From the sequence record NC_031039.1: a stretch of 64,000 nucleotides of DNA. One strand, 5' to 3'. Positions 1 to 64,000 of this stretch are shown piece after piece. The notes beneath the pieces are model-generated. The model saw only the letters and a list, made by a program, of their open reading frames with translations, did no database searches and was not told the origin of the DNA. The position numbers were made by a program, and so were the translations under genes. The stretch's first letter is position 1; the number at the start of each line of letters is the position of its first letter.

Positions 1-2
1 TA

Positions 3-527
3 TTATTTGATCATCGAAGATTTGATACCGTAATGAATGCTGTTAGATCAGTTAAGATTGTTTCTGATGATATTATGAAGGTAAAAATTAGACCAGAGGA
101 TATTAGTAAGGATACCATTCAGAAAGAATTAAGTATGAAATTAAGTAATGCTAAAAAAGAAATCAATAAAATGATTGTTGAAAAAGAAGAAGTAACACCA
201 AATAAAGATTTATATGAAAAAAGTAAATTATTCTTACTTAAAGGTTATGATAGTTTAGTAGCTGAATTTAGTAAAATGTATAAGACTACAGATTCAATTA
301 TTAGAACTAGTAAAAATAATTTTATAAGTAAATTTAATGTTGATACTTCTACAAGAGATGGAAAATTAGCTGTTAATGGTTATATTGAAATCTCAAGAAT
401 GTGTGTTTCAACTGTTATTGAATGTTATTCTAGAATGCTTAGTCTCTTGAATCAATTATATACTGATTCATTTACAGTATGTAGGATGACAGTAGCTGAA
501 GTTAAAAAAAGAAGAAATAATGACTAA
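3..527 (+). CDS. C-terminal part of a hypothetical (possibly virion) protein; truncated by window start
   Basis: Frame is open from position 3 (LFDHRRFDTVMNAV...) through the ORF-track ATG at 33; no upstream stop in window. Confidence 0.7.
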   Translation, partial: LFDHRRFDTVMNAVRSVKIVSDDIMKVKIRPEDISKDTIQKELSMKLSNAKKEINKMIVEKEEVTPNKDLYEKSKLFLLKGYDSLVAEFSKMYKTTDSIIRTSKNNFISKFNVDTSTRDGKLAVNGYIEISRMCVSTVIECYSRMLSLLNQLYTDSFTVCRMTVAEVKKRRNND

Positions 528-532
528 TGTCA

Positions 533-1723
533 TTATTTCTTTTTAAAGTATAATTTAGCCTGTAAGTCTGAATATCCATTACTTCCTACATTAAATATAG
601 AACTAGATTTTAGAATATGATATTCCCCACTATAGTTACTGTAGTTATTAGCGGCAAAATTAAAATAAAATTGGTTATTACATGATATAGCATCTATATC
701 AATAGCGTCTAAAGTGCATGTCAAAAAAATTCCTTTTTTAGAATTTGTTACAATTTCCTTTTCTTTATGCTTATTATTATACCTATTATAATAAACTCTT
801 GTTTTAATTTCATTAGTACCATAATCATTTCTCACAATATCGCTGTTACTTTGAGAAATAATAATATTATGAGTACCAAGGAATTCTTTTCTAGAATCAG
901 AATAGTTTATAAATTTTATATTAGAGATATGAACTTTAGCTGAGTAGAAATCTCCAGATTCTGTTACTGTATCATTATAGAATAATGAATCTCCTTCAGC
1001 AGTATCACTAACAACCTTTATATGAGTATTTTTATATTTACCTTCTAATACAGGTAAATTAGAATTATCATGTTTATTAATAATATAATATGCATTAAAA
1101 TCTAGGAATATTCTTAGTCCATAATTATATATTCCATAAACAGTATCAAGATATTTCATTGATCTAATAATATTATTAGGAGGTAGTATAATTTGATCAT
1201 ATATAATTTGATTATCTGGTTTTTCAAATATAATTGGTTTTGATGGAAATTTTTGTGCAAGATATAAAATTGTACTCTCAATATCAGAGTCTTTTAAAAC
1301 TGTGTTAACTAGTCTTTTATTATTCGATAAATCTTCTTCACTCATTAATAAAAAAGTAGTTCTTAAACTAGGAATCTGATCAGTAACACTATTTAAACCT
1401 TCAGGCATATTAATTGGAGAAATATCCTTATCAACTGGTATAAAAATTTTATTTTTCATATAATACGTAAAGATAGTTGTATCATTACTCTCCAAATTTT
1501 CATGTTTGTATTTTTTAATAGTTATTGAGAATTTACATGAATCATTTTTCTGAATTAGATAATAACTTTCAAAATCTAATTCTACATTTAATCTTAAAAT
1601 AGGAAATACATTATTATCATAATCATTAATTATTTCTATGCTCCTAAACATACTGTCTAATACTATTGGATTATCAATTCCGTCAATGGCAACAAATCCT
1701 TCTATTAAATAAGAAGCATCCAT
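533..1723 (-). CDS. Putative baseplate hub (T4 gp27/late control D-like) structural protein
   Basis: 396 aa with RBS GGAGG; N-terminal IEIINDYDNNVFPILRLNV and C-terminal YSGEYHILKSSSIF resemble gp27-like hub ends; fold call by recollection. Confidence 0.45.
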   Translation of the reverse strand: MDASYLIEGFVAIDGIDNPIVLDSMFRSIEIINDYDNNVFPILRLNVELDFESYYLIQKNDSCKFSITIKKYKHENLESNDTTIFTYYMKNKIFIPVDKDISPINMPEGLNSVTDQIPSLRTTFLLMSEEDLSNNKRLVNTVLKDSDIESTILYLAQKFPSKPIIFEKPDNQIIYDQIILPPNNIIRSMKYLDTVYGIYNYGLRIFLDFNAYYIINKHDNSNLPVLEGKYKNTHIKVVSDTAEGDSLFYNDTVTESGDFYSAKVHISNIKFINYSDSRKEFLGTHNIIISQSNSDIVRNDYGTNEIKTRVYYNRYNNKHKEKEIVTNSKKGIFLTCTLDAIDIDAISCNNQFYFNFAANNYSNYSGEYHILKSSSIFNVGSNGYSDLQAKLYFKKK

Positions 1724-1743
1724 TATAATTACCTCCTTATAAA

Positions 1744-1770
1744 AAAAAAGATAGCAAACGCTATCTTTTT
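1744..1770. terminator. Bidirectional hairpin terminator
   Basis: AAAAAGATAGC-aaac-GCTATCTTTTT with A/T tracts on both sides. Confidence 0.7.
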
Positions 1771-1943
1771 AAACATTTACAATCTTTATCACATAGTGAA
1801 TGTAAACTATGATTTTCTTCTCTTAATTTATCTCTCTCTTTTTTAATATTAGAAAAATGAAATAAATGAAGAAATATTAACATTAAAATCAGAATTGTAA
1901 TAAAACGAATTACAATATATTTCATAATACTATTATTATTCAT
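1761..1943 (-). CDS. Small membrane protein (about 60 aa)
   Basis: Start better placed at ATG 1943 (RBS GAAGGGG, overlaps upstream stop); one hydrophobic helix FITILILMLIFLHLF. Confidence 0.65.
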   Translation of the reverse strand: MNNNSIMKYIVIRFITILILMLIFLHLFHFSNIKKERDKLREENHSLHSLCDKDCKCLKR

Positions 1944-3069
1944 ACTTTTCCCCTTCAAAAACATACTCCAATAAGATTGGATATCTGTCAAAATATTTAC
2001 TATTTACAAATTTAACTGATTCTGCATCAATACGATCGAATAATTGTGATTCAATATTGATTATATCTTTGTTACTAAAATTATAAAGATTGTTATTTAA
2101 TAGTTGCATATTCTTATATAACTCTTTTAAATTTTCCTCACCTAATTCATCTCTTAAACCATTCAATAGATCTGTATTATTATATTCAATATTCTTTAAT
2201 ATATTATTATCAATACATTTTTGAATAAAATTAAGAGCCTTAATATTCCCCATTTTCTTAATACTACTGATATCATAGTCTTTATATCCTGTAAGAGAAA
2301 CCAATAATGAATACATATCTGGGAGAATAGAGAAATAATAATCCTTTTTACTTTTTTCTAGGAGGATATCAATAATATCTTCTGATGCCACAAATCTTGA
2401 TTTTTCTTTTCCTCTAAGTTCTAATTGAAGAATTCTGTCTTGTAAGTTTAAATCTTGATAATGAATTTTTTCATTTGAAATAATTATATTCATATCATTC
2501 TTATTAATAATATTTTGTTTAAGTCTTGAGTTTTCAGATAAGAATAAATGCGGTACTAATCTTGGATCCATTTCATCTGTTTTGATAAAGTAGGCATGTG
2601 GTACATATTCACAAAATAATTTAATAATATGAACATTTTTCTTAACCATATTATTAAATAAACCAAAAGTCTGATTTTTATCATCTAATCTTTTTTCATA
2701 AAAAGAACTTCTATAGTTTTTATCAATATTAGTTAATCTTGTATCCCTCTTATCAGAATAATAGAAGACAAAGTTAGTATACATTTTTAATCTGGAATAA
2801 AAGAAATGTCTATAATGTCCAATAATATTAATAACTTCTGAAGCAATCATAAATCTTTCTCTCTGTTTTAATGAATTCATTGTTTCTAGAGTTTGTGGAT
2901 TGTATAATGACTTAACTATATCCCAAAAATCAATAAAAATATTAACAGTATTATATTCTCTATCAGTACCAGTTATAATTGTTTTATTATTAATATATGG
3001 TTTGACTAAAGGCATTAAAGTGTCATAGCTTAATTTCTTGGAATGAAGAATTTTTTCTAATAATAACAT
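1936..3069 (-). CDS. 5'-3' exonuclease / FEN-PIN family nuclease (T4 RNase H-like)
   Basis: N-terminal VNIFIDFWD, NIIISNEKIHYQDL segment and GYKDYDISSIKKMGNIKA helix-hairpin-like region; 377 aa; replication gene context. Confidence 0.6.
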   Translation of the reverse strand: MLLLEKILHSKKLSYDTLMPLVKPYINNKTIITGTDREYNTVNIFIDFWDIVKSLYNPQTLETMNSLKQRERFMIASEVINIIGHYRHFFYSRLKMYTNFVFYYSDKRDTRLTNIDKNYRSSFYEKRLDDKNQTFGLFNNMVKKNVHIIKLFCEYVPHAYFIKTDEMDPRLVPHLFLSENSRLKQNIINKNDMNIIISNEKIHYQDLNLQDRILQLELRGKEKSRFVASEDIIDILLEKSKKDYYFSILPDMYSLLVSLTGYKDYDISSIKKMGNIKALNFIQKCIDNNILKNIEYNNTDLLNGLRDELGEENLKELYKNMQLLNNNLYNFSNKDIINIESQLFDRIDAESVKFVNSKYFDRYPILLEYVFEGEKYE

Positions 3070-3071
3070 TT

Positions 3072-3602
3072 TTATTCTCCTTTATTATTGATGTTAATTA
3101 CTTCTACATCATGATTCTTCAATAGTTTCAGTGTTTCATTAAAGCCATCATATTCTTTATCAAATACAATATGTTTAATTCCATGTGTTATTAATTGTTT
3201 AGCACAATTAAAACAAGGTGAATATGTAATATAAGCTGTTGCTCCTTCAATTGAAACACCATTCTTATGCGCTTTTGCAATGGCATTCATCTCAGCATGA
3301 ATTTCATGAATCAAAGACCACTTATGATGTTCTTCTTGATCTTCACATAATTCCCATCCCCAAGGATCAAATATATTTTTCATCCCTTTACCTAAAGTGG
3401 AATGTTTTTTATACCATTTTCCATCTCTTTTCATAAATTTATCACAACAATTTTCTTTTCCAGAAGCAGTTCCATTTATACCTACTGCTAGAATATTAGT
3501 ATCTTTTTCAATAATACAGCCAACCTGTTTAGCAGCACATTTAGATTCAATTGCAACTCTTTTTGCTATGTCCATATACATTAAATCCCATTTGTTTGTC
3601 AT
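3072..3602 (-). CDS. dCMP deaminase (ComEB/DctD family)
   Basis: Zn-deaminase motifs HAEMNAI and TYSPCFNCAK; SKCAAKQVGCII and GING motifs. Confidence 0.92.
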   Translation of the reverse strand: MTNKWDLMYMDIAKRVAIESKCAAKQVGCIIEKDTNILAVGINGTASGKENCCDKFMKRDGKWYKKHSTLGKGMKNIFDPWGWELCEDQEEHHKWSLIHEIHAEMNAIAKAHKNGVSIEGATAYITYSPCFNCAKQLITHGIKHIVFDKEYDGFNETLKLLKNHDVEVININNKGE

Positions 3603-3625
3603 TTTATTTCCTCCATAATAAAATA

Positions 3626-3637
3626 TACTTGTTTGTT
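3626..3637 (-). promoter_or_regulatory. Late (nvRNAP-type) promoter motif AACA-N6-TA upstream of dCMP deaminase
   Basis: Minus strand AACA-AACAAG-TA, about 24 nt before the start; matches the AR9 late consensus as recalled. Confidence 0.55.
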
Positions 3638-3657
3638 CTTAATTCTTTAAAATACAT

Positions 3658-3689
3658 AAGGAAAACCAGATATTATTCTGGTTTTCCTT
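3658..3689 (-). terminator. Terminator after nrdF
   Basis: AAGGAAAACCAGA-tattat-TCTGGTTTTCCTT 13-bp inverted repeat. Confidence 0.75.
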
Positions 3690-3694
3690 TTTAA

Positions 3695-4744
3695 TTAACT
3701 TTCAGAGAGTTCATTAAGTTCAGACATTAAGTCTACATCTAAGCGATCAATTTTAAATGTTTCTTTTGTAATAGGAGTTACATTTAGTGCTTTAGTATAA
3801 CCATTTCCTTTTACTGAGAAGAAATCATGGTTTTTAGTAGTTGTATTAAGTCCATTTTCTACAACTGGATTAATATCTTCATCATCAAATAAATGATTAA
3901 AACCCAAGTTATCAAAAGCATTATTAGCATTATAGCGTAAGAATGCATTTACTTCATCGACTAATCCTATTTTAGAATAGATCTCTTCAGTATATTCTAA
4001 TTCATTTTCATAAAGATCCATTAATAGTTCATTTGCCCATTGAACTAATTCTTGCTGTTTATTAATATCAAATTTTTCAAATAACTCTTGAGCTAATAAT
4101 CCCATATATTGACCATGAACTGACTCATCACGGATAATTAAGTTAATAATTTCACCACTGGCTACCATTTTGCCTTGTCCAGCTAGGTATAAAGGATAGA
4201 AGAATCCAGAATAGAATAAGAATGATTCTAACATTACACTGGCTACCATTGCTTTGTATAACATCTCATCAGTAATATCCTTAGTAAAGATAGCGTCATA
4301 ATATTTAACAATTTTTTCGGCTTTATACTGAAGGTTCTTTTGTTCTTCTCCCCATTTAAAAATCTCATCAATTAGACTCATAGAACAAAGTGTTGAGAAA
4401 ATAGCTGAATACGACTTAGCATGTACATGTTCCATTGCACCACTAAAAGCAATAACGGCACTCTTTTGTTCATCTTTAATATGAAGAGAAATTAATGGCA
4501 TTCCTGCATTTCCTTGTTCAGTATCCAATTTTGTTAAACCAACAAGTACTTTGTAGTATGCTTCTTGTTCATCCTTACTAAGTACTTTATTCCAAGTAAC
4601 AATATCTCCAGTTAAATCAATCTCTTTTTCTAACCAAAATTGGGAAGTATTAATATCCCAGAAATCAATAGTATATTCATCAGTAAGGCGGTTCCAGTTA
4701 ACCGCCTTATGAACGATGGGTACAATTTTACTCTCTGTTGTCAT
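3695..4744 (-). CDS. nrdF: Ribonucleotide reductase class Ib beta subunit
   Basis: KAVNWN start, LTKLDTEQ, EHVHAKSYS, ESFLFYSGFF, IIRDESVHG ligand motifs, C-terminal HDFFSVKGNGY. Confidence 0.95.
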   Translation of the reverse strand: MTTESKIVPIVHKAVNWNRLTDEYTIDFWDINTSQFWLEKEIDLTGDIVTWNKVLSKDEQEAYYKVLVGLTKLDTEQGNAGMPLISLHIKDEQKSAVIAFSGAMEHVHAKSYSAIFSTLCSMSLIDEIFKWGEEQKNLQYKAEKIVKYYDAIFTKDITDEMLYKAMVASVMLESFLFYSGFFYPLYLAGQGKMVASGEIINLIIRDESVHGQYMGLLAQELFEKFDINKQQELVQWANELLMDLYENELEYTEEIYSKIGLVDEVNAFLRYNANNAFDNLGFNHLFDDEDINPVVENGLNTTTKNHDFFSVKGNGYTKALNVTPITKETFKIDRLDVDLMSELNELSES

Positions 4745-4770
4745 TTTATCTAGTCCTCTCCTCTTTTAAA

Positions 4771-6867
4771 TCAAACTGCACAAGATTCGCAGATGTCATC
4801 TCCTGATTTACTTCTATTACGTACATAGTAAAGACTCTTTAAACCACGTTTATTGGCATAATACATATGACCAACTAATTGATCTGTAGGGATATCACTA
4901 TTGACAAATAAAGTAGTAGAAATACCCTGATCAATATGTTGTTGGATTACTGCAACCATGTCAATAATTTTATTTTGATCCATATCATATGCTGATTTGT
5001 AAGACCATTGAGTTCTACCGTCTAGATATGGCATTGGATAGTATGTTGTAGAGTCATGATATGTTCTGTTTTCAATTCGACTTACAACTGGCATAATAGA
5101 TTGAGTTGAATTCTGTACATAACTAATTGACTGTGTAGGTGCAATAGCAAGTCTATAAGCATGGTATAAACCATTTTCTTTTACTTGTTCTGCTAATTCA
5201 GCCCAATCTTCTTTTGTTGGAACAAAGATTCCCTCAAATAATTCTTTTACTTTTTGACTTCTAGGTGTATAATCATTTTCGATATAACGTTTAAAATAAT
5301 TACCATTAGCATATTCAGAATCTTCAAAACGATGGAATTTTTTATTTTTCTCAATAGCAATTTCCATACTTCGTCTAATACTATGGAAATTCATAATTGC
5401 AAAGAATACATTGGCAAAATCTCTAGCTACAGCACTTTCATATGAAATACTATTTTTAGCAAGGAAACCATGTAAGTTCATTGCGCCTAAACCAACTGAA
5501 TGGAATAGAGCATTTGCTTTTCTTATAGATGGTGCATTTTTGATATCACTCTTATCTGTTACAGATGTTAAAATATCCATTGCAATATCTACAGAATCTT
5601 TAAATTTTTTAGTCTCCATTACATTAACGATATTTAATGATGCAAGGTTACAACTGATTCCCAATCCTAATTCATCTTCTTCTCCATAATTATTAATTAC
5701 TGATACTGAACTTAACTGCATAATTTCAGTACAAAGGTTAGAGAATTTAATTTCACCAATTGCTTTTAAAGCATGTTCTTTATTAGCATTTGTTTTGAAG
5801 AACAGATAAGGGTATCCTGATTCTAATTGAGTCATTGCAATTTGATTCATTAGTTTCATTGGTGATAATTCACATACAAATTTCTTAATATTTGGATTAT
5901 TAACTAATTCATCATACATTACATCTAAATCCATCTCATCTAAAGGAATTCCATATTCTTTTTCGACACTATAAGGAGAGAATGTATAGAACTCTTCTTC
6001 TCCTGATTCTAGCAATTGAATAAATTTATCAGGAACAATAATTCCAGTTGAAAGTGTTTTCATACGAATGCTATCGTCAGCATTGATTTTTTTAGTATTT
6101 AGGAAATGAATAATATCCCCATGAAAAATATTAAGATAAACAGCTCCTGAGCCTTTGCGTTGACCCATCTGATCAGCATAAGAGAAACTTTGTTCCAATA
6201 ATTTCATTACAGGAATAACACCTTTAGCGGCATTTTCTTCACCATTTACTGGATCTCCAAGCATTCTTAATTTAGAAACATTTGTTGAAACCCCTCCACC
6301 AATTTTAGAGAGATACTTTGATTGTCCTTCAATATGACTAATTGAGTTTAGAGTATCATCAACTTCATCTAAGAAACAAGATACAAGTTCCCCTCTTCTT
6401 GCTTTACCAGCATTAAGGAAAGTAGGAGTAGCAGGTTGAACTCTTTGTTCTATCATTGCAACAGCGGCTTGAATTGCTTTGTCTAGATTCCCATCAAATA
6501 GATAGAGAGCAACAATAGCAATTCTATCTTGGTAAGTTTCTAAGTAATGTTTTTTATCTGTAGTTTTCAAGGCATAAGTACTATAAAATTTGGAGATAGC
6601 CATAAATGATTGGAAACTGAATGGTACTTTATTGATCGCTTTATAAACTTCTTCAATTTGTGATAAACTATAATCTTGAAATACATTATAGTAATAGTTA
6701 TTTCCAATCAACCAATTAAGACGTTCAAGTAAATTTGGAAACTTAATAGAATATTCATTAATTTCTTCTGCAAAAGAAGAAATAGCTAATTTGTCATTTT
6801 CTAACTGCCAAAAACCATTGTCACCTTTTTTAGTGATACTGTTGTTGTATTTGAGATAATCCTTCAT
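4771..6867 (-). CDS. nrdE: Ribonucleotide reductase class Ib alpha subunit
   Basis: QPATPTFLNAG, LVSCFL, GQRKGSGAVYL, FSNLCTEI, CNLASLN, AIAPTQSISY and C-terminal CESC; uninterrupted. Confidence 0.96.
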   Translation of the reverse strand: MKDYLKYNNSITKKGDNGFWQLENDKLAISSFAEEINEYSIKFPNLLERLNWLIGNNYYYNVFQDYSLSQIEEVYKAINKVPFSFQSFMAISKFYSTYALKTTDKKHYLETYQDRIAIVALYLFDGNLDKAIQAAVAMIEQRVQPATPTFLNAGKARRGELVSCFLDEVDDTLNSISHIEGQSKYLSKIGGGVSTNVSKLRMLGDPVNGEENAAKGVIPVMKLLEQSFSYADQMGQRKGSGAVYLNIFHGDIIHFLNTKKINADDSIRMKTLSTGIIVPDKFIQLLESGEEEFYTFSPYSVEKEYGIPLDEMDLDVMYDELVNNPNIKKFVCELSPMKLMNQIAMTQLESGYPYLFFKTNANKEHALKAIGEIKFSNLCTEIMQLSSVSVINNYGEEDELGLGISCNLASLNIVNVMETKKFKDSVDIAMDILTSVTDKSDIKNAPSIRKANALFHSVGLGAMNLHGFLAKNSISYESAVARDFANVFFAIMNFHSIRRSMEIAIEKNKKFHRFEDSEYANGNYFKRYIENDYTPRSQKVKELFEGIFVPTKEDWAELAEQVKENGLYHAYRLAIAPTQSISYVQNSTQSIMPVVSRIENRTYHDSTTYYPMPYLDGRTQWSYKSAYDMDQNKIIDMVAVIQQHIDQGISTTLFVNSDIPTDQLVGHMYYANKRGLKSLYYVRNRSKSGDDICESCAV

Positions 6868-7249
6868 CTAATAATTCCACTCCTTTTATAAATACACTTC
6901 TATCTCTCTCTGTTCCTCGTTTTTGGAATTTACATATAAGCTTTGCGTTATTATACCTTTCACATATATAATCAGCGCTTTTAGCAAAATTTTCTTTTCC
7001 CCAGTTTCTATCACCACTTGCGGCAACTCCTACAAGGTATTCACCATTATGCTTTAGAAATTCCATAGTTGAGGTTGGAGGTAGTCCGTTTTGTTTTACT
7101 CCATCAATCCTTAAGGTAGTTGTATAAGTTACTAATACAAATGGCTCTTCTACAATTAGATCCTTACTTATACGTTTAGCGTTAGTAAAACCACAATCCT
7201 TTACAAAAGATCTGGTACTACCAGTTCTGGTATCATATATGATTAACAT
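6830..7249 (-). CDS. nrdI: Flavodoxin-like NrdI
   Basis: YDTRTGSTRSFV, LVTYTT, GVAASGDRNWGKENFAKSAD; directly upstream of nrdE. Confidence 0.92.
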   Translation of the reverse strand: MLIIYDTRTGSTRSFVKDCGFTNAKRISKDLIVEEPFVLVTYTTTLRIDGVKQNGLPPTSTMEFLKHNGEYLVGVAASGDRNWGKENFAKSADYICERYNNAKLICKFQKRGTERDRSVFIKGVELLDEGLSQIQQQYH

Positions 7250-7262
7250 ATAATTCCCCCTA

Positions 7263-8303
7263 TTAAGGAAGTGTTATTCCTTTTGTTAATTCAATTTTAG
7301 ATTTTTCTACCCCATAATCTTTTACTATCTTATTGTAAAAGATATTAAGACCATTAAATCTTGCAAGCCTATTATTCTTAATAATATACTTATAAAAATC
7401 TAAGGTAACATCTTTATCTGAATATATTTCAATATCTACATTCAAGAGTGATAATGATGCTAGGTGATCTAAAACAAGTAAAAAGGATGTTCCATTACCA
7501 GAAACGTATAAAGGTTTGTCGTCTTTGTTATAGATATGATTGTTTACCCCAATCAAATCTATGATTCCCTCAGTCATGATAATTTTATGTTCTGATTCAG
7601 ACAAGTCTAATTTTTTCTTTAAAGCATATAGCTTTTTTGATTCTACCATATCAGGAAACAACGAAAAATTATGATAACGAAATCCAGTAATTTTTGGATC
7701 AAGACTTCTACAGATAATAGTATTCTTATCTGCCGTTAGAAAACCTATAGAATGTTCTTGTACCTTTTTAAATAAATTCTTTTGTTTATCATTTTTAATT
7801 CTCTTTGTAATATCGATATTATTATTCTTGAAGAAATCAATTGGATTTAAGACAATTTTATACTTCTCTAGATCACTCTCAACAAAATCAATTTTTAATC
7901 TATCGGATAGGTATCTTATTTTCTTATTCTCCAATTCTGTATACTGATTAGGATAGAAATTTATTATCTTATCATTATTAAAATAATTAATTTCACTACC
8001 ATATTTATATGATAATTTCTTTTTATAAGATATATTAGCCTCATTAATGTGGCTTATTAAATTATAATCAGCAATTTTAAGTCTGCTTAGGAAATTTGAT
8101 GTTATAATTCCACTAGAATGACACTTCTGACAGTAATATTTATATGGCGCTCTATTCATTATGTAAAAGTGAGCACTATTTGGATCTTTAGTACTGTCTC
8201 CACAGAAAATACACCTAATAAAAATCTCATCTTTTTTTCCTGATAAGCCACAAACACGTAGTTTAGATTTTAGATGTGAATACAAGAGGTTATTGTTCAT
8301 CAA
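7263..8303 (-). CDS. DNA primase (Zn-binding domain plus TOPRIM)
   Basis: CIFCGDS...HFY...YYCQKC Zn ribbon; TOPRIM motifs IMTEGIIDLIG and IYSDKD. Confidence 0.8.
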   Translation of the reverse strand: MMNNNLLYSHLKSKLRVCGLSGKKDEIFIRCIFCGDSTKDPNSAHFYIMNRAPYKYYCQKCHSSGIITSNFLSRLKIADYNLISHINEANISYKKKLSYKYGSEINYFNNDKIINFYPNQYTELENKKIRYLSDRLKIDFVESDLEKYKIVLNPIDFFKNNNIDITKRIKNDKQKNLFKKVQEHSIGFLTADKNTIICRSLDPKITGFRYHNFSLFPDMVESKKLYALKKKLDLSESEHKIIMTEGIIDLIGVNNHIYNKDDKPLYVSGNGTSFLLVLDHLASLSLLNVDIEIYSDKDVTLDFYKYIIKNNRLARFNGLNIFYNKIVKDYGVEKSKIELTKGITLP

Positions 8304-8326
8304 ATCCTTCTCCCATAGTTTAGTAC

Positions 8327-8338
8327 TAAAAAACTGTT
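8327..8338 (-). promoter_or_regulatory. Late promoter motif for primase-nrdIEF operon
   Basis: Minus strand AACA-GTTTTT-TA, 24 nt upstream of the primase start. Confidence 0.55.
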
Positions 8339-8376
8339 AAATTATCTCTTTAAAAGATCTTCAAAATAAAAAATTT

Positions 8377-8411
8377 AAAAGGACAATACCTTTAGTTGGT
8401 ATTGTCCTTTT
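8377..8411 (-). terminator. Terminator after gp226-like gene
   Basis: AAAAGGACAATACC...GGTATTGTCCTTTT inverted repeat. Confidence 0.75.
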
Positions 8412-8413
8412 TA

Positions 8414-9808
8414 TTAGATACACAATAACATATCAAGAACTTCTTCTGCTAAATGATCTGTAGAAAAATCTACTTCTTTATTTTCCTTATTCATAAACTT
8501 AGCATTTTTAATTGTCATTAACTGAAGGATAACATTATTTTTGTCCAAGATATTTTTAATAGGAAGATAACTCTTAAGAAGATAAGAATATTTATCAGAA
8601 TGAATAATTTTATCAACAAGCTTTTTACGATTATTCATTTTTCTAACATTTGGTGCAATAGCACAACTTAAAATCTCTGGAATAATACTAAAATTCATTT
8701 CCCCAAGTTCTCTCGTCATTCCATATAATAAATAAAAGATATCATTTTTATTAGAATTTACTTTAAACTTATTAGAATAATAAATCTTAACTAAATAAAT
8801 CTGAATGGAGTTTAATTCTCTTCCATTAATAAATTCTTTCATTACTTCATCAGTTACATTATATTTCTTTTTAATTTTTGCAATTTCCTGTTTAATACTA
8901 CATTCGTTAATTATGGAATTACCTTGGTCATTTCTAAGCAAGTTAATTTCCATACGTTCTTGTTCTGATAGCTCCTCATCATCAGTTGTTTCTGCTTTAA
9001 GAGGTTTATAACTAATTGGATATTTAAATGTAAATAAGTATTTTAGTTTTTGTTTAATAACTACATCAAGATATGATATAACAGAACTATTATGTTTTAA
9101 TTTAGGGAAGATTTTCTTAATAATTACTTTAAAATAATCTTTTACAATGATCATTAAGTCAGTAGACATATTCTTTAAGTAAGTCCAAATAACTACATCT
9201 GAATATTTAGTTTCAAATACTCGACTGTAGATAATCTTATATAATTTATTGAGTGCATTCTTTTTACCATCATCAAAACTTTTAATGACTTCTTTAAAAA
9301 TATCATAAACCAAAACTTCGTTAATATCATCATCACAATTAAAGTCACAGAGTATTGGTATTAAAATTCTCATCAATACTGAACTCTTAAGATAAATCTT
9401 ATTAAGGTTATCTGTTACCTGAAGTTCAATATTAATTTTCTTTCCTTTACTTGCTTGGTTGAGATCAAGATCATATTCTTCTTCTACAATATCTGAGATG
9501 ACATTTAATAATTTCTCATTCTTAATAAATAATCTTTCAATGTCACTATAGAATTCCATATGAGTATAATTTTCTTTTGTAGCCATATTATACCGAATTT
9601 CTAATAATGAATATGCTAAGTCATTATATTTATTAAGTACTAAATTTAGATCATCACTAATCTGGTCTAAACAGTTATAGTATGATCTCTTATTAATTGA
9701 GAAATTATTCATGTGAGAGATGTCATCCCTCCCAAATAATTTATCAAACGCAATATTAATGTCTCTTGCTTGTTCATCAAAGCTTACATAATTCTCCAAA
9801 ATGTCCAT
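8414..9808 (-). CDS. Promoter-specificity (sigma-like) subunit of non-virion RNA polymerase (AR9 gp226-like)
   Basis: 464-aa sequence (MDILENYVSFDEQARD...EEVLDMLLCI) recognised from memory as AR9 gp226; lies two genes from the chaperonin as in AR9. Confidence 0.88.
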   Translation of the reverse strand: MDILENYVSFDEQARDINIAFDKLFGRDDISHMNNFSINKRSYYNCLDQISDDLNLVLNKYNDLAYSLLEIRYNMATKENYTHMEFYSDIERLFIKNEKLLNVISDIVEEEYDLDLNQASKGKKINIELQVTDNLNKIYLKSSVLMRILIPILCDFNCDDDINEVLVYDIFKEVIKSFDDGKKNALNKLYKIIYSRVFETKYSDVVIWTYLKNMSTDLMIIVKDYFKVIIKKIFPKLKHNSSVISYLDVVIKQKLKYLFTFKYPISYKPLKAETTDDEELSEQERMEINLLRNDQGNSIINECSIKQEIAKIKKKYNVTDEVMKEFINGRELNSIQIYLVKIYYSNKFKVNSNKNDIFYLLYGMTRELGEMNFSIIPEILSCAIAPNVRKMNNRKKLVDKIIHSDKYSYLLKSYLPIKNILDKNNVILQLMTIKNAKFMNKENKEVDFSTDHLAEEVLDMLLCI

Positions 9809-9845
9809 ACCTCCTATATTATTTCATGATGTGAGAATCTTTTTT

Positions 9846-9858
9846 ATAATATATATTT
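9846..9858 (-). promoter_or_regulatory. Early (vRNAP-type) promoter motif AAATATATATTAT
   Basis: Exact 13-mer recurs at least nine times in the window, always intergenic and facing a gene; contains the TATATTAT early consensus. Confidence 0.75.
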
Positions 9859-9869
9859 AAAGTGTTATA

Positions 9870-10694
9870 TTACTTTTTCTTCTTTCTAACACTCATATTT
9901 TTCTTCATGTCTCTTTTCATGTTAGGACGTTTGTTTCTTTCTTGAGGATTTTTCTTAAGAGACTTTCTAGTTGTAGGACGACTATTAGATTTCTGAGAGT
10001 CTTCCTTCAAAGTTTTTCTCACTTCTCCATTATAACTATTTTTCTCTTTCTTTGCAACTCTTTTTTGAGATTTCTTCTTAGTCATCTCATTGTTCTTAAC
10101 CCTATTATATTGCTTTAATTTTTCGTCAGTTGAATCAACTGCCTTTAATAAAAGAGTCTTAGAGAATTTTTTAATACTAGTAGTACTAATAACAGATTTA
10201 ACATTAAATCTTCTGTGTTTAATATATAGTAGTGCAAAGTAAACACTTTTTTCAAATCCATAAGATTGAATGGGATTTCGTGTATTAGGAGGTTCATTTA
10301 AAGCTTTATTAGATATTTTTTTCTTAAGGAAATCAATCAGAATTCCATCTTGATTATATACATAGGCATACGTAAATAAAAAATTAGGTGCATTGCTAAA
10401 TAATCTTACACTATAGTTATTGAATGTAAAATCTGAGTTAGCTTGATCGTTTATTGGAGAAAATTGTAATACAACATCATAAAATAATTTTTCATATGTT
10501 TCTGATGGTATTTTAAAATAAAAATAATAAATATCTTTATCTTTCATTATTTCTAATTTAAAATCTTTATGTTGCTTCATCATTTCATAAAATCTATCTT
10601 TTAGGTTTTGAATAGTAATATCCCTTCTTGCAAAGTAAGCTGAATATTTACCAGAAGGATTTTGTAATAATTGATTCATTGTTACAATTGCCAC
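9870..10694 (-). CDS. Conserved jumbo-phage protein with long Lys/Arg-rich C-terminal tail
   Basis: 274 aa, GTG start with RBS GGAGG; globular N-terminus, last ~75 aa highly basic and low complexity. Confidence 0.75.
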   Translation of the reverse strand: MAIVTMNQLLQNPSGKYSAYFARRDITIQNLKDRFYEMMKQHKDFKLEIMKDKDIYYFYFKIPSETYEKLFYDVVLQFSPINDQANSDFTFNNYSVRLFSNAPNFLFTYAYVYNQDGILIDFLKKKISNKALNEPPNTRNPIQSYGFEKSVYFALLYIKHRRFNVKSVISTTSIKKFSKTLLLKAVDSTDEKLKQYNRVKNNEMTKKKSQKRVAKKEKNSYNGEVRKTLKEDSQKSNSRPTTRKSLKKNPQERNKRPNMKRDMKKNMSVRKKKK

Positions 10695-10720
10695 TATATT
10701 TCCTCCTTTAGAAAATATAT

Positions 10721-10757
10721 TGATTAGACATTATAAATGTTTTATAATGTCTAATCA
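10721..10757. terminator. 17-bp perfect inverted repeat after chaperonin gene
   Basis: TGATTAGACATTATAAA-tgt-TTTATAATGTCTAATCA. Confidence 0.7.
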
Positions 10758-10765
10758 TTTTAAGA

Positions 10766-12454
10766 TTATTGCTGATACTGAACGGAAACGAATTGATTAC
10801 TAGTAACTAAAAGTCCAATGATACTAAAAGTAGCTTTCATTATTTCAATATCAGTTTGTGTTGAGTTAATAATTTTAGTATTACTAATATCTTCAAATTC
10901 ATCAGTCTTGAGATTGTAAATTTTATCATTAACAATACACTCTGAAATAATATCATCAATTAGATTTTCATTATCTTCAAACTTATTCATTAAAACAGTC
11001 TCAAAAGAATTTCTGAATGCTTGTTTGATCTTAATGCTAAATTCTTTGATAAAATTATATTTCTCATCATCATTAAAATATCTAAATAGGGATTTATCAG
11101 AAATAATTTTTTCAATAATAACATCTAAATTCTTATCAATAATTCTAGGAATAATTAAATTTCCACCAGAGATATAACCATTACGTAAAGCCGAACGACA
11201 TGCAAAAACTGCATCTTCCATGAGAAATTTACGAGTTTCTTTTTCTAACTCTGTACTTCCTCCAATAAAAAGATTAGCAATAGAACAATTTAAATCTGCA
11301 ATTCTCTTTTTAATTCTATATTCATCTTCTGTAGTGTCGATATATTTTTCACGTTTATTAATTTCTTCTAATCTTGTATTTAGATATTCAATTCTTTCTT
11401 TGATGGCTTCAGGATCCCCTTGACCTTCAATAAGCTTTGATGTATTTTCATTGACTGTTACTTTATTACATTTTCCTAGTTTATCAATATCAAATGCATC
11501 TAATTGTCCCATCTCAAATTTATCATAAATAGTAGCACCTAAATATATAGCAAGATCTTCAAATGATTCACGATGGTGATCAGTAGCAAGTGCATAATCA
11601 ATTGCCACTAAATCTTTTAATTCATCTCTTCGGTGATTAATTCTTAACATGTTGACTATTTCTGAAGAATAACCTTTAGAAATGATAACTAATGGTTTTT
11701 TTCTCCCAAGCATGACATCACCCATTAAGCTACCAATTAAATCTGAGTCACTCTCATCTAATGTTTGATTAGACATAAATACTAAAGCATCTTTAAGTTC
11801 AGTAGTTACTTTATCCACTTGATTGGCAAAATCATTGGTAATGTAGCCTCTATTTAATTCAATTCCTTTAGTTACAGTATAACTATCTACTATATCATCA
11901 GATAATTCTAAATTAATAAATCCATTAGCACCAATCTCTTTATAAATATCATAAATAATTTGACCTGCTTTTTCATCATTATTATTAGATACTGTAGCAA
12001 TCTCTTTAATAATATTAAAATTTTCTTCTGTAATTTCTGTTGCTTCATTTTTAATAAATTCTACTAATACTTCTTCGAATTTAGCCAGTGTATCAATAAT
12101 ATCTTTACGAGGTACTTTAAATTCAGTGATCAATGAGTCTAACTCTTTAAAGAGAGAATTTGATACTACAATAGCAGAAGTTGAACCATCACCAACTTCA
12201 CGTACTAAGCTTCTACTAATTTTCTTTACAATATCTAAAATTGTTGAAGCAATTTCATTATCAAACTTAATTTTATTTAAAATACTATAACCATCTTTTG
12301 TAATAGCATGATTTACAGTTAATTTATCTTGTATAATAGAAGTTGAACCATATGGTCCAAGACTATTAGAAAGAATAGTTGTGAGCGTATTTAAGGTTTC
12401 TGTTATTACTTCTTTTGTCTTACTTTGATCTGCTACATTTGATTTAACTGACAT
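10766..12454 (-). CDS. groEL: Phage GroEL-like chaperonin (AR9 gp228-like)
   Basis: SLGPYG, ITKDGYSIL, VGDGSTSA, GYISGGN equatorial ATP-binding motifs; no adjacent GroES. Confidence 0.93.
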   Translation of the reverse strand: MSVKSNVADQSKTKEVITETLNTLTTILSNSLGPYGSTSIIQDKLTVNHAITKDGYSILNKIKFDNEIASTILDIVKKISRSLVREVGDGSTSAIVVSNSLFKELDSLITEFKVPRKDIIDTLAKFEEVLVEFIKNEATEITEENFNIIKEIATVSNNNDEKAGQIIYDIYKEIGANGFINLELSDDIVDSYTVTKGIELNRGYITNDFANQVDKVTTELKDALVFMSNQTLDESDSDLIGSLMGDVMLGRKKPLVIISKGYSSEIVNMLRINHRRDELKDLVAIDYALATDHHRESFEDLAIYLGATIYDKFEMGQLDAFDIDKLGKCNKVTVNENTSKLIEGQGDPEAIKERIEYLNTRLEEINKREKYIDTTEDEYRIKKRIADLNCSIANLFIGGSTELEKETRKFLMEDAVFACRSALRNGYISGGNLIIPRIIDKNLDVIIEKIISDKSLFRYFNDDEKYNFIKEFSIKIKQAFRNSFETVLMNKFEDNENLIDDIISECIVNDKIYNLKTDEFEDISNTKIINSTQTDIEIMKATFSIIGLLVTSNQFVSVQYQQ

Positions 12455-12495
12455 ATTAATTTCCTCCTGATTTCTCTCTTTTGGAACATAGAAAA

Positions 12496-12828
12496 CTATT
12501 TTATTAAAAATACAATTTCATTTTCTGATAAAACTTTTACTTCATCTACATATTTATGATTATTAATAACTTCTATGGCTTTTTCTTTATTTTTATCTGA
12601 TAATAATTTAATATGACAATTTTTAAAGGTATTAATTGCGTTATCATCAGAGAGGTTCTCGCATAGAAAACCTCTTACAATTTTATAAAATTCTATATTG
12701 CTTAGTATTTCAATAATTTTTAAAGCATTTTCTCTATATTCTAAACCTTTAAAAAAATTTTCTGATTTATACTCTTCATTATCTGTTTTAGTTAATTCAC
12801 CATAGATGATATAATTTTCATTGTTCAT
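12496..12828 (-). CDS. Hypothetical protein
   Basis: 110-aa ORF with RBS AGAGGG; no recognised motif. Confidence 0.7.
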   Translation of the reverse strand: MNNENYIIYGELTKTDNEEYKSENFFKGLEYRENALKIIEILSNIEFYKIVRGFLCENLSDDNAINTFKNCHIKLLSDKNKEKAIEVINNHKYVDEVKVLSENEIVFLIK

Positions 12829-12880
12829 CTTTCCCTCTACCTTTCTTTCCCCTCATGAGAGTAAAAGAAGAACATACTTA

Positions 12881-13132
12881 CTATTTCTTATTAGTAATAG
12901 TTTTAGGTTTTTCTTTTGAATCTTGTTGAGCCTTCATTATTTTTTTAGCTTCTTTTTCAACTTGTTTTGCTTTTTCCTTCTCCAGACTGATTAGCATTGA
13001 TAGATCCATATTGATCATTTCGCTGATACTTATTTTACCATCAAATAAGTCCAAAAGGTATAACTGGTATTTAGCATCCAGTTCAGTCTTTCGTTTAAGA
13101 CCACCTTTTAATCCTCCTGAAGAAGACGATGA
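12881..13132 (-). CDS. T4 gp51-like baseplate/tail assembly chaperone segment; no clean start, possibly reached by -1 frameshift
   Basis: YQLYLLDLFDGKISISEMINMDL resembles gp51-type motif; the ORF-track N-terminus (TTG 13183) overlaps the upstream gene and lacks an RBS. Confidence 0.5.
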   Translation of the reverse strand, partial: SSSSSGGLKGGLKRKTELDAKYQLYLLDLFDGKISISEMINMDLSMLISLEKEKAKQVEKEAKKIMKAQQDSKEKPKTITNKK

Positions 13133-14304
13133 AAAAGCATTTCTTCCATATCGATCTCGATATCTCCTAACTGTTCTCCGCAATTACTACATTTATGAGT
13201 TTTAATTTTATAATCAATAGCATATTTTTCTGAACGATCAGAAATTGCTTGTGCTAATGCTTTAACATCTTCCACTTCTAAATTCTTAATAATTTGGAAG
13301 ATTGACTCTTTATCATCAATTTTTACATATTTTACTTTATTATTAGCTTTAAGTTGTTGAATGTCGATTACATAAAGATTCTTAATAAACATCATTGTTG
13401 TTAAGATTTGCTCATTTTCTTGTAGCATCTCTGGATTTACTGAGCCGATCAATTCTAAATGATCATACAATGAAGGTGTTTGAACATCCAACAAAATCTT
13501 ATCATGTGGTAATACAATACGGTTAAATTTATTAACAAGTGATTTTTCTAGCAACTCATCTACATTACTAACATTCCCAATAATCTCATGTAACTTAGCA
13601 AAAGTTTCTTCATCTTTTACGTCAACTAGTGTTTCATTATTAACGATAACAGTATTTGTTCCTTGGCAATGACCACAACTAATTTCAAAAGTACTATCAG
13701 TTGGATAAGTTTGACAATAAATGCCATAGAGTAAGGTATTAAAATCATAGAATGAAGTAATTCTTAACCAATCTTTATAACTAATTTTTCCTAAAGATGT
13801 TGCATTAATTTTACTATATACAATCTTGTAAAGCTTTTGTCTAGAAGCAGATGGAGACATAGTAGAATTTACAATAGAATTAATATCAGCCATTCTAATT
13901 GATTCCATATGTGCGATATACGCCGATTGGTTAGCAACAACTTGGAAAGTAGGTTTTCCATTTAGAATAAAATCAATATCAGATGTACTTTCTAATGGAC
14001 TCTTTTCAGAAAATTCAATATTTGATACATCAATAGTAATACCACTAAGGATATCTCTTATATCCGAATTATCTGATGTTTTCTTTTTATTACTTTTCTT
14101 TTTGGTTTGTGTTGATGTTTTCTTTTTTGAAACAGCTTTCTTTTTAGGTTTTTCTTCTACAATTTCTTCTTCAATATTTTCTTCCTCATCTTCAATAATA
14201 CCTAATTCTTCATGTAGATCTTCAATTTCTTCTTCACTTTTTAAACCAAAATCTTTAATCTCTTTTTCAGAAAGTTTTTTCATAACTTCTTGTCTTTTAC
14301 TCAT
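13108..14304 (-). CDS. T4 gp26-like baseplate hub assembly protein
   Basis: DFNTLLYGIYCQTYP, CGHC and CSNC Zn pairs, VQTPSLYDHL; acidic/basic N-terminal extension; next to gp25-like gene. Confidence 0.7.
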   Translation of the reverse strand: MSKRQEVMKKLSEKEIKDFGLKSEEEIEDLHEELGIIEDEEENIEEEIVEEKPKKKAVSKKKTSTQTKKKSNKKKTSDNSDIRDILSGITIDVSNIEFSEKSPLESTSDIDFILNGKPTFQVVANQSAYIAHMESIRMADINSIVNSTMSPSASRQKLYKIVYSKINATSLGKISYKDWLRITSFYDFNTLLYGIYCQTYPTDSTFEISCGHCQGTNTVIVNNETLVDVKDEETFAKLHEIIGNVSNVDELLEKSLVNKFNRIVLPHDKILLDVQTPSLYDHLELIGSVNPEMLQENEQILTTMMFIKNLYVIDIQQLKANNKVKYVKIDDKESIFQIIKNLEVEDVKALAQAISDRSEKYAIDYKIKTHKCSNCGEQLGDIEIDMEEMLFHRLLQED

Positions 14305-14318
14305 TATTTTGTCCTCCG

Positions 14319-14744
14319 TTATAAAATAATTTTAGATATAACTTTTTTATTACTTTGCCTACCAAATATAATAGTAATTTGATCAGGATCATTAGTAGTC
14401 TGAATATCTCTTGAAACAATAAAGGTAAAAACAAGTATTTTAGATCCTCTATCATTATCTACTGTATCCAAATCAAATTGTATTCCTATATTGGTTGGTA
14501 TAAATTTACTTATTTGATTATCAACTTTTTCTTTTAATTCTTGTTTTAATTGATCATCAATAAATTCAAATTGATAATTTTCGATACCTACGCCTAATTC
14601 TGGTTGATTAGGATATGTACCTTGTTCAATTATCATTAAATTTTGAATAGTCTGTGCTAATGCTTCTAAATCTTTCCTCTCAGCATTAGTGTTATATATA
14701 CTCTTTTCCAAAAGGAGTTCACTCTTAAATATATCATCAGCCAC
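14319..14744 (-). CDS. Baseplate wedge protein, gp25/GPW-like
   Basis: IQNLMIIEQGTYPNQPELGVGIENYQFE matches the gp25 pattern; GTG start. Confidence 0.8.
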   Translation of the reverse strand: MADDIFKSELLLEKSIYNTNAERKDLEALAQTIQNLMIIEQGTYPNQPELGVGIENYQFEFIDDQLKQELKEKVDNQISKFIPTNIGIQFDLDTVDNDRGSKILVFTFIVSRDIQTTNDPDQITIIFGRQSNKKVISKIIL

Positions 14745-14866
14745 TATAGTTCTAAGACCTCCTCCATTATTTCAGGTAATATTGAAATGTTAACAATTCT
14801 CCAAATTATAAAAAATAATAAACAATATTTTATAAGACATAATAATGGAAAAGACGGTGAAAAATA

Positions 14867-15583
14867 ATGAAAATAGAAAAATGTCCATTTTGTTCTAATA
14901 AGTATAAAGACAAATCTTTTCTTTGTAATCATTTAGAAAATAAACATAAAGAACAGTTGAATGGTCTTTCTCCAGCACAGGTATATTTTAATTTTAAATA
15001 TAATAAAACTGGTGGAAAATGTATTATATGTAGAAAGTCTACTAAATGGAATGAAAGTACCAATAGATATGAGAGAATTTGTGATCGTAAAGAGACTAAT
15101 TGTAGAGAGAAATATAGAGAAATGTTTAAAAAACGTATGATGGGTAAGTATGGTAAGACTACTTTACTTGATGAACCAGAAATGCAAAAGAAGATGCTTG
15201 ATTCTAGAAAGATATCTGGTGAATATACTTGGACAAATAAAAAAGGTAAGACTAAATATACTGGTACTTATGAAAAAGATTTTTTAGAATTTTTAGATGT
15301 ATTTTTACATTTTGAACCAAGTGATGTTATTAGTCCTGCCCCACAAGTTTTTTACTATGAATTTAATGGTAAAAAACACTTTTATATGCCAGATTTTTAT
15401 ATTACATCAATTAATACCATCATAGAGATAAAAGCTTTTGATAATAAACATTATAGAGCTAGAGATATAGAACAAGAAAAAGCAAAGGATAAAGCAGTAT
15501 TAAAAAGTAATTTTAATTATATTAAAATTCATGATAAAGAATATGATGAATTTTTTGATTATCTTTTAAAATTTAAAGAATAA
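14867..15583 (+). CDS. Zn-finger plus PD-(D/E)xK (TnsA-like) endonuclease
   Basis: CPFC...HLENKH C2H2 finger, CIIC...C; C-terminal HFYMPDFYITSINTIIEIK nuclease motif. Confidence 0.7.
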   Translation: MKIEKCPFCSNKYKDKSFLCNHLENKHKEQLNGLSPAQVYFNFKYNKTGGKCIICRKSTKWNESTNRYERICDRKETNCREKYREMFKKRMMGKYGKTTLLDEPEMQKKMLDSRKISGEYTWTNKKGKTKYTGTYEKDFLEFLDVFLHFEPSDVISPAPQVFYYEFNGKKHFYMPDFYITSINTIIEIKAFDNKHYRARDIEQEKAKDKAVLKSNFNYIKIHDKEYDEFFDYLLKFKE

Positions 15584-15696
15584 AGAAATAATAAATTAAT
15601 AGGGTAAGTTAAAAAATAAAGATAACTTTTTCTTAATAGAATTAGTTATCTTTATTAAATTTATTATTTTTAATAACCGTATTAAAATATTAAAAG

Positions 15697-15709
15697 AAAT
15701 ATATATTAT
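15697..15709 (+). promoter_or_regulatory. Early promoter motif
   Basis: AAATATATATTAT 40 nt upstream of ORF 15749. Confidence 0.75.
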
Positions 15710-15748
15710 ATAATTGAATAAATAGGAGAACTAGGAGGTTCAATTATT

Positions 15749-16531
15749 ATGAGAATTATACTGGGGAATTATAATAAAGATAGGGGTACTACTATTTCAT
15801 CTACTGAAGGAAAGTATTTCTACCAAGATGTTTCGAATGATCAACAAGTATTTGAGGTTTATAAGAAATTTATAGATGTAGCTGAAATTGTTGGATTTGA
15901 TGTATTACAGGCACATACACATTTTAAAGATACTAGTGATATTTGGGAAATTATACAGATTGAATTAATTAGAGATGGTATTATTGAGGAATTTAATTAT
16001 GATGAAGAGAATTATTGTACTTTTCCTGAGATACGAGACATTATTGATGTATCAAAAATGCTTATTATGGATAAGCTAGTAAAATTACCTATGTATCATT
16101 ATTGGGAAGGACAAGTACATATTGGGAAAACCATAGAAGAAGATCCAAGTAGACTTAAATTAGCTATTAATGAAATTCTTATTAAACCAAAAACAAGAAT
16201 ACTTGAGATGAGTGTATATATTTACATTTATATTGATGGACAAAGGAAAATTATCGACCTCCTAGAAGATTTTACATTAGATTTTAATTATATTAGAGAT
16301 AAAAATAGAAAATTATTTAATTATATTAATAGAGTTATTGATTATGCAAGAAATAATGTTGATTTCCCAGTGAACTTTGTGAGATTTCAAATTTCTAATG
16401 ATAACATTATACGCAATATGAAAATTAGTGATCGAAATGCTGAAATGCTTGAATGTCTTTATATGAAAGTACAAAATGACAAATATGAAAATAAATATAT
16501 ACTACCTCTGTATAATATAAAAGGAGAATAA
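15749..16531 (+). CDS. Hypothetical early protein, paralog of 16537-17262
   Basis: 260 aa; shares KKFIDV and R..NR.LFN.I.R.I segments with the next ORF. Confidence 0.75.
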   Translation: MRIILGNYNKDRGTTISSTEGKYFYQDVSNDQQVFEVYKKFIDVAEIVGFDVLQAHTHFKDTSDIWEIIQIELIRDGIIEEFNYDEENYCTFPEIRDIIDVSKMLIMDKLVKLPMYHYWEGQVHIGKTIEEDPSRLKLAINEILIKPKTRILEMSVYIYIYIDGQRKIIDLLEDFTLDFNYIRDKNRKLFNYINRVIDYARNNVDFPVNFVRFQISNDNIIRNMKISDRNAEMLECLYMKVQNDKYENKYILPLYNIKGE

Positions 16532-16536
16532 TAACA

Positions 16537-17262
16537 ATGCATCATTCTTTATTCCAAATAAAGTCTAAAGAAAATAATAAGATTTATAATGTACTAAAAA
16601 TCATCAAGAATCAATACATAGTTATGGAAGTCAGCCTTTCAAATATTAATGATATAAGTATGAATTATTTTAAAAAATTTATTGATGTAATAGATTATTT
16701 AGGTATTGAAAATATATCTAAATTAGATAACGATAATGGATTAGTGTTTATTCAAGAGATAATCAATAATAACTATTTTAAAGTCATTAATAAAGGAGAC
16801 TATTCTTATATTACTTTGCCTTTTATTAATGAATTGGAAGTTGTAATGTATAAGCTGTTATCTACAAATAAGAATATAAAAGATCCAAGTAGTTATACTA
16901 TAAATAGATTTCAAGTTAATAAAAATCCTAAACAAACAGCAATTCAAGGAGTATTATCATGTGAATTATATTCTTTTAATGAGAAAGTAAGTGAGATAGT
17001 CGTTCATATTGAAATGAGAGATCTAAGAAAAGAAAATAGGGAGTTATTTAATGATATTAAACGGTTAATTTTATTTACAGAAAGAAAATTGAATTATAGA
17101 TTAACAGAAATGAGCCTAGAAATTATGCTAGGTTCATTTCTAACTACCATTTCTAAAAATAATAATCGTCTTGAGTTTAGGGATATTATTGATACTATAT
17201 TTCTTGAAGTAAAAGGTGCTACTTCTACACAGTTTAATAGTATATTACCTATTTCAAAATAA
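16537..17262 (+). CDS. Hypothetical early protein, paralog of 15749-16531
   Basis: 241 aa; RBS AAGGAG; shared motifs as above. Confidence 0.75.
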   Translation: MHHSLFQIKSKENNKIYNVLKIIKNQYIVMEVSLSNINDISMNYFKKFIDVIDYLGIENISKLDNDNGLVFIQEIINNNYFKVINKGDYSYITLPFINELEVVMYKLLSTNKNIKDPSSYTINRFQVNKNPKQTAIQGVLSCELYSFNEKVSEIVVHIEMRDLRKENRELFNDIKRLILFTERKLNYRLTEMSLEIMLGSFLTTISKNNNRLEFRDIIDTIFLEVKGATSTQFNSILPISK

Positions 17263-17278
17263 TATTGGAGGAATAAAA

Positions 17279-18001
17279 ATGTTTAGAGGAAATGTATTTT
17301 TAACTGATATTTTATATGTAAAACATACAGGTTATAAAGAAAAAATTGAATATCATTTCAAAGAAAATGAGTCAATTTTTGATTTTGCTCGTATACTACC
17401 TATGACTGTAATTGTTGAAAGAGCTACTAATGTTTTAATTCGTCATGAAGTAAAAGATGGTTTTATTTATATTCCATCAGTTATAAAAGAACAGAATAAT
17501 ATATTTGATCTATCTAAATATGAGCTATTTAATATTCCATTGAATGACAAAAAATTAGATATAGAAATACCTAGCTATACAATGATCGACAGTTCAAGGG
17601 TTAAAAAGAATGGAATAAAACTCATTGAAAAAGTCACTAAACAGATTTTTTCTAATAGAAATAATTATATAAGTAATGAAGAGTTAAAAGTCATCTTAGA
17701 CGGAATTAAACAGGAAGAATTTAATCGTATATGCAATTTCTCTAATGAAGAGAGTCGTTATGAATTAATATTTGGTAGCTTAAAGTCTACGACTGGAAAA
17801 GATGAATATATTAACATGAAAAGTAGTTTTGGAAACTTTATTTTCCCATCTATCGATAAAGAAACTATTAATATTATTAAAAAAGAATTTTCTAATAAAA
17901 TTTTAATAATAGATAGCGAAAGAATTAATAAAGTAATCAATAATATAATAGACTTTAAACTACTTATCAATTTAAAAAAACAAATAAATAGCTCCCTTTA
18001 G
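17279..18001 (+). CDS. Hypothetical protein
   Basis: Start better placed at ATG 17279 (RBS GGAGG); 240 aa. Confidence 0.7.
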   Translation: MFRGNVFLTDILYVKHTGYKEKIEYHFKENESIFDFARILPMTVIVERATNVLIRHEVKDGFIYIPSVIKEQNNIFDLSKYELFNIPLNDKKLDIEIPSYTMIDSSRVKKNGIKLIEKVTKQIFSNRNNYISNEELKVILDGIKQEEFNRICNFSNEESRYELIFGSLKSTTGKDEYINMKSSFGNFIFPSIDKETINIIKKEFSNKILIIDSERINKVINNIIDFKLLINLKKQINSSL

Positions 18002-18049
18002 GGAGTTATTTTTTTTTATATTTTTTAAGTAAAATTAAAATATTATAAC

Positions 18050-18062
18050 AAATATATATTAT
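18050..18062 (+). promoter_or_regulatory. Early promoter motif
   Basis: AAATATATATTAT upstream of ORF 18086, after terminator at 17987-18017. Confidence 0.75.
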
Positions 18063-18085
18063 ATAATTGATGGAGGTTTAAGAAA

Positions 18086-18466
18086 ATGAGTGAAGAAAAA
18101 GTTTTAGAAAATCAAGAAGAAGTAGTAGAAAAAGAGGAAGTTGGAGAAAGTGAACAACCTCAATTAGAAGGTGATATTGTACAATTTACAGTTGGAATTA
18201 ATTCTAATCAAATGTATAATGTTAGATCAACAGTTGAAACTGGATTAGACCTAAGAGAATATATGCAAGCTATCGCAACTATTAAACTTAATACAATTAT
18301 TAGCATCTTAAGTGGAAATGAAAAGAAATATGATAATTTGAAAATTTTTAAAGAATTTGAGAAAGAAACTTTATCAATGGCTATTGATAAAATCTTGGAA
18401 GGTTTCTCTGAAAAAGAAATTCCTGATATTGAGAAAAAACAAATTAAAAAATTATTTGCTGAATAA
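18086..18466 (+). CDS. Hypothetical acidic protein
   Basis: 126 aa, RBS GGAGG, Glu-rich N-terminus. Confidence 0.75.
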   Translation: MSEEKVLENQEEVVEKEEVGESEQPQLEGDIVQFTVGINSNQMYNVRSTVETGLDLREYMQAIATIKLNTIISILSGNEKKYDNLKIFKEFEKETLSMAIDKILEGFSEKEIPDIEKKQIKKLFAE

Positions 18467-18646
18467 CATAAAATATCAAGTATGGACAACAGTTCATACT
18501 TGATATTACTTAAACCTCCATTAAAATAAGTATAGCGGATATACTTATTTTATCTTTGTTAATTTCCAATACATCTGTCACTAATTATCTAAAATTTTTA
18601 GTAAATTAGTAACAAAAGATTGACTTATACTCAGGAGGTTAACATA

Positions 18647-19168
18647 ATGAAAAAGAGATTATTAGTTATTGCTGGACCATCAGGCTGTGGAAAGAATTAT
18701 ATCACTGATTTATTAATTGGTACTTATCCAGAATTATTTCAACAGCTTCCACAATATACTACTAGGGAGAAGAGAACACCAGATGAGAATACTTATCACT
18801 TTATTAGTAAGTCTCATTATGATGTAATTGAACATGCATTAATTGCTAAAACTGAAATTAATGGATACCATTACGGGACAGTTCCAAGCTTTGAAGAAAA
18901 TAAAATCGGTATTATTATTGCTAATAAAAAAGGAATTGAGAGTTTGAGAGAATACCTTTCTAATAACACTGATAATGTAGAGGTATTTTATTTGGGAATT
19001 GATTCGGAGCAACCAAAAGAGAGAGATGAAAGAACTAAAGAATATGTCGCAAATGAAAGAAAAGAATTAAAACCAATTATTAATGATTGGTTAGTCAATA
19101 TTCCACCCTATAATTATATTACTGCGGAAGATGTTTATCAATACTTAGAGAATAAAAAGTTTATTTAA
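18647..19168 (+). CDS. Guanylate-kinase-like (d)NMP kinase
   Basis: P-loop AGPSGCGKN, YTTREKR...YHF, GYHYGT; start reset to ATG 18647 (RBS AGGAGG); late motif AACA-AAAGAT-TG at 18611-18622. Confidence 0.88.
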   Translation: MKKRLLVIAGPSGCGKNYITDLLIGTYPELFQQLPQYTTREKRTPDENTYHFISKSHYDVIEHALIAKTEINGYHYGTVPSFEENKIGIIIANKKGIESLREYLSNNTDNVEVFYLGIDSEQPKERDERTKEYVANERKELKPIINDWLVNIPPYNYITAEDVYQYLENKKFI

Positions 19169-19235
19169 ACATAAACAATCGATTATAGGTTTATTCCTAT
19201 AATCGATTTAGTTTGTCATAGGGGGAGGTTGAATT

Positions 19236-20003
19236 ATGACAAACAATTTATACCAAAAACATAATTATCTAAATAAAAGAATTAGTTATCTCAAGAATAA
19301 TATTATAAGAGAATATGATATGACCAATGCTGGCGTCAATATTCTACGGAAAAATAATGTTATTACGGAAGAAGAATATCGACATTTAAATTCAATGGAA
19401 AAATTAAAAAAGAATAAAACAGTTGGCTTGTTCTTAAAAAAGAATCCTGATATTAGTGAAGCATTGATCAATGAGTTTGTTTTAATTAGGAAAGAGTTAT
19501 TTGAGAAGAATAATATTGATGATGATGATATCTTATCAATTAAAAAAGATGCAGTTTTTATCATTAATAAAAAGTTAACCAATTTAGAATTAAACGAATA
19601 TTATAAATTCCAAGAAAAGAATAGGTATATTAGTTATATTAATATTGATAATAAAGAGTTTTATTATAAATCAGATAGAACTCTAGATATTAAGGGTTAT
19701 AGTAAGGAAATAAAGGAATTCCATAAAGATTACTTATTTAAAGATTTAGAAGAACTTCTTTTCCTAGATACACATAATGAAGAAAATGCACTATTTGAGA
19801 AATTAATACAACTTAAATATAATTTCGTAACCAGAGAATTACCTTATCAGTACTATCTAGATTTAATTTATGGTAAATATTTATATGGTATTTTAAATCA
19901 TATGTATTACTTGGACGAAATAACAGAAGATTTAAAAAAATATGTTCTAATCAATAACAACCTTAATTTCTTACTTAGGGTGATAAATATTCTATTAAAA
20001 TGA
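19236..20003 (+). CDS. Divergent family-B DNA-polymerase-like palm protein
   Basis: IREYDMTNAG (motif A-like) and ILSIKKDAVF (motif C-like); only 255 aa, no exonuclease domain. Confidence 0.45.
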   Translation: MTNNLYQKHNYLNKRISYLKNNIIREYDMTNAGVNILRKNNVITEEEYRHLNSMEKLKKNKTVGLFLKKNPDISEALINEFVLIRKELFEKNNIDDDDILSIKKDAVFIINKKLTNLELNEYYKFQEKNRYISYINIDNKEFYYKSDRTLDIKGYSKEIKEFHKDYLFKDLEELLFLDTHNEENALFEKLIQLKYNFVTRELPYQYYLDLIYGKYLYGILNHMYYLDEITEDLKKYVLINNNLNFLLRVINILLK

Positions 20004-20038
20004 TTAAAACAGTAGACTGAAACTCTACTGTTTTAATC
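20002..20038. terminator. Bidirectional terminator between convergent genes
   Basis: GATTAAAACAGTAGA-ctgaaac-TCTACTGTTTTAATC 15-bp inverted repeat. Confidence 0.75.
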
Positions 20039-20044
20039 GTTATA

Positions 20045-20500
20045 TTATTTTACTTTTTTTATAGTTGTTCTATTAAGTTCCACTGTAATCTCAGCAATTC
20101 GATTATATACCAAAACAGTAACAAAATCAGTTAAATCCCGAATATAGACACTTAAACTTTCTTTATAAGGTTCTGATAGTTGTTGCATTACACTATGAGT
20201 AGTCTCAGCAGTTATTTTTATAAGAATATCATCATTTAATAAAGATAGACTAGTAGATCTTCTTTGATATGGGATTAATTTTAAATCTCTAGATTTGTTA
20301 CAAAAATAATCTACTAAAAACATTAGATATTTAGTATCTGACTCAAAATCTTTATTAGCTAATTTTTTTTCTATGTTCCCATTAATAGAATTTAATCCCT
20401 TACTTTTATCTAAAGTACCTACAATCTTAATCATAAATTTAGCGAAAAAAAGAATAACAAAAAGGTTTAACAGTACAATTAAAGCAATTAATAGTTCCAT
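20045..20500 (-). CDS. Membrane-anchored protein
   Basis: Start reset to ATG 20500 (RBS AGGAGG); N-terminal TM helix LLIALIVLLNLFVILFFA. Confidence 0.7.
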   Translation of the reverse strand: MELLIALIVLLNLFVILFFAKFMIKIVGTLDKSKGLNSINGNIEKKLANKDFESDTKYLMFLVDYFCNKSRDLKLIPYQRRSTSLSLLNDDILIKITAETTHSVMQQLSEPYKESLSVYIRDLTDFVTVLVYNRIAEITVELNRTTIKKVK

Positions 20501-20543
20501 TGATATTCCTCCTATAAAAAAAAAGAAGGACTCAATGTCCTTC

Positions 20544-21077
20544 TTATTCTCCATTTCTTATTTTTAAAGCACGTTCTTTATATTCAACAGCAAGACTATC
20601 TGCCATTTCTTGGTAGTAAGTATATGGATCATCTTTTAATGTAATGTTCTTTCCTTTGTGACCTCTTAACCAATTAAACTGCAATATGATACGTTTCCTA
20701 GCAAAATAAATTTTATATTCATTTAATAATTTCCATAAATCTAGATTTTTTATTTCCCCAGAAGAATTTCTCCATCCATTTTTAATCCATTTATTTAATC
20801 TATCTCTTGCCCCTAGTATAGTATATTCTGAATCTGATATAATTTCAATGACTCCTATTTCATTAGGATTCTTTTCAACAAAATCTTTCATTTCTTTTAA
20901 CCCTAAAATTACACCCATTAATTCATTATAATTATTTGTTGATTTATCAAAAGCTTTTAATCGTTTACCTATTAATTGAAATTCTTCATTTACAAATAAT
21001 GTTGCACATGTACCAAGAGCATCTGGTTTACCATTATGAAATGAAGCGGCATCTGAGAAAATATAAATCTTTTTCAT
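20544..21077 (-). CDS. rnhA: Ribonuclease HI
   Basis: IFSDAA, TNNYNEL, IISDSEY, W..NGW, NLDLWK, WLRGH, MADSLA motifs; early motif at 21113-21125. Confidence 0.92.
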   Translation of the reverse strand: MKKIYIFSDAASFHNGKPDALGTCATLFVNEEFQLIGKRLKAFDKSTNNYNELMGVILGLKEMKDFVEKNPNEIGVIEIISDSEYTILGARDRLNKWIKNGWRNSSGEIKNLDLWKLLNEYKIYFARKRIILQFNWLRGHKGKNITLKDDPYTYYQEMADSLAVEYKERALKIRNGE

Positions 21078-21203
21078 ATGAATCTCCTCCTAAAAAATAT
21101 GTATTCATTATAATAATATATATTTGAAACATGTATATGTTATTAATAATAATTAAAATAAACAATATAATATTTCATAATACTATAAGGATGGTGAGAA
21201 AAA

Positions 21204-21908
21204 ATGTTAGTACCAAAGATGAATAATCCAAGTCTTATAAATGAAGATGAGTCTTATGAAGTTGTAATTGATTCTATTGATGATCGTGCAGACTTTTTTA
21301 ATTTTGAAATTACTTCTAATGAGAAGGAAAGACTAAAATTTATCAAACGAATTGAAAAGATAATTAGACGTTCATTTGAATATAAAACTTATATTGGCTT
21401 TTTAAAAAATGAACTAGATTTGACAAAATGTACTTTCCTTCCAATGGTAGATACAAAGGAAATTAAAAAAGTTGGTTTAGAATTCCATCACTACCCTTTT
21501 ACTCTTTTTGATATTGTAAGCATAGTACTAGATGAACATATTCTTGTTAATGGAGAAAAAAGAATTAATCCATTTGATATTGCTGAAGAAGTCATGGAAT
21601 TACATTATCAGAATTATATAGGGTTAGTTCCACTTACAAAAACTGTTCATGAGCTAGTACACTCTGGAAAGATTTTTGTAAACCTTAACTATGTGTTTGG
21701 TAACTATACTAAGTTTATTAATAAGTATGAGTCAGCCAATACTGAAAATTTCCAAGTATTATTAGGTAATTTAGAACAACTTAGTCAGAAAGAAGATAGA
21801 GAAGGAAGTATTAATGGTGATATCCTAGACAAGAGTCTATTAAAACTTAATATTAAAGATATTGAAAATCCTAATAAGATTGAAGTAGAAGATGAACTTC
21901 TTGCATAA
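21204..21908 (+). CDS. HNH-like protein, paralog of 33104-33796
   Basis: LEFHHYPF...GLVPLTKTVHELVH resembles the HNH beta-beta-alpha-metal pattern; late motif AACA-ATATAA-TA at 21161-21172. Confidence 0.6.
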   Translation: MLVPKMNNPSLINEDESYEVVIDSIDDRADFFNFEITSNEKERLKFIKRIEKIIRRSFEYKTYIGFLKNELDLTKCTFLPMVDTKEIKKVGLEFHHYPFTLFDIVSIVLDEHILVNGEKRINPFDIAEEVMELHYQNYIGLVPLTKTVHELVHSGKIFVNLNYVFGNYTKFINKYESANTENFQVLLGNLEQLSQKEDREGSINGDILDKSLLKLNIKDIENPNKIEVEDELLA

Positions 21909-21967
21909 ATATTAAGTTTTAAAAAATTTATTTCTCTTTTTTATTTTAAAAATTACCCTGCATTTCA

Positions 21968-21979
21968 AACAATTTAATA
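21968..21979 (+). promoter_or_regulatory. Late promoter motif driving the intergenic ncRNA
   Basis: AACA-ATTTAA-TA; predicted +1 at 21979 is the base immediately before the first hairpin. Confidence 0.65.
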
Positions 21980-22239
21980 CGTGTGAGAGTAGCATCCTTT
22001 CACGATGTTCACACGGAAGGAGATAGTGAGAGGTCTCCTTCTTACTCAACTGTTCGCAATGTGATTTCTCCATTTAGTACTCTGTGCATACCTCTATAGG
22101 TAAACTCTTTATGGGATGATCTTTGTCATTGGTTTTTGTTTCACCTCCGCATTAGTCACTGAGAGGTTTACCGATCCTCTTGGTGACAATGTGACTGTTC
22201 TAGTTGTTAATGTTGGTGCAATTCCAACAACAGTCACCA
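21979..22239 (+). ncRNA. Structured ~260-nt non-coding RNA ending in a tRNA-like acceptor/T-arm domain with CCA
   Basis: GC-richer island without a long ORF; helices CGTGTGA/TCACACG, GAAGGAGA/TCTCCTTC, GGTAAACTCT/AGAGGTTTACC; 3' GACTGTT...GTTGG-TGCAATT-CCAAC-AACAGTC-A-CCA. Confidence 0.75.
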
Positions 22240-22468
22240 AATCTAAAATATAAAATTAGCTTTTCATTGGCGGAAAACACTTTTTTATATTTAAGAAAAT
22301 ATAACCATCAAACGTTTCTATTCCCTATTAATAGTTAGATGATAACGATCTTTCTATTACATCCAATCCGATACTCCTTCTAATTTTTATTGGTCTAATC
22401 AATTCTGTTCGCCATTGATTTAACTAATAAGATTTAGAAGGGGTAAATTATTGAAAGGAATGATTTAA

Positions 22469-22828
22469 ATGAATATAGTACTTGAAGCTTTGCTTCTAAA
22501 AAAGTATGAAAAAGAAATTGATGCATTACATACACATTTAAAAGCTGAAATAGAAAGAGCTATTAATATTTATAAAAATTTAGCTATTGAAGAACTCTTA
22601 GATTATAATAAAAATTATGAACTACAAGAAGAATTCTCTTCTCCGTTTAAAAGTAAGTGGATTAAGAGTATTGAATATCTTACACATTTAAAAAGATCTA
22701 TGAATCTTGGTCAATTTAATATTCTTAAAGCAGATTTAGATGAGTTAGATAACCATCTGTCCCATCCAAAATTAAATAGAGACAAGACTATTATTCGTTC
22801 TTTAATTGATGAAATATTAAAATTTTAA
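22469..22828 (+). CDS. Hypothetical protein
   Basis: 119 aa, RBS GAAAGGA. Confidence 0.7.
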   Translation: MNIVLEALLLKKYEKEIDALHTHLKAEIERAINIYKNLAIEELLDYNKNYELQEEFSSPFKSKWIKSIEYLTHLKRSMNLGQFNILKADLDELDNHLSHPKLNRDKTIIRSLIDEILKF

Positions 22829-22904
22829 TTTCATCATTTTTTATAAAAATAATCTTACATTTAACATATAAATATGGAATAAATTTTACTCTTCTAGATT
22901 TTAT

Positions 22905-22976
22905 TCCCCTTTAGCTCAATGGTAGAGCATCTCACTGTTACTGAGATGGTTGCAAGTTCGAGTCTTGCAGGGGGAG
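22905..22976 (+). tRNA. tRNA-Asn (GTT), CCA not encoded
   Basis: Cloverleaf TCCCCTT/AGGGGGA, D-arm GCTC/GAGC, anticodon arm TCTCA-CTGTTAC-TGAGA, T-arm GCAAG-TTCGAGT-CTTGC, discriminator G; late motif at 22863-22874. Confidence 0.95.
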
Positions 22977-23019
22977 TAAAGTCTAGAAGGGTTTTTACTG
23001 CCTATTTAGGAGGTCTATA

Positions 23020-23157
23020 ATGTTTAACTTCTTAATAATCTTATTTGATATATTTATAATATTATGTATGTTACCGTTTCTATTTATATTTAATTCAATG
23101 GGAAAAATGATCCTGCTAAAAAATAGGGAGAAAAATATAGATGTTAAAAAAGATTAG
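23020..23157 (+). CDS. Small membrane protein (45 aa), below ORF-track cutoff
   Basis: RBS AGGAGG, MFNFLIILFDIFIILCMLPFLFIF...; overlaps next start. Confidence 0.6.
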   Translation: MFNFLIILFDIFIILCMLPFLFIFNSMGKMILLKNREKNIDVKKD

Positions 23158-23476
23158 ATATTTTATTAAATCAGATGTAGAGTTACATTGTCGTAATATT
23201 TGGGAAGATGGAGTTAAAAGGATTGATGGTTTTAATTTTATAAGTAAGAAACCATTTTCTAATAGTTATCAGTATCATGCACCTCTAACTCTTGAATGTA
23301 CTTATAGAATGTTAAAACTGATTCAAAGATCTATAAAAGAAAATAAGAGATCATTAACTTTTAAAATTAATCATGGTATGTCATGTAGTGAATCTATTAC
23401 TATATGGAAAGGTAGTTTTAAAAAAGCTGAAAAATTAATGTTTGATTTAATAGAAAATATTCAAAAACAATATTAA
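23141..23476 (+). CDS. Hypothetical protein
   Basis: 111 aa, RBS GGGAG. Confidence 0.7.
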   Translation: MLKKIRYFIKSDVELHCRNIWEDGVKRIDGFNFISKKPFSNSYQYHAPLTLECTYRMLKLIQRSIKENKRSLTFKINHGMSCSESITIWKGSFKKAEKLMFDLIENIQKQY

Positions 23477-23558
23477 TTTTCAAATTAAAAACTAAAATAA
23501 GTAAACTAGATATTAGATAATCTAGTTTACTTATTAAATTATGGAGTGAGGAGTATAA

Positions 23559-24329
23559 ATGACAATGTTAACGGTTAAACAGAGAATCGGAAATCTACAT
23601 GATAATATCAATAATGCAAGAAGTAATATAGTAAGTCTCTCAGACAATATTAATGAAATTAAAGAAATCTACAAGGAAATAAATTCTTCTAAATCATTTT
23701 TACGAGATGTTGAACAATTATTGGCTACAAAGTATAATAATGAGATTAAGAAGATTTTAGAAAGTATTTTTGATAATAAAACTTTAACAGGTTTCCATGA
23801 AAATACTGAAACTAATGTAGTTAATGTAAGTCTAAATTTATTTGATAAAATAACAAAAGATGTTGATGAAGAATTTTTTGATATTAATATATTGGAAATT
23901 TTATCTTCACAGAGAATTGAGATTGATTTTGATTCTAGAATTATTGAGAATGTTTCAATGAAATCAACTTTGGAATTCATATCTAGTATTATTAGACAGA
24001 AGATAGAATCAAAAGAAGTATTAAATATTAGACTAAATCATAATTTAAAACGACTGGATAAGAGTATTAAGATCACAAAAAAATCAAGAGAAATCAATCA
24101 AGAATCTAAGAATAAAATAAATGAGCAAATTATTGCCAATGAAATTTATATTACAAAGGCGAATAACTTTATTAAAGAGCCACAGTTAAATATTTATATC
24201 CAAAAACTAGAGAAAGAGATAGAATCTAGTATGGAAAAAATGAAGAACTACTTAGATAGTTATTTTGGAATTGAATTTTTTATTCAAAGTAAAAATAATA
24301 GATTAAGTGAGTCATTATCCTCTAATTAG
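23559..24329 (+). CDS. Hypothetical coiled-coil protein
   Basis: 256 aa, heptad-like N- and C-terminal regions; RBS GAGGAG. Confidence 0.7.
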   Translation: MTMLTVKQRIGNLHDNINNARSNIVSLSDNINEIKEIYKEINSSKSFLRDVEQLLATKYNNEIKKILESIFDNKTLTGFHENTETNVVNVSLNLFDKITKDVDEEFFDINILEILSSQRIEIDFDSRIIENVSMKSTLEFISSIIRQKIESKEVLNIRLNHNLKRLDKSIKITKKSREINQESKNKINEQIIANEIYITKANNFIKEPQLNIYIQKLEKEIESSMEKMKNYLDSYFGIEFFIQSKNNRLSESLSSN

Positions 24330-24368
24330 TTTATAACAATAAATTAAATAAATAAAGGAGGGTTATTA

Positions 24369-24788
24369 ATGACACCTGAACTTATGAATTTAATTTATTG
24401 TGTTATTCTAGCAGTAGTTGTATTAGCTGGAGGTTTTGGAGTTAGTGTCTTCCTAAAAAGACATAAAGAACTAGCTCCAGTCCTTCAAGAAGTAACTAAT
24501 GCTCTTCCAACTGTATTAGGAGTACTAAAGGCTATTGTGACTAAGGGTGTTTCACAACATCCTGCGGCTCATGCTTTTGATGTTTTACAAAAAGTGGCTG
24601 AAGTTGCCGCTAAAGGTGTAGAGCAAGTGAGTCAAGGTACAGAGTTGCAATCTGAAGAAAAATTAAAGTTGGCTAAAGAAAACTTCCATGCTATTGCTGA
24701 AGGTGTTGGTCTTAAGCCATCTGAACTTGATGAGAAGGCTGTTGAAACTCTCATTGAGAATGTAGTATTTCATTTCAACAAAAAATAA
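24369..24788 (+). CDS. Holin (LL-H-like family)
   Basis: N-terminal TM helix, then VAEVAAKGVEQ...SEEKLKLA...LIENVV pattern; late motif at 24335-24346. Confidence 0.7.
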   Translation: MTPELMNLIYCVILAVVVLAGGFGVSVFLKRHKELAPVLQEVTNALPTVLGVLKAIVTKGVSQHPAAHAFDVLQKVAEVAAKGVEQVSQGTELQSEEKLKLAKENFHAIAEGVGLKPSELDEKAVETLIENVVFHFNKK

Positions 24789-24828
24789 TAAATTGCTCCT
24801 ATAATCCTAAAAGATTATAGGAGTTTTT

Positions 24829-24841
24829 AAATATATATTAT
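24829..24841 (+). promoter_or_regulatory. Early promoter motif
   Basis: AAATATATATTAT after the holin terminator. Confidence 0.7.
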
Positions 24842-25038
24842 TTCTTTGTAATTAGATAACAAAAATTAAGGGGGAATAATATGAATATTCAGTACATATT
24901 GCGTATAAAGATTATGGAACATTCTACACTCAAATATCTGCAAAAGATTATAATGATGCTATTTCAAAAATGATCAATAATGCAGTTATGGAAGGAAAGC
25001 AAATACTATCTATCAAAGTTTATTAAGGAGTAAAGTTA

Positions 25039-25218
25039 ATGGCTGTTAATGATACTTTAGGAATGATTATGGGTGTATTATTCATATTCATATTTACTTA
25101 TGGACTAGTTACTGTTAAAACTAAATTAGAGAAAGCTATATTCTCAATATTTGCATTGTTATTTATTGGATTCTTTATTTTTAATATTACTATGTTAGTA
25201 TTGGAAACAACAAGATAA
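25039..25218 (+). CDS. Small two-TM membrane protein (59 aa)
   Basis: RBS AAGGAG; MAVNDTLGMIMGVLFIFIFTYGLV...; below ORF-track cutoff. Confidence 0.65.
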   Translation: MAVNDTLGMIMGVLFIFIFTYGLVTVKTKLEKAIFSIFALLFIGFFIFNITMLVLETTR

Positions 25219-25237
25219 AATAAAGGAGTGATTAATA

Positions 25238-25606
25238 ATGGAACATTCATTTTGTCCAGAATGTTATGAGATGAGAGATTTTAATGAAGTTTTTGAAGGT
25301 GATACTTTTAATATTTATGGGCATGAAATTAAAATTGTTAGTCGTTTTCTAGAATGCATAGTATGTGGTAAAAAGATTACTGATCCAAAAAGAATTGATG
25401 AGAATTTTATTAAAGCTTATACTAAGTATAGGAATGAAAATAACCTTCTTCATTCAGAAGAGATAAAAAATATTAGAGAAAAGAAAAACTTATCTCAAGA
25501 AGAATTTGCAGAAATACTTGGTTGCTCTAAAAGAACTATTCAAAGAATTGAAACAGGAGCTTTACAAACTAAAGAACAAGATAAAAAAATAAGAGAATTA
25601 GTTTAA
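25238..25606 (+). CDS. MqsA-family Zn-ribbon/HTH protein (orphan antitoxin-like)
   Basis: CPEC...CIVCG Zn ribbon followed by EEIKNIREKKNLSQEEFAEILGCSKRTIQRIETG XRE HTH. Confidence 0.8.
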   Translation: MEHSFCPECYEMRDFNEVFEGDTFNIYGHEIKIVSRFLECIVCGKKITDPKRIDENFIKAYTKYRNENNLLHSEEIKNIREKKNLSQEEFAEILGCSKRTIQRIETGALQTKEQDKKIRELV

Positions 25607-25634
25607 ATAACTAATTAATTGGGAGAGAAAACAA

Positions 25635-26123
25635 ATGGCAATGACAGTGCAAACAGAGGAATTAATGAAAATGAGAAATTTACGTTCTAGAGACATTCAA
25701 GGTAGAAAGGCAATCCTAACTGAAGATGTTGCATTCTTTACTTCTGTTTCTAGAAATGATAATAGTCTTGTTGTATTTGAAAAAGGAACAGAGGTTATTG
25801 GTGTTTATAGAATGACCAATACTGATTTATATATCTTTAGATTTAATGGTTTATATAATTTTCCTATTAGATCATATAAATTTGAATGGAAAGACGAAAG
25901 AGAAGATGATAATTTATATAATGGGGGAAAAGACTTTACCTACTGTACTGAATGTAATGAAGTTCTTAATAGTGAAGATGACTTATATCCAGATATGTGT
26001 AATGAATGTGGTACAGAAAAATCATATAATTTTAGAAAACCAATGAAATTTAGTAATGATAATGATGAATTTCACGAAATTACCAATTATGAACCAGTAG
26101 GATATTCAACTGATAATGACTAA
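25635..26123 (+). CDS. Hypothetical protein with C-terminal Zn ribbon
   Basis: CTEC...CNECG; 162 aa. Confidence 0.7.
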   Translation: MAMTVQTEELMKMRNLRSRDIQGRKAILTEDVAFFTSVSRNDNSLVVFEKGTEVIGVYRMTNTDLYIFRFNGLYNFPIRSYKFEWKDEREDDNLYNGGKDFTYCTECNEVLNSEDDLYPDMCNECGTEKSYNFRKPMKFSNDNDEFHEITNYEPVGYSTDND

Positions 26124-26146
26124 GTAGATAATTCATGGGGAATTTA

Positions 26147-26183
26147 AAATAAGAACAATCTTATATAGAGATTGTTCTTATTT
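26147..26183 (+). promoter_or_regulatory. Terminator hairpin overlapping a late promoter
   Basis: 15-bp inverted repeat; AACA-ATCTTA-TA at 26154-26165 with +1 in the loop. Confidence 0.6.
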
Positions 26184-26229
26184 TTTTTTATTATATGTTT
26201 AAAAATTATTTAAATGGGGAGAATTATAA

Positions 26230-27480
26230 ATGAGAGAATCTAGAATAGTGGCGTGTAAAATATCAACATCTATTTCTTCTTTAATTGGAAATATTACTGG
26301 TTATGCTAGATATTTTTTATCTACAAAGTTTCCTCCTGATTTTTTTAAAGATACTCATATTAGTGGTGCTTTAAATGAAATAAGAATGGAAAATGTAGAT
26401 ATTACAAAATTAAGAAAACCTACTCTAATTATGACACCTGAATATAACGGTGAAACCGGATTTATGGAATTGTTACCAAATTGGCACACAACACAATATT
26501 TTACCTTTAAGAATCCAAGGAAGAAATATAATGGTGTACTATACGATAATAAAAATGATATTTATATATACTCAATACCTGATAGAATTAAGGTAAACTT
26601 TAATATTAAAATAAAGTTACCATCTGAATTGTATGCTTATGATGTACTACATTATGTAAAACAAACATTTGAAACTGGTGGATATTTCTATTTAAATGAT
26701 GTAAGTTTACAAACAGAATTACCAAAGATGTATACTAAAATTATAGAGAAAAAATTAAATCTGGATCCAACTAAACCAGATGATAGGGAGAAATTAGAGG
26801 AATACTACTTGGCTAATTCCTATAATGCGATCACAGAAAAAATCAATCAATCTTCAGGTAATAGCCAGTATGCATATACTTATAAAACTAATATTCTTGT
26901 AAATATTCCTGATTTACCTACTTATGAAAAAAATGAAAATGGTTTAATTACTGATAGTACAACAGTAAACTTTCCTTTTTCCTTTGAACTATGGTCTCAT
27001 TCAAATTATATAATGGAAACTAAAGACGATCCAATAATAGACACAATTAGTAATGAGCCAAGTATTGAAGGAAGAACTATGAAATATGACTTTTTTCTTC
27101 CTACTCATTTTATAAAAGAACAATATGATAGTATGCATCTAATTGTGCATAAACAATTCCTTCCAGATATTAATACAGAAGTTGACATATTAGATTTTAG
27201 TCCACTCATTAACTCCGAGTTAAGAGGAGTTATAGAGGAAGCACTAAAGCAAAAATTAGATATGTCAAAACTCTTGAAAGCCAGAGTATTAGTAGATAAC
27301 AAAGAGATATATGAGGAACTCTTTAATGTGGATTGGAAGACTCTCAACTTAATAACGAAAGAACCTATGTATAACATGACTTATACGCTAATGATTTATG
27401 GTGATTTAAAAATTTTAAACCTCATAAGTAAGTATATTGCGGAGGGCACAAAGGAGAAGATATCTGAAATAGAACTATAA
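26230..27480 (+). CDS. Conserved late (probable virion structural) protein
   Basis: 416 aa under a late promoter; no catalytic motif seen. Confidence 0.65.
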   Translation: MRESRIVACKISTSISSLIGNITGYARYFLSTKFPPDFFKDTHISGALNEIRMENVDITKLRKPTLIMTPEYNGETGFMELLPNWHTTQYFTFKNPRKKYNGVLYDNKNDIYIYSIPDRIKVNFNIKIKLPSELYAYDVLHYVKQTFETGGYFYLNDVSLQTELPKMYTKIIEKKLNLDPTKPDDREKLEEYYLANSYNAITEKINQSSGNSQYAYTYKTNILVNIPDLPTYEKNENGLITDSTTVNFPFSFELWSHSNYIMETKDDPIIDTISNEPSIEGRTMKYDFFLPTHFIKEQYDSMHLIVHKQFLPDINTEVDILDFSPLINSELRGVIEEALKQKLDMSKLLKARVLVDNKEIYEELFNVDWKTLNLITKEPMYNMTYTLMIYGDLKILNLISKYIAEGTKEKISEIEL

Positions 27481-27502
27481 AAATTAGAAAGATGGGATTC
27501 AC

Positions 27503-27787
27503 ATGAAATTAGAAGAGCTTTATCAGACACTTAAAAATGAGTATCTTTCAGGTAAATTTTATATTGAAGATAATAAAATTAATTGGATTTACAGTACTGA
27601 AGGTGTAAAAAGTGCTGAAGAAGCTGAAGACAGATGGCTTTCCTTTCTAGGTGCAAAAATTACCGCCGAGAATATCATTGAGGGAACAAACTTTGAAATT
27701 ATTCAAAAGTTTGAAAGTAATAATAAGATTGGTTTTTCAATTAGAGAAAAACTAGTCAAAAAGAAACAAGAATGTTTCTATTATTAA
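27503..27787 (+). CDS. Hypothetical protein
   Basis: 94 aa ORF followed by hairpin. Confidence 0.65.
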   Translation: MKLEELYQTLKNEYLSGKFYIEDNKINWIYSTEGVKSAEEAEDRWLSFLGAKITAENIIEGTNFEIIQKFESNNKIGFSIREKLVKKKQECFYY

Positions 27788-27849
27788 AAAGATAAAATAT
27801 CTCCTATCTGGAGATATTTTATCTTCATACCGTATTATAGTAATATTTC

Positions 27850-27862
27850 AAATATATATTAT
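27850..27862 (+). promoter_or_regulatory. Early promoter motif
   Basis: AAATATATATTAT heading the 27988-30030 cluster. Confidence 0.75.
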
Positions 27863-27987
27863 ATTAATGTTAATAATAGGGATTAGCTAAGAGAAAGGAG
27901 AAATAGTATTAATGAATAAATTATATTTAAAATTACATAATATTAAAACATAAAATATGGAAAAGAAGTGCATAAGGAGAGAATAAA

Positions 27988-28224
27988 ATGAGATCACAAC
28001 TATTTAAAGATTTATTAAAAAAGTATAAAGAAGATAATGAGAATTTTAAATTAAGTGTTTGTGGTAGAGAGTATAGAATAACAGATGTTGTTAATGCTAT
28101 TGAGATTTTTAGAGATGTTATTTTGGGAACTAAGTTTGATTGTAATTTTAGTGTATCACAAGATGGAAGTATAATTACTGCTGAAATTTCTATATTTAAG
28201 ATTGAAGACAAGGAAGTAATCTAA
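27988..28224 (+). CDS. Hypothetical early protein
   Basis: 78 aa, RBS AAGGAG. Confidence 0.7.
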   Translation: MRSQLFKDLLKKYKEDNENFKLSVCGREYRITDVVNAIEIFRDVILGTKFDCNFSVSQDGSIITAEISIFKIEDKEVI

Positions 28225-28250
28225 AGAGATAATATTGGGGGAATATAATA

Positions 28251-28706
28251 ATGTACAGAGCAGATAAAGAATTCTATTCAAAGAAAATCGATAAAATGAT
28301 ATCTAATGTAATCGATGATTATACTGATGAGCCGTATTATGAATTCTTTGATAAAGGAATTAGTATTGAAAGTTTAATAAGAGAAGAGAATAGAAATAAT
28401 CCTGTTGAAAAATCATTTTTAGAAGCATTAAAAGAGTTCAATATTAAATTAGATGTTCCAATGTTTGCTCATCTAAAAGATAGAAATGATCCTTTTGATT
28501 TACTTAATGTATTTCTATTAAAAGAATATGTAGTGATATTGAGTTATTATTCAATTGGAAGTGTAGTTGATACAGCATCAATTTATAAACTAAATGATCC
28601 TAAAGGTTATTTTAAAGAAGAACCCTTGGATGTTGAGCCTGAATCAATTGATATTCTATTTGAAAGAAAAAGAAATGAAGAATCAAAATTAATTAGTGTG
28701 AAATAA
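28251..28706 (+). CDS. Hypothetical early protein
   Basis: 151 aa, RBS GGGGG. Confidence 0.7.
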   Translation: MYRADKEFYSKKIDKMISNVIDDYTDEPYYEFFDKGISIESLIREENRNNPVEKSFLEALKEFNIKLDVPMFAHLKDRNDPFDLLNVFLLKEYVVILSYYSIGSVVDTASIYKLNDPKGYFKEEPLDVEPESIDILFERKRNEESKLISVK

Positions 28707-28766
28707 TAATGGATAAGTAAGGAATATTCCTTACTTATCCATCCTATTCTATTTGGAGGTATAGTA

Positions 28767-29093
28767 ATGATAAAAATAGAAACAAAAAATGATACTGCAA
28801 TGATTAAAGATGAGTCTCTTAGGAAATCGACTGAAGAAGTATTAAATTATTATTTAAGTGCGCTAGGAGTAGAAGATCTAAAGAATAATGAAACAGTTAC
28901 TATCTATGCTATTAGAGAATCGGGTAAACTAGAAGATCATGTTGTTGCAATGGAAATTGAATATATTGAGAGACAAATTGGGAATGTTGTTTCAATAAAT
29001 GTTATAGACCATGATAAAGATCATAATATCATCTATATAATCGATTATAACAATATTGTAGATCCAGAAATTAAATCAATAAGAATAGAATAG
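28767..29093 (+). CDS. Hypothetical protein
   Basis: 108 aa, RBS GGAGG. Confidence 0.7.
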   Translation: MIKIETKNDTAMIKDESLRKSTEEVLNYYLSALGVEDLKNNETVTIYAIRESGKLEDHVVAMEIEYIERQIGNVVSINVIDHDKDHNIIYIIDYNNIVDPEIKSIRIE

Positions 29094-29105
29094 GAGTTAC
29101 TATAA

Positions 29106-29606
29106 ATGGTACAAATCCTTAATTTAAGTGAAGGATCAGCAAATGATAAAATAAAAGCAGTTGAAAGATTAAGAGATGAATTTGATAATAATAGTTTTAC
29201 TTTATATACTATGGAAACTAAGATAATGGGAGTTGAAGATAGAATAACAAGAATCTATCTAGGTGACTTATTATTAATGCATGCATCTAATCACCTTATT
29301 GTACCTGATAAAATGGGAAATCCTATGCAATCCAGCAATGGTGTAACAGTATTTAATGGATCTAGAGATCATCAGAGAATGTTAGAAGTTGGTATTGGTG
29401 GATGGGATGCATTTAAATTCTGGATTTCCAATACTACCTTCCTATATGCATTTAGATGTAAAAATTTTAGAGATTTATTAAATGGTTCAAAGCAAATTGA
29501 TCCAATGATTAATAGTATCTTTTATAAATTTTTTAAAAATCCAGATGTTAGAGAACAATTTACTCGTGTTTTAAATGAAGCTCGAATTAATATTAAGGAG
29601 AATTAA
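29106..29606 (+). CDS. Hypothetical protein
   Basis: 166 aa, RBS AGGAG. Confidence 0.7.
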   Translation: MVQILNLSEGSANDKIKAVERLRDEFDNNSFTLYTMETKIMGVEDRITRIYLGDLLLMHASNHLIVPDKMGNPMQSSNGVTVFNGSRDHQRMLEVGIGGWDAFKFWISNTTFLYAFRCKNFRDLLNGSKQIDPMINSIFYKFFKNPDVREQFTRVLNEARINIKEN

Positions 29607-29609
29607 TAG

Positions 29610-29852
29610 ATGCTAGATAATAGTATAGATGAGCGTATGATGACGGCTAAACTAAATATCTCTTTTAAAATAAAAAAAGAGTTACAAAAAAGAAAAATAT
29701 CTATACGTCAGTTAGAAGAAAATATAGGATTAAAACATCCTCAAATAGTAAGAATAACTAATGCTGATAATAATTATAATATCAATACATTATTGAAAAT
29801 TTTAGATGGTCTAGATTTAGAAGTTACGATTCAAAATAAAAATAAGCAGTAA
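29610..29852 (+). CDS. XRE-family HTH DNA-binding protein
   Basis: ISIRQLEENIGLKHPQIVRITNADNNYNINTLLKILDGLD. Confidence 0.85.
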   Translation: MLDNSIDERMMTAKLNISFKIKKELQKRKISIRQLEENIGLKHPQIVRITNADNNYNINTLLKILDGLDLEVTIQNKNKQ

Positions 29853-29868
29853 ATAAGAGGTAAAATAG

Positions 29869-30030
29869 ATGATCAAAGATTTAAAAACTATTGCTCTATG
29901 TTTAGTTGGGTTTATTATTATATTCTTCATAATTAAAACATTTATGTATTCTAATGAGGAAGAAGAATGTCTAAAAAGAGATCATTATGTAGATGATTTT
30001 AAATGGGAAGAATATTGTAAAAATAAATAG
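29869..30030 (+). CDS. Small membrane-anchored protein (53 aa)
   Basis: RBS AGAGG; TM helix IALCLVGFIIIFFII, then two Cys; below ORF-track cutoff. Confidence 0.6.
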   Translation: MIKDLKTIALCLVGFIIIFFIIKTFMYSNEEEECLKRDHYVDDFKWEEYCKNK

Positions 30031-30034
30031 AAAG

Positions 30035-30066
30035 AATAATCCTATATCACATGATATAGGATTATT
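30035..30066. terminator. Bidirectional terminator
   Basis: AATAATCCTATATC-acat-GATATAGGATTATT between convergent genes. Confidence 0.75.
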
Positions 30067-30072
30067 TTTTTT

Positions 30073-30807
30073 TTATGCATAAATAAGATATTCAATTAAT
30101 ACTGTTTTAGTAAGAGATGTGAGTGACTCTGAATCAAAAGTTACTCTTGAAAATAGCTCAGTATCTTTATAGGTATTATTAGCTTCATCATACTCAGCAA
30201 ATACTAAGCCTAGTTCATTAATGAGATATCCTCTAGTTTCATCTGCATTAATTTTAAGCATAATCTTTTGATAAACTTCATTATTTTCTTTACTGAATAC
30301 CCATTGAGGTTCTACTTCAAAAACTTTACCATAATATTCAGTAGTTCCATCAGATCTTACTTCAGGCAGATAATAACGTTTTCTTTGTTCTTCTGAAAGT
30401 TCCTCAATAATAGAAGGATTATTTTCTTTTTCAGGAGTTTCATGCTTTGCTGGATCCTGAACAACAAATGGAACTGGCTTTGCTAGATCTTCGTCACTAT
30501 ACAATGGCGCAAAAGGTTGGAAAGGTGCAGATTCAATATCAGCGCCACCTGAACCTACTTTAAATAAGCAAATACTTCTATTTAAGTTAACTTTATAACC
30601 TGAAGCTTCTGCATCAATCGGTTTACCAAATAAACGCTCCAAAGCATATGTTCTTCCACGTAGTACAATTAGATTATCTTTTTCTAAAATTGTATTTCCA
30701 AATTCATCCATTACTTTTACTTTACCTTTTAATCCCATGCCAGAACTTGGCTGAGAAGTTTTATCTCCAATATTAATCCCATCATTGAATTTCAATTTTT
30801 CAGTCAT
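30073..30807 (-). CDS. Baseplate/tail-collar-type structural protein
   Basis: NLIVLRGR...FKVGSGG...INELGL...LFSRVTF...IEYLIY pattern of tail-collar/baseplate proteins; start reset to ATG 30807; late motif at 30836-30847. Confidence 0.6.
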   Translation of the reverse strand: MTEKLKFNDGINIGDKTSQPSSGMGLKGKVKVMDEFGNTILEKDNLIVLRGRTYALERLFGKPIDAEASGYKVNLNRSICLFKVGSGGADIESAPFQPFAPLYSDEDLAKPVPFVVQDPAKHETPEKENNPSIIEELSEEQRKRYYLPEVRSDGTTEYYGKVFEVEPQWVFSKENNEVYQKIMLKINADETRGYLINELGLVFAEYDEANNTYKDTELFSRVTFDSESLTSLTKTVLIEYLIYA

Positions 30808-30856
30808 TATTGAAACCTCCAATTTATTATATTTACAAATAAATGTTTACTATTCT

Positions 30857-33073
30857 TTAAACTTCCTCATAAATAACCTTATCTTCTTGATTCTCTTCAG
30901 ATACAGTTATTTTTACTGATTCTTTCAATAACATAGTATCATTATTGTTTAAACTAGACTCATAATTAAAGCGATCAGATAATTTATAGATATCATGTTG
31001 ATTTATTTGAATATCTGAAATTTTATATTGATCATGATAACCTATACCTTCTATTGGTGAGTGAATTGTATGAACTATTCGATCATCATTGAGAACCATA
31101 TTAGAATCATCTTTATACAATTGAGATTGCCACCACATTACATCTCTTATATTTAATGGTACTTTGATATTAAGATTAGTATCTAAGATATTAGAAATAT
31201 CTAATAGATCGATAGTGCTTGCAAAACTATGATCTGTTGTTGCACTAAAATCATCAAATAATTTAAGAGTATTAAATGTTTTATCATCAAATGAAAATAC
31301 AATATTAGCTGATAAAAGATCAATAGTGTATGATTTAAAAATACTAATAATTGTATAAAGATATTTTTCTATATATGAACTTAGTCCAATAAAATTATTA
31401 TTTGTAAAATATCTTCTTACTTTCGGATCACTAATATAGTTTCCAATTGATTCAGTTAATTCAAATACTCTATCTTTATAAAAATTAGCTAATAATTTCT
31501 CACTATCTTTAATAGTATCTGGTACTTGAATATATTTATATAGATCATAATTTCTTGTTTTAATGTAATCACTAAATGTTTCACTATCACCATAAATAGA
31601 ATTGCTGATTTTAGTCCTCATTTCAATATCCCATATCTCTTGAAGTTTTCTATAGATATGATAGTTATCAGTTTCTATAATCATATCTTCTAGATATTTT
31701 CGCATTTTCTCATTTGTATTAAAAACCTCTAAGAAATCTTCGATAGAATATTTTTCTTTCTCAAAACCTGTCATTTTAAAATTCTCAGTAAATTCAATAA
31801 TTTCTTTATAATTATTGATTCTAGAAGCATTTTTAATAGCTATCTCTTTAATTTCACTCATTATACTACTAATATCTATACTATTTTCTATGTCCCGATA
31901 GCCATAGATATAATTAATAACATCTGGATTCTTACTTATAGTATCCCTATAACCATGACTTCTAATAACTAAAGATTGCAGAGCTACTATAGCATCATAT
32001 ATCTTGACTATATTTTCAGAAATACTTCCGTTAATAAATCCAAAGTCAATACCTTCTTTTTGACTATAATCTAATTGAAACTTATTTAATATTGACATGA
32101 AATAAGCTAACCCAATTGTTTCATTCATAGCATCTATTGTAGTATCAACACTCATATATTTTGAATTAATAAAATTAAAAGGAATACTCTTTACTTCATC
32201 TTCTGATGCTTGCCAATAAGGATCATTTGAAACAATTGAATTATAATCTAGAATAATATCTTTTTTAAAATCAACTTCTTTATCAGCAGGTGTTTTAAAA
32301 AACATTAGATAAGGATCATTATAGTTTAATTTCCCAGTTCTTGGATCTGTACTATAACCCTTTGCCAATACATATCTATATATCTCTATATTATCAAAAC
32401 CAAATAAATTGATAATTTCAAGAATAGCCTGATTAGTTCCTTTATGAGATAATAATGTATTAATCATTTTTAATAATCTTCTTTGATAGTTAATTGGCAT
32501 ATCCTCAAAATAATCAAGACCAACTGAAATAAATGCATTTTTAAGAGTCCTCATATCATAAACATCTATATTAAAGAAATTTTCCATCTTTCTAGTTAGA
32601 TATCTCTGGACGGTAGAGAATATTAAGAACAATTTAATAAATCCTCTATACATATCTTGGTTTTTAAATGCCTTAGTAGAGGTAACTTTATTATGATAAT
32701 TTAGTACTTCATAGTAGCACTCATAAAATAGATTCATTTCTTCTCTTGATAAAGTAGGTCTTGTGGCTAATAAAATATGAAGATCTTTGGCAGTTCTAGA
32801 AGTTAAATAGTCTATACCCCAGTTATCATACAATTCTTTATAGTAACTATTTAACTCAGTATAACCATCAATTATTTTTTTCTTAGTTTCTTCATCTACA
32901 TCATATAAACCTAAACGTATATTTATGAATTCATTAGACAAACGATAAGAATTTGTAGTTTCCAAGGAATCAGCTAATTCAGTATCTTTTAGAATGAGAC
33001 CATTGGCGAACTCAAGGACGCTTTCAATCTCATTTATATCCCCTTGTGAGAGGACACTATAATTGCTTCCCAA
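30857..33073 (-). CDS. Baseplate wedge subunit (P2 gpI / T4 gp7-like motif)
   Basis: INTLLSHKGTNQAILEIINLFGFDNIEIY resembles the Tail_P2_I core; 738 aa. Confidence 0.55.
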   Translation of the reverse strand: MGSNYSVLSQGDINEIESVLEFANGLILKDTELADSLETTNSYRLSNEFINIRLGLYDVDEETKKKIIDGYTELNSYYKELYDNWGIDYLTSRTAKDLHILLATRPTLSREEMNLFYECYYEVLNYHNKVTSTKAFKNQDMYRGFIKLFLIFSTVQRYLTRKMENFFNIDVYDMRTLKNAFISVGLDYFEDMPINYQRRLLKMINTLLSHKGTNQAILEIINLFGFDNIEIYRYVLAKGYSTDPRTGKLNYNDPYLMFFKTPADKEVDFKKDIILDYNSIVSNDPYWQASEDEVKSIPFNFINSKYMSVDTTIDAMNETIGLAYFMSILNKFQLDYSQKEGIDFGFINGSISENIVKIYDAIVALQSLVIRSHGYRDTISKNPDVINYIYGYRDIENSIDISSIMSEIKEIAIKNASRINNYKEIIEFTENFKMTGFEKEKYSIEDFLEVFNTNEKMRKYLEDMIIETDNYHIYRKLQEIWDIEMRTKISNSIYGDSETFSDYIKTRNYDLYKYIQVPDTIKDSEKLLANFYKDRVFELTESIGNYISDPKVRRYFTNNNFIGLSSYIEKYLYTIISIFKSYTIDLLSANIVFSFDDKTFNTLKLFDDFSATTDHSFASTIDLLDISNILDTNLNIKVPLNIRDVMWWQSQLYKDDSNMVLNDDRIVHTIHSPIEGIGYHDQYKISDIQINQHDIYKLSDRFNYESSLNNNDTMLLKESVKITVSEENQEDKVIYEEV

Positions 33074-33103
33074 TCGTGTTCACCTCGCTTATTATTTATC
33101 TTT

Positions 33104-33796
33104 ATGTTCAGAAATGGAGGAAATGTGAAAATGATAAAAAAAATTAATAGTCCTGCTAAAGTCAATAATATTGTAAATATTCAGAGTGTACAGAATAATG
33201 ATAATATTTTATTAAAAAATATGGATGGTTACTTCCAAGAAAAATTTTATTTTACTGATATCTATGATGATACTAAAATGAAAAAATTAGTTGGATCTAT
33301 TAAAAGTCAAATTAGATCAAGTGATGAGTATTCCCATTATATTGGTTTCCTCAAGAATGAATTAGGTTTATCTCATTGTGCTGTTTTAGGAAATGTATCA
33401 GCAGAAGATGCGTCATTAGAATTTCACCATTATCCTTTTACTATACATGACATAATTAATCTTTCAATTAGTAGAAATATCCTTTTAGGAAAAAAATTTA
33501 ATTCTTTTACTATTATAAAGGAAGTATTAGATGATCATTATAATAATATAATAGGTCTAGTACCATTATCATTAACAGTTCATGAACTGGTTCATGCTGG
33601 TGAAATATTTGTTAATTTAAATCAAGTTTATGGTGATATAAATGAATTTAATAAAAAATATTCATTTGCTATGACTGATGATATGATTGAAAAATTTAAT
33701 AAATTAATAGAACTAAGTGAGAGTAATGCGCCATATAGTGAAACTAATATTCTCAAAAAAATATATGATAAAATTGAAGATAACGATAGAACTTAA
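33104..33796 (+). CDS. HNH-like protein, paralog of 21204-21908
   Basis: YIGFLKNELG, LEFHHYPFT, IGLVPLSLTVHELVHAGEIFVNLN shared with the 21204 ORF; true start may be GTG 33125 or ATG 33131. Confidence 0.6.
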   Translation: MFRNGGNVKMIKKINSPAKVNNIVNIQSVQNNDNILLKNMDGYFQEKFYFTDIYDDTKMKKLVGSIKSQIRSSDEYSHYIGFLKNELGLSHCAVLGNVSAEDASLEFHHYPFTIHDIINLSISRNILLGKKFNSFTIIKEVLDDHYNNIIGLVPLSLTVHELVHAGEIFVNLNQVYGDINEFNKKYSFAMTDDMIEKFNKLIELSESNAPYSETNILKKIYDKIEDNDRT

Positions 33797-33819
33797 TCTA
33801 TCGTTATCTTCACTATTTA

Positions 33820-34092
33820 TTAACTAATGAACGGTTCCCATTCATTATTCTTGTCATTTAGAATTTTACTTTCTGTTGTTCCACTATCATACATTGACCA
33901 ATCGTGAAACCTTTCAGCTGATTCATGAGAATCTTTATCACATAATGCTTCATAATATAAAGTTTTATCATCATCATACACACGTACTCTTTCTACGTTT
34001 TTACCTTTATAATCATCTGTGACTTTTTCCAAAACATCTGATTCTCTATTTCTTTTTTCTGATAGAAAGTCTCTTACTACTTTAAATCCCAT
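33820..34092 (-). CDS. Hypothetical protein
   Basis: 90 aa, RBS GGAG; bidirectional hairpin at 33776-33811. Confidence 0.7.
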   Translation of the reverse strand: MGFKVVRDFLSEKRNRESDVLEKVTDDYKGKNVERVRVYDDDKTLYYEALCDKDSHESAERFHDWSMYDSGTTESKILNDKNNEWEPFIS

Positions 34093-34118
34093 TTTAAATC
34101 ATCTCCATAATAATATTA

Positions 34119-34673
34119 TTACTTTACTTTCTCCTTAGCAAGTGTTTTAAGTTTCAATAGACATTTTTCTTTCCTTCTTTGCTCTTTTAACATTTCATCA
34201 ATAATTCGTTTTTCACGTTCAAGATAAATTTCATAATACTCATTAATTAAATCAAAACTAAAATTAACTTGTGGATAATATTGATTTATTTCTCTCTCAA
34301 AGATTACAGCTGGAACAGTAGTATTTCTAAATCCTTCAAGAGCTTTCCCAATCGCCTTTAGACTATCACAATCACCATCTACTCTTTCAAAATTAACATA
34401 ATCCATTTCTTGTCCAAACTCTTCTGCTAGATTACTAGTAAAACCAATAAGTATTTCAATATCTCTTTTTAATTCCCTAATATCAATATAACACGAATCA
34501 TCTTTTTCTTGATTCCCCAATCGATAATTACTACCCTCATGTTTTAATGCCCTATTGGTATCATCAATAACAATAGGTCTTAACTTACCAAATATGTTTG
34601 CATCATTTAACTCCTTTACTAAGTTCTCCAATGCTACTAATGTCATATCTTTTCCCAAATGAAAAACCTCCAT
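34119..34673 (-). CDS. Hypothetical early protein
   Basis: 184 aa; early motif at 34698-34710. Confidence 0.7.
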   Translation of the reverse strand: MEVFHLGKDMTLVALENLVKELNDANIFGKLRPIVIDDTNRALKHEGSNYRLGNQEKDDSCYIDIRELKRDIEILIGFTSNLAEEFGQEMDYVNFERVDGDCDSLKAIGKALEGFRNTTVPAVIFEREINQYYPQVNFSFDLINEYYEIYLEREKRIIDEMLKEQRRKEKCLLKLKTLAKEKVK

Positions 34674-34729
34674 ATTAATAAAACTTTTATCATTAATATA
34701 ATATATATTTAAAATTTACATTTACTATG

Positions 34730-34741
34730 AACAATAGAATA
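34730..34741 (+). promoter_or_regulatory. Late promoter motif upstream of RNAP beta' middle subunit
   Basis: AACA-ATAGAA-TA 32 nt before the TTG start. Confidence 0.55.
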
Positions 34742-34772
34742 GAGACATATAGAGATATGGAGGTTGAAATAA

Positions 34773-35978
34773 TTGGAAAAAGTACAAAAACCAATATCTA
34801 TTTCAGAAAAGGATAAAGACTTTTTATTTTCTCTTTCTGAGGAAGATATTACATTAGAAATGCTAGAAAAACTTTTCGCTAATAAAAAGAATACAAAAGC
34901 TATGTTCAAGCCAAATGATATATTTGTATTACCAAAGGGTAGATTATATAATGATAAAAGTATGACAACAACTGTTGGAAGATATATTTTTAATTTATTT
35001 ATGTTATCCCCTAAGATTATTCAATTAGTAGGATACCAAAATATTTCATTTGATGATGGTAATATTGGTGGATTGGAAAATACTCTCTCTGAATATTTGA
35101 TTGAAGATAAAATTACAGTGCAAGAATTTGCAGATTATATTGACAAATTACAATGGCTTGGATTTATTACTGCAAAATTCTTAAATGCGTCACTAACTTA
35201 TGATCTATTAGAGATACCTAAAGAAACGGATGCTCTGAAAAAGAAATTAATTCAAGAGCATAAAAAAGCATTGGAATCTGGTGATTTAATTGCTATTAAT
35301 AAAATTGAAAAACAGTTAGTAGCTGATGCAAAAGGAAGAGTATCTGATATTCCTGACTATCAAATTTATGCTAGTGGTGCTCGTGGAAGTTTTGGTAACA
35401 ACTATAAGAATACCACTCTTTTAAGGGGCGCAATTAAAAACTTGGCAAATCCAGATCAGGTTCATATCTCAGACGCTTCTTTAATGGAAGGAATACCTCC
35501 TGAAGAGATTCAATATTATTCTGATATTATTACTCAAGCATCATACAGTCGTGCTGTTGGTACTAGAGAAGGTGGTTATGAATCTAAGAAACTTAGTGCT
35601 GCCTTCCAAAATATCGTTTTGGATGATGAAGGATCTGATTGTCATACGAAAAAGACGATAACCATTGAACTTAATAAAGGTAATGCAAACATGTTCATGT
35701 ATAGGTATATTGTAGAAAATAATAAACTAGTATTATTGACTTCTGATAATATTAACAACTATATTGGTAAGATAATCAAGATTAGAAGTCCTTTATATTG
35801 TTTAAATAAACAATATTGTAGTAAATGTGCGGGAGAACTCTACTATCGTTTAGGTATTAGGAATGTTGGAATAATTTCCAACCGTATTGGGACTTCTTTG
35901 CTCAACGCATCTTTAAAAGCATTTCACGATATGACACTAAAAGTTGTAAATCTTGATATAGATAAATATATTGAGTAA
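34773..35978 (+). CDS. rpoC: Split RNA polymerase beta' subunit, middle part (probably virion RNAP)
   Basis: SGARGS, SYSRAVGTREGGYESKKL (bridge helix-like), DCHTKK...IRSPLYC...CSKCAG Zn site, IGTSLLNASLKAFH (trigger-loop-like). Confidence 0.88.
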   Translation: MEKVQKPISISEKDKDFLFSLSEEDITLEMLEKLFANKKNTKAMFKPNDIFVLPKGRLYNDKSMTTTVGRYIFNLFMLSPKIIQLVGYQNISFDDGNIGGLENTLSEYLIEDKITVQEFADYIDKLQWLGFITAKFLNASLTYDLLEIPKETDALKKKLIQEHKKALESGDLIAINKIEKQLVADAKGRVSDIPDYQIYASGARGSFGNNYKNTTLLRGAIKNLANPDQVHISDASLMEGIPPEEIQYYSDIITQASYSRAVGTREGGYESKKLSAAFQNIVLDDEGSDCHTKKTITIELNKGNANMFMYRYIVENNKLVLLTSDNINNYIGKIIKIRSPLYCLNKQYCSKCAGELYYRLGIRNVGIISNRIGTSLLNASLKAFHDMTLKVVNLDIDKYIE

Positions 35979-36078
35979 AATTTAGATAATTTTATTTTAG
36001 TTTTCCATTTAATAATTAAGTACCATTAAACAAATATATATTATAATTGTATAATATAAAATGGGGGAATATTATTAA

Positions 36079-37776
36079 ATGGAAAACTTTTATTCTAAAA
36101 AAGAATTAGCAGAATTAACAGGAAAGGCAATTAAAACACTAGAAAGATTTATGACAAAAAATAATATAGAGTCATCATTTTCTAAGGGTGTTAAAAAGTA
36201 TTATAATGAAGAAGTAAAAAATTTTTTAATTAATAATTTTAAAAAGAAATCATTTGAAGAAACTGTAAAAGAAATAAATGATCAATTATTTAAAATATGT
36301 GGTTACTATCCTTACATAATTAATTCTTTTAAGGATGGTAAATACAATGTTACCTGTAATTTTTGTAAAGATACCTTTGATATTAAACGTTCAAATATGA
36401 AAAACGGCGCTATAAAAGAAGATGGACTCAGATATCATATGTGTAGAACATGTGGTCAAAAGAGATCAAATATAGCTAACACTAAAGATATTGAACACTT
36501 TGAAGAAAAAATAAAAGAAAAATATGGTTTCTTACCATATGAAATTTTAGAATTTACTAAATTATCTGGTAAATGTAAATTAAAATGTAAAAAATGCAAT
36601 TATATTTTTACTGCAATTGCAGGTAATATATTAGTAACTAAGAATAAGGTATATTGTCCTTCCTGTAATAATAAGAAAAGAAGTAATAAAAATTATCAAG
36701 AAAGATTAAATGAAATATTTAACGGAAATCTTATAGCATTAGAAGAATATAAAGGTAGACGTGTTCCAATTATGCATAAATGTTTAATTTGTAATAATAA
36801 ATGGAAGGCAGATCCTAACAATAGACTTAACGGTGAAGGATGTCCAAAATGCTCTAATATATTCACACAATCCAAAGGAGAAAAAGAAATTATAGATTTT
36901 ATTTCAGAAAATTATAAAGGTGAAATAATTCTTAGAAATAGAACAATATTAAATGGTAAAGAGTTAGATATTTATTTACCAGAATTGAAAATAGCCATTG
37001 AATATGACGGTTTATATTGGCACAATGAAAAACATAAAGGAAAGAATTATCATATCGATAAGACTAGAAAATGCAAGGAACATGGAGTAAGACTTATTCA
37101 TGTATTTGAAGATGAATGGGTTAACAAAAATGAGTTAGTTAAATTCAAACTTCTTCATATTCTTGGAATAAATAATCAAGAAAAAATATATGCAAGAAAA
37201 TGTTATATTGAGGAAATTGATAGTTCTCTTAAAAATGAATTCTTAGAACGGAATCATATCCAAGGAAAAGATAATGCTAGTATTAAATTAGGATTATGGC
37301 TTCCAAAAGAAGATGGTGATGAATTAATTGCTATTATGACATTTGTTAAAAGAAGATTAGCACTAGGTTCAAAACATAAAGGAGAATTTGATTATGAACT
37401 TAGTAGATTTGCAACTGATAGGGACTATCGTGCTATAGGTGCATTTGGAAAGTTATTTAAATATTTTATTAAGAATTATGAATATGATAGCATTATAACA
37501 TATGCTGATATTAGATGGTCTGAAGGAAATGTATATATTAAGAATGATTTTGAATATACTCATAATAGCCGACCAAATTACTGGTATGTGGATAGAAATG
37601 ATGGTACTAAACGAATTCATAGATTTAATTTTAGAAAACAGGAACTCAAAAATAAATTTCCTGAGCTATATGATAATGGTTTAACAGAGTTTGAAATAAT
37701 GGATAACACAAATTTCTATAGAATATGGGATTGTGGTAATATGGTATTTAAGTATGAAAAAAAAAATAAAGGTTGA
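36079..37776 (+). CDS. Free-standing homing-endonuclease-like protein (HTH, Zn ribbons, Vsr/DUF559-like nuclease, T4 Hef-like C-terminus)
   Basis: Several CxxC pairs; KELDIYLPELKIAIEYDGLYWH; IYARKC...NHIQG...ELSRFAT...YADIRWS...IWDCG; early motif at 36032-36044. Confidence 0.75.
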   Translation: MENFYSKKELAELTGKAIKTLERFMTKNNIESSFSKGVKKYYNEEVKNFLINNFKKKSFEETVKEINDQLFKICGYYPYIINSFKDGKYNVTCNFCKDTFDIKRSNMKNGAIKEDGLRYHMCRTCGQKRSNIANTKDIEHFEEKIKEKYGFLPYEILEFTKLSGKCKLKCKKCNYIFTAIAGNILVTKNKVYCPSCNNKKRSNKNYQERLNEIFNGNLIALEEYKGRRVPIMHKCLICNNKWKADPNNRLNGEGCPKCSNIFTQSKGEKEIIDFISENYKGEIILRNRTILNGKELDIYLPELKIAIEYDGLYWHNEKHKGKNYHIDKTRKCKEHGVRLIHVFEDEWVNKNELVKFKLLHILGINNQEKIYARKCYIEEIDSSLKNEFLERNHIQGKDNASIKLGLWLPKEDGDELIAIMTFVKRRLALGSKHKGEFDYELSRFATDRDYRAIGAFGKLFKYFIKNYEYDSIITYADIRWSEGNVYIKNDFEYTHNSRPNYWYVDRNDGTKRIHRFNFRKQELKNKFPELYDNGLTEFEIMDNTNFYRIWDCGNMVFKYEKKNKG

Positions 37777-37800
37777 TTAATTTCAACCTTTATTTTTTTT

Positions 37801-38055
37801 TTAGTCATACATTCCCTCATTAACAATCTCTAACATTTCATATTTTGTAAGTGGTCTTCCTAACCCATTAATATTAGGTATTTTGTAATTCTTTTCCCAA
37901 CCCTTAAATCTCGCTCTTATTCTAGCAATGAATTGTATTTTCTTTTTAGTCTTTTCTGAATTATCCTTAATCAACAATTCAGCAATCATGAAATCCATAT
38001 CAATAATAGACTTTGAACGCAACAATTTTAATATGTCTAATGTCTTAGTTGTCAT
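37801..38055 (-). CDS. Hypothetical protein
   Basis: 84 aa, RBS AGGAG. Confidence 0.7.
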   Translation of the reverse strand: MTTKTLDILKLLRSKSIIDMDFMIAELLIKDNSEKTKKKIQFIARIRARFKGWEKNYKIPNINGLGRPLTKYEMLEIVNEGMYD

Positions 38056-38067
38056 AATTTCTCCTAA

Positions 38068-38403
38068 TTAATTTAAGAATTTTATTTCTCTAATATAATC
38101 TTCCTCATCATAAGATACATTAATTTTGTCGCCCTTCTTGAGTGATTTAAAAACCTCTTCACTTCCTGCATATAATTCTCTATTATCTCCTGAATCAGAT
38201 AAAATAATCTTAAATGTATCTCTTGAATTTTTTCCTTTTCTTTCTATTTTTACCTTATCAATTATTGTTGAATTATCTATAGTTGAATATTCTTTATATG
38301 TGTTAGTTGATGGTTTTTTATTATCTATCGTAGTATTGGTGTTTACTTGATTGCATCCTACTAATAAGGCTGATAATAATCCCACAATAACTAATTTTTT
38401 CAA
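38068..38403 (-). CDS. Putative lipoprotein
   Basis: TTG start, signal MKKLVIVGLLSALLVG-C lipobox; OB-like C-terminus. Confidence 0.75.
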   Translation of the reverse strand: MKKLVIVGLLSALLVGCNQVNTNTTIDNKKPSTNTYKEYSTIDNSTIIDKVKIERKGKNSRDTFKIILSDSGDNRELYAGSEEVFKSLKKGDKINVSYDEEDYIREIKFLN

Positions 38404-38433
38404 AAGAATTACCTCACAATCATCAAGTATCTC

Positions 38434-38616
38434 TTATTTATTTTCTGACTTACTTAATTCATACATCTCATCAAGTAAGTTCATAGAATAATCAAACATT
38501 TCACTATATATACTATAGCTTATTTCCCCTGTTGAGTTTAAACCATTTAGAAAATCAGCCATTTCAGCTTTTAGTTTTTCTTTTTTTGTTGCATTAGGTG
38601 ATATCCCCCACGCCAT
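38434..38616 (-). CDS. Hypothetical protein
   Basis: 60 aa, RBS GAGGTG. Confidence 0.65.
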   Translation of the reverse strand: MAWGISPNATKKEKLKAEMADFLNGLNSTGEISYSIYSEMFDYSMNLLDEMYELSKSENK

Positions 38617-38628
38617 TTATTTCACCTC

Positions 38629-38952
38629 TTAAATTTTATTTGGATTCCAATTCAAATAATTATCCTCTATAATTTCAACTTTATTTCTCTCGTAACTACG
38701 TATTAATTCTATTACTTTATGAATTAAATAATTATCATCTTTTAAATAATAGTCATTTGTGTTATAGTACCAAATGGTTTCTGTACTTGTTAATGCTTTA
38801 TATTTTCTAAATATTTTACCTTTTACTTTTTCGTATATAGTGATTTTCCATTTAAATTGTTCTCCTGATATCTTCCTAATTACATTAGCATAATAAGTAC
38901 CTTTATCTGTTTTAATTTCCTTTAAATCCTTTTTATTAATCAATTTTACCAT
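38629..38952 (-). CDS. Hypothetical protein, probable paralog of 38936-39277
   Basis: 107 aa; shared KW..lY, DN.L and NY..W elements. Confidence 0.65.
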   Translation of the reverse strand: MVKLINKKDLKEIKTDKGTYYANVIRKISGEQFKWKITIYEKVKGKIFRKYKALTSTETIWYYNTNDYYLKDDNYLIHKVIELIRSYERNKVEIIEDNYLNWNPNKI

Positions 38953-39277
38953 CCCACTTATTGTAATTTTCTTTTATTCTATTAATCTTAGCTTTACTTT
39001 TATCTTCTTTCAATATTGTTGATTCAATATATTCAATTTCATCCTTTATAAATCTAACAAGCATATTATCTGATTCTAAACTTGGTGAGAACCAGTCTGT
39101 TTTAACTTCTTTAATATGCCTGAGAGTGTATCCAAACCACCATCTTCTTTTATTTGCAGTATATAAATTGACTAACCATTTATGCTGAAGTTCATTAAAT
39201 GGAGGAGAATATCTTGATGTTTTTGTTACTATAACACCATATTTTCTTAGTCTTGATTCAACTATTTTAATATCCAT
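38936..39277 (-). CDS. Hypothetical protein, probable paralog of 38629-38952
   Basis: 113 aa, RBS AAGGGG. Confidence 0.65.
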   Translation of the reverse strand: MDIKIVESRLRKYGVIVTKTSRYSPPFNELQHKWLVNLYTANKRRWWFGYTLRHIKEVKTDWFSPSLESDNMLVRFIKDEIEYIESTILKEDKSKAKINRIKENYNKWDGKID

Positions 39278-39291
39278 TTTTAATCCCCTTT

Positions 39292-39332
39292 AATAAATAT
39301 AAAGGATAATAATATTATCCTTTATATTTATT
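39292..39332 (-). terminator. Terminator after spliced RNAP gene
   Basis: 19-bp inverted repeat AATAAATATAAAGGATAAT/ATTATCCTTTATATTTATT just past the exon-2 stop. Confidence 0.75.
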
Positions 39333-39342
39333 TTTCTTCTAT

Positions 39343-39504
39343 TTAATTATTTAGAATAAAGATTCCCAAAATTTGATCTTTCTGTAGATCAAAATCTCCA
39401 TTAAACCGCCCGTTATTTCTGTCTACTAAGAAATTCTGTGGTGATAATAATGAGAAATGTTCTTTCATCTTATTATCAAATACTGGAATGATATTCAATA
39501 CGTC
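39343..39504 (-). CDS. rpoC: nvRNAP beta'-N subunit, exon 2 (missed by ORF track)
   Basis: Reads DVLNIIPVFDNKMKEHFSLLSPQNFLVDRNNGRFNGDFDLQKDQILGIFILNN*; completes DYDG|D and continues beta' homology. Confidence 0.92.
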   Translation of the reverse strand, partial: DVLNIIPVFDNKMKEHFSLLSPQNFLVDRNNGRFNGDFDLQKDQILGIFILNN

Positions 39505-40401
39505 CATTTAGTTTATATAAGAGCGCAACCTCTCATACCATTGGGCTAACATTTCTGTTAGAATCAGACTATATCTTAACTATTAATTCTATTACCAAAT
39601 TAATAGTTCCTCCCTTTTCCATTTAAAGCTTTCGCTACCTCATTAGCTTAGGCTGTACTCTACTCACTTCCAGATACCGTATTTCTCGAATATCCGTGTT
39701 TTCGATAGTCGTTGAACCTTACTATACATTGCTCCACTTAAATGTATTTAAAACCATAGCCTTTATAGGAATTTCTTTGACCTCTAGCTACTCTTGCTAT
39801 TGCATCTATTTTACAGTCAAATTCTTTAGCAACCTCTTTTACACTTTTATAGGTACTAATTATTTCCCCTGTAGTTAGATCTAACTTAGCTATAGGTTTA
39901 TATTTTGCTTTAGTAGCATTATTGATATTTCCTAAACCAGTTTTTTGTCTGTGATTACAGTTTTCTTTTGTAGTAGACCATTCTAGATTAGATACACAAT
40001 TATTAGTTTTTATACCATCTTTATGATTTACTTCTGGTTTATTTTCTGAATTCTCAATAAATGCTTCTGCTACTAATCTGTGTATTTTTTTGTAATAACG
40101 TTTTTTATCCCTATATAATGTGACTACAAGATAACCTTTTCCATTATTTGTGGAGGAAAGAATTTTTTCGTCTATTATTCGAATACTGTTTAGTTTTCCA
40201 CTAACTTCTCGTTTAAGTGATTTCACTAAACCTGTATTACTTATTTCATATAGACCTTCAAATCCTATTATTTCTTTCCATATTAGTTCCATTCTAATTA
40301 GCTTCTTTCAGAGCAATGTATAGTCTTGGCTGCTGGTTGGCATATCTTAAATGACTTAGCTTCCCAGACAATTAAAGAGGTTTAAAGACGGCAATCGCCT
40401 T
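39505..40401 (-). mobile_element. Group I self-splicing intron (897 nt) with homing endonuclease
   Basis: Exon ends in U and intron in G; P1 GACGGU/GCCGUC with U-G at the splice site; core elements P (AAUUGUCUGGGAA), Q (AACCAGCAGCCAAG), R (UUCAACGACUA), S (AAGAUAUAGUC). Confidence 0.93.
39738..40292 (-). CDS. Intron-encoded NUMOD4-HNH-NUMOD1 homing endonuclease
   Basis: WKEIIGFEGLYEISNTGLVKS, IHRLVAEAF, VNHKDGIKTNNCVSNLEW, YKSVKEVAK; enclosed by a perfect 14-bp stem (39721-39734 / 40311-40324). Confidence 0.92.
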   Translation of the reverse strand: MELIWKEIIGFEGLYEISNTGLVKSLKREVSGKLNSIRIIDEKILSSTNNGKGYLVVTLYRDKKRYYKKIHRLVAEAFIENSENKPEVNHKDGIKTNNCVSNLEWSTTKENCNHRQKTGLGNINNATKAKYKPIAKLDLTTGEIISTYKSVKEVAKEFDCKIDAIARVARGQRNSYKGYGFKYI

Positions 40402-41520
40402 ACCGTCATAGTCGCCTGATAATGCAGACAATAAGTTATTACTAATTCCCAGTGTTAAGTCTTTATAATCTTTTTTAATAAGACCAATCTTTAGGTATAA
40501 AATACTACCAATACTAATAGTAGGGTTACGGTTAAGTAAAAATGTACAACCACCTTTAGTTTTTGTAATTAGTTCTTCCATATAGTTATATAACTCTTGA
40601 TTAAATCCTAGTATGCCTTTTTCCCAAAATTTTAGTGCTTCATTATAATTTATACCTTTTACTTTACTGATAAGATTGATAAGCTGAAACTTATAAAGTT
40701 CTGCGAACGTTTTATAAGGCATAGCAACTTCATCAATAGGATGACCAATTAATGGTGTAATAACATTTCTGGCACTAAAATTGATTCTAGAACCCATAAT
40801 ATTCTTTCTTAGAAATCCTTTTTTACCTCGAAGGTATTCACTAATAATTCTTGTTAGGATATTATTGGCATAGAATTGCATATTATAAAGTAATGGTAAT
40901 AATAGTAAATCAATGCTGTCATCAGATACTACACCCTCATTAATCTGGTTTATGTACTCAATAACAAAGTTGTAGTAATTATTAATCTCATCAAATGCCA
41001 ATACTTTTCCTTTACTCCCAGTTAATAATGTAGCTGGTCTAAGCTTGTGTGAAAATACTGGTAGTTTATTAATAAAAATCTTATCATGATTTTCAATTAA
41101 GAAATCATATTCTTTTTGATATTTCTTTTTATCAGTGTATTTTTCAAGGAGATCATCAAAATTATCCTTAAACTTTACTAACCCGATATAATCATCTTCC
41201 CCAATTTCTTCTGTTAGATCAATATTCTCACCGTTTTGATCAATAGACTGTTGGTAGTTAATAATTTTATTAATACTTGGAATACATTTTTTGATGATAG
41301 TAAATAAGATTGGGTTGATAATATAATAAGGTTCAATATTAATCCATCCAATAGTATCTATATCCTTATCATCATCGTCTTCATTATAACTACCAAATAT
41401 CCTTTCTGAGTAAATACCATCATCAGAGAATTCATGATTTTCAATTGGATTAGCTCTTGTAATTAAATTCTCCTCATTGTAAATCTCATTAAAATCGATT
41501 AAGGATAGTTTCTTCCCCAT
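40402..41520 (-). CDS. rpoC: nvRNAP beta'-N subunit, exon 1 (AR9 gp270-like; spliced product about 426 aa)
   Basis: DGIYSERIFG, GKKGFLRKNIMGSRINFSARNVI, LLNRNPTI, LSGDYDG; early motif at 41688-41700. Confidence 0.93.
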
Positions 41521-41714
41521 ATTCTGTTTTCCCCCTATTTTATCTTTCTAATACACTTGAAAATTTTCTTTTTTGTAAATCTAAAATACACTATCTCTAT
41601 TATAACTGTTTTCTATTCTCTGCGCAAGTAAAATTTTTTAAATTTTGCCAACAATCTTCTCCCCTTTCTAAAACTATAATCATAAAAATAATATATATTT
41701 AATTTTTATAATAG

Positions 41715-41749
41715 AATAAGCAAAGACTTTCTTATAGTCTTTGCTTATT
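41715..41749 (-). terminator. Terminator after amidase-like gene
   Basis: AATAAGCAAAGACT-ttcttat-AGTCTTTGCTTATT. Confidence 0.75.
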
Positions 41750-42959
41750 TAAATAATTGCTTCGCTGTAGAATCATTTATAATCCCATCAGCTTTCATTC
41801 CCTTAGATGATTGAAATTTAATAACTGCTTGCATAGTAGTCTCATCAAACCATCCGGTAGGTTCTAATATATAGCCTAAGTCATTTAAACGTTGCTGTAC
41901 TAAACGAACATCATCACCAAATAACATAGGAGTAGTATACATAAGTGTCCTTTTTATAAAAGTAAAACTTGTGTCAGTAATTTGACTCCATGTAATTGGT
42001 CCAACTTTTCCATCTACAGTTAATGAATGTGATTCCTGAAAATTTTTAACCGCAGATTCAGTACTACTATCATAAAAACCATTAGAATTACACTCATAAC
42101 CTAAAAGTTGTAATCTATTCTGTAATCGCTTAATATCATTTCCATATAACTGATTATTGTTATCAAAGTATAATATTCTAGAAAAGGTCATTCTATTTTC
42201 AAAAAATTTTAATGATAATTTCTTTATAAGACTAAAAGTCTCGTCATTAACTATTCCATCTGGAATTAAATTATAGCTTTTTTGGAAATTAAGTACTGCT
42301 AACATGGTAGTATTGTCAAAATATCCATTAGTATCACAGTTGAATCCAAATAGATTTAACATTGTTTGTAATTCTGTTACATCATTACCAGTGATAGGCT
42401 TTTTTGAATCAAAGTATAGTGTTCTGTTACCAAATGCATATCTCAATAATCCATTAGGTGCTTTTCTTACAGGCTCAATTGACACATTAAGTACATTGGC
42501 TATAATCTCATTCAATGGAAAGAATATTCCTGGATTGCTTTTATCAGTAAGAATCTCATCTAAAGCGTATATAGTTTTTAGAGTAGAATTATTATTTCTT
42601 AAGTATTGTATGAGTAAAACAATTGAATTCTTTTGTATAGTTGGCATTAATTCGGATGTATAATCACCTTCTACGCAAATTCCAATACTATTTCTATTGA
42701 AGTCCATTCCTGTTTGATCATCATGAGCAAATTCGCCAATTGTATCTAAAGATCTTCCTCTAAAAATAACACCTTCTTTTGAGATAAAAAAATGACCTCT
42801 AAACATAGTCTTTCCATTCTCATATTTATCTTCTCTATCTAAATCATAAATGGAACAACCCGATCTTTCAGAACTAAAAAGAATGAGGAACAGTGGTCTG
42901 TTCCCCTTTCTTGGCTCTCCATTAGGAGTTAGATATGTCTCTATGATATTTAATGACAT
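41745..42959 (-). CDS. Amidase_2/PGRP-fold protein with three peptidoglycan-binding domains; catalytic residues absent
   Basis: HFFISKEGVIFRGR, NRNSIGICVEG fold motifs; three G.DV..LQ..L...G...G.FD..T..AV..FQ....L..DG repeats. Confidence 0.8.
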   Translation of the reverse strand: MSLNIIETYLTPNGEPRKGNRPLFLILFSSERSGCSIYDLDREDKYENGKTMFRGHFFISKEGVIFRGRSLDTIGEFAHDDQTGMDFNRNSIGICVEGDYTSELMPTIQKNSIVLLIQYLRNNNSTLKTIYALDEILTDKSNPGIFFPLNEIIANVLNVSIEPVRKAPNGLLRYAFGNRTLYFDSKKPITGNDVTELQTMLNLFGFNCDTNGYFDNTTMLAVLNFQKSYNLIPDGIVNDETFSLIKKLSLKFFENRMTFSRILYFDNNNQLYGNDIKRLQNRLQLLGYECNSNGFYDSSTESAVKNFQESHSLTVDGKVGPITWSQITDTSFTFIKRTLMYTTPMLFGDDVRLVQQRLNDLGYILEPTGWFDETTMQAVIKFQSSKGMKADGIINDSTAKQLFK

Positions 42960-42965
42960 ATTATC

Positions 42966-43508
42966 CTAACCTTCCTTTTTGTAGGTATTATAAAGAGATG
43001 TTATAATATTAAATTCATTATCAACATAAGCTAAATCACCTATATCATCTATTGCTTTTTTAGCATCAACTTCATAATCATCCATCCAACCAACTTGAAG
43101 GTCATTGGCTTTTTCTAAATTAAGAATTATTTTCTTAATTCTTTCAATTTTCTTTGCAGTACCTTTATCTAGTTGGTCAAGATATTTTATTTTTAAAAGT
43201 ATCTTTTTACCAAACTCATAGGTTTTATTTTGAGCCTCAACTGCATCCTCAAAATCCCCTTTTAAGAATGTTTCAATATCTTCTAATAAGTTAAGAATAA
43301 CATCTGTTTGTTCATCAACATCATGTTTTAATTCATTAATATCTTCAAGTTTGTCTTCTATTTCTTTAGTTTTACTAACAATTATACCATTCTTATTGGC
43401 AGATATATGACCATCAAATCGATTCATTATCAACTGTCCGGGCTGAGAGTCTTTTGCAAATTCTTCAGAAAGAGGTTGATATGCGAATCTTCCATTATAA
43501 GCCATCAA
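42966..43508 (-). CDS. Virion fibre-associated coiled-coil protein A
   Basis: N-terminal GQLIMNRFDGHIS...SKTKEIE module followed by coiled coil. Confidence 0.65.
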   Translation of the reverse strand: MMAYNGRFAYQPLSEEFAKDSQPGQLIMNRFDGHISANKNGIIVSKTKEIEDKLEDINELKHDVDEQTDVILNLLEDIETFLKGDFEDAVEAQNKTYEFGKKILLKIKYLDQLDKGTAKKIERIKKIILNLEKANDLQVGWMDDYEVDAKKAIDDIGDLAYVDNEFNIITSLYNTYKKEG

Positions 43509-44041
43509 TATCCACCTCCAATTTGATCTAAACCAGATTTGTTACTTATTTTTTGATTAGTTATATCATTAGCCAAGAATTTCATTTCATCTATAGTTGC
43601 TTTTAGTTTAAGAATATCTTTCAGATTATCAACTATAGGATCAAGAAAAGGACGAATTTCTTTATATTGAAAATCCTTCAATTCTTTACAAAAATTATCT
43701 ATTAATGTCATTAAACTCTCAACATCTGCATCCAACTCTGTTAAACTGACATATAATTCTTCTGCCCTATCTCTAACTTTTTTAGTATCATCTTTTAATA
43801 CATCTATAGAGTTTAGTAATCTTTCAATTTCTTCAGCTAATTCAATAAACTTTTTAACAAGCTTATTTTTATAACTGAGGAGGGCATTTGCCCTAGCCTC
43901 AAGTTCTTTTGTTTTACTTTTATACTTACCATTATGCTTAATTGTTACATGCCCAGTCTTCTTATCAAGAATGATTTCTCCTTCTTTAGCATTAAACATA
44001 TTTTTCTCAAGCAATGGTCTTATTACAATTCTCCAATCCAT
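43505..44041 (-). CDS. Virion fibre-associated coiled-coil protein B
   Basis: N-terminal GEIILDKKTGHVT...SKTKELE module followed by coiled coil; overlaps next start. Confidence 0.65.
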   Translation of the reverse strand: MDWRIVIRPLLEKNMFNAKEGEIILDKKTGHVTIKHNGKYKSKTKELEARANALLSYKNKLVKKFIELAEEIERLLNSIDVLKDDTKKVRDRAEELYVSLTELDADVESLMTLIDNFCKELKDFQYKEIRPFLDPIVDNLKDILKLKATIDEMKFLANDITNQKISNKSGLDQIGGGY

Positions 44042-44055
44042 TGATTATCACCCAA

Positions 44056-47000
44056 TCAAGTGTTATTTTTATACCAAATTGTCTCACCAATAAGGCTTGA
44101 GTTGTTCTGAAGACCATCCATTATTTGAAGAGCTAATTCTGTCTTTCCAGTGGTAGTATTTCTAAGTTCTTCAATTCTAACTCGTATACCACTAGTAACA
44201 GTACCAATTTCTTCTAATGAATTTTTAAATTGGTCGATAACGCTTAAATCAGTAAAGTCTAAATAAGATAAGATGGATTTAATTGTATTTACATCATTTT
44301 CAATTTCATAATTTCTTTTTTGTAGATCAGTTACTTTTTCCCTTAATACATCTTTCATAATTTTAAGGTCATTGATTCTCTGTTCATTATTTTGCAGAGA
44401 GATATCAATTGCAACTGCTCTTTTTTCTGACAATGTTAGTAATTCCTCTAATTCCTTAGTTTTACTAATTAGATATCCATCATCATAAATTGAAATATGT
44501 CCTGTATCACGATCAACTACCATCTCACCATCAATTGCCTTTACTTTGTTTTGTTCAGTTAATGGTTCTAAGCTGATTCTTAGCGGTCCAATTGGTTCTG
44601 GTATCTTATCAATAATTGTAAATACTACATATGAAGTGGCTCTTAGACCATTAATCTTCTTAATTGCTGTTACTGATAATTGATAACTATTAGGATCATT
44701 TAACAGAGTACCTAATTTAAATGATCTACCGTTAAGTTTAGCTTCAAATTCATTATCTTCTTTATAAGATGGATTATCCTCATAAGAATCAATATCTGGT
44801 CTTGCTGATTCTTGAATAACTTCAGGTAATACACCGACAATTTTTGGAGGTTCAGGAGGAACTGAATCTAATGTAAATTTAACTATAGTTGTAGCAGTTA
44901 AACCATTAAGACGTTTTTTAGCAGTAACAACTAAAGTATAATCTCTTATCTCAGCTACTTCATTATATATTGGGCTCCCAATTTCATATGGTTCTCCATT
45001 TAAGGTTGCAGTAAAATCGACACCATAAACATACTGGACAGTTGGTGAAACTGTTAAATATGTTGATACACCTTCTTTAAAGCCCATAACAACAGGTGGT
45101 TCTGGTGGTAATTTATCAATATTTGTTATTGCTTTAGTGTCTTCAACAAAATAACCATTAGGATCTTTGTATCTAGCATGAATAATACAGTTATCAGTTA
45201 CATCAAACGGCTCACTATATGATTGCCATTCTTCAGCACTATCAATTTTATATTCAAATTCTGAGCCATAATTTGGATACCTAATTGTAATAGTATCCTT
45301 AATACTCGGTATATACTCTGGGTCTGCTAATATTAATGGTTTTTGTTCTTCATCAGGATTAAATACGATAAAATTAACATCAGACATTGAAACCATAAAA
45401 TTAGATTTCTTTCTCCGAACAACAAGTAAATTATAATCTCCTGAATCTATAATAGGTGTTCCCATAACATATGGAAGACCATTTAAATATGCATCCTCAT
45501 TTTCATTACCATCAACATCGAGATCATTTGTTAACGAAAATGTAAGAGATATTTCAATTTTATTTTCAGGATAGTTTGGATCGGTAGCTGTTACAACTAA
45601 TCTATATGCGCCCTTGTCTCTAATTGTATCTTCACGTTTAAAAGAACTTAGAAGGGTTCCATTTAAATATAATTTATGCTCATACTTTAACCCTGCAAAA
45701 ATATCCCAAGTAGGTTGAACTGCCACATCTTTTCCTCTAAAGACTTGTCCTTCTTCAATAATAGAACCTGTTAATTTATTCTTGATAATAAGCTCTTTTC
45801 CAGTTATATCAATAGATCCCGGCATTAATTTAAAGTTTCTAACTACCATTTTATAATTTGTCGGAAAGTTATGATCTGAAATTTTAACTTCTACTACATA
45901 ATCTCCGTATTCAGTTAGAATATCTTCGTCATCTGTTGGATCATATGACCGTCTAGTACCATTATAAGTAATCCATGACTCATAATCTAGATTAGATGGA
46001 AGTTGTCCTGTATACCAAAATGGTTTAACTTGAATCCCTTTATAGACATCGTTATTTTGAATAGGTATATCTGTAATAGCGTTAACAATTACAAGAGCAA
46101 TTTCATTCATATCAACTTTTTTATCAACAATTGAGAAGTGTCTCACTACAGTTGTAGTGTTGGTAGGATTATCTATCTCTGTGATAATCAATTCTAACTC
46201 ATAGTCACCCTTATTTGATAACACTGTGAGATCTTTCATAAAATCAAAATCTTCTCCATCATATCGCAATGTATAATCTACATCACAATCTTCTGGCTCA
46301 TCCCAAGTTGGTAATACTAATTCATCTTCGAAGATTCGTCCTTCATTGATTTCAGTCTCATCAAAATCATTATAAATTTCAATATCAAGATTAGTGTTAA
46401 TTGGAGCTATAATAAAATTACGAATAAAAGTCTTATTCTCTCCAGCACCATTTTCTAAGACAACAGTAATAGAATAATTACCATAATCTGTATAAACATC
46501 ATTATTTGGTGTAAAAGGAACTGTAGATTCATCTCGCTCTAATGTATAACTTATTATAGTACAATCCGCTGGAATTGGTTGCCAATATGGTTTAACTTCT
46601 TGATCTTTAAATATTTTTCCTTCAGAAATGATAGTGTTTGGTGCTTGAGGAAGATTTACATCAATAAATTCCATTTCATAAGTATCAAGATCAGTTATCT
46701 TTTCTATAATCTCGAAATTTACACTAATTTCCTTTTTATTATCTGGGTAATTCTTATCAGTCAGATTAAATTTAATTGTATATTGACCGATATTAGTTAA
46801 TGTATCACCCTTTTTATATGAAATTAAACTATTATTATACGTAACAGTTATTCCATATGTTATATTAGAATCTTCTTTCCAAGTTGGTTGAACTTTAGCC
46901 TCAAATTGAGATCCTTCACTAATAGGTTTAGTAGTAATTGCATCTCTGAGATCTAAGACAAGATCATTCCAGTCTTCAGGGGCGGCAGTAACTTCAAAGT

Positions 47001-48372
47001 TTATAATACCTGTAGCTTGGTTGTCTGGATAATTCTTATCAGTAATAAGATAGCTAACTTGATAAAGACCGGCTTGACTATAGGTATTAGATTTAACTAA
47101 AGATCCCTTGGGAGTACTATTAACATTGTAGTTAACAGTAATATTTGTACCATCTATTTCTTCCCAATAAGGTTGAAATTTACCAACAAATTTAGAGCCT
47201 TCAACTATTTGAGAGGATGTTAATAAATCCTTCAGAGTAAAGCTAATATTATCTAAATCTTTTTTAGGAGGAAGTACATAGAATGTAAATTCATTCGAAT
47301 CTCTAGTATTAGTCGGATAAGCTTTATCTTTTGCTGTAATAATAGCTGAATATTTACCATTTTCAGATAAAGATTGAAGCCTACTGTAAGGTATTTCAAT
47401 TCCATCTTTTTTTAATTTAATAGTATAAGCAATAGAACTATCATCTGCATTCCAATCTAACTTAACTGAATTTGAAAATCTATTTTCAGTTGTAATATTA
47501 ATATTAGTATTTTTATCAATAAGTGTAAATTTTATACCACTTAAATCTTTAGGAGATGAACCTTCAAAAGCAAGAACATAAACTCCATCTGTATCTTGGT
47601 GGGAGATAGTAGAGTTGGAGTCCAAGTTAAGTGCTGGTGCAACACCAATTGTATCGTTATCTGCAACAGACTGAGCAAATGCGCCATTTATGTTAATACG
47701 ATACACAATATGACCAAAATCAGGATAAGCAGAACGTAACCAGTAATAATAGTTTGAACTAGAATTTAATGATGAATGCTGATATTTACTTTGTGTAACG
47801 GCTTCATCAGTTGGTTTAAGAATACGATTAGATGAAGAATTTAAATATGGAATTGTTGTTCCTTCTTTTCCACTTGAGCCTGCTAATCCCATTTCTGTCA
47901 TACTAAATAGGAATACATTATCTTGAACAGTCTCTACTCCACCACCGTCAACTGATGGAACAATTGTTTTCAAATCAGTCTTTAAAATTCTATTTGCAAA
48001 ATCACTACTAAAATTAGTTAAGAATCCATCTTCTGTATCATAGCTATTTCCATTAGAACCAGAAGAAGGAGGTGTATCAGAAGAATTAGTTGCTGTAAAC
48101 CAAGGTGATGGTTTTGTTGAATTCAACCATTGACGCATATTGGAATAAAGCCATCTGTTGTTTCCTGATGTTTGCCTATTTGTATTACTATTACTAGGTT
48201 CCTTAGCATCAAATGTCTTAATAGAGATGATATTATTAGTCATCAAAGTAGCACTATTTGCTGGATAACCTGCTAAATCTTTACCAACCAATTTCCAAAC
48301 AATTGGTTTTCCATTATATTTAGTATTAGGATCCTTTACTAAGGATCCTAACGGTAAGTCTTTAATTATCAT
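44056..48372 (-). CDS. Large virion appendage protein: DUF6273-like (C-type lectin fold) N-domain, about 10 Ig-like repeats, shared module and coiled coil
   Basis: NNRWLYSNMRQWLNS, DNVFLFSMTE, YYWLRSA...GVAPAL; repeated QP.W...Y.L...G.Y.L.V units; C-terminal GEMVVDRDTGHIS...SKTKELE. Confidence 0.75.
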   Translation of the reverse strand: MIIKDLPLGSLVKDPNTKYNGKPIVWKLVGKDLAGYPANSATLMTNNIISIKTFDAKEPSNSNTNRQTSGNNRWLYSNMRQWLNSTKPSPWFTATNSSDTPPSSGSNGNSYDTEDGFLTNFSSDFANRILKTDLKTIVPSVDGGGVETVQDNVFLFSMTEMGLAGSSGKEGTTIPYLNSSSNRILKPTDEAVTQSKYQHSSLNSSSNYYYWLRSAYPDFGHIVYRININGAFAQSVADNDTIGVAPALNLDSNSTISHQDTDGVYVLAFEGSSPKDLSGIKFTLIDKNTNINITTENRFSNSVKLDWNADDSSIAYTIKLKKDGIEIPYSRLQSLSENGKYSAIITAKDKAYPTNTRDSNEFTFYVLPPKKDLDNISFTLKDLLTSSQIVEGSKFVGKFQPYWEEIDGTNITVNYNVNSTPKGSLVKSNTYSQAGLYQVSYLITDKNYPDNQATGIINFEVTAAPEDWNDLVLDLRDAITTKPISEGSQFEAKVQPTWKEDSNITYGITVTYNNSLISYKKGDTLTNIGQYTIKFNLTDKNYPDNKKEISVNFEIIEKITDLDTYEMEFIDVNLPQAPNTIISEGKIFKDQEVKPYWQPIPADCTIISYTLERDESTVPFTPNNDVYTDYGNYSITVVLENGAGENKTFIRNFIIAPINTNLDIEIYNDFDETEINEGRIFEDELVLPTWDEPEDCDVDYTLRYDGEDFDFMKDLTVLSNKGDYELELIITEIDNPTNTTTVVRHFSIVDKKVDMNEIALVIVNAITDIPIQNNDVYKGIQVKPFWYTGQLPSNLDYESWITYNGTRRSYDPTDDEDILTEYGDYVVEVKISDHNFPTNYKMVVRNFKLMPGSIDITGKELIIKNKLTGSIIEEGQVFRGKDVAVQPTWDIFAGLKYEHKLYLNGTLLSSFKREDTIRDKGAYRLVVTATDPNYPENKIEISLTFSLTNDLDVDGNENEDAYLNGLPYVMGTPIIDSGDYNLLVVRRKKSNFMVSMSDVNFIVFNPDEEQKPLILADPEYIPSIKDTITIRYPNYGSEFEYKIDSAEEWQSYSEPFDVTDNCIIHARYKDPNGYFVEDTKAITNIDKLPPEPPVVMGFKEGVSTYLTVSPTVQYVYGVDFTATLNGEPYEIGSPIYNEVAEIRDYTLVVTAKKRLNGLTATTIVKFTLDSVPPEPPKIVGVLPEVIQESARPDIDSYEDNPSYKEDNEFEAKLNGRSFKLGTLLNDPNSYQLSVTAIKKINGLRATSYVVFTIIDKIPEPIGPLRISLEPLTEQNKVKAIDGEMVVDRDTGHISIYDDGYLISKTKELEELLTLSEKRAVAIDISLQNNEQRINDLKIMKDVLREKVTDLQKRNYEIENDVNTIKSILSYLDFTDLSVIDQFKNSLEEIGTVTSGIRVRIEELRNTTTGKTELALQIMDGLQNNSSLIGETIWYKNNT

Positions 48373-48390
48373 AATTTCACTCCCTTATTA

Positions 48391-50190
48391 TTAACCTTCA
48401 ATAGTTGGGATAACTGTTGATTTAGCATCTCCTTCAGATACTCCTCCAATAACTGGAGTGTCAGGTGGTGTAGTATCAATAATATCAACTATTTTGGATG
48501 TAATATAGCTTTCATAGTCATCATCACCATCTAGACTTCGTACATAGATTATACAATTTTTATAGATTTTAACTGGATCTCTATACCAACGCCAATCACC
48601 ATCATCAATCCGATATTGAAATTTCATTGTAGGATCTTTCGGGAAATTAACAGTGGCTATAGTTCTATAGCATAATTCATTTGGATCCAAAGTGATCGTA
48701 TATCTATATTTTATTTTCTTATAGAATTCTACAGTCGTATATTCTGAATATAGACCATTTGAAAGTTTATGTGCTTTAGATTCAATACGATATATGCCCT
48801 TTTTAGAGTATGTTTGTTCCTCTGGTATTTGCACCCATTGAGTATCATTTAAATCTTTTTTATAATAAACTTTTGTTACTGGTACACAACCAGATTGTAC
48901 AATTATTCTTGGTGAAACAGGGTTAGGGAATCTACCTATGAGTCCGTAATCTTTACCTTGATAATCTTTATCAATTCTAATAATTGGTGGATCAGGTGGA
49001 TCATTGTCAATGGTAAATACACCTTTTTTAGTAAGTGTTTTATGGTTAGTATTTTTTCTAATTGTAACAACAATTGTATAAGTACCATTTTCTACTAATG
49101 GAGTGCCTAGAGTATATGCTTTACCATTAATCTTTGCTTCATATAACGTACAACCACTAGGAACATTAATAGTTGGATAACACGCCGCTAAATATACTTT
49201 GTTGTATTCATCATATATCCTTGATGTAACAGCTTTGTCAAAGATCTTAAAATCAGGAGCAGGTGTTGGATCTTCATATATAATTCTTGAAGTTGCAAAA
49301 TCCATTAATGATGGTGTATCTTTATTAGTACATCTTACTGCAACTTCATAAGTGCCATACTTATTAATTTTATAATAATTAGTAAAAGTAAAGTTACTAG
49401 TATTACCATCAATATCAGTGTATCTTTGAGCAGTTATATCATATTTAAATTTAGATGTATCTTCTTTCCAAAAAACAGTAATAGGTTTGTAAACTGTATA
49501 AGTTTCTGGTGTATTCGGAATTAAGATATTCTTATTAGATCTCTTGTCATACAGATCAATATTAGGTTTTGTTTTATCTGCAATAGATCTAATACCTGTA
49601 ATATTTACTGTTGCAGATCTAGAGATTTTGTCTGGTGTTTTTAATTTTACTTTAAATTTAATTGGTCTTCTATAAGTATTATGAACAGCTAGATACCAAG
49701 AACCTTTATACCAGCCACTCCAATCTCCATTACTAGTACTATTAGCCCACTGATATGTTCCAGGAATAGAAACCCATTTCTTTGGTGTCCATTTTTTAGA
49801 TAAGTCAGTAGCATCAAATAATTGTGCATTAGTTTGAGACTTAGGAGCCGCTTTAGATCCTTTTGATATTTTGGTATAAGGTCTTGTACCATAGTTCATG
49901 ACACCATCATACTTATTCCCATACCAATACCATGCCGGATTAATCCATTGCTCTTTGTAGTCATATTTTACTGTAGTTAGAGTCACTTTCATATTTTTCT
50001 TAATTGTAACATAACTACTTCCAATAGAGGTTCTTTTTCCTCCTGCAAGTGTATAGTATTTTTCATTTCCCTTTGGAACTACACATTGAACTTTTATATC
50101 TCCATTGGAAAGAACTTGTTTTACAATTAAATAGAAACCGGATTTAGAACCCTTAATTCTATCTCCAACTTTATAACTAGTTGTAGCCAT
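48391..50190 (-). CDS. Virion protein with Ig-like repeats
   Basis: D..PP..P repeats and FQYRIDDGDWRWY like those of the 1438-aa ORF; basic Trp-rich N-terminus. Confidence 0.7.
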   Translation of the reverse strand: MATTSYKVGDRIKGSKSGFYLIVKQVLSNGDIKVQCVVPKGNEKYYTLAGGKRTSIGSSYVTIKKNMKVTLTTVKYDYKEQWINPAWYWYGNKYDGVMNYGTRPYTKISKGSKAAPKSQTNAQLFDATDLSKKWTPKKWVSIPGTYQWANSTSNGDWSGWYKGSWYLAVHNTYRRPIKFKVKLKTPDKISRSATVNITGIRSIADKTKPNIDLYDKRSNKNILIPNTPETYTVYKPITVFWKEDTSKFKYDITAQRYTDIDGNTSNFTFTNYYKINKYGTYEVAVRCTNKDTPSLMDFATSRIIYEDPTPAPDFKIFDKAVTSRIYDEYNKVYLAACYPTINVPSGCTLYEAKINGKAYTLGTPLVENGTYTIVVTIRKNTNHKTLTKKGVFTIDNDPPDPPIIRIDKDYQGKDYGLIGRFPNPVSPRIIVQSGCVPVTKVYYKKDLNDTQWVQIPEEQTYSKKGIYRIESKAHKLSNGLYSEYTTVEFYKKIKYRYTITLDPNELCYRTIATVNFPKDPTMKFQYRIDDGDWRWYRDPVKIYKNCIIYVRSLDGDDDYESYITSKIVDIIDTTPPDTPVIGGVSEGDAKSTVIPTIEG

Positions 50191-50201
50191 TTATTTACCT
50201 C

Positions 50202-50801
50202 CTAACCTATAACTATTACTTTGTATTGATTTGGTGATGGCACAGATAAGAAATTTATTCTTATTGTGTTTGCATCCTCAATAGAAACATTAGTCATAAC
50301 TAAATCTTTTGTTTCTTCATCCCATACACTTACATTAATGTCATCAGTTCCCAAATTATGTCTTATAACAAAGCTATGGTTACTACTATTACCAATTAGT
50401 TCTGAATATTTTAAGACTCCAATTAAGCTACCATCTTCACTTTCTCTTATATCATTTAGCTTTCTACGAACATCCCCATCTAAATCACTTTCGGGAATCC
50501 CATTAATAGGTTTAGAATATTTAGAATCCCAATCTAATACTTTAATATCGTTTAAGTGACGTTTACTATCTTCTACATGATTTTTTACATATTCAATGTT
50601 TGCCTTACTCTGAATATCTTTTATTAAATTAGTTAATTGAGACAACTCTATTCCTGAAGAATTTATGACAGAAAGGAGGTTAAATAACTGTTCCATATTC
50701 TTTTCCATATATGACAATCTATTATTTAATTCTTTATAAATGTAACCATTCTGTACATCATTTGATTCTATCCGCATCTCGTTAGGCATAATAACTCTCA
50801 C
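50202..50801 (-). CDS. Short fibre protein with one His repeat and HNLG-type C-terminal domain
   Basis: HVEDSKRHL...WDSKYSKPINGIPESDL and HNLGTDDINVSVWD; late motif at 50823-50834. Confidence 0.7.
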   Translation of the reverse strand: MRVIMPNEMRIESNDVQNGYIYKELNNRLSYMEKNMEQLFNLLSVINSSGIELSQLTNLIKDIQSKANIEYVKNHVEDSKRHLNDIKVLDWDSKYSKPINGIPESDLDGDVRRKLNDIRESEDGSLIGVLKYSELIGNSSNHSFVIRHNLGTDDINVSVWDEETKDLVMTNVSIEDANTIRINFLSVPSPNQYKVIVIG

Positions 50802-50861
50802 CTTCTTTAATAATTTTCTACTTATCTATATGTTCTTTTCATCTTAAGAACTAGAAATAAT

Positions 50862-50904
50862 AATGTAAATGAAGATAGACAAATAGCCTATCTTCATTTA
50901 CATT
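50862..50904 (-). terminator. Terminator after repeat fibre gene
   Basis: 17-bp inverted repeat AATGTAAATGAAGATAG/CTATCTTCATTTACATT. Confidence 0.75.
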
Positions 50905-50911
50905 TATTTTA

Positions 50912-53743
50912 TTAGCGGATCACTACTTTACCAATAAAGGCAGTAGGAAATTGTACTTCAATATCTTTTGTTGTATCATTGACACGAACAAGAGATGGTT
51001 GAACAGTTTCCCAGAATTCTGCATTTTGTGTATAAGCCACAACAGAATATTCAAATGGCTCTTTAGTGATTCCATGCTCAGTAGCAAGAATTGAAACAGT
51101 AGTAGCTTCTTCAGTTACCGTTTTAGTGTAAGGCATAGAAACACTATTAAGTTTGTTTTGCAATTCCACTACTAGATCAGTTGCTGGAATACCTTCATCT
51201 GGTTTAGCATACTTAGCAGACCACTCAGTTTTTTGTTCATCAGTTACGTGAACAGTTTCATCAGCGATATGATTTGCACTATTAGTAAGAGCTGTAGATA
51301 CAGATGCTTCAAGGTCAGTAACAGGAATACCTTCATCTGGTTTAGCATACTTAGCAGACCACTCAGTTTTTTGTGCCGCTGTTACATGGATAGTACCATC
51401 AGAAACATGGTCAGCAAAGCCATCTACAGTTGTAACAAAACCACTTTCGAGGTCAGTTGCTGGAATACCTTCAGCTGGTTTATCATATTTGGCATTCCAT
51501 TTAGAGCGTTCAGCATCTGTAATGTGAACAGTAGTATCACCAGTATGATTAGAAAGATCAGCAACAGAAGCCGCACCATCAATCTTACCTTTAAGAGCAT
51601 CGGACAGATCAGTTTCTGGAATACCAGTATTAGGTTTAGCATACTTAGCGTTCCAGCTAGCTCTTTCTGAAGCAGTTACGTGTTTAACTGTATCAGTAGC
51701 ATGAGCATTAAAGTCTGTGTTTGATACCATGCCATTTACTTTAGAAATAAATGACTGTGCCATATCAGACTCAGGAATACCAGTTGATGGTTTAGCATAC
51801 TTGCCATTCCAGATAGTACGCTCTTCAGCAGTAATGTGAACAGTAGTATTATCTACATGGGTAGTTAGATCTGCCGCAGAAGCTGAACCATTGATTTTAG
51901 CCTCAAGTCCTGCTTCCAAATCTGCCGCCGGAATACCTTCTTCTGGTTTAGCATACTTGCCATTCCAAGCAATTCTTTCATCAGCAGTGATGTGTTTAAC
52001 AGCATCAGTAGCATGTGCATTTAGATTTGCCTGTGTTGCCATTCCAGCTACTTTATCACGGAAAGCAAGGGTAAGATCAGTTTCAGGGATACCATCAGTT
52101 GGTTTGACATATTTGGCATTCCAGTTACTACGCTCAACAGTTGTAATATGTTTAACAGTATCATTGGCATGAGCCGCAAGATCAGCAGAAGTAGCCGCAC
52201 TATTAATTTTAGTTTTGAGATCTTTTTCAAGATCTTCTTCAGGAATTCCTGTTAATGGTTTATCATACTTAGCATTCCATTTATCACGTTCTGATTGAGC
52301 TAAGTGACGTACACTATCAGTTTCGTGTTCTAAGAAATCTGCATTAGTAACCATTCCATTAATCTTTGTCTGTAAGCCAGAAGCAAGATCAGTTTCAGGG
52401 ATACCAGTTGATGGTTTGTCATATTTAACGTTCCATTTAGAACGTTCTGTTTCTGTAATATGGATTGTACCATCAGCCTTGTGGTTATTCCAATTTTCAC
52501 GTTCTTTTTCACTAATATGGACAGTAGTATTTGAAGCATGATCAGTAAGTTCTTTCTTAGTAGCCGCACTACCAATTTTACTCTGTACACTAGAATCCAA
52601 ATCAGCCATTGGAACACCAGTTGATGGTTTTACATATTTTCCATTCCAAGAAAGACGTTCAGCATTAGTAATGTGAGCAACTGAATCATTTTTGTGATCG
52701 GTTAGAGCTGTAGCTGTAGCCGCACCATTAATTTTATCTTGGACAGGTAATTCTAAATCTTTCATTGGAACGCCGTTAGCAGGTTTATCATACTTAGCAT
52801 TCCATTTATCACGTTCTTCGCCTGTGATATGTTTAATAACATCGTCTTCATGATCTTGAAGATCAACTGCTTTAGCCGCACTATTGATACTATTTTGAAC
52901 AATTTCAGAGAAATCAGTCATTGGAATACCAGTAGCAGGTTTATCATACTTAGCATTCCATTTAGCACGCTCAGTAGATGATGTATGAATATCAAGATTA
53001 TTAGTATGATTAGAAAGATCGGAATTTAAAGCAGATGCTTTAATACGATCAGAAACAACTGGATCTAGATCTTTCATTGGAATACCAGTAGCAGGTTTAT
53101 CATACTTATTATTCCATGCTCCACGTTCAGTTCCAGTAATGTGTCGAACTGAATCATTGAAGTGAGGATCAAACTCAGTATGACGAACAATATCTTTATC
53201 AATGAATTCAGAATAAATTTTTTTATCTGCATTGAAAAGATCAGACTTTGCAATTTTTGCAGATAATAGACTATCTACTTCTGATTTAATATAAAAACGA
53301 GAAGTATCTAGTGTTAATTTATTAAGATCTTCAATGTTTTCCAATTTAATTTTACCAGTAAAGTGTCCATCTTCAGTAATAAGAGCCTTAATAACACCTT
53401 GAGAAACAAAAGCAGCAATATTACCAGTGCTTGTATTTTCCAATACAGTACTACCAATATTTTTAAGCATAGAGTCAGTGTTTCTAGCATGCTTTTTCTC
53501 AATAGCATCTTTAAGTTCGTCATTCATAGTGACTCCAACACTGGATTCATAAATTGGGCGTCCTGTTTCTGTGTAGCCAATAGGGTCAGTATTAGCATTA
53601 CCAGAAGAATAGTTAGTACCATTCAAGGTAATTTTGGAGACAGAACTAAAGCGATTATCAGCCATTAATTGGTCAATAATTGTCTTACTCAAGCTATTTG
53701 AGCTTAATGTGTTTGTATAGAAAGAACTCAAATCATAAGCCAT
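50912..53743 (-). CDS. Tail/whisker fibre with about 15 tandem ~45-aa His-containing repeats
   Basis: Repeat H..D...HIT..ER..WN.KY.KP..GIP..DL; C-terminal beta domain like that of 50202 ORF. Confidence 0.8.
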   Translation of the reverse strand: MAYDLSSFYTNTLSSNSLSKTIIDQLMADNRFSSVSKITLNGTNYSSGNANTDPIGYTETGRPIYESSVGVTMNDELKDAIEKKHARNTDSMLKNIGSTVLENTSTGNIAAFVSQGVIKALITEDGHFTGKIKLENIEDLNKLTLDTSRFYIKSEVDSLLSAKIAKSDLFNADKKIYSEFIDKDIVRHTEFDPHFNDSVRHITGTERGAWNNKYDKPATGIPMKDLDPVVSDRIKASALNSDLSNHTNNLDIHTSSTERAKWNAKYDKPATGIPMTDFSEIVQNSINSAAKAVDLQDHEDDVIKHITGEERDKWNAKYDKPANGVPMKDLELPVQDKINGAATATALTDHKNDSVAHITNAERLSWNGKYVKPSTGVPMADLDSSVQSKIGSAATKKELTDHASNTTVHISEKERENWNNHKADGTIHITETERSKWNVKYDKPSTGIPETDLASGLQTKINGMVTNADFLEHETDSVRHLAQSERDKWNAKYDKPLTGIPEEDLEKDLKTKINSAATSADLAAHANDTVKHITTVERSNWNAKYVKPTDGIPETDLTLAFRDKVAGMATQANLNAHATDAVKHITADERIAWNGKYAKPEEGIPAADLEAGLEAKINGSASAADLTTHVDNTTVHITAEERTIWNGKYAKPSTGIPESDMAQSFISKVNGMVSNTDFNAHATDTVKHVTASERASWNAKYAKPNTGIPETDLSDALKGKIDGAASVADLSNHTGDTTVHITDAERSKWNAKYDKPAEGIPATDLESGFVTTVDGFADHVSDGTIHVTAAQKTEWSAKYAKPDEGIPVTDLEASVSTALTNSANHIADETVHVTDEQKTEWSAKYAKPDEGIPATDLVVELQNKLNSVSMPYTKTVTEEATTVSILATEHGITKEPFEYSVVAYTQNAEFWETVQPSLVRVNDTTKDIEVQFPTAFIGKVVIR
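51186..51374 (-). repeat. Identical 51-nt DNA duplication within fibre repeats (spacing 138 nt)
   Basis: GGAATACCTTCATCTGGTTTAGCATACTTAGCAGACCACTCAGTTTTTTGT at 51186-51236 and 51324-51374. Confidence 0.9.
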
Positions 53744-53766
53744 TAGAGTCTACACATCCTTTTCTG

Positions 53767-56100
53767 TTATTTTAATCCTTTGTAATTTACCTTATCATAC
53801 GGTTCATTACAATCGATTAATATATTGTTATTTAAGTAAGGCAACACTAGTGATAAATTTTCGTTCAAATAAGTTAAAAACTCAATACTACCAATTTCAT
53901 TGCAGTCAAAATCACAATCTTTATCCTGTATAAATTGTCTATCTACTTTTGTATTAATAAGATAAGACCTGCCGGGATTAAATAAGGAAATATTATCCTC
54001 AAATCTCCGTTCATTATAGGATCTGTTACAGTTAACACTTATATCATGATTGAAATAGGTAGGTAATTTTTTCATATAATCCATAACTACTGGACTTTCT
54101 TTTAAACCAGTAAAAAGATTGTTGTTATTTGAATCTAATTCGGGAGCAATATTATTTTTAATCATATTAAATAGTTGCTCAAAATATTGATATTTATCTT
54201 TCAATTGATAAATATATTTAAGTCCAATATATTTATCTTGATCAGTTTCTTCTATAGCTTCACTTGAATGAGTTTTTAACCATTCTTCAATAAATTTATC
54301 TTGACCAATTCTCTTTGACTTGATATCATCTTTTGAGGGATATTTTTTATAGAGTTCAATTAGTCTTTTAAGAAGATCATCTTCTTGATAATGAAAAGTA
54401 ATCATTATATTTTTTCTGGTTCCAATATTTTTTAAAATAAGTGATTTAGAGTTTATGATATCGTATTGTGTACTATTTAGCTTCTTATTGTTGGCATAAA
54501 TAGTAAAAGTTCCATCTATTAAAGGATAAGAATCATCTTGTAGAGTTATTATTGCCCTGTTATCCTCTCTCTTTGGAACTTCACTAAAGAAAAAGTATGA
54601 GTTTTTCATATAATCTCTAAAAGTTAATTCAATTTTAGAACCAAAATGAGTCATATCTTTAAAAAGAATCATACTTGGAATTTGATTATGAAGTTGCATA
54701 TTAATTAATGCAAAATCATCATTGGGAGTTAACCGATATCCATTAACAAATACCTCTACATTTTCTATATCTTCCATAAATTCTGTAACTACTTCACCAT
54801 TACTTGTCACATGAGAAACAGGAACAAAATAACATGGAACTTGATAGTAATTTGCCATTAAGTTAAAAGCATCAGTCTTAAAGAACATTGATTCAGTGAT
54901 ATTATTGGAAACTACCATAATCTCATTCCCAATTTTCGGAATGTAATTATCTTTTATAATTACCTCTAGAGAAAAACGATCTTCTGTAAAGTAATTAACA
55001 ATAATTTTAGTTCTTTTAGGATTAACACGTTTCCATGAGTTACTATTCTTGAATCTAACATAAACTGAAAAATCTCTATGAGAGAAATATTTTCCAATTC
55101 CATCTGTTTTAACAGTAATTCCCTTTGTATATAGATTCTCAACGTCTTCTTTTGTTTGAATAATATAAGTACATTTAATTTCTTCGTAATCAATTAATGG
55201 GTTTCTAAAAGTTTCCAATTCTATAGTTGAATCATCTTTTATATCACCCTCTTTTAAATACGAACGACTTATTCCATCTAACTTATTTTGAGAATTATTG
55301 TCTCGGTGAAATATCTTTTTACCATCAACATACGCATTTAATTTATGTCTATCAGATATAAAATGATTTATATCTTTCATAGTAAATTGATACTTTTCAC
55401 CATTTACCCCAAAATTAGCCTCTTCGCCATAAGCATCAAACTTATTAGTTAATAGATATTTTCCTTTAGTACCAGTAGTTAATTTAAATACTCTATTATT
55501 TACTGGATTACAAATAAGATTTATTAATTTTTTAATATAACTAGGATCAATATAATTTTTATTTGTTAATTTATCCATTAAAAATTTATTCATATAACGA
55601 ATATCGCCATTGATAGTTATTTCTCTTAGTTCTTTATAATCTTTATCAATTTTAAATAATATCCCATCTCTATTTGGAAAATAACTGTCCCAAGCTTCAT
55701 CAACACACCATACTCTTAAACGATAAAAATATTCATCATTCTTATAAGTGACAGAAGGTAAATTATCTGTAAATAGTGTATCTGTAATACTGAGAGATTT
55801 TTTAAATTTTTCTCCTCTAGTGATTACATCGCCGTTATTATCTATAATTTCTATTTGCATGTAGATCTCTAGTTTAGAATAGTTTTTAAAATTCCAAGAG
55901 AATTGATTTTTTTGTTTATCTAATTCTCCAATATAGAAAAGAGGGATTTCCTCATCTTTCTCAGTTGTTGCACCATTATCATCTCTCGCAGTTATAGAAA
56001 GGGTCAGATGGGTACTATCGAACCCATCTGTGTTATAACTGAGAAGTTCATCAATGTCAATAGGTGAATTTAAGAATTCGGATTGAAATCTAATTGACAT
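53767..56100 (-). CDS. Virion structural protein; N-terminus completes the repeat of the upstream ORF
   Basis: FSWNFKNYS...MQIEIID..G...YFYRLRVW...W..YFP unit shared with 56108 ORF; later VFVNGYRL..DDF and IYANNKKL segments. Confidence 0.75.
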   Translation of the reverse strand: MSIRFQSEFLNSPIDIDELLSYNTDGFDSTHLTLSITARDDNGATTEKDEEIPLFYIGELDKQKNQFSWNFKNYSKLEIYMQIEIIDNNGDVITRGEKFKKSLSITDTLFTDNLPSVTYKNDEYFYRLRVWCVDEAWDSYFPNRDGILFKIDKDYKELREITINGDIRYMNKFLMDKLTNKNYIDPSYIKKLINLICNPVNNRVFKLTTGTKGKYLLTNKFDAYGEEANFGVNGEKYQFTMKDINHFISDRHKLNAYVDGKKIFHRDNNSQNKLDGISRSYLKEGDIKDDSTIELETFRNPLIDYEEIKCTYIIQTKEDVENLYTKGITVKTDGIGKYFSHRDFSVYVRFKNSNSWKRVNPKRTKIIVNYFTEDRFSLEVIIKDNYIPKIGNEIMVVSNNITESMFFKTDAFNLMANYYQVPCYFVPVSHVTSNGEVVTEFMEDIENVEVFVNGYRLTPNDDFALINMQLHNQIPSMILFKDMTHFGSKIELTFRDYMKNSYFFFSEVPKREDNRAIITLQDDSYPLIDGTFTIYANNKKLNSTQYDIINSKSLILKNIGTRKNIMITFHYQEDDLLKRLIELYKKYPSKDDIKSKRIGQDKFIEEWLKTHSSEAIEETDQDKYIGLKYIYQLKDKYQYFEQLFNMIKNNIAPELDSNNNNLFTGLKESPVVMDYMKKLPTYFNHDISVNCNRSYNERRFEDNISLFNPGRSYLINTKVDRQFIQDKDCDFDCNEIGSIEFLTYLNENLSLVLPYLNNNILIDCNEPYDKVNYKGLK

Positions 56101-56107
56101 AAATTTA

Positions 56108-58660
56108 TCACTCCTTGATATCGTCCCTTATTGTATAATAAACCTTATTTCCATCTTTATCAGTTATAGTAGCTTTTATTGATACATCATAGTGGCTACT
56201 TCCAATTCTTTTAACATTGGTTGAATCTACATTTATTATAGGGGTATTATTCTTAATCATTTCAAATGGTAAACCATTTATATTAGGATAGAAGGATGTC
56301 CACGTTTCTGAGGGCGTAGAAAGTCTAATCCTAAAGAAATAATTACCTTCATCATAATCATCAAATTTGATACTCTCTAAGTATTCTCTATATTCTCTTT
56401 GATTTCCAACACTTATTTCTTTTCCTGCACCCTCTAAATTACCTTCATTGTCAAGTATTTCAACCTGCATTATAATTGGAATATTTGTGAAATTTCTAAA
56501 TAACCAATAAAAATTATCATAATCTCTATATAAATTTTGAATATCAAAAAGATTGATAATTTCAGTTCTAGTATTTAATGCATCTCCTTCATCTAATGCA
56601 TCCATATAAACTATTAATCTAGGTGATAATAATTGTGACACACTGTAACCATAATTTATAGAAAAATCTAAAGGTGTTTTTTGAAAATCATTATCAAGTA
56701 ATTTATTACCATATTGATCTTTTGCAGTTAATTTAACGAGATCTTCGTCAATATCTGTAACAGTTCCATTAATTGAAAGACTAAATTTATTATCTTCCTC
56801 TTTTTTTAGCTCTATCGAATGTACTTCAATTTCTGGTTTATTATTCTTTAATGCTGAAAATGCATATCCCTTTTCATTTGGATAATACGTAGTCCAGTCC
56901 TCATGTTCAGAATAAATCTTTAAACGATAACGATAGGAGCCTTCAGGAAGTTTTGGATATAGTCGTTGTTCAACAAATCTTGGTCTCACAGTACTTCCGA
57001 TAGTTTGATAGTCACTCTCTCTATAGACGATATAATCTTCTTCAGTTGTTTCTTCATTTTCTTTTAATATTTCAATGGAAAATTTTAAATTTTGAATTGA
57101 ATAATTATCTACATACCATGAGAATATATGACCTTTATCTTGTTTTAATCCGTTAATTTGAAATGCAGGTGCTAAAACAGTTTGAATATTTTCTCCATTG
57201 TTATCATCTTGTATGGCTAGAGTGATATTGACATGTGTTCTATCTATTATATCATATACGGCTTTTATATCTAAATCATATGGCGTATCAATAAAATCTC
57301 TTGCTTTTCGTATTATATTACCATCTTCATCAGATATGGTGAATAAGAATTGGTCATTCTCTGGATCATCTTTAATATTTGCTTTTAGTAATAAATATTT
57401 TATATTATCTAAATCTCGGTATATACGACATTCATTAATAGTAACTACAGGGTCTTTATGTTTTCTTACTGTAAATTGAATACCATCTTCTAATCTTTTA
57501 TCAAATGGATAGTATTCTTCCCAATCCTCTTCATCACACCATACTTTTAAGTGGTATTTATAGTAATCCCTATCAAGAATGAATTTAGTTTCATCTTCTA
57601 AGTCAATATAATTGTTACTATTTCTATATCTAATAACCTGACCGGATTTAATAATTTTACCATCAAAATCAGTTACTTCTACTTGCATTGCTATACTCTT
57701 GTTTGAGTAATTTCGAAATTTCCATTTAAACATATTTCTTTCACGATAAAAATCATATAGATCATAAAGTTTAATAGTATCTTGTTGTTGACTTTTACCG
57801 TATAATTTATCATTTACATCAACTGTTAGAGTGAGTTTACTTACATTAAAATAACTAAATGGATATTCATAATAGAGATGCTCTAATTTTGGACTATAAG
57901 TATAGCTTCTTAGATTAACAATAGAACTCCCAATATTATCAGTTATCGTATAGATTATATCGTCTTCTTCATCATCACTAATCAATATTCTTGATGATAA
58001 AGCAAAATGATCAGTTTCTCTTCTTATCTTGGTATCCTTTATCCTCAACCGAGGATTAGTATTATCTCTCAATGTTAATTTAAGACCAGATTCACTAGGA
58101 TAAAACCTATTCCAATTTTCTTCTTTACTATAATATTTTACTCTATAGTAATATTCACCTTCGGATGTATTTAAAAGATCATTGCATACATACTTGTATA
58201 GTGTATAATCAATACCATAAATTTTTTTATACTCATTACTATTATAAATTATTTCACCTTCATTATTCAATACTTGAATAATTGAATAAATAGGAACCGT
58301 AGAGAAATTCCTTACACTCCATTGGAATTCCTCTACAGCTGATCTTGAAAGATTTTCTATATTAAATGTATCAATTTTTTTAGATACAGAGGATGTTGCA
58401 CCACTCTCATCTTCCATATATAAAATAAATTCAGTTTCAGTTCCTTGAAAATAATCCTTACTAATATAAAAAAATTTAGAGATATTGATTGGAGTAGCTA
58501 CAAAGTTATCTATTCCATCTAGCACATTTCCTTTTTCATCTAAAATCTTAAATTTAACAGGATAGCCAGAATCATTGATAATTTCAGCAATAATTTGAAC
58601 ACTAATTGAATCTAAAGAACTCTTATTTAATGAAATACTCTTTAGAGTAGCATTCAACAT
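56108..58660 (-). CDS. Virion protein with four two-domain Ig-like repeats
   Basis: Four copies of F.W..RN.S....QV...G...Y.YR.......W..YP...G..F; ends partway through the next Ig-like domain. Confidence 0.75.
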   Translation of the reverse strand: MLNATLKSISLNKSSLDSISVQIIAEIINDSGYPVKFKILDEKGNVLDGIDNFVATPINISKFFYISKDYFQGTETEFILYMEDESGATSSVSKKIDTFNIENLSRSAVEEFQWSVRNFSTVPIYSIIQVLNNEGEIIYNSNEYKKIYGIDYTLYKYVCNDLLNTSEGEYYYRVKYYSKEENWNRFYPSESGLKLTLRDNTNPRLRIKDTKIRRETDHFALSSRILISDDEEDDIIYTITDNIGSSIVNLRSYTYSPKLEHLYYEYPFSYFNVSKLTLTVDVNDKLYGKSQQQDTIKLYDLYDFYRERNMFKWKFRNYSNKSIAMQVEVTDFDGKIIKSGQVIRYRNSNNYIDLEDETKFILDRDYYKYHLKVWCDEEDWEEYYPFDKRLEDGIQFTVRKHKDPVVTINECRIYRDLDNIKYLLLKANIKDDPENDQFLFTISDEDGNIIRKARDFIDTPYDLDIKAVYDIIDRTHVNITLAIQDDNNGENIQTVLAPAFQINGLKQDKGHIFSWYVDNYSIQNLKFSIEILKENEETTEEDYIVYRESDYQTIGSTVRPRFVEQRLYPKLPEGSYRYRLKIYSEHEDWTTYYPNEKGYAFSALKNNKPEIEVHSIELKKEEDNKFSLSINGTVTDIDEDLVKLTAKDQYGNKLLDNDFQKTPLDFSINYGYSVSQLLSPRLIVYMDALDEGDALNTRTEIINLFDIQNLYRDYDNFYWLFRNFTNIPIIMQVEILDNEGNLEGAGKEISVGNQREYREYLESIKFDDYDEGNYFFRIRLSTPSETWTSFYPNINGLPFEMIKNNTPIINVDSTNVKRIGSSHYDVSIKATITDKDGNKVYYTIRDDIKE

Positions 58661-58676
58661 TCCAAATCACCTCTCT

Positions 58677-59609
58677 TTATTTTAGTAGTTTACTAAATTC
58701 TGTATAAATACTATTAATAAATTTTCCAGCAACACTTTCAATAATATAATCTTTGGAGATATTACCATTTACTACAGCTCCAAAAATAGTTGAAAGGAAA
58801 GAAGGAAGATAGTCCAAGCCTAATAATGTAGTCTCACCATACATTCTTGCCCAGTTCTCTACAAAACTTCTAACATTTAAATCTTTCATTCCTTTTATAT
58901 CTCTTAAATTATCAAATAATTTAAAAATATCTTCATATGCATTATTATCAAAACGCATTTCTTCCTCTTTAATAAGTTTAAGAGATGACTTATTAAAACA
59001 AGCATGATAAGCAATATTATCTACAGTATCATTATTAGTTTTTCCACATAAATTAATAAGGAAGAATTTAGCTAAAAAGAAGTTAATGAGATCTAATTTA
59101 TAATCATCAATATTAATAGCAAATAGTTTATCCATTACTTTACCAACTAGTTTTGAATAGACAATTGCTCCATTTTTAAGGATTGTCATATTGTTAGTAA
59201 AACGATTCCAGTTGTTGACTAATTCTAACAATATAGTTCCATTCTGCATAAGGTTAAAAAGTGTTTTTGGGTAGATATCATACATTCCTGTTGTTTTATT
59301 CACAGTTGAATAATAACCAATGTCAACTAAAGCAACAATTTTTCCACCTTCAACTTTACCAAAGGTACTTAGATATTTTGGTAATTTAATAGTTGGATTA
59401 TTGATAAGAATGATATCTCCTTTATTTACATATTGCATAGTCTTTCCTTTAGTTGGAAAAGTAATTCTTCGACTAATAATGTTTAATGATTCATCTAATT
59501 TAGTTATATCCACTCTATCTCTAGACACATGAATATTTTTAATACTTTTTACAACACTTTCATTGGCAACTACTTGTCTAAACAGCGCACTATCAGTAAT
59601 TTTTTTCAT
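58677..59609 (-). CDS. Conserved late hypothetical protein
   Basis: 310 aa, RBS AGGAGG; late motif at 59635-59646. Confidence 0.7.
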   Translation of the reverse strand: MKKITDSALFRQVVANESVVKSIKNIHVSRDRVDITKLDESLNIISRRITFPTKGKTMQYVNKGDIILINNPTIKLPKYLSTFGKVEGGKIVALVDIGYYSTVNKTTGMYDIYPKTLFNLMQNGTILLELVNNWNRFTNNMTILKNGAIVYSKLVGKVMDKLFAINIDDYKLDLINFFLAKFFLINLCGKTNNDTVDNIAYHACFNKSSLKLIKEEEMRFDNNAYEDIFKLFDNLRDIKGMKDLNVRSFVENWARMYGETTLLGLDYLPSFLSTIFGAVVNGNISKDYIIESVAGKFINSIYTEFSKLLK

Positions 59610-59670
59610 ATTAATCCTCCTAAATTAAGTATCTTATTTATTTGTTCAGGATTACCATAATATATTCATG

Positions 59671-60048
59671 TTATGATAATAATGATGAAAGTAACCCTTT
59701 TTTAGTTTCAGTATTATAAATATTTGTATTTATTTTTTCACTACTATTGCTTACACCACTGTTATTACTTACATATCTTATGAAAACATGGTATGTAATG
59801 CATCCAGCTCGTAATAATACTGAATCCAAATAACGATATTTAGAAACATCAATATCAATATTTTCCTCATCACTATATAATTTTACTTCTATTTCCTCTA
59901 ATTTATCCTCATTGGGATTAACTAATGCAAATAAGGCTATATTATCCTGTTGACTCTTTACAGATACTATATCACAGTTTTTTGGCATCAATACTATTTG
60001 TTCACTTTGAAGATATATTGGAAATCGTCTAATTTGCTTTGTAGACAT
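59671..60048 (-). CDS. Hypothetical protein
   Basis: 125 aa; late motif at 60077-60088. Confidence 0.7.
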   Translation of the reverse strand: MSTKQIRRFPIYLQSEQIVLMPKNCDIVSVKSQQDNIALFALVNPNEDKLEEIEVKLYSDEENIDIDVSKYRYLDSVLLRAGCITYHVFIRYVSNNSGVSNSSEKINTNIYNTETKKGLLSSLLS

Positions 60049-60120
60049 AATAAACCACCGTCCTATTCTATATCTATAGCTATTTGTTTTGGAAAAAATA
60101 GAAAAAAAAAATAAGGGCTA

Positions 60121-60306
60121 TTAAGCCCTTTTATTCATAGTTAAACCAGTAATTGCATCTGGTTTAACTATGAATTTTCTTCCTTTCTTATCACATAAAG
60201 CAATAAGATTTCCATAAATATCCATAATTTCTGCGTCAACATATTCTTGATGAAATCCTTTAATTACATGGATTACCACCCACTGTCCAATTTTATAATT
60301 ATTCAT
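60121..60306 (-). CDS. Small SH3-like hypothetical protein
   Basis: 61 aa; YKIGQWV...AEI...IV pattern. Confidence 0.55.
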   Translation of the reverse strand: MNNYKIGQWVVIHVIKGFHQEYVDAEIMDIYGNLIALCDKKGRKFIVKPDAITGLTMNKRA

Positions 60307-60397
60307 AATTCAGCACCATCCTAATTTTTATTTTTTACTATTTGTATTCGATTGAAATTTTAAATACCTTAATCATTTAGTAATGTCCTCCTAAAGA

Positions 60398-60838
60398 TTA
60401 ACTTATTTCATCTATTATATCCCTCGTCTTAAATACAGATTTTTCAATGGCAATTAAATCATTTATATATCTATTTGGTAATAGTTTTGATGAAATTATT
60501 TTATATAGCTTTCTGGCATCAGCTATACCTATAAGTTCATTGTAATCCTGTATTTTAGAATATATACCTAGGTTAAAACTTTTCATAAGACTCTTACCTT
60601 CTACTGGTATATAAATCTTTCTATTTTCTTTATTGTTTTCATACTCAATTAATACGTTATCTGATGAATTTATACACATTGAAATAATGGTATTACGTCT
60701 AAGTTTACTAATATTCTTTTGTATGGTATCATCAGTAACAAGTATCACTTTTCTTATTCCATTTCTTTCAGTCAACATATATGGAATATGACTCAACATA
60801 GAATTAAGCCTGTGACTGAAGGATACCTTTTTCATCAT
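60398..60838 (-). CDS. Hypothetical protein
   Basis: 146 aa in a tightly overlapped operon. Confidence 0.7.
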   Translation of the reverse strand: MMKKVSFSHRLNSMLSHIPYMLTERNGIRKVILVTDDTIQKNISKLRRNTIISMCINSSDNVLIEYENNKENRKIYIPVEGKSLMKSFNLGIYSKIQDYNELIGIADARKLYKIISSKLLPNRYINDLIAIEKSVFKTRDIIDEIS

Positions 60839-61205
60839 TGGTAAGTAAATCCTCCACTACATCCTTTATAGTTGTATAGAATAGATTTCTTCCTTTTGGT
60901 AATAGTAATTTACTGTCAATTATAGTATTTTCATGATTTAAATCAATAGTTAAAGCCTCTCTATAATCAAGAGGCTTTTCAATTATTGTGGTATAACATG
61001 CAAGATCTAAATAATCCGCATTACAGACTTTTATTGGCATATATAAACTAATATTATTAACTGAATATCTAATCATTAAATTACTGGAAGTCTTTACAAG
61101 CCTGTAAGAAGGAAGATTTAAAATCAATACATCTTTTAGGTCTTTCCAGTTATTTCTTAATCCAAGAATAAACTGGTCATTGAACAGTTGAACAAGTATA
61201 TTCAT
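60804..61205 (-). CDS. Hypothetical protein
   Basis: 133 aa, RBS GGAAGG. Confidence 0.7.
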   Translation of the reverse strand: MNILVQLFNDQFILGLRNNWKDLKDVLILNLPSYRLVKTSSNLMIRYSVNNISLYMPIKVCNADYLDLACYTTIIEKPLDYREALTIDLNHENTIIDSKLLLPKGRNLFYTTIKDVVEDLLTNDEKGILQSQA

Positions 61206-61233
61206 CTTAAATTTCCTTCCTTTCTTTAGATTT

Positions 61234-61629
61234 TTATTCTAAATGTTGAAAATACTTTTTTACTATGGTATTTGCAAATGATTCAATTCTATTTTTTGCA
61301 AATGATTCAGTAAGAGAGTTAGTATTAAATATAATACTCTCTCCTTCAACCATTTGAGTCCATTCAATAGGATTTTTCGCAATTGGAGCACTAACCATTC
61401 TATCATAATAATTTATATTTTGACTGTTAGGACTAGTTATTCGAATAGGTATAAATATTAAACCTCTTCCCTCCGTAGAATGACTAATCATAATAGAACT
61501 AATTCTACCAGCAGTAAAATGACCTCCGGGAATAGTTTGAAAAACATCTTCCATTAGTTCTTTACTAATTTCTACCGTTACAGCACTTTGGATATCCCCA
61601 TTAGTATAAGTTAATTTTCTCTTTAGCAT
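61234..61629 (-). CDS. Hypothetical protein
   Basis: 131 aa, RBS GAGGAG. Confidence 0.7.
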   Translation of the reverse strand: MLKRKLTYTNGDIQSAVTVEISKELMEDVFQTIPGGHFTAGRISSIMISHSTEGRGLIFIPIRITSPNSQNINYYDRMVSAPIAKNPIEWTQMVEGESIIFNTNSLTESFAKNRIESFANTIVKKYFQHLE

Positions 61630-61641
61630 TATTATTTCTCC

Positions 61642-62316
61642 TCATGACATAAATGTATTTACAATAAATTCTCTTAAACTGTCGTCCTTTTTATGTGTCT
61701 GCCTTTTGATATAAGATACAATATAATCTAAGGCTTCTGTTGCAGTAATTTCTTTTATAACTCCACCTGTATTTAAACAGAAAGAATTTTCTTCAATTCT
61801 AAGACTAGATTTAGGAATTAACTCATCTCCTCTGTGAACAACTTCTACTATAATTTCTTCTCCTTTTTGAAGGGATTCGATAATAGAGGTTACATCATGA
61901 ATCTTTTTAAATTTCTTCCAGAATCGTCTACGTTCAATTTTGATAATTTCTTTTCTTACTCTTTTGAAGAAGTCAGATTTGGAAATAACGATGAGGGTTT
62001 TACCAAATATGTCCTCTAGATCTTTATTACTAACACTCTTTTGATTTAATCCTAGAGCTTGGTAAAACTTACTTTCGGGGAGAGACATTGGTTTACCATT
62101 TTTTAACGTTGTAATAGAAAATGTATTTTCTTCTCCTTTATTATTAATTACATAATATGCATCTCTAAATTTTTCTTTACTAATTAGATCAAAGAATGCA
62201 AGACTCTTTTCACGATATTTTTGATCAAAAACATTTTCATTAACGCTAATTACCTTCACCTTTTCAACAATCCTTTCAGTTTTCAAAATGAAGGAGATAA
62301 AGAATATCTCCTTCAT
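61642..62316 (-). CDS. Hypothetical protein
   Basis: 224 aa, RBS GGGAGG. Confidence 0.7.
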   Translation of the reverse strand: MKEIFFISFILKTERIVEKVKVISVNENVFDQKYREKSLAFFDLISKEKFRDAYYVINNKGEENTFSITTLKNGKPMSLPESKFYQALGLNQKSVSNKDLEDIFGKTLIVISKSDFFKRVRKEIIKIERRRFWKKFKKIHDVTSIIESLQKGEEIIVEVVHRGDELIPKSSLRIEENSFCLNTGGVIKEITATEALDYIVSYIKRQTHKKDDSLREFIVNTFMS

Positions 62317-62337
62317 CCTCCCTATTTATATTAAATA

Positions 62338-63102
62338 TTACTTTTCAGCTTTTTCCTTTTCTTTTTTCTTAGTCTTACTGTCGGTCTTTTCTTTCTTTGT
62401 TGCTTTTGGTTTCTTTACTGGTTCTTTTGTAGCTTCTTTATCTTTACTTGCAATTTCTTCATAAAATGGTTTTTTATTTTCTTTACTAGAAGCAATTTCC
62501 TTTGCCTTATCAGCATTAGATTTCTTGTCAGATTTTTTATCTTCTTTTAATGCTTCTAAAGTTTCCTCAGCTTTTTCAAGTAATTCTTCCGTTTCTCCAA
62601 CTTCTTCATCAAAGAAACTATTCATTTCCTCTTCGCTAACTTCAATATCTTCATCATCTTCAATTATAATATTAGACTGAAAGTTAATTTCCTCATCTTC
62701 ATTTATCTTAACAGTATCACGAACCAATGTCTCTCTATTTGGATCAATAGCTTCTCTCATACCAACATTTTGAGATGAATATGCACCATTATCTTTTTCA
62801 AATCTTTCTTTTTCTGGTAAATGTACTTTCATTTCAGATTCAATATATTCATCATTATTACTTTTACTAAATTTATCCTTAACAAATCCTACTGGATTTA
62901 CCTTCTTAATATTACCCATTTTCACATAATTACTCGGTGATAATTTGGTTTTTACACTTTCAGGTAATTTTTCAGAAAGTTTCTTACCAATAATAGCACT
63001 TGCAATTCCTCCACCAACAATAGCTGCTCCATAAGTAATAGCCTTTTTAGTTCCTTCTTTAACTGCGTTTTCTACGATTAATCTCATTTTATTCTCCTCC
63101 AA
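62338..63102 (-). CDS. Membrane-associated protein with acidic then basic disordered tail
   Basis: N-terminal AITYGAAIVGGGIASAIIG segment; Glu/Asp-rich middle and Lys-rich end. Confidence 0.7.
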   Translation of the reverse strand: MEENKMRLIVENAVKEGTKKAITYGAAIVGGGIASAIIGKKLSEKLPESVKTKLSPSNYVKMGNIKKVNPVGFVKDKFSKSNNDEYIESEMKVHLPEKERFEKDNGAYSSQNVGMREAIDPNRETLVRDTVKINEDEEINFQSNIIIEDDEDIEVSEEEMNSFFDEEVGETEELLEKAEETLEALKEDKKSDKKSNADKAKEIASSKENKKPFYEEIASKDKEATKEPVKKPKATKKEKTDSKTKKKEKEKAEK

Positions 63103-63120
63103 ATTTTCTTTTTTTTTATT

Positions 63121-63453
63121 TTACTTTAAATATTCATCAATATCATGTGTTTCAACATTCTCAAAATACCATTCATCTTTGTCTGGATCATATCTAGCAT
63201 CAATACTATACATTATTGTTGCTATTTTTCTAGGTTCTCTTACTTTGAACATCCCTAATACTCTAAACATATTTTCTTTAAGTTCTTTGACTTCAACATT
63301 TTCTTTATTAAATTCTAAAAGGTCATCTCCATAATATTCTGTAATAAATGATTCTACCTGCTTATGTGCTTCTTCCTCATTTGGTTTCCCACAAGCTGAA
63401 AGTAAAAAGAGTAAATTAATTGTGATAAATAATGCTATAATTTTATTAGTCAT
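63121..63453 (-). CDS. Putative lipoprotein
   Basis: MTNKIIALFITINLLFLLSA-C lipobox. Confidence 0.75.
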   Translation of the reverse strand: MTNKIIALFITINLLFLLSACGKPNEEEAHKQVESFITEYYGDDLLEFNKENVEVKELKENMFRVLGMFKVREPRKIATIMYSIDARYDPDKDEWYFENVETHDIDEYLK

Positions 63454-63465
63454 TATTTATCACCT

Positions 63466-63999
63466 TTATATTGCCTTTAATTTTACATCCATATCATCAA
63501 AATATATTGTAGACGATACTTTAGTGTTTACCCATTCAATATATGGTCTTCCTTGATCATCAAAACCATACGATTTAACAACTACATCTTCACTGTAATC
63601 ATTTGTATACTTAATAAGAAGCTGAATGGCATTTTCAATTTCTTTCTTTTTAATATCATCAAGTACATTTAGATTTGGTACTTTCTCTTTAACCAAAACA
63701 TTAAGTGACTTTATTAATTGATTAATTTTTTCTTTTGGTATTCCATAGTCATAATTGGATAAGATTTCCATAAAGGAATTAAAAACCTCACTTTCTCTAT
63801 AAATCTTCATAAAGTCAGATAAATATTTATTAATAAATTCTAATTCCTCATGTGTAATCTCTTCTAAAGAATCAATATTTCCTAGTTTTATGATCATATT
63901 AGTATTTTTATCATCTTGTAACAAATTATCAAGATGACTACCAATCTTAGATGAAAATACACTTACAGCATGATTTTCTTCTAGTTCGTCATTAGCATA
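63466..63999 (-). CDS. Hypothetical protein, truncated by window end
   Basis: Frame stays open from 63999 (YANDELEENH...) into the ORF-track start at 63924. Confidence 0.7.
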   Translation of the reverse strand, partial: YANDELEENHAVSVFSSKIGSHLDNLLQDDKNTNMIIKLGNIDSLEEITHEELEFINKYLSDFMKIYRESEVFNSFMEILSNYDYGIPKEKINQLIKSLNVLVKEKVPNLNVLDDIKKKEIENAIQLLIKYTNDYSEDVVVKSYGFDDQGRPYIEWVNTKVSSTIYFDDMDVKLKAI

Positions 64000-64000
64000 T

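Follow-up and report, generated by a model that had tools for sequence, protein, structure and literature searches.

A late-transcribed structured RNA of Bacillus phage AR9 that ends in a truncated tRNA-like unit

What is carried by the 560-nt intergenic gap that separates g242 (21204-21908) from the start of g243 at 22469 in the genome of Bacillus phage AR9? The stretch of 64,000 nucleotides analysed here (the window) comes from this phage (KU878088), and its positions are converted to AR9 coordinates by adding 186000. Over 571 bases round the locus it is 100% identical to AR9 and 99.3-99.8% identical to PBS1, vB_BspM_Internexus and vB_BsuM-Goe21 (Internexus and Goe21 below), and in all four of these phage records the gap is without annotation. 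PBS1/AR9 is a classical model phage with a uracil-containing genome and two multisubunit RNA polymerases, which has been used for generalized transduction; to our knowledge, no ncRNA has so far been annotated in it. The answer that we reach is that the gap holds a real, unannotated and lineage-restricted RNA; the interpretation put on it in the first-pass annotation is supported in part, with a processing role favoured for the tRNA-like unit at its 3' end.

Transcription and folding of the island

The first-pass annotation had singled out a GC-richer island within a 560-nt gap, and both are present: in 100-nt windows the GC fraction is 0.39-0.43 across 21950-22249 as against 0.17-0.31 in the flanks, and the 261-nt island as a whole stands at ~40% over a background of ~27%. 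Its description of the island as ORF-less has to be narrowed, as four mechanical ORFs of 38-53 aa do lie over it; none of these has a ribosome-binding site, and in a Pfam and PHROG search of six candidate products the small ORFs of the island returned no match. One reading would have the island encode small proteins (from the + strand ORFs 21983-22099 and 22116-22253) or else be a GC-richer patch that holds a hairpin and a CCA by chance, and we regard it as very improbable. The presence of the four ORFs is in keeping with coding, but the missing ribosome-binding sites and family matches speak against it, as does the single PBS1 substitution within the RNA, which is non-synonymous in both overlapping ORF frames (with the frame deduced from the sequence). 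The region looks like structured RNA and not like coding sequence.

The upstream edge of the island is marked by an AR9 late promoter of the form AACA-N6-TA (AACAATTTAATA, 21968-21979, + strand), which places +1 at A21979. It corresponds to the late (nvRNAP) unit of AR9, AACA-N6-T-A/G, in which the last base is the mapped late 5' end. For the bare late motif there is no enrichment, the window having 76 matches as against 85 expected, and hence such a motif by itself proves nothing. The dRNA-seq table of Lavysh et al. 2017 (Table S3, PMC5312081), on the other hand, lists a late TSS at 207979(+), that is window position 21979, of class Primary, with a step height of 73, a step factor of 37.5 and a TEX enrichment of 2.02. 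The start at 21979, which had been proposed from the motif, is therefore experimentally established. In the same table, the TSS is filed under the gene name 'tRNA' with the UTR length absent, and the text of that paper does not discuss an ncRNA. The earlier claim of an undescribed phage RNA is nearly right: no record annotates the RNA, though its TSS had already been published and given to a tRNA gene. A literature search found no described AR9/PBS1 ncRNA and no phage CCA decoy. Another long late leader in the window (TSS 32639, 491 nt) was considered as a paralogue and set aside as unrelated; it is antisense to a 738-aa minus-strand gene.

From this start runs a structured non-coding body of ~214 nt (21979-22192, + strand; GC ~0.40), followed by the tRNA-like unit. 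The + strand of 21968-22250 folds with an MFE of -77.1 kcal/mol compared with -64.1 +/- 4.6 kcal/mol for dinucleotide shuffles (z = -2.86), with one of 200 shuffles folding as well, and the minus strand of the same stretch has a z of -2.0. Folding recovered the two hairpins and the long helix that had been proposed from inspection, each in its place on the + strand. In the first hairpin, H1 (21980-22015), a 7-bp stem is followed by a bulge of 5 nt in the 5' strand and then by a 5-bp stem that carries the 7-nt loop CUUUCAC; the pair probability of H1 is 0.77-0.97 in all folding contexts. The promoter is placed exactly at its edge. H2 (22016-22041) has a 9-bp stem (GAAGGAGAU / GUCUCCUUC) with a pair probability of 0.33-0.95 by context, an alternative pairing being in competition with it. 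The long helix H3 (22149-22192; 5-6 + 12 bp, 9-nt loop) adjoins the acceptor stem of the 3' unit and is found in every MFE and centroid structure. Every context folded has H1, H3 and the terminal unit in its MFE or its ensemble.

The island is without a family match in Rfam, whether in a search of the whole window at gathering thresholds or in one of 21850-22500 at E<=10; the only returns were the downstream tRNA-Asn and meaningless miRNA-like hairpin matches. The models that the RNA leaves unmatched include those of tRNA, tmRNA, SRP, GOLLD, ROOL, Y RNA, mascRNA, riboswitches and ribozymes. In the case of GOLLD (RF02032), the model finds no match in 21850-22500 at E<=10, and the same tool detects GOLLD in the locus of a relative (L012, see below). 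No full tRNA cloverleaf (RF00005) is seen at 21900-22470 by ARAGORN at default settings or by Rfam at E<=10, and tmRNA and SRP go unmatched as well, in line with the first-pass statement that the RNA does not fit either. ARAGORN in relaxed, mitochondrial and tmRNA modes gave implausible cloverleaf calls only. The only tRNA call made at relaxed thresholds (22146-22217) leaves the 3' module unused, and its T-arm is poor; a relaxed, permuted tmRNA call on the opposite strand is spurious, with no tmRNA reported by Rfam or default ARAGORN.

Downstream of the unit lies an AT-rich spacer (22240-22468, + strand) with a long imperfect hairpin at 22362-22455, and then g243 (22469-22828, + strand), an orphan gene of 119 aa with homologues only in the PBS1 species. 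No intrinsic terminator was detected 3' of the tRNA-like unit in 22240-22468. The published table lists no further TSS between AR9 207979 and 208874, and g243 is therefore probably co-transcribed from the start at 21979. We assume that the RNA has its 3' end at the CCA, which gives it a length of ~261 nt; the transcript probably also feeds g243. As no terminator follows the module, the region may serve simply as the leader of g243. In a regulatory version of this idea, which we consider most improbable, the island and the hairpin at 22362-22455 control the translation or stability of g243 in cis, and the likeness to tRNA is incidental. A 490-nt leader with no TSS or terminator inside it and with a large hairpin just upstream of the g243 start would suit such a role. 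However, that hairpin leaves the likely g243 ribosome-binding site (AAAGGAA, 22454-61) uncovered, no riboswitch or T-box model of Rfam matches at E<=10, g243 as an orphan gives no clue to a ligand, and the identity of the T-arm to that of real tRNAs is left unexplained. Beyond g243 lies a genuine tRNA-Asn(GTT) gene (22904-22977, + strand) with its own late promoter (TSS AR9 208874); as had been remarked in the first pass, this nearby tRNA does not encode CCA, its last base being followed by TAA.

The tRNA-like 3' unit

The last 47 nt of the island (22193-22239, + strand) form a truncated tRNA, or minihelix, and the coordinates given for it in the first-pass annotation are exact. In its acceptor stem, GACTGTT (22193-99) pairs with AACAGTC (22229-35) over 7 bp, and in its T-stem, GTTGG (22212-16) pairs with CCAAC (22224-28) over 5 bp, closing the 7-nt loop TGCAATT (UGCAAUU). 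The connector between the two stems, CTAGTTGTTAAT, comprises 12 nt on the 5' strand, and there is neither a D arm nor an anticodon arm. Every one of the 12 pairs is Watson-Crick. From the T-stem, the 3' strand continues unbroken into the acceptor stem, as in tRNA, and is followed by a discriminator A (A73) at 22236 and an encoded CCA at 22237-39. The unit has in common with tRNAs a continuous stack of 7+5 bp, a 7-nt T-loop with U54 and A58, a G53-C61 closing pair and NCCA; position 55 of the T-loop is G instead of U, as in the phage tRNAs that match it. Of the traits of RNase P minihelix substrates, the stack, the T-loop and the ACCA are likewise present, but a single-stranded 5' leader is doubtful, as the leader positions -2/-1 (G22191-T22192) are able to pair with A22236-C22237 (A73/C74) or, alternatively, within H3. 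Hence, the ACCA tail is not necessarily fully single-stranded.

How readily might such a unit arise by chance? When both strands of the 64 kb were scanned for a 7-bp stem, 0-25 nt of connector, a 5-bp stem closing a 7-nt loop, and NCCA, the unit itself was the sole match. If G-U pairs are admitted and the connector range is kept, 0.42 matches are expected per shuffled 64-kb window and 32% of shuffled windows have one or more; there is thus nothing remarkable in the shape alone, and on this count a chance hairpin followed by CCA would do. Against it, the expectation falls to 0.02 per window when Watson-Crick pairs only are admitted, and to none in 300 shuffles when U54/A58 are added, both criteria having been set post hoc with the match already known. 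Shuffles of the island alone gave P = 0.0014 for the tRNA-like motif.

The likeness proposed in the first pass goes past shape, in that the exact T-arm is common to genuine phage tRNAs. The 17-mer of the T-arm, GTTGGTGCAATTCCAAC, occurs in 99 viral stretches of IMG/VR. Twenty-five of 100 matches lie inside tRNAs called by ARAGORN at the default threshold (33 at the 90% threshold), and a further 22-29 lie within tRNA arrays. The tRNAs that bear it are mostly tRNA-Met(CAT), some initiator-like with a C1xA72 mismatch, ending ACCA. When the loop was permuted and the stem kept, the resulting control had 17 matches, none of them in tRNAs and 0-1 near one, which makes the true 17-mer ~6-fold enriched and sits badly with a chance origin. 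Since the 17-mer is found in called tRNAs and the control is not, the AR9 T-arm, including its G55, is a genuine phage tRNA T-arm. On the strength of this sequence identity, the terminal unit is best read as tRNA-derived.

The locus in relatives of AR9

How widely is the RNA distributed? A blastn search in distant mode of 50,697 phage records matched the island only in AR9, PBS1, Internexus and Goe21; a scan of viral contigs for one pattern from the RNA body found AR9 itself only; and four exact or degenerate patterns, of which two were run on the genome collection and two on the metagenome collection, had zero matches. Metagenomic jumbo-phage contigs have g242 homologues of 58-73% identity and BpSp has one of 56%, and through these homologues we fetched loci from BpSp, LPJP1, MarsHill, one IMG/VR contig and eleven distinct metagenomic contigs. 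A 2H-phosphoesterase/LigT-like gene adjoins the g242 homologue in relatives. In these loci, nhmmer and blastn searches with 21961-22470 returned no homologue of the RNA, and a scan of 124 kb of them for a 7+5 bp minihelix with a T-loop or CCA found none of interest. The late-promoter-driven non-coding stretches of AR9, BpSp and the contigs L016, L119 and L012 have no similarity that MAFFT could align. The first-pass annotation had staked the RNA on the conservation or covariation of its helices in related phages. On the first count the result goes against it, with no homologue in BpSp and the eleven contigs; on the second, covariation is unobtainable and not negative, because the RNA is confined to one ~99%-identical species group.

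Within that group, Internexus has zero changes across 21979-22239, PBS1 has one (A22230G, which turns an acceptor U-A pair into U-G and so keeps the pairing), and Goe21 lacks 4 nt (22106-22109) in the middle of the RNA, where structure is poor. The substitution density in the RNA is not different from that in the flanks (~0.5%), and since the flanks themselves differ by so little, within-species variation carries no statistical weight.

The slot after the g242 homologue is occupied in several relatives by tRNA genes: 8-9 in each of L010 and L018, ~12 in L014, a tRNA-Ser, an odd tRNA ending ACCA, more tRNA-like pieces and a tRNA-Asn in L011, and tRNA-Ser, tRNA-Asp and tRNA-Asn in L012. The tRNA-Ser genes of the last two have CCA encoded. 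Late-type motifs are also found in these loci. In L119, the motif AACATAATATTA is followed by a ~80-nt leader with a strong hairpin and then by tRNA-Arg(TCT). In L012, a motif at 4926-4937 lies upstream of a ~830-nt RNA, the 3' domain of which is a GOLLD (RF02032, 226.8 bits, 5325-5769) that ends 6 nt before the tRNA-Ser at 5776. In BpSp and L016, 130-170 nt of hairpin-rich non-coding sequence come after late-type motifs. GOLLD and ROOL are phage RNAs that occur near tRNA islands (PMC12286853). With tRNAs or GOLLD in the slots of the relatives, it follows that the AR9 island sits in a conserved late tRNA/ncRNA slot, the content of which is quickly turned over. The slot of AR9 retains one tRNA, a structured RNA and a truncated tRNA.

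It is against this setting that a decaying relic has to be weighed: the unit could be a pseudo-tRNA that remains of an ancestral tRNA array, its D and anticodon arms lost by internal deletion, and the island a mere 5' leader of g243 under no selection for an RNA function of its own. We deem this unlikely on balance, while taking it seriously as the main rival to the reading favoured below. The relatives hold 3-12 tRNAs in the slot where AR9 has kept one, recombination makes the locus unstable even within the species (with a swapped tRNA-Asn allele and indels of ~60 nt), neither BpSp nor any relative at 58-73% identity has the RNA, the island is not conserved in excess of its flanks, and 207979 is the sole TSS listed for g243, all of which favour a remnant. 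Against decay, the module keeps all 12 of its pairs, the three upstream helices are intact, the island is still at ~40% GC in a ~27% GC genome, and the promoter is positioned exactly at the edge of the first helix. Moreover, the T-arm, A73 and CCA are all preserved, which is more than expected from random deletion. If it is only a relic, the element would still document the decay of a phage tRNA array.

A possible processing signal and its counterparts

The reading that we tentatively favour as the likeliest is that the unit is a tRNA-derived processing module, at which RNase P would free two products, one an RNA of ~214 nt and the other a minihelix of 47 nt. The module would have descended from a tRNA gene and been retained as a processing ('punctuation') element. 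Host RNase P would read the acceptor/T-stem stack, the T-loop and the RCCA, and would cut between U22192 and G22193. In B. subtilis, precursors with an encoded CCA undergo 3' maturation by exonucleases, and CCA-less ones by RNase Z. As the CCA is encoded in the AR9 unit, we propose that its 3' side would be trimmed by the B. subtilis exonucleases and not by RNase Z. The predicted products are a ~214-nt RNA (21979-22192) with a fixed 3' end closed by H3 and the 47-nt minihelix, both of which the cut would part from the downstream g243 message. The position of the 214-nt RNA suggests a role related to that of the GOLLD-like ncRNAs that accompany tRNAs in phage islands. Pairing of G-2/U-1 with A73/C74 could impair or shift the predicted cleavage. 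Among the functions guessed at in the first pass, the processing signal gains contextual support from the tRNA-Arg leader of L119 and from the GOLLD that abuts tRNA-Ser in L012, whereas the decoy and the T-box ligand mimic are unsupported.

The decoy deserves a closer statement. The 47-nt minihelix, or the RNA as a whole, might act in trans as a tRNA mimic, serving as a sponge or decoy for proteins of the host or of defence systems that recognise the 3' ends of tRNAs, with the CCA-adding enzyme, EF-Tu, aminoacyl-tRNA synthetases and CCA-modifying toxins as candidate partners. The 12-bp stack, the T-loop and the ACCA are what such proteins recognise, the RNA is expressed late from its own promoter, and the neighbourhood in relatives is given to tRNA biology, including the 2H-phosphoesterase/LigT-like gene. 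We nonetheless hold this to be improbable: the acceptor stem has no recognised minihelix identity element (e.g. G3:U70), and no counterpart is present in any relative's locus searched. We are similarly doubtful of a combined version, by which the 47-nt unit would function as a tRNA mimic of minimal size, engaged in trans by host tRNA enzymes or by defence toxins that target tRNA, and the ~214-nt body would be a compact counterpart, specific to this lineage, of the GOLLD/ROOL-type RNAs found in phage tRNA islands. If true, no smaller natural tRNA decoy would have been described from a bacterial virus.

The processing module that we favour can be set beside several known systems. RNase P efficiently processes hairpins in which an acceptor stem, T-stem and T-loop are combined with a 3' RCCA, and its natural substrates include the phage RNAs M3 and the C4 antisense RNA of P1/P7 (PMC11143913). 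The AR9 unit shares with such minihelices the acceptor/T-stem stack, the T-loop and the 3' RCCA, but has in addition a 12-nt bulge on the 5' strand and the possible pairing of -2/-1 with A73/C74. P1/P7 C4 and M3 are E. coli phage cases that have been shown biochemically, whereas for AR9 we infer the cleavage. As in the pair of mascRNA and MALAT1, a tRNA-like element ends a longer ncRNA, and its excision by RNase P would make the 3' end of the upstream part, together with a small RNA that bears CCA. mascRNA is a eukaryotic nuclear cloverleaf with D-like and anticodon-like arms, to which CCA is added post-transcriptionally. The AR9 unit, in contrast, has acceptor and T arms only and an encoded CCA, and the Rfam mascRNA model does not match it. 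tmRNA and YrlA are, like the AR9 unit, partial tRNA mimics of the acceptor stem and T-arm. tmRNA carries a tag reading frame and has the two ends of its entire length brought together by the acceptor stem, and YrlA accompanies an Rsr/Ro60 gene; neither model matches the AR9 island.

With tRNA genes and pseudogenes, the unit shares the 7-bp acceptor, the 5-bp T-stem, the T-arm sequence of tRNA-Met(CAT), A73 and CCA; unlike canonical tRNAs, it is without D and anticodon arms and goes uncalled by ARAGORN and Rfam. At the level of the whole RNA, the nearest counterparts are GOLLD and ROOL, which are also structured phage ncRNAs situated beside tRNAs (PMC12286853). The GOLLD of L012 occupies the same slot as the AR9 RNA, apparently under a late-type promoter and with tRNA-Ser 6 nt further on. 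The AR9 RNA differs from these in its length of ~260 nt and not ~800 nt, in the lack of a match to their models and in being unalignable to the L012 RNA.

If the processing reading is true, AR9 would offer a case from a bacterial virus of the tRNA-like 'punctuation' of a non-coding transcript by a tRNA reduced to its acceptor and T arms, and in this unit the RNase P and the 3'-end enzymes of B. subtilis would have a minihelix substrate of natural origin. The post-g242 slot of PBS1-like jumbo phages is a fast-changing tRNA/ncRNA island, filled with arrays, GOLLD or short late ncRNAs, and it makes a tractable laboratory-host system for the role of phage ncRNAs beside tRNAs.

Some smaller observations can be added. 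The nucleotide that precedes the predicted RNase P site (N-1) is U. The rise in GC over the island is the same signature as that seen at the genuine tRNA-Asn (22904-22977). At the other end of the RNA, H1 has a 7+5 bp geometry like that of the 3' tRNA-like unit.

GOLLD RNA and tRNA islands downstream of the g242 homologues

The relative L012 (Logan SRR12632055_905, a 198-kb contig) is a PBS1-like jumbo phage whose g242 homologue shows 63% identity. It carries a GOLLD RNA (RF02032, 226.8 bits) at L012 5325-5769, with an AR9-type late promoter motif upstream at 4926-4937 and a tRNA-Ser gene that encodes its own CCA starting at 5776; the region with all three covers 4926-5866. Only 6 nt separate the end of the GOLLD RNA from the tRNA-Ser. 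This arrangement suggests that RNase P generates the 3' end of the GOLLD RNA.

In the relative L011 (JGI 3300081791, a 270-kb contig of ~51% GC), the stretch 5055-5400 on the 3' side of a tRNA-Ser is a non-canonical tRNA-like gene cluster. It contains an atypical tRNA with an ACCA end (5068-5153; Rfam tRNA, 34 bits), an element of ~160 nt (about 5160-5322) that combines an acceptor-like stem with a T-arm and CCA, and a short hairpin containing a T-arm. In five relatives (L010, L011, L014, L019 and L121), a gene for a 2H-phosphoesterase/2',5'-RNA-ligase-like (LigT-like) protein occurs in or beside the tRNA island, downstream of the g242 homologue, and in several of these a GGDEF-domain gene adjoins RNase H. 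The slot of this LigT-like gene is occupied in AR9 by the orphan gene g243.

Sequence around the AR9 RNA

A long imperfect AT-rich hairpin of ~35 pairs (window 22362-22455) is situated just 5' of the g243 start. Its Rfam matches are weak and only miRNA-precursor-like, and the likely ribosome-binding site of g243 falls outside it; its possible roles include those of a processing site and of a stability element. On the minus strand, an antisense late transcription start site at AR9 207906(-) (window 21906) is located at the g242 stop codon and directed back into g242 (Table S3, PMC5312081), with 73 nt separating it from the plus-strand start of the AR9 RNA.

In AR9, L016, L119 and the phage BpSp (L004), the late non-coding transcript that follows g242 includes a CACCUCC/CCUCCUUU-type stretch similar to the anti-Shine-Dalgarno 3' end of 16S rRNA (window 22140-22156; L016 ~6772-6784; L119 ~1293-1305; L004 ~3822-3835). 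Since their positions are not conserved among the four transcripts, these stretches may be coincidental.

The tRNA-Asn gene and ~60 nt upstream of it (window 22855-22980, compared with loci L002 and L009) are heavily divergent between AR9/Goe21 and PBS1/Internexus, with dozens of substitutions and indels in genomes that are elsewhere ~99% identical. This looks like allele replacement at a recombination hot spot.

Minihelix-like and T-arm-like elements in IMG/VR loci

The minihelix architecture recurs in L062 (IMGVR_UViG_3300045988_166770, 1973-2100) as GGTTGAG/10 nt/GTTGGTGCAATTCCAAC/CTCAACT/ACCA. This unit is nested in a larger tRNA-like gene, within its apparent anticodon loop; the larger gene belongs to a tRNA array, has its own T-arm and ACCA, and is not called by ARAGORN. 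Eight further IMG/VR loci (L026, L029, L031, L052, L084, L093, L104 and L114) share a hairpin, CGTGTT/~11 nt/GTTGGTGCAATTCCAAC/A/AACGCG, directly 5' of a Shine-Dalgarno sequence, AAGGAG, which makes this hairpin a leader element that resembles a T-arm.
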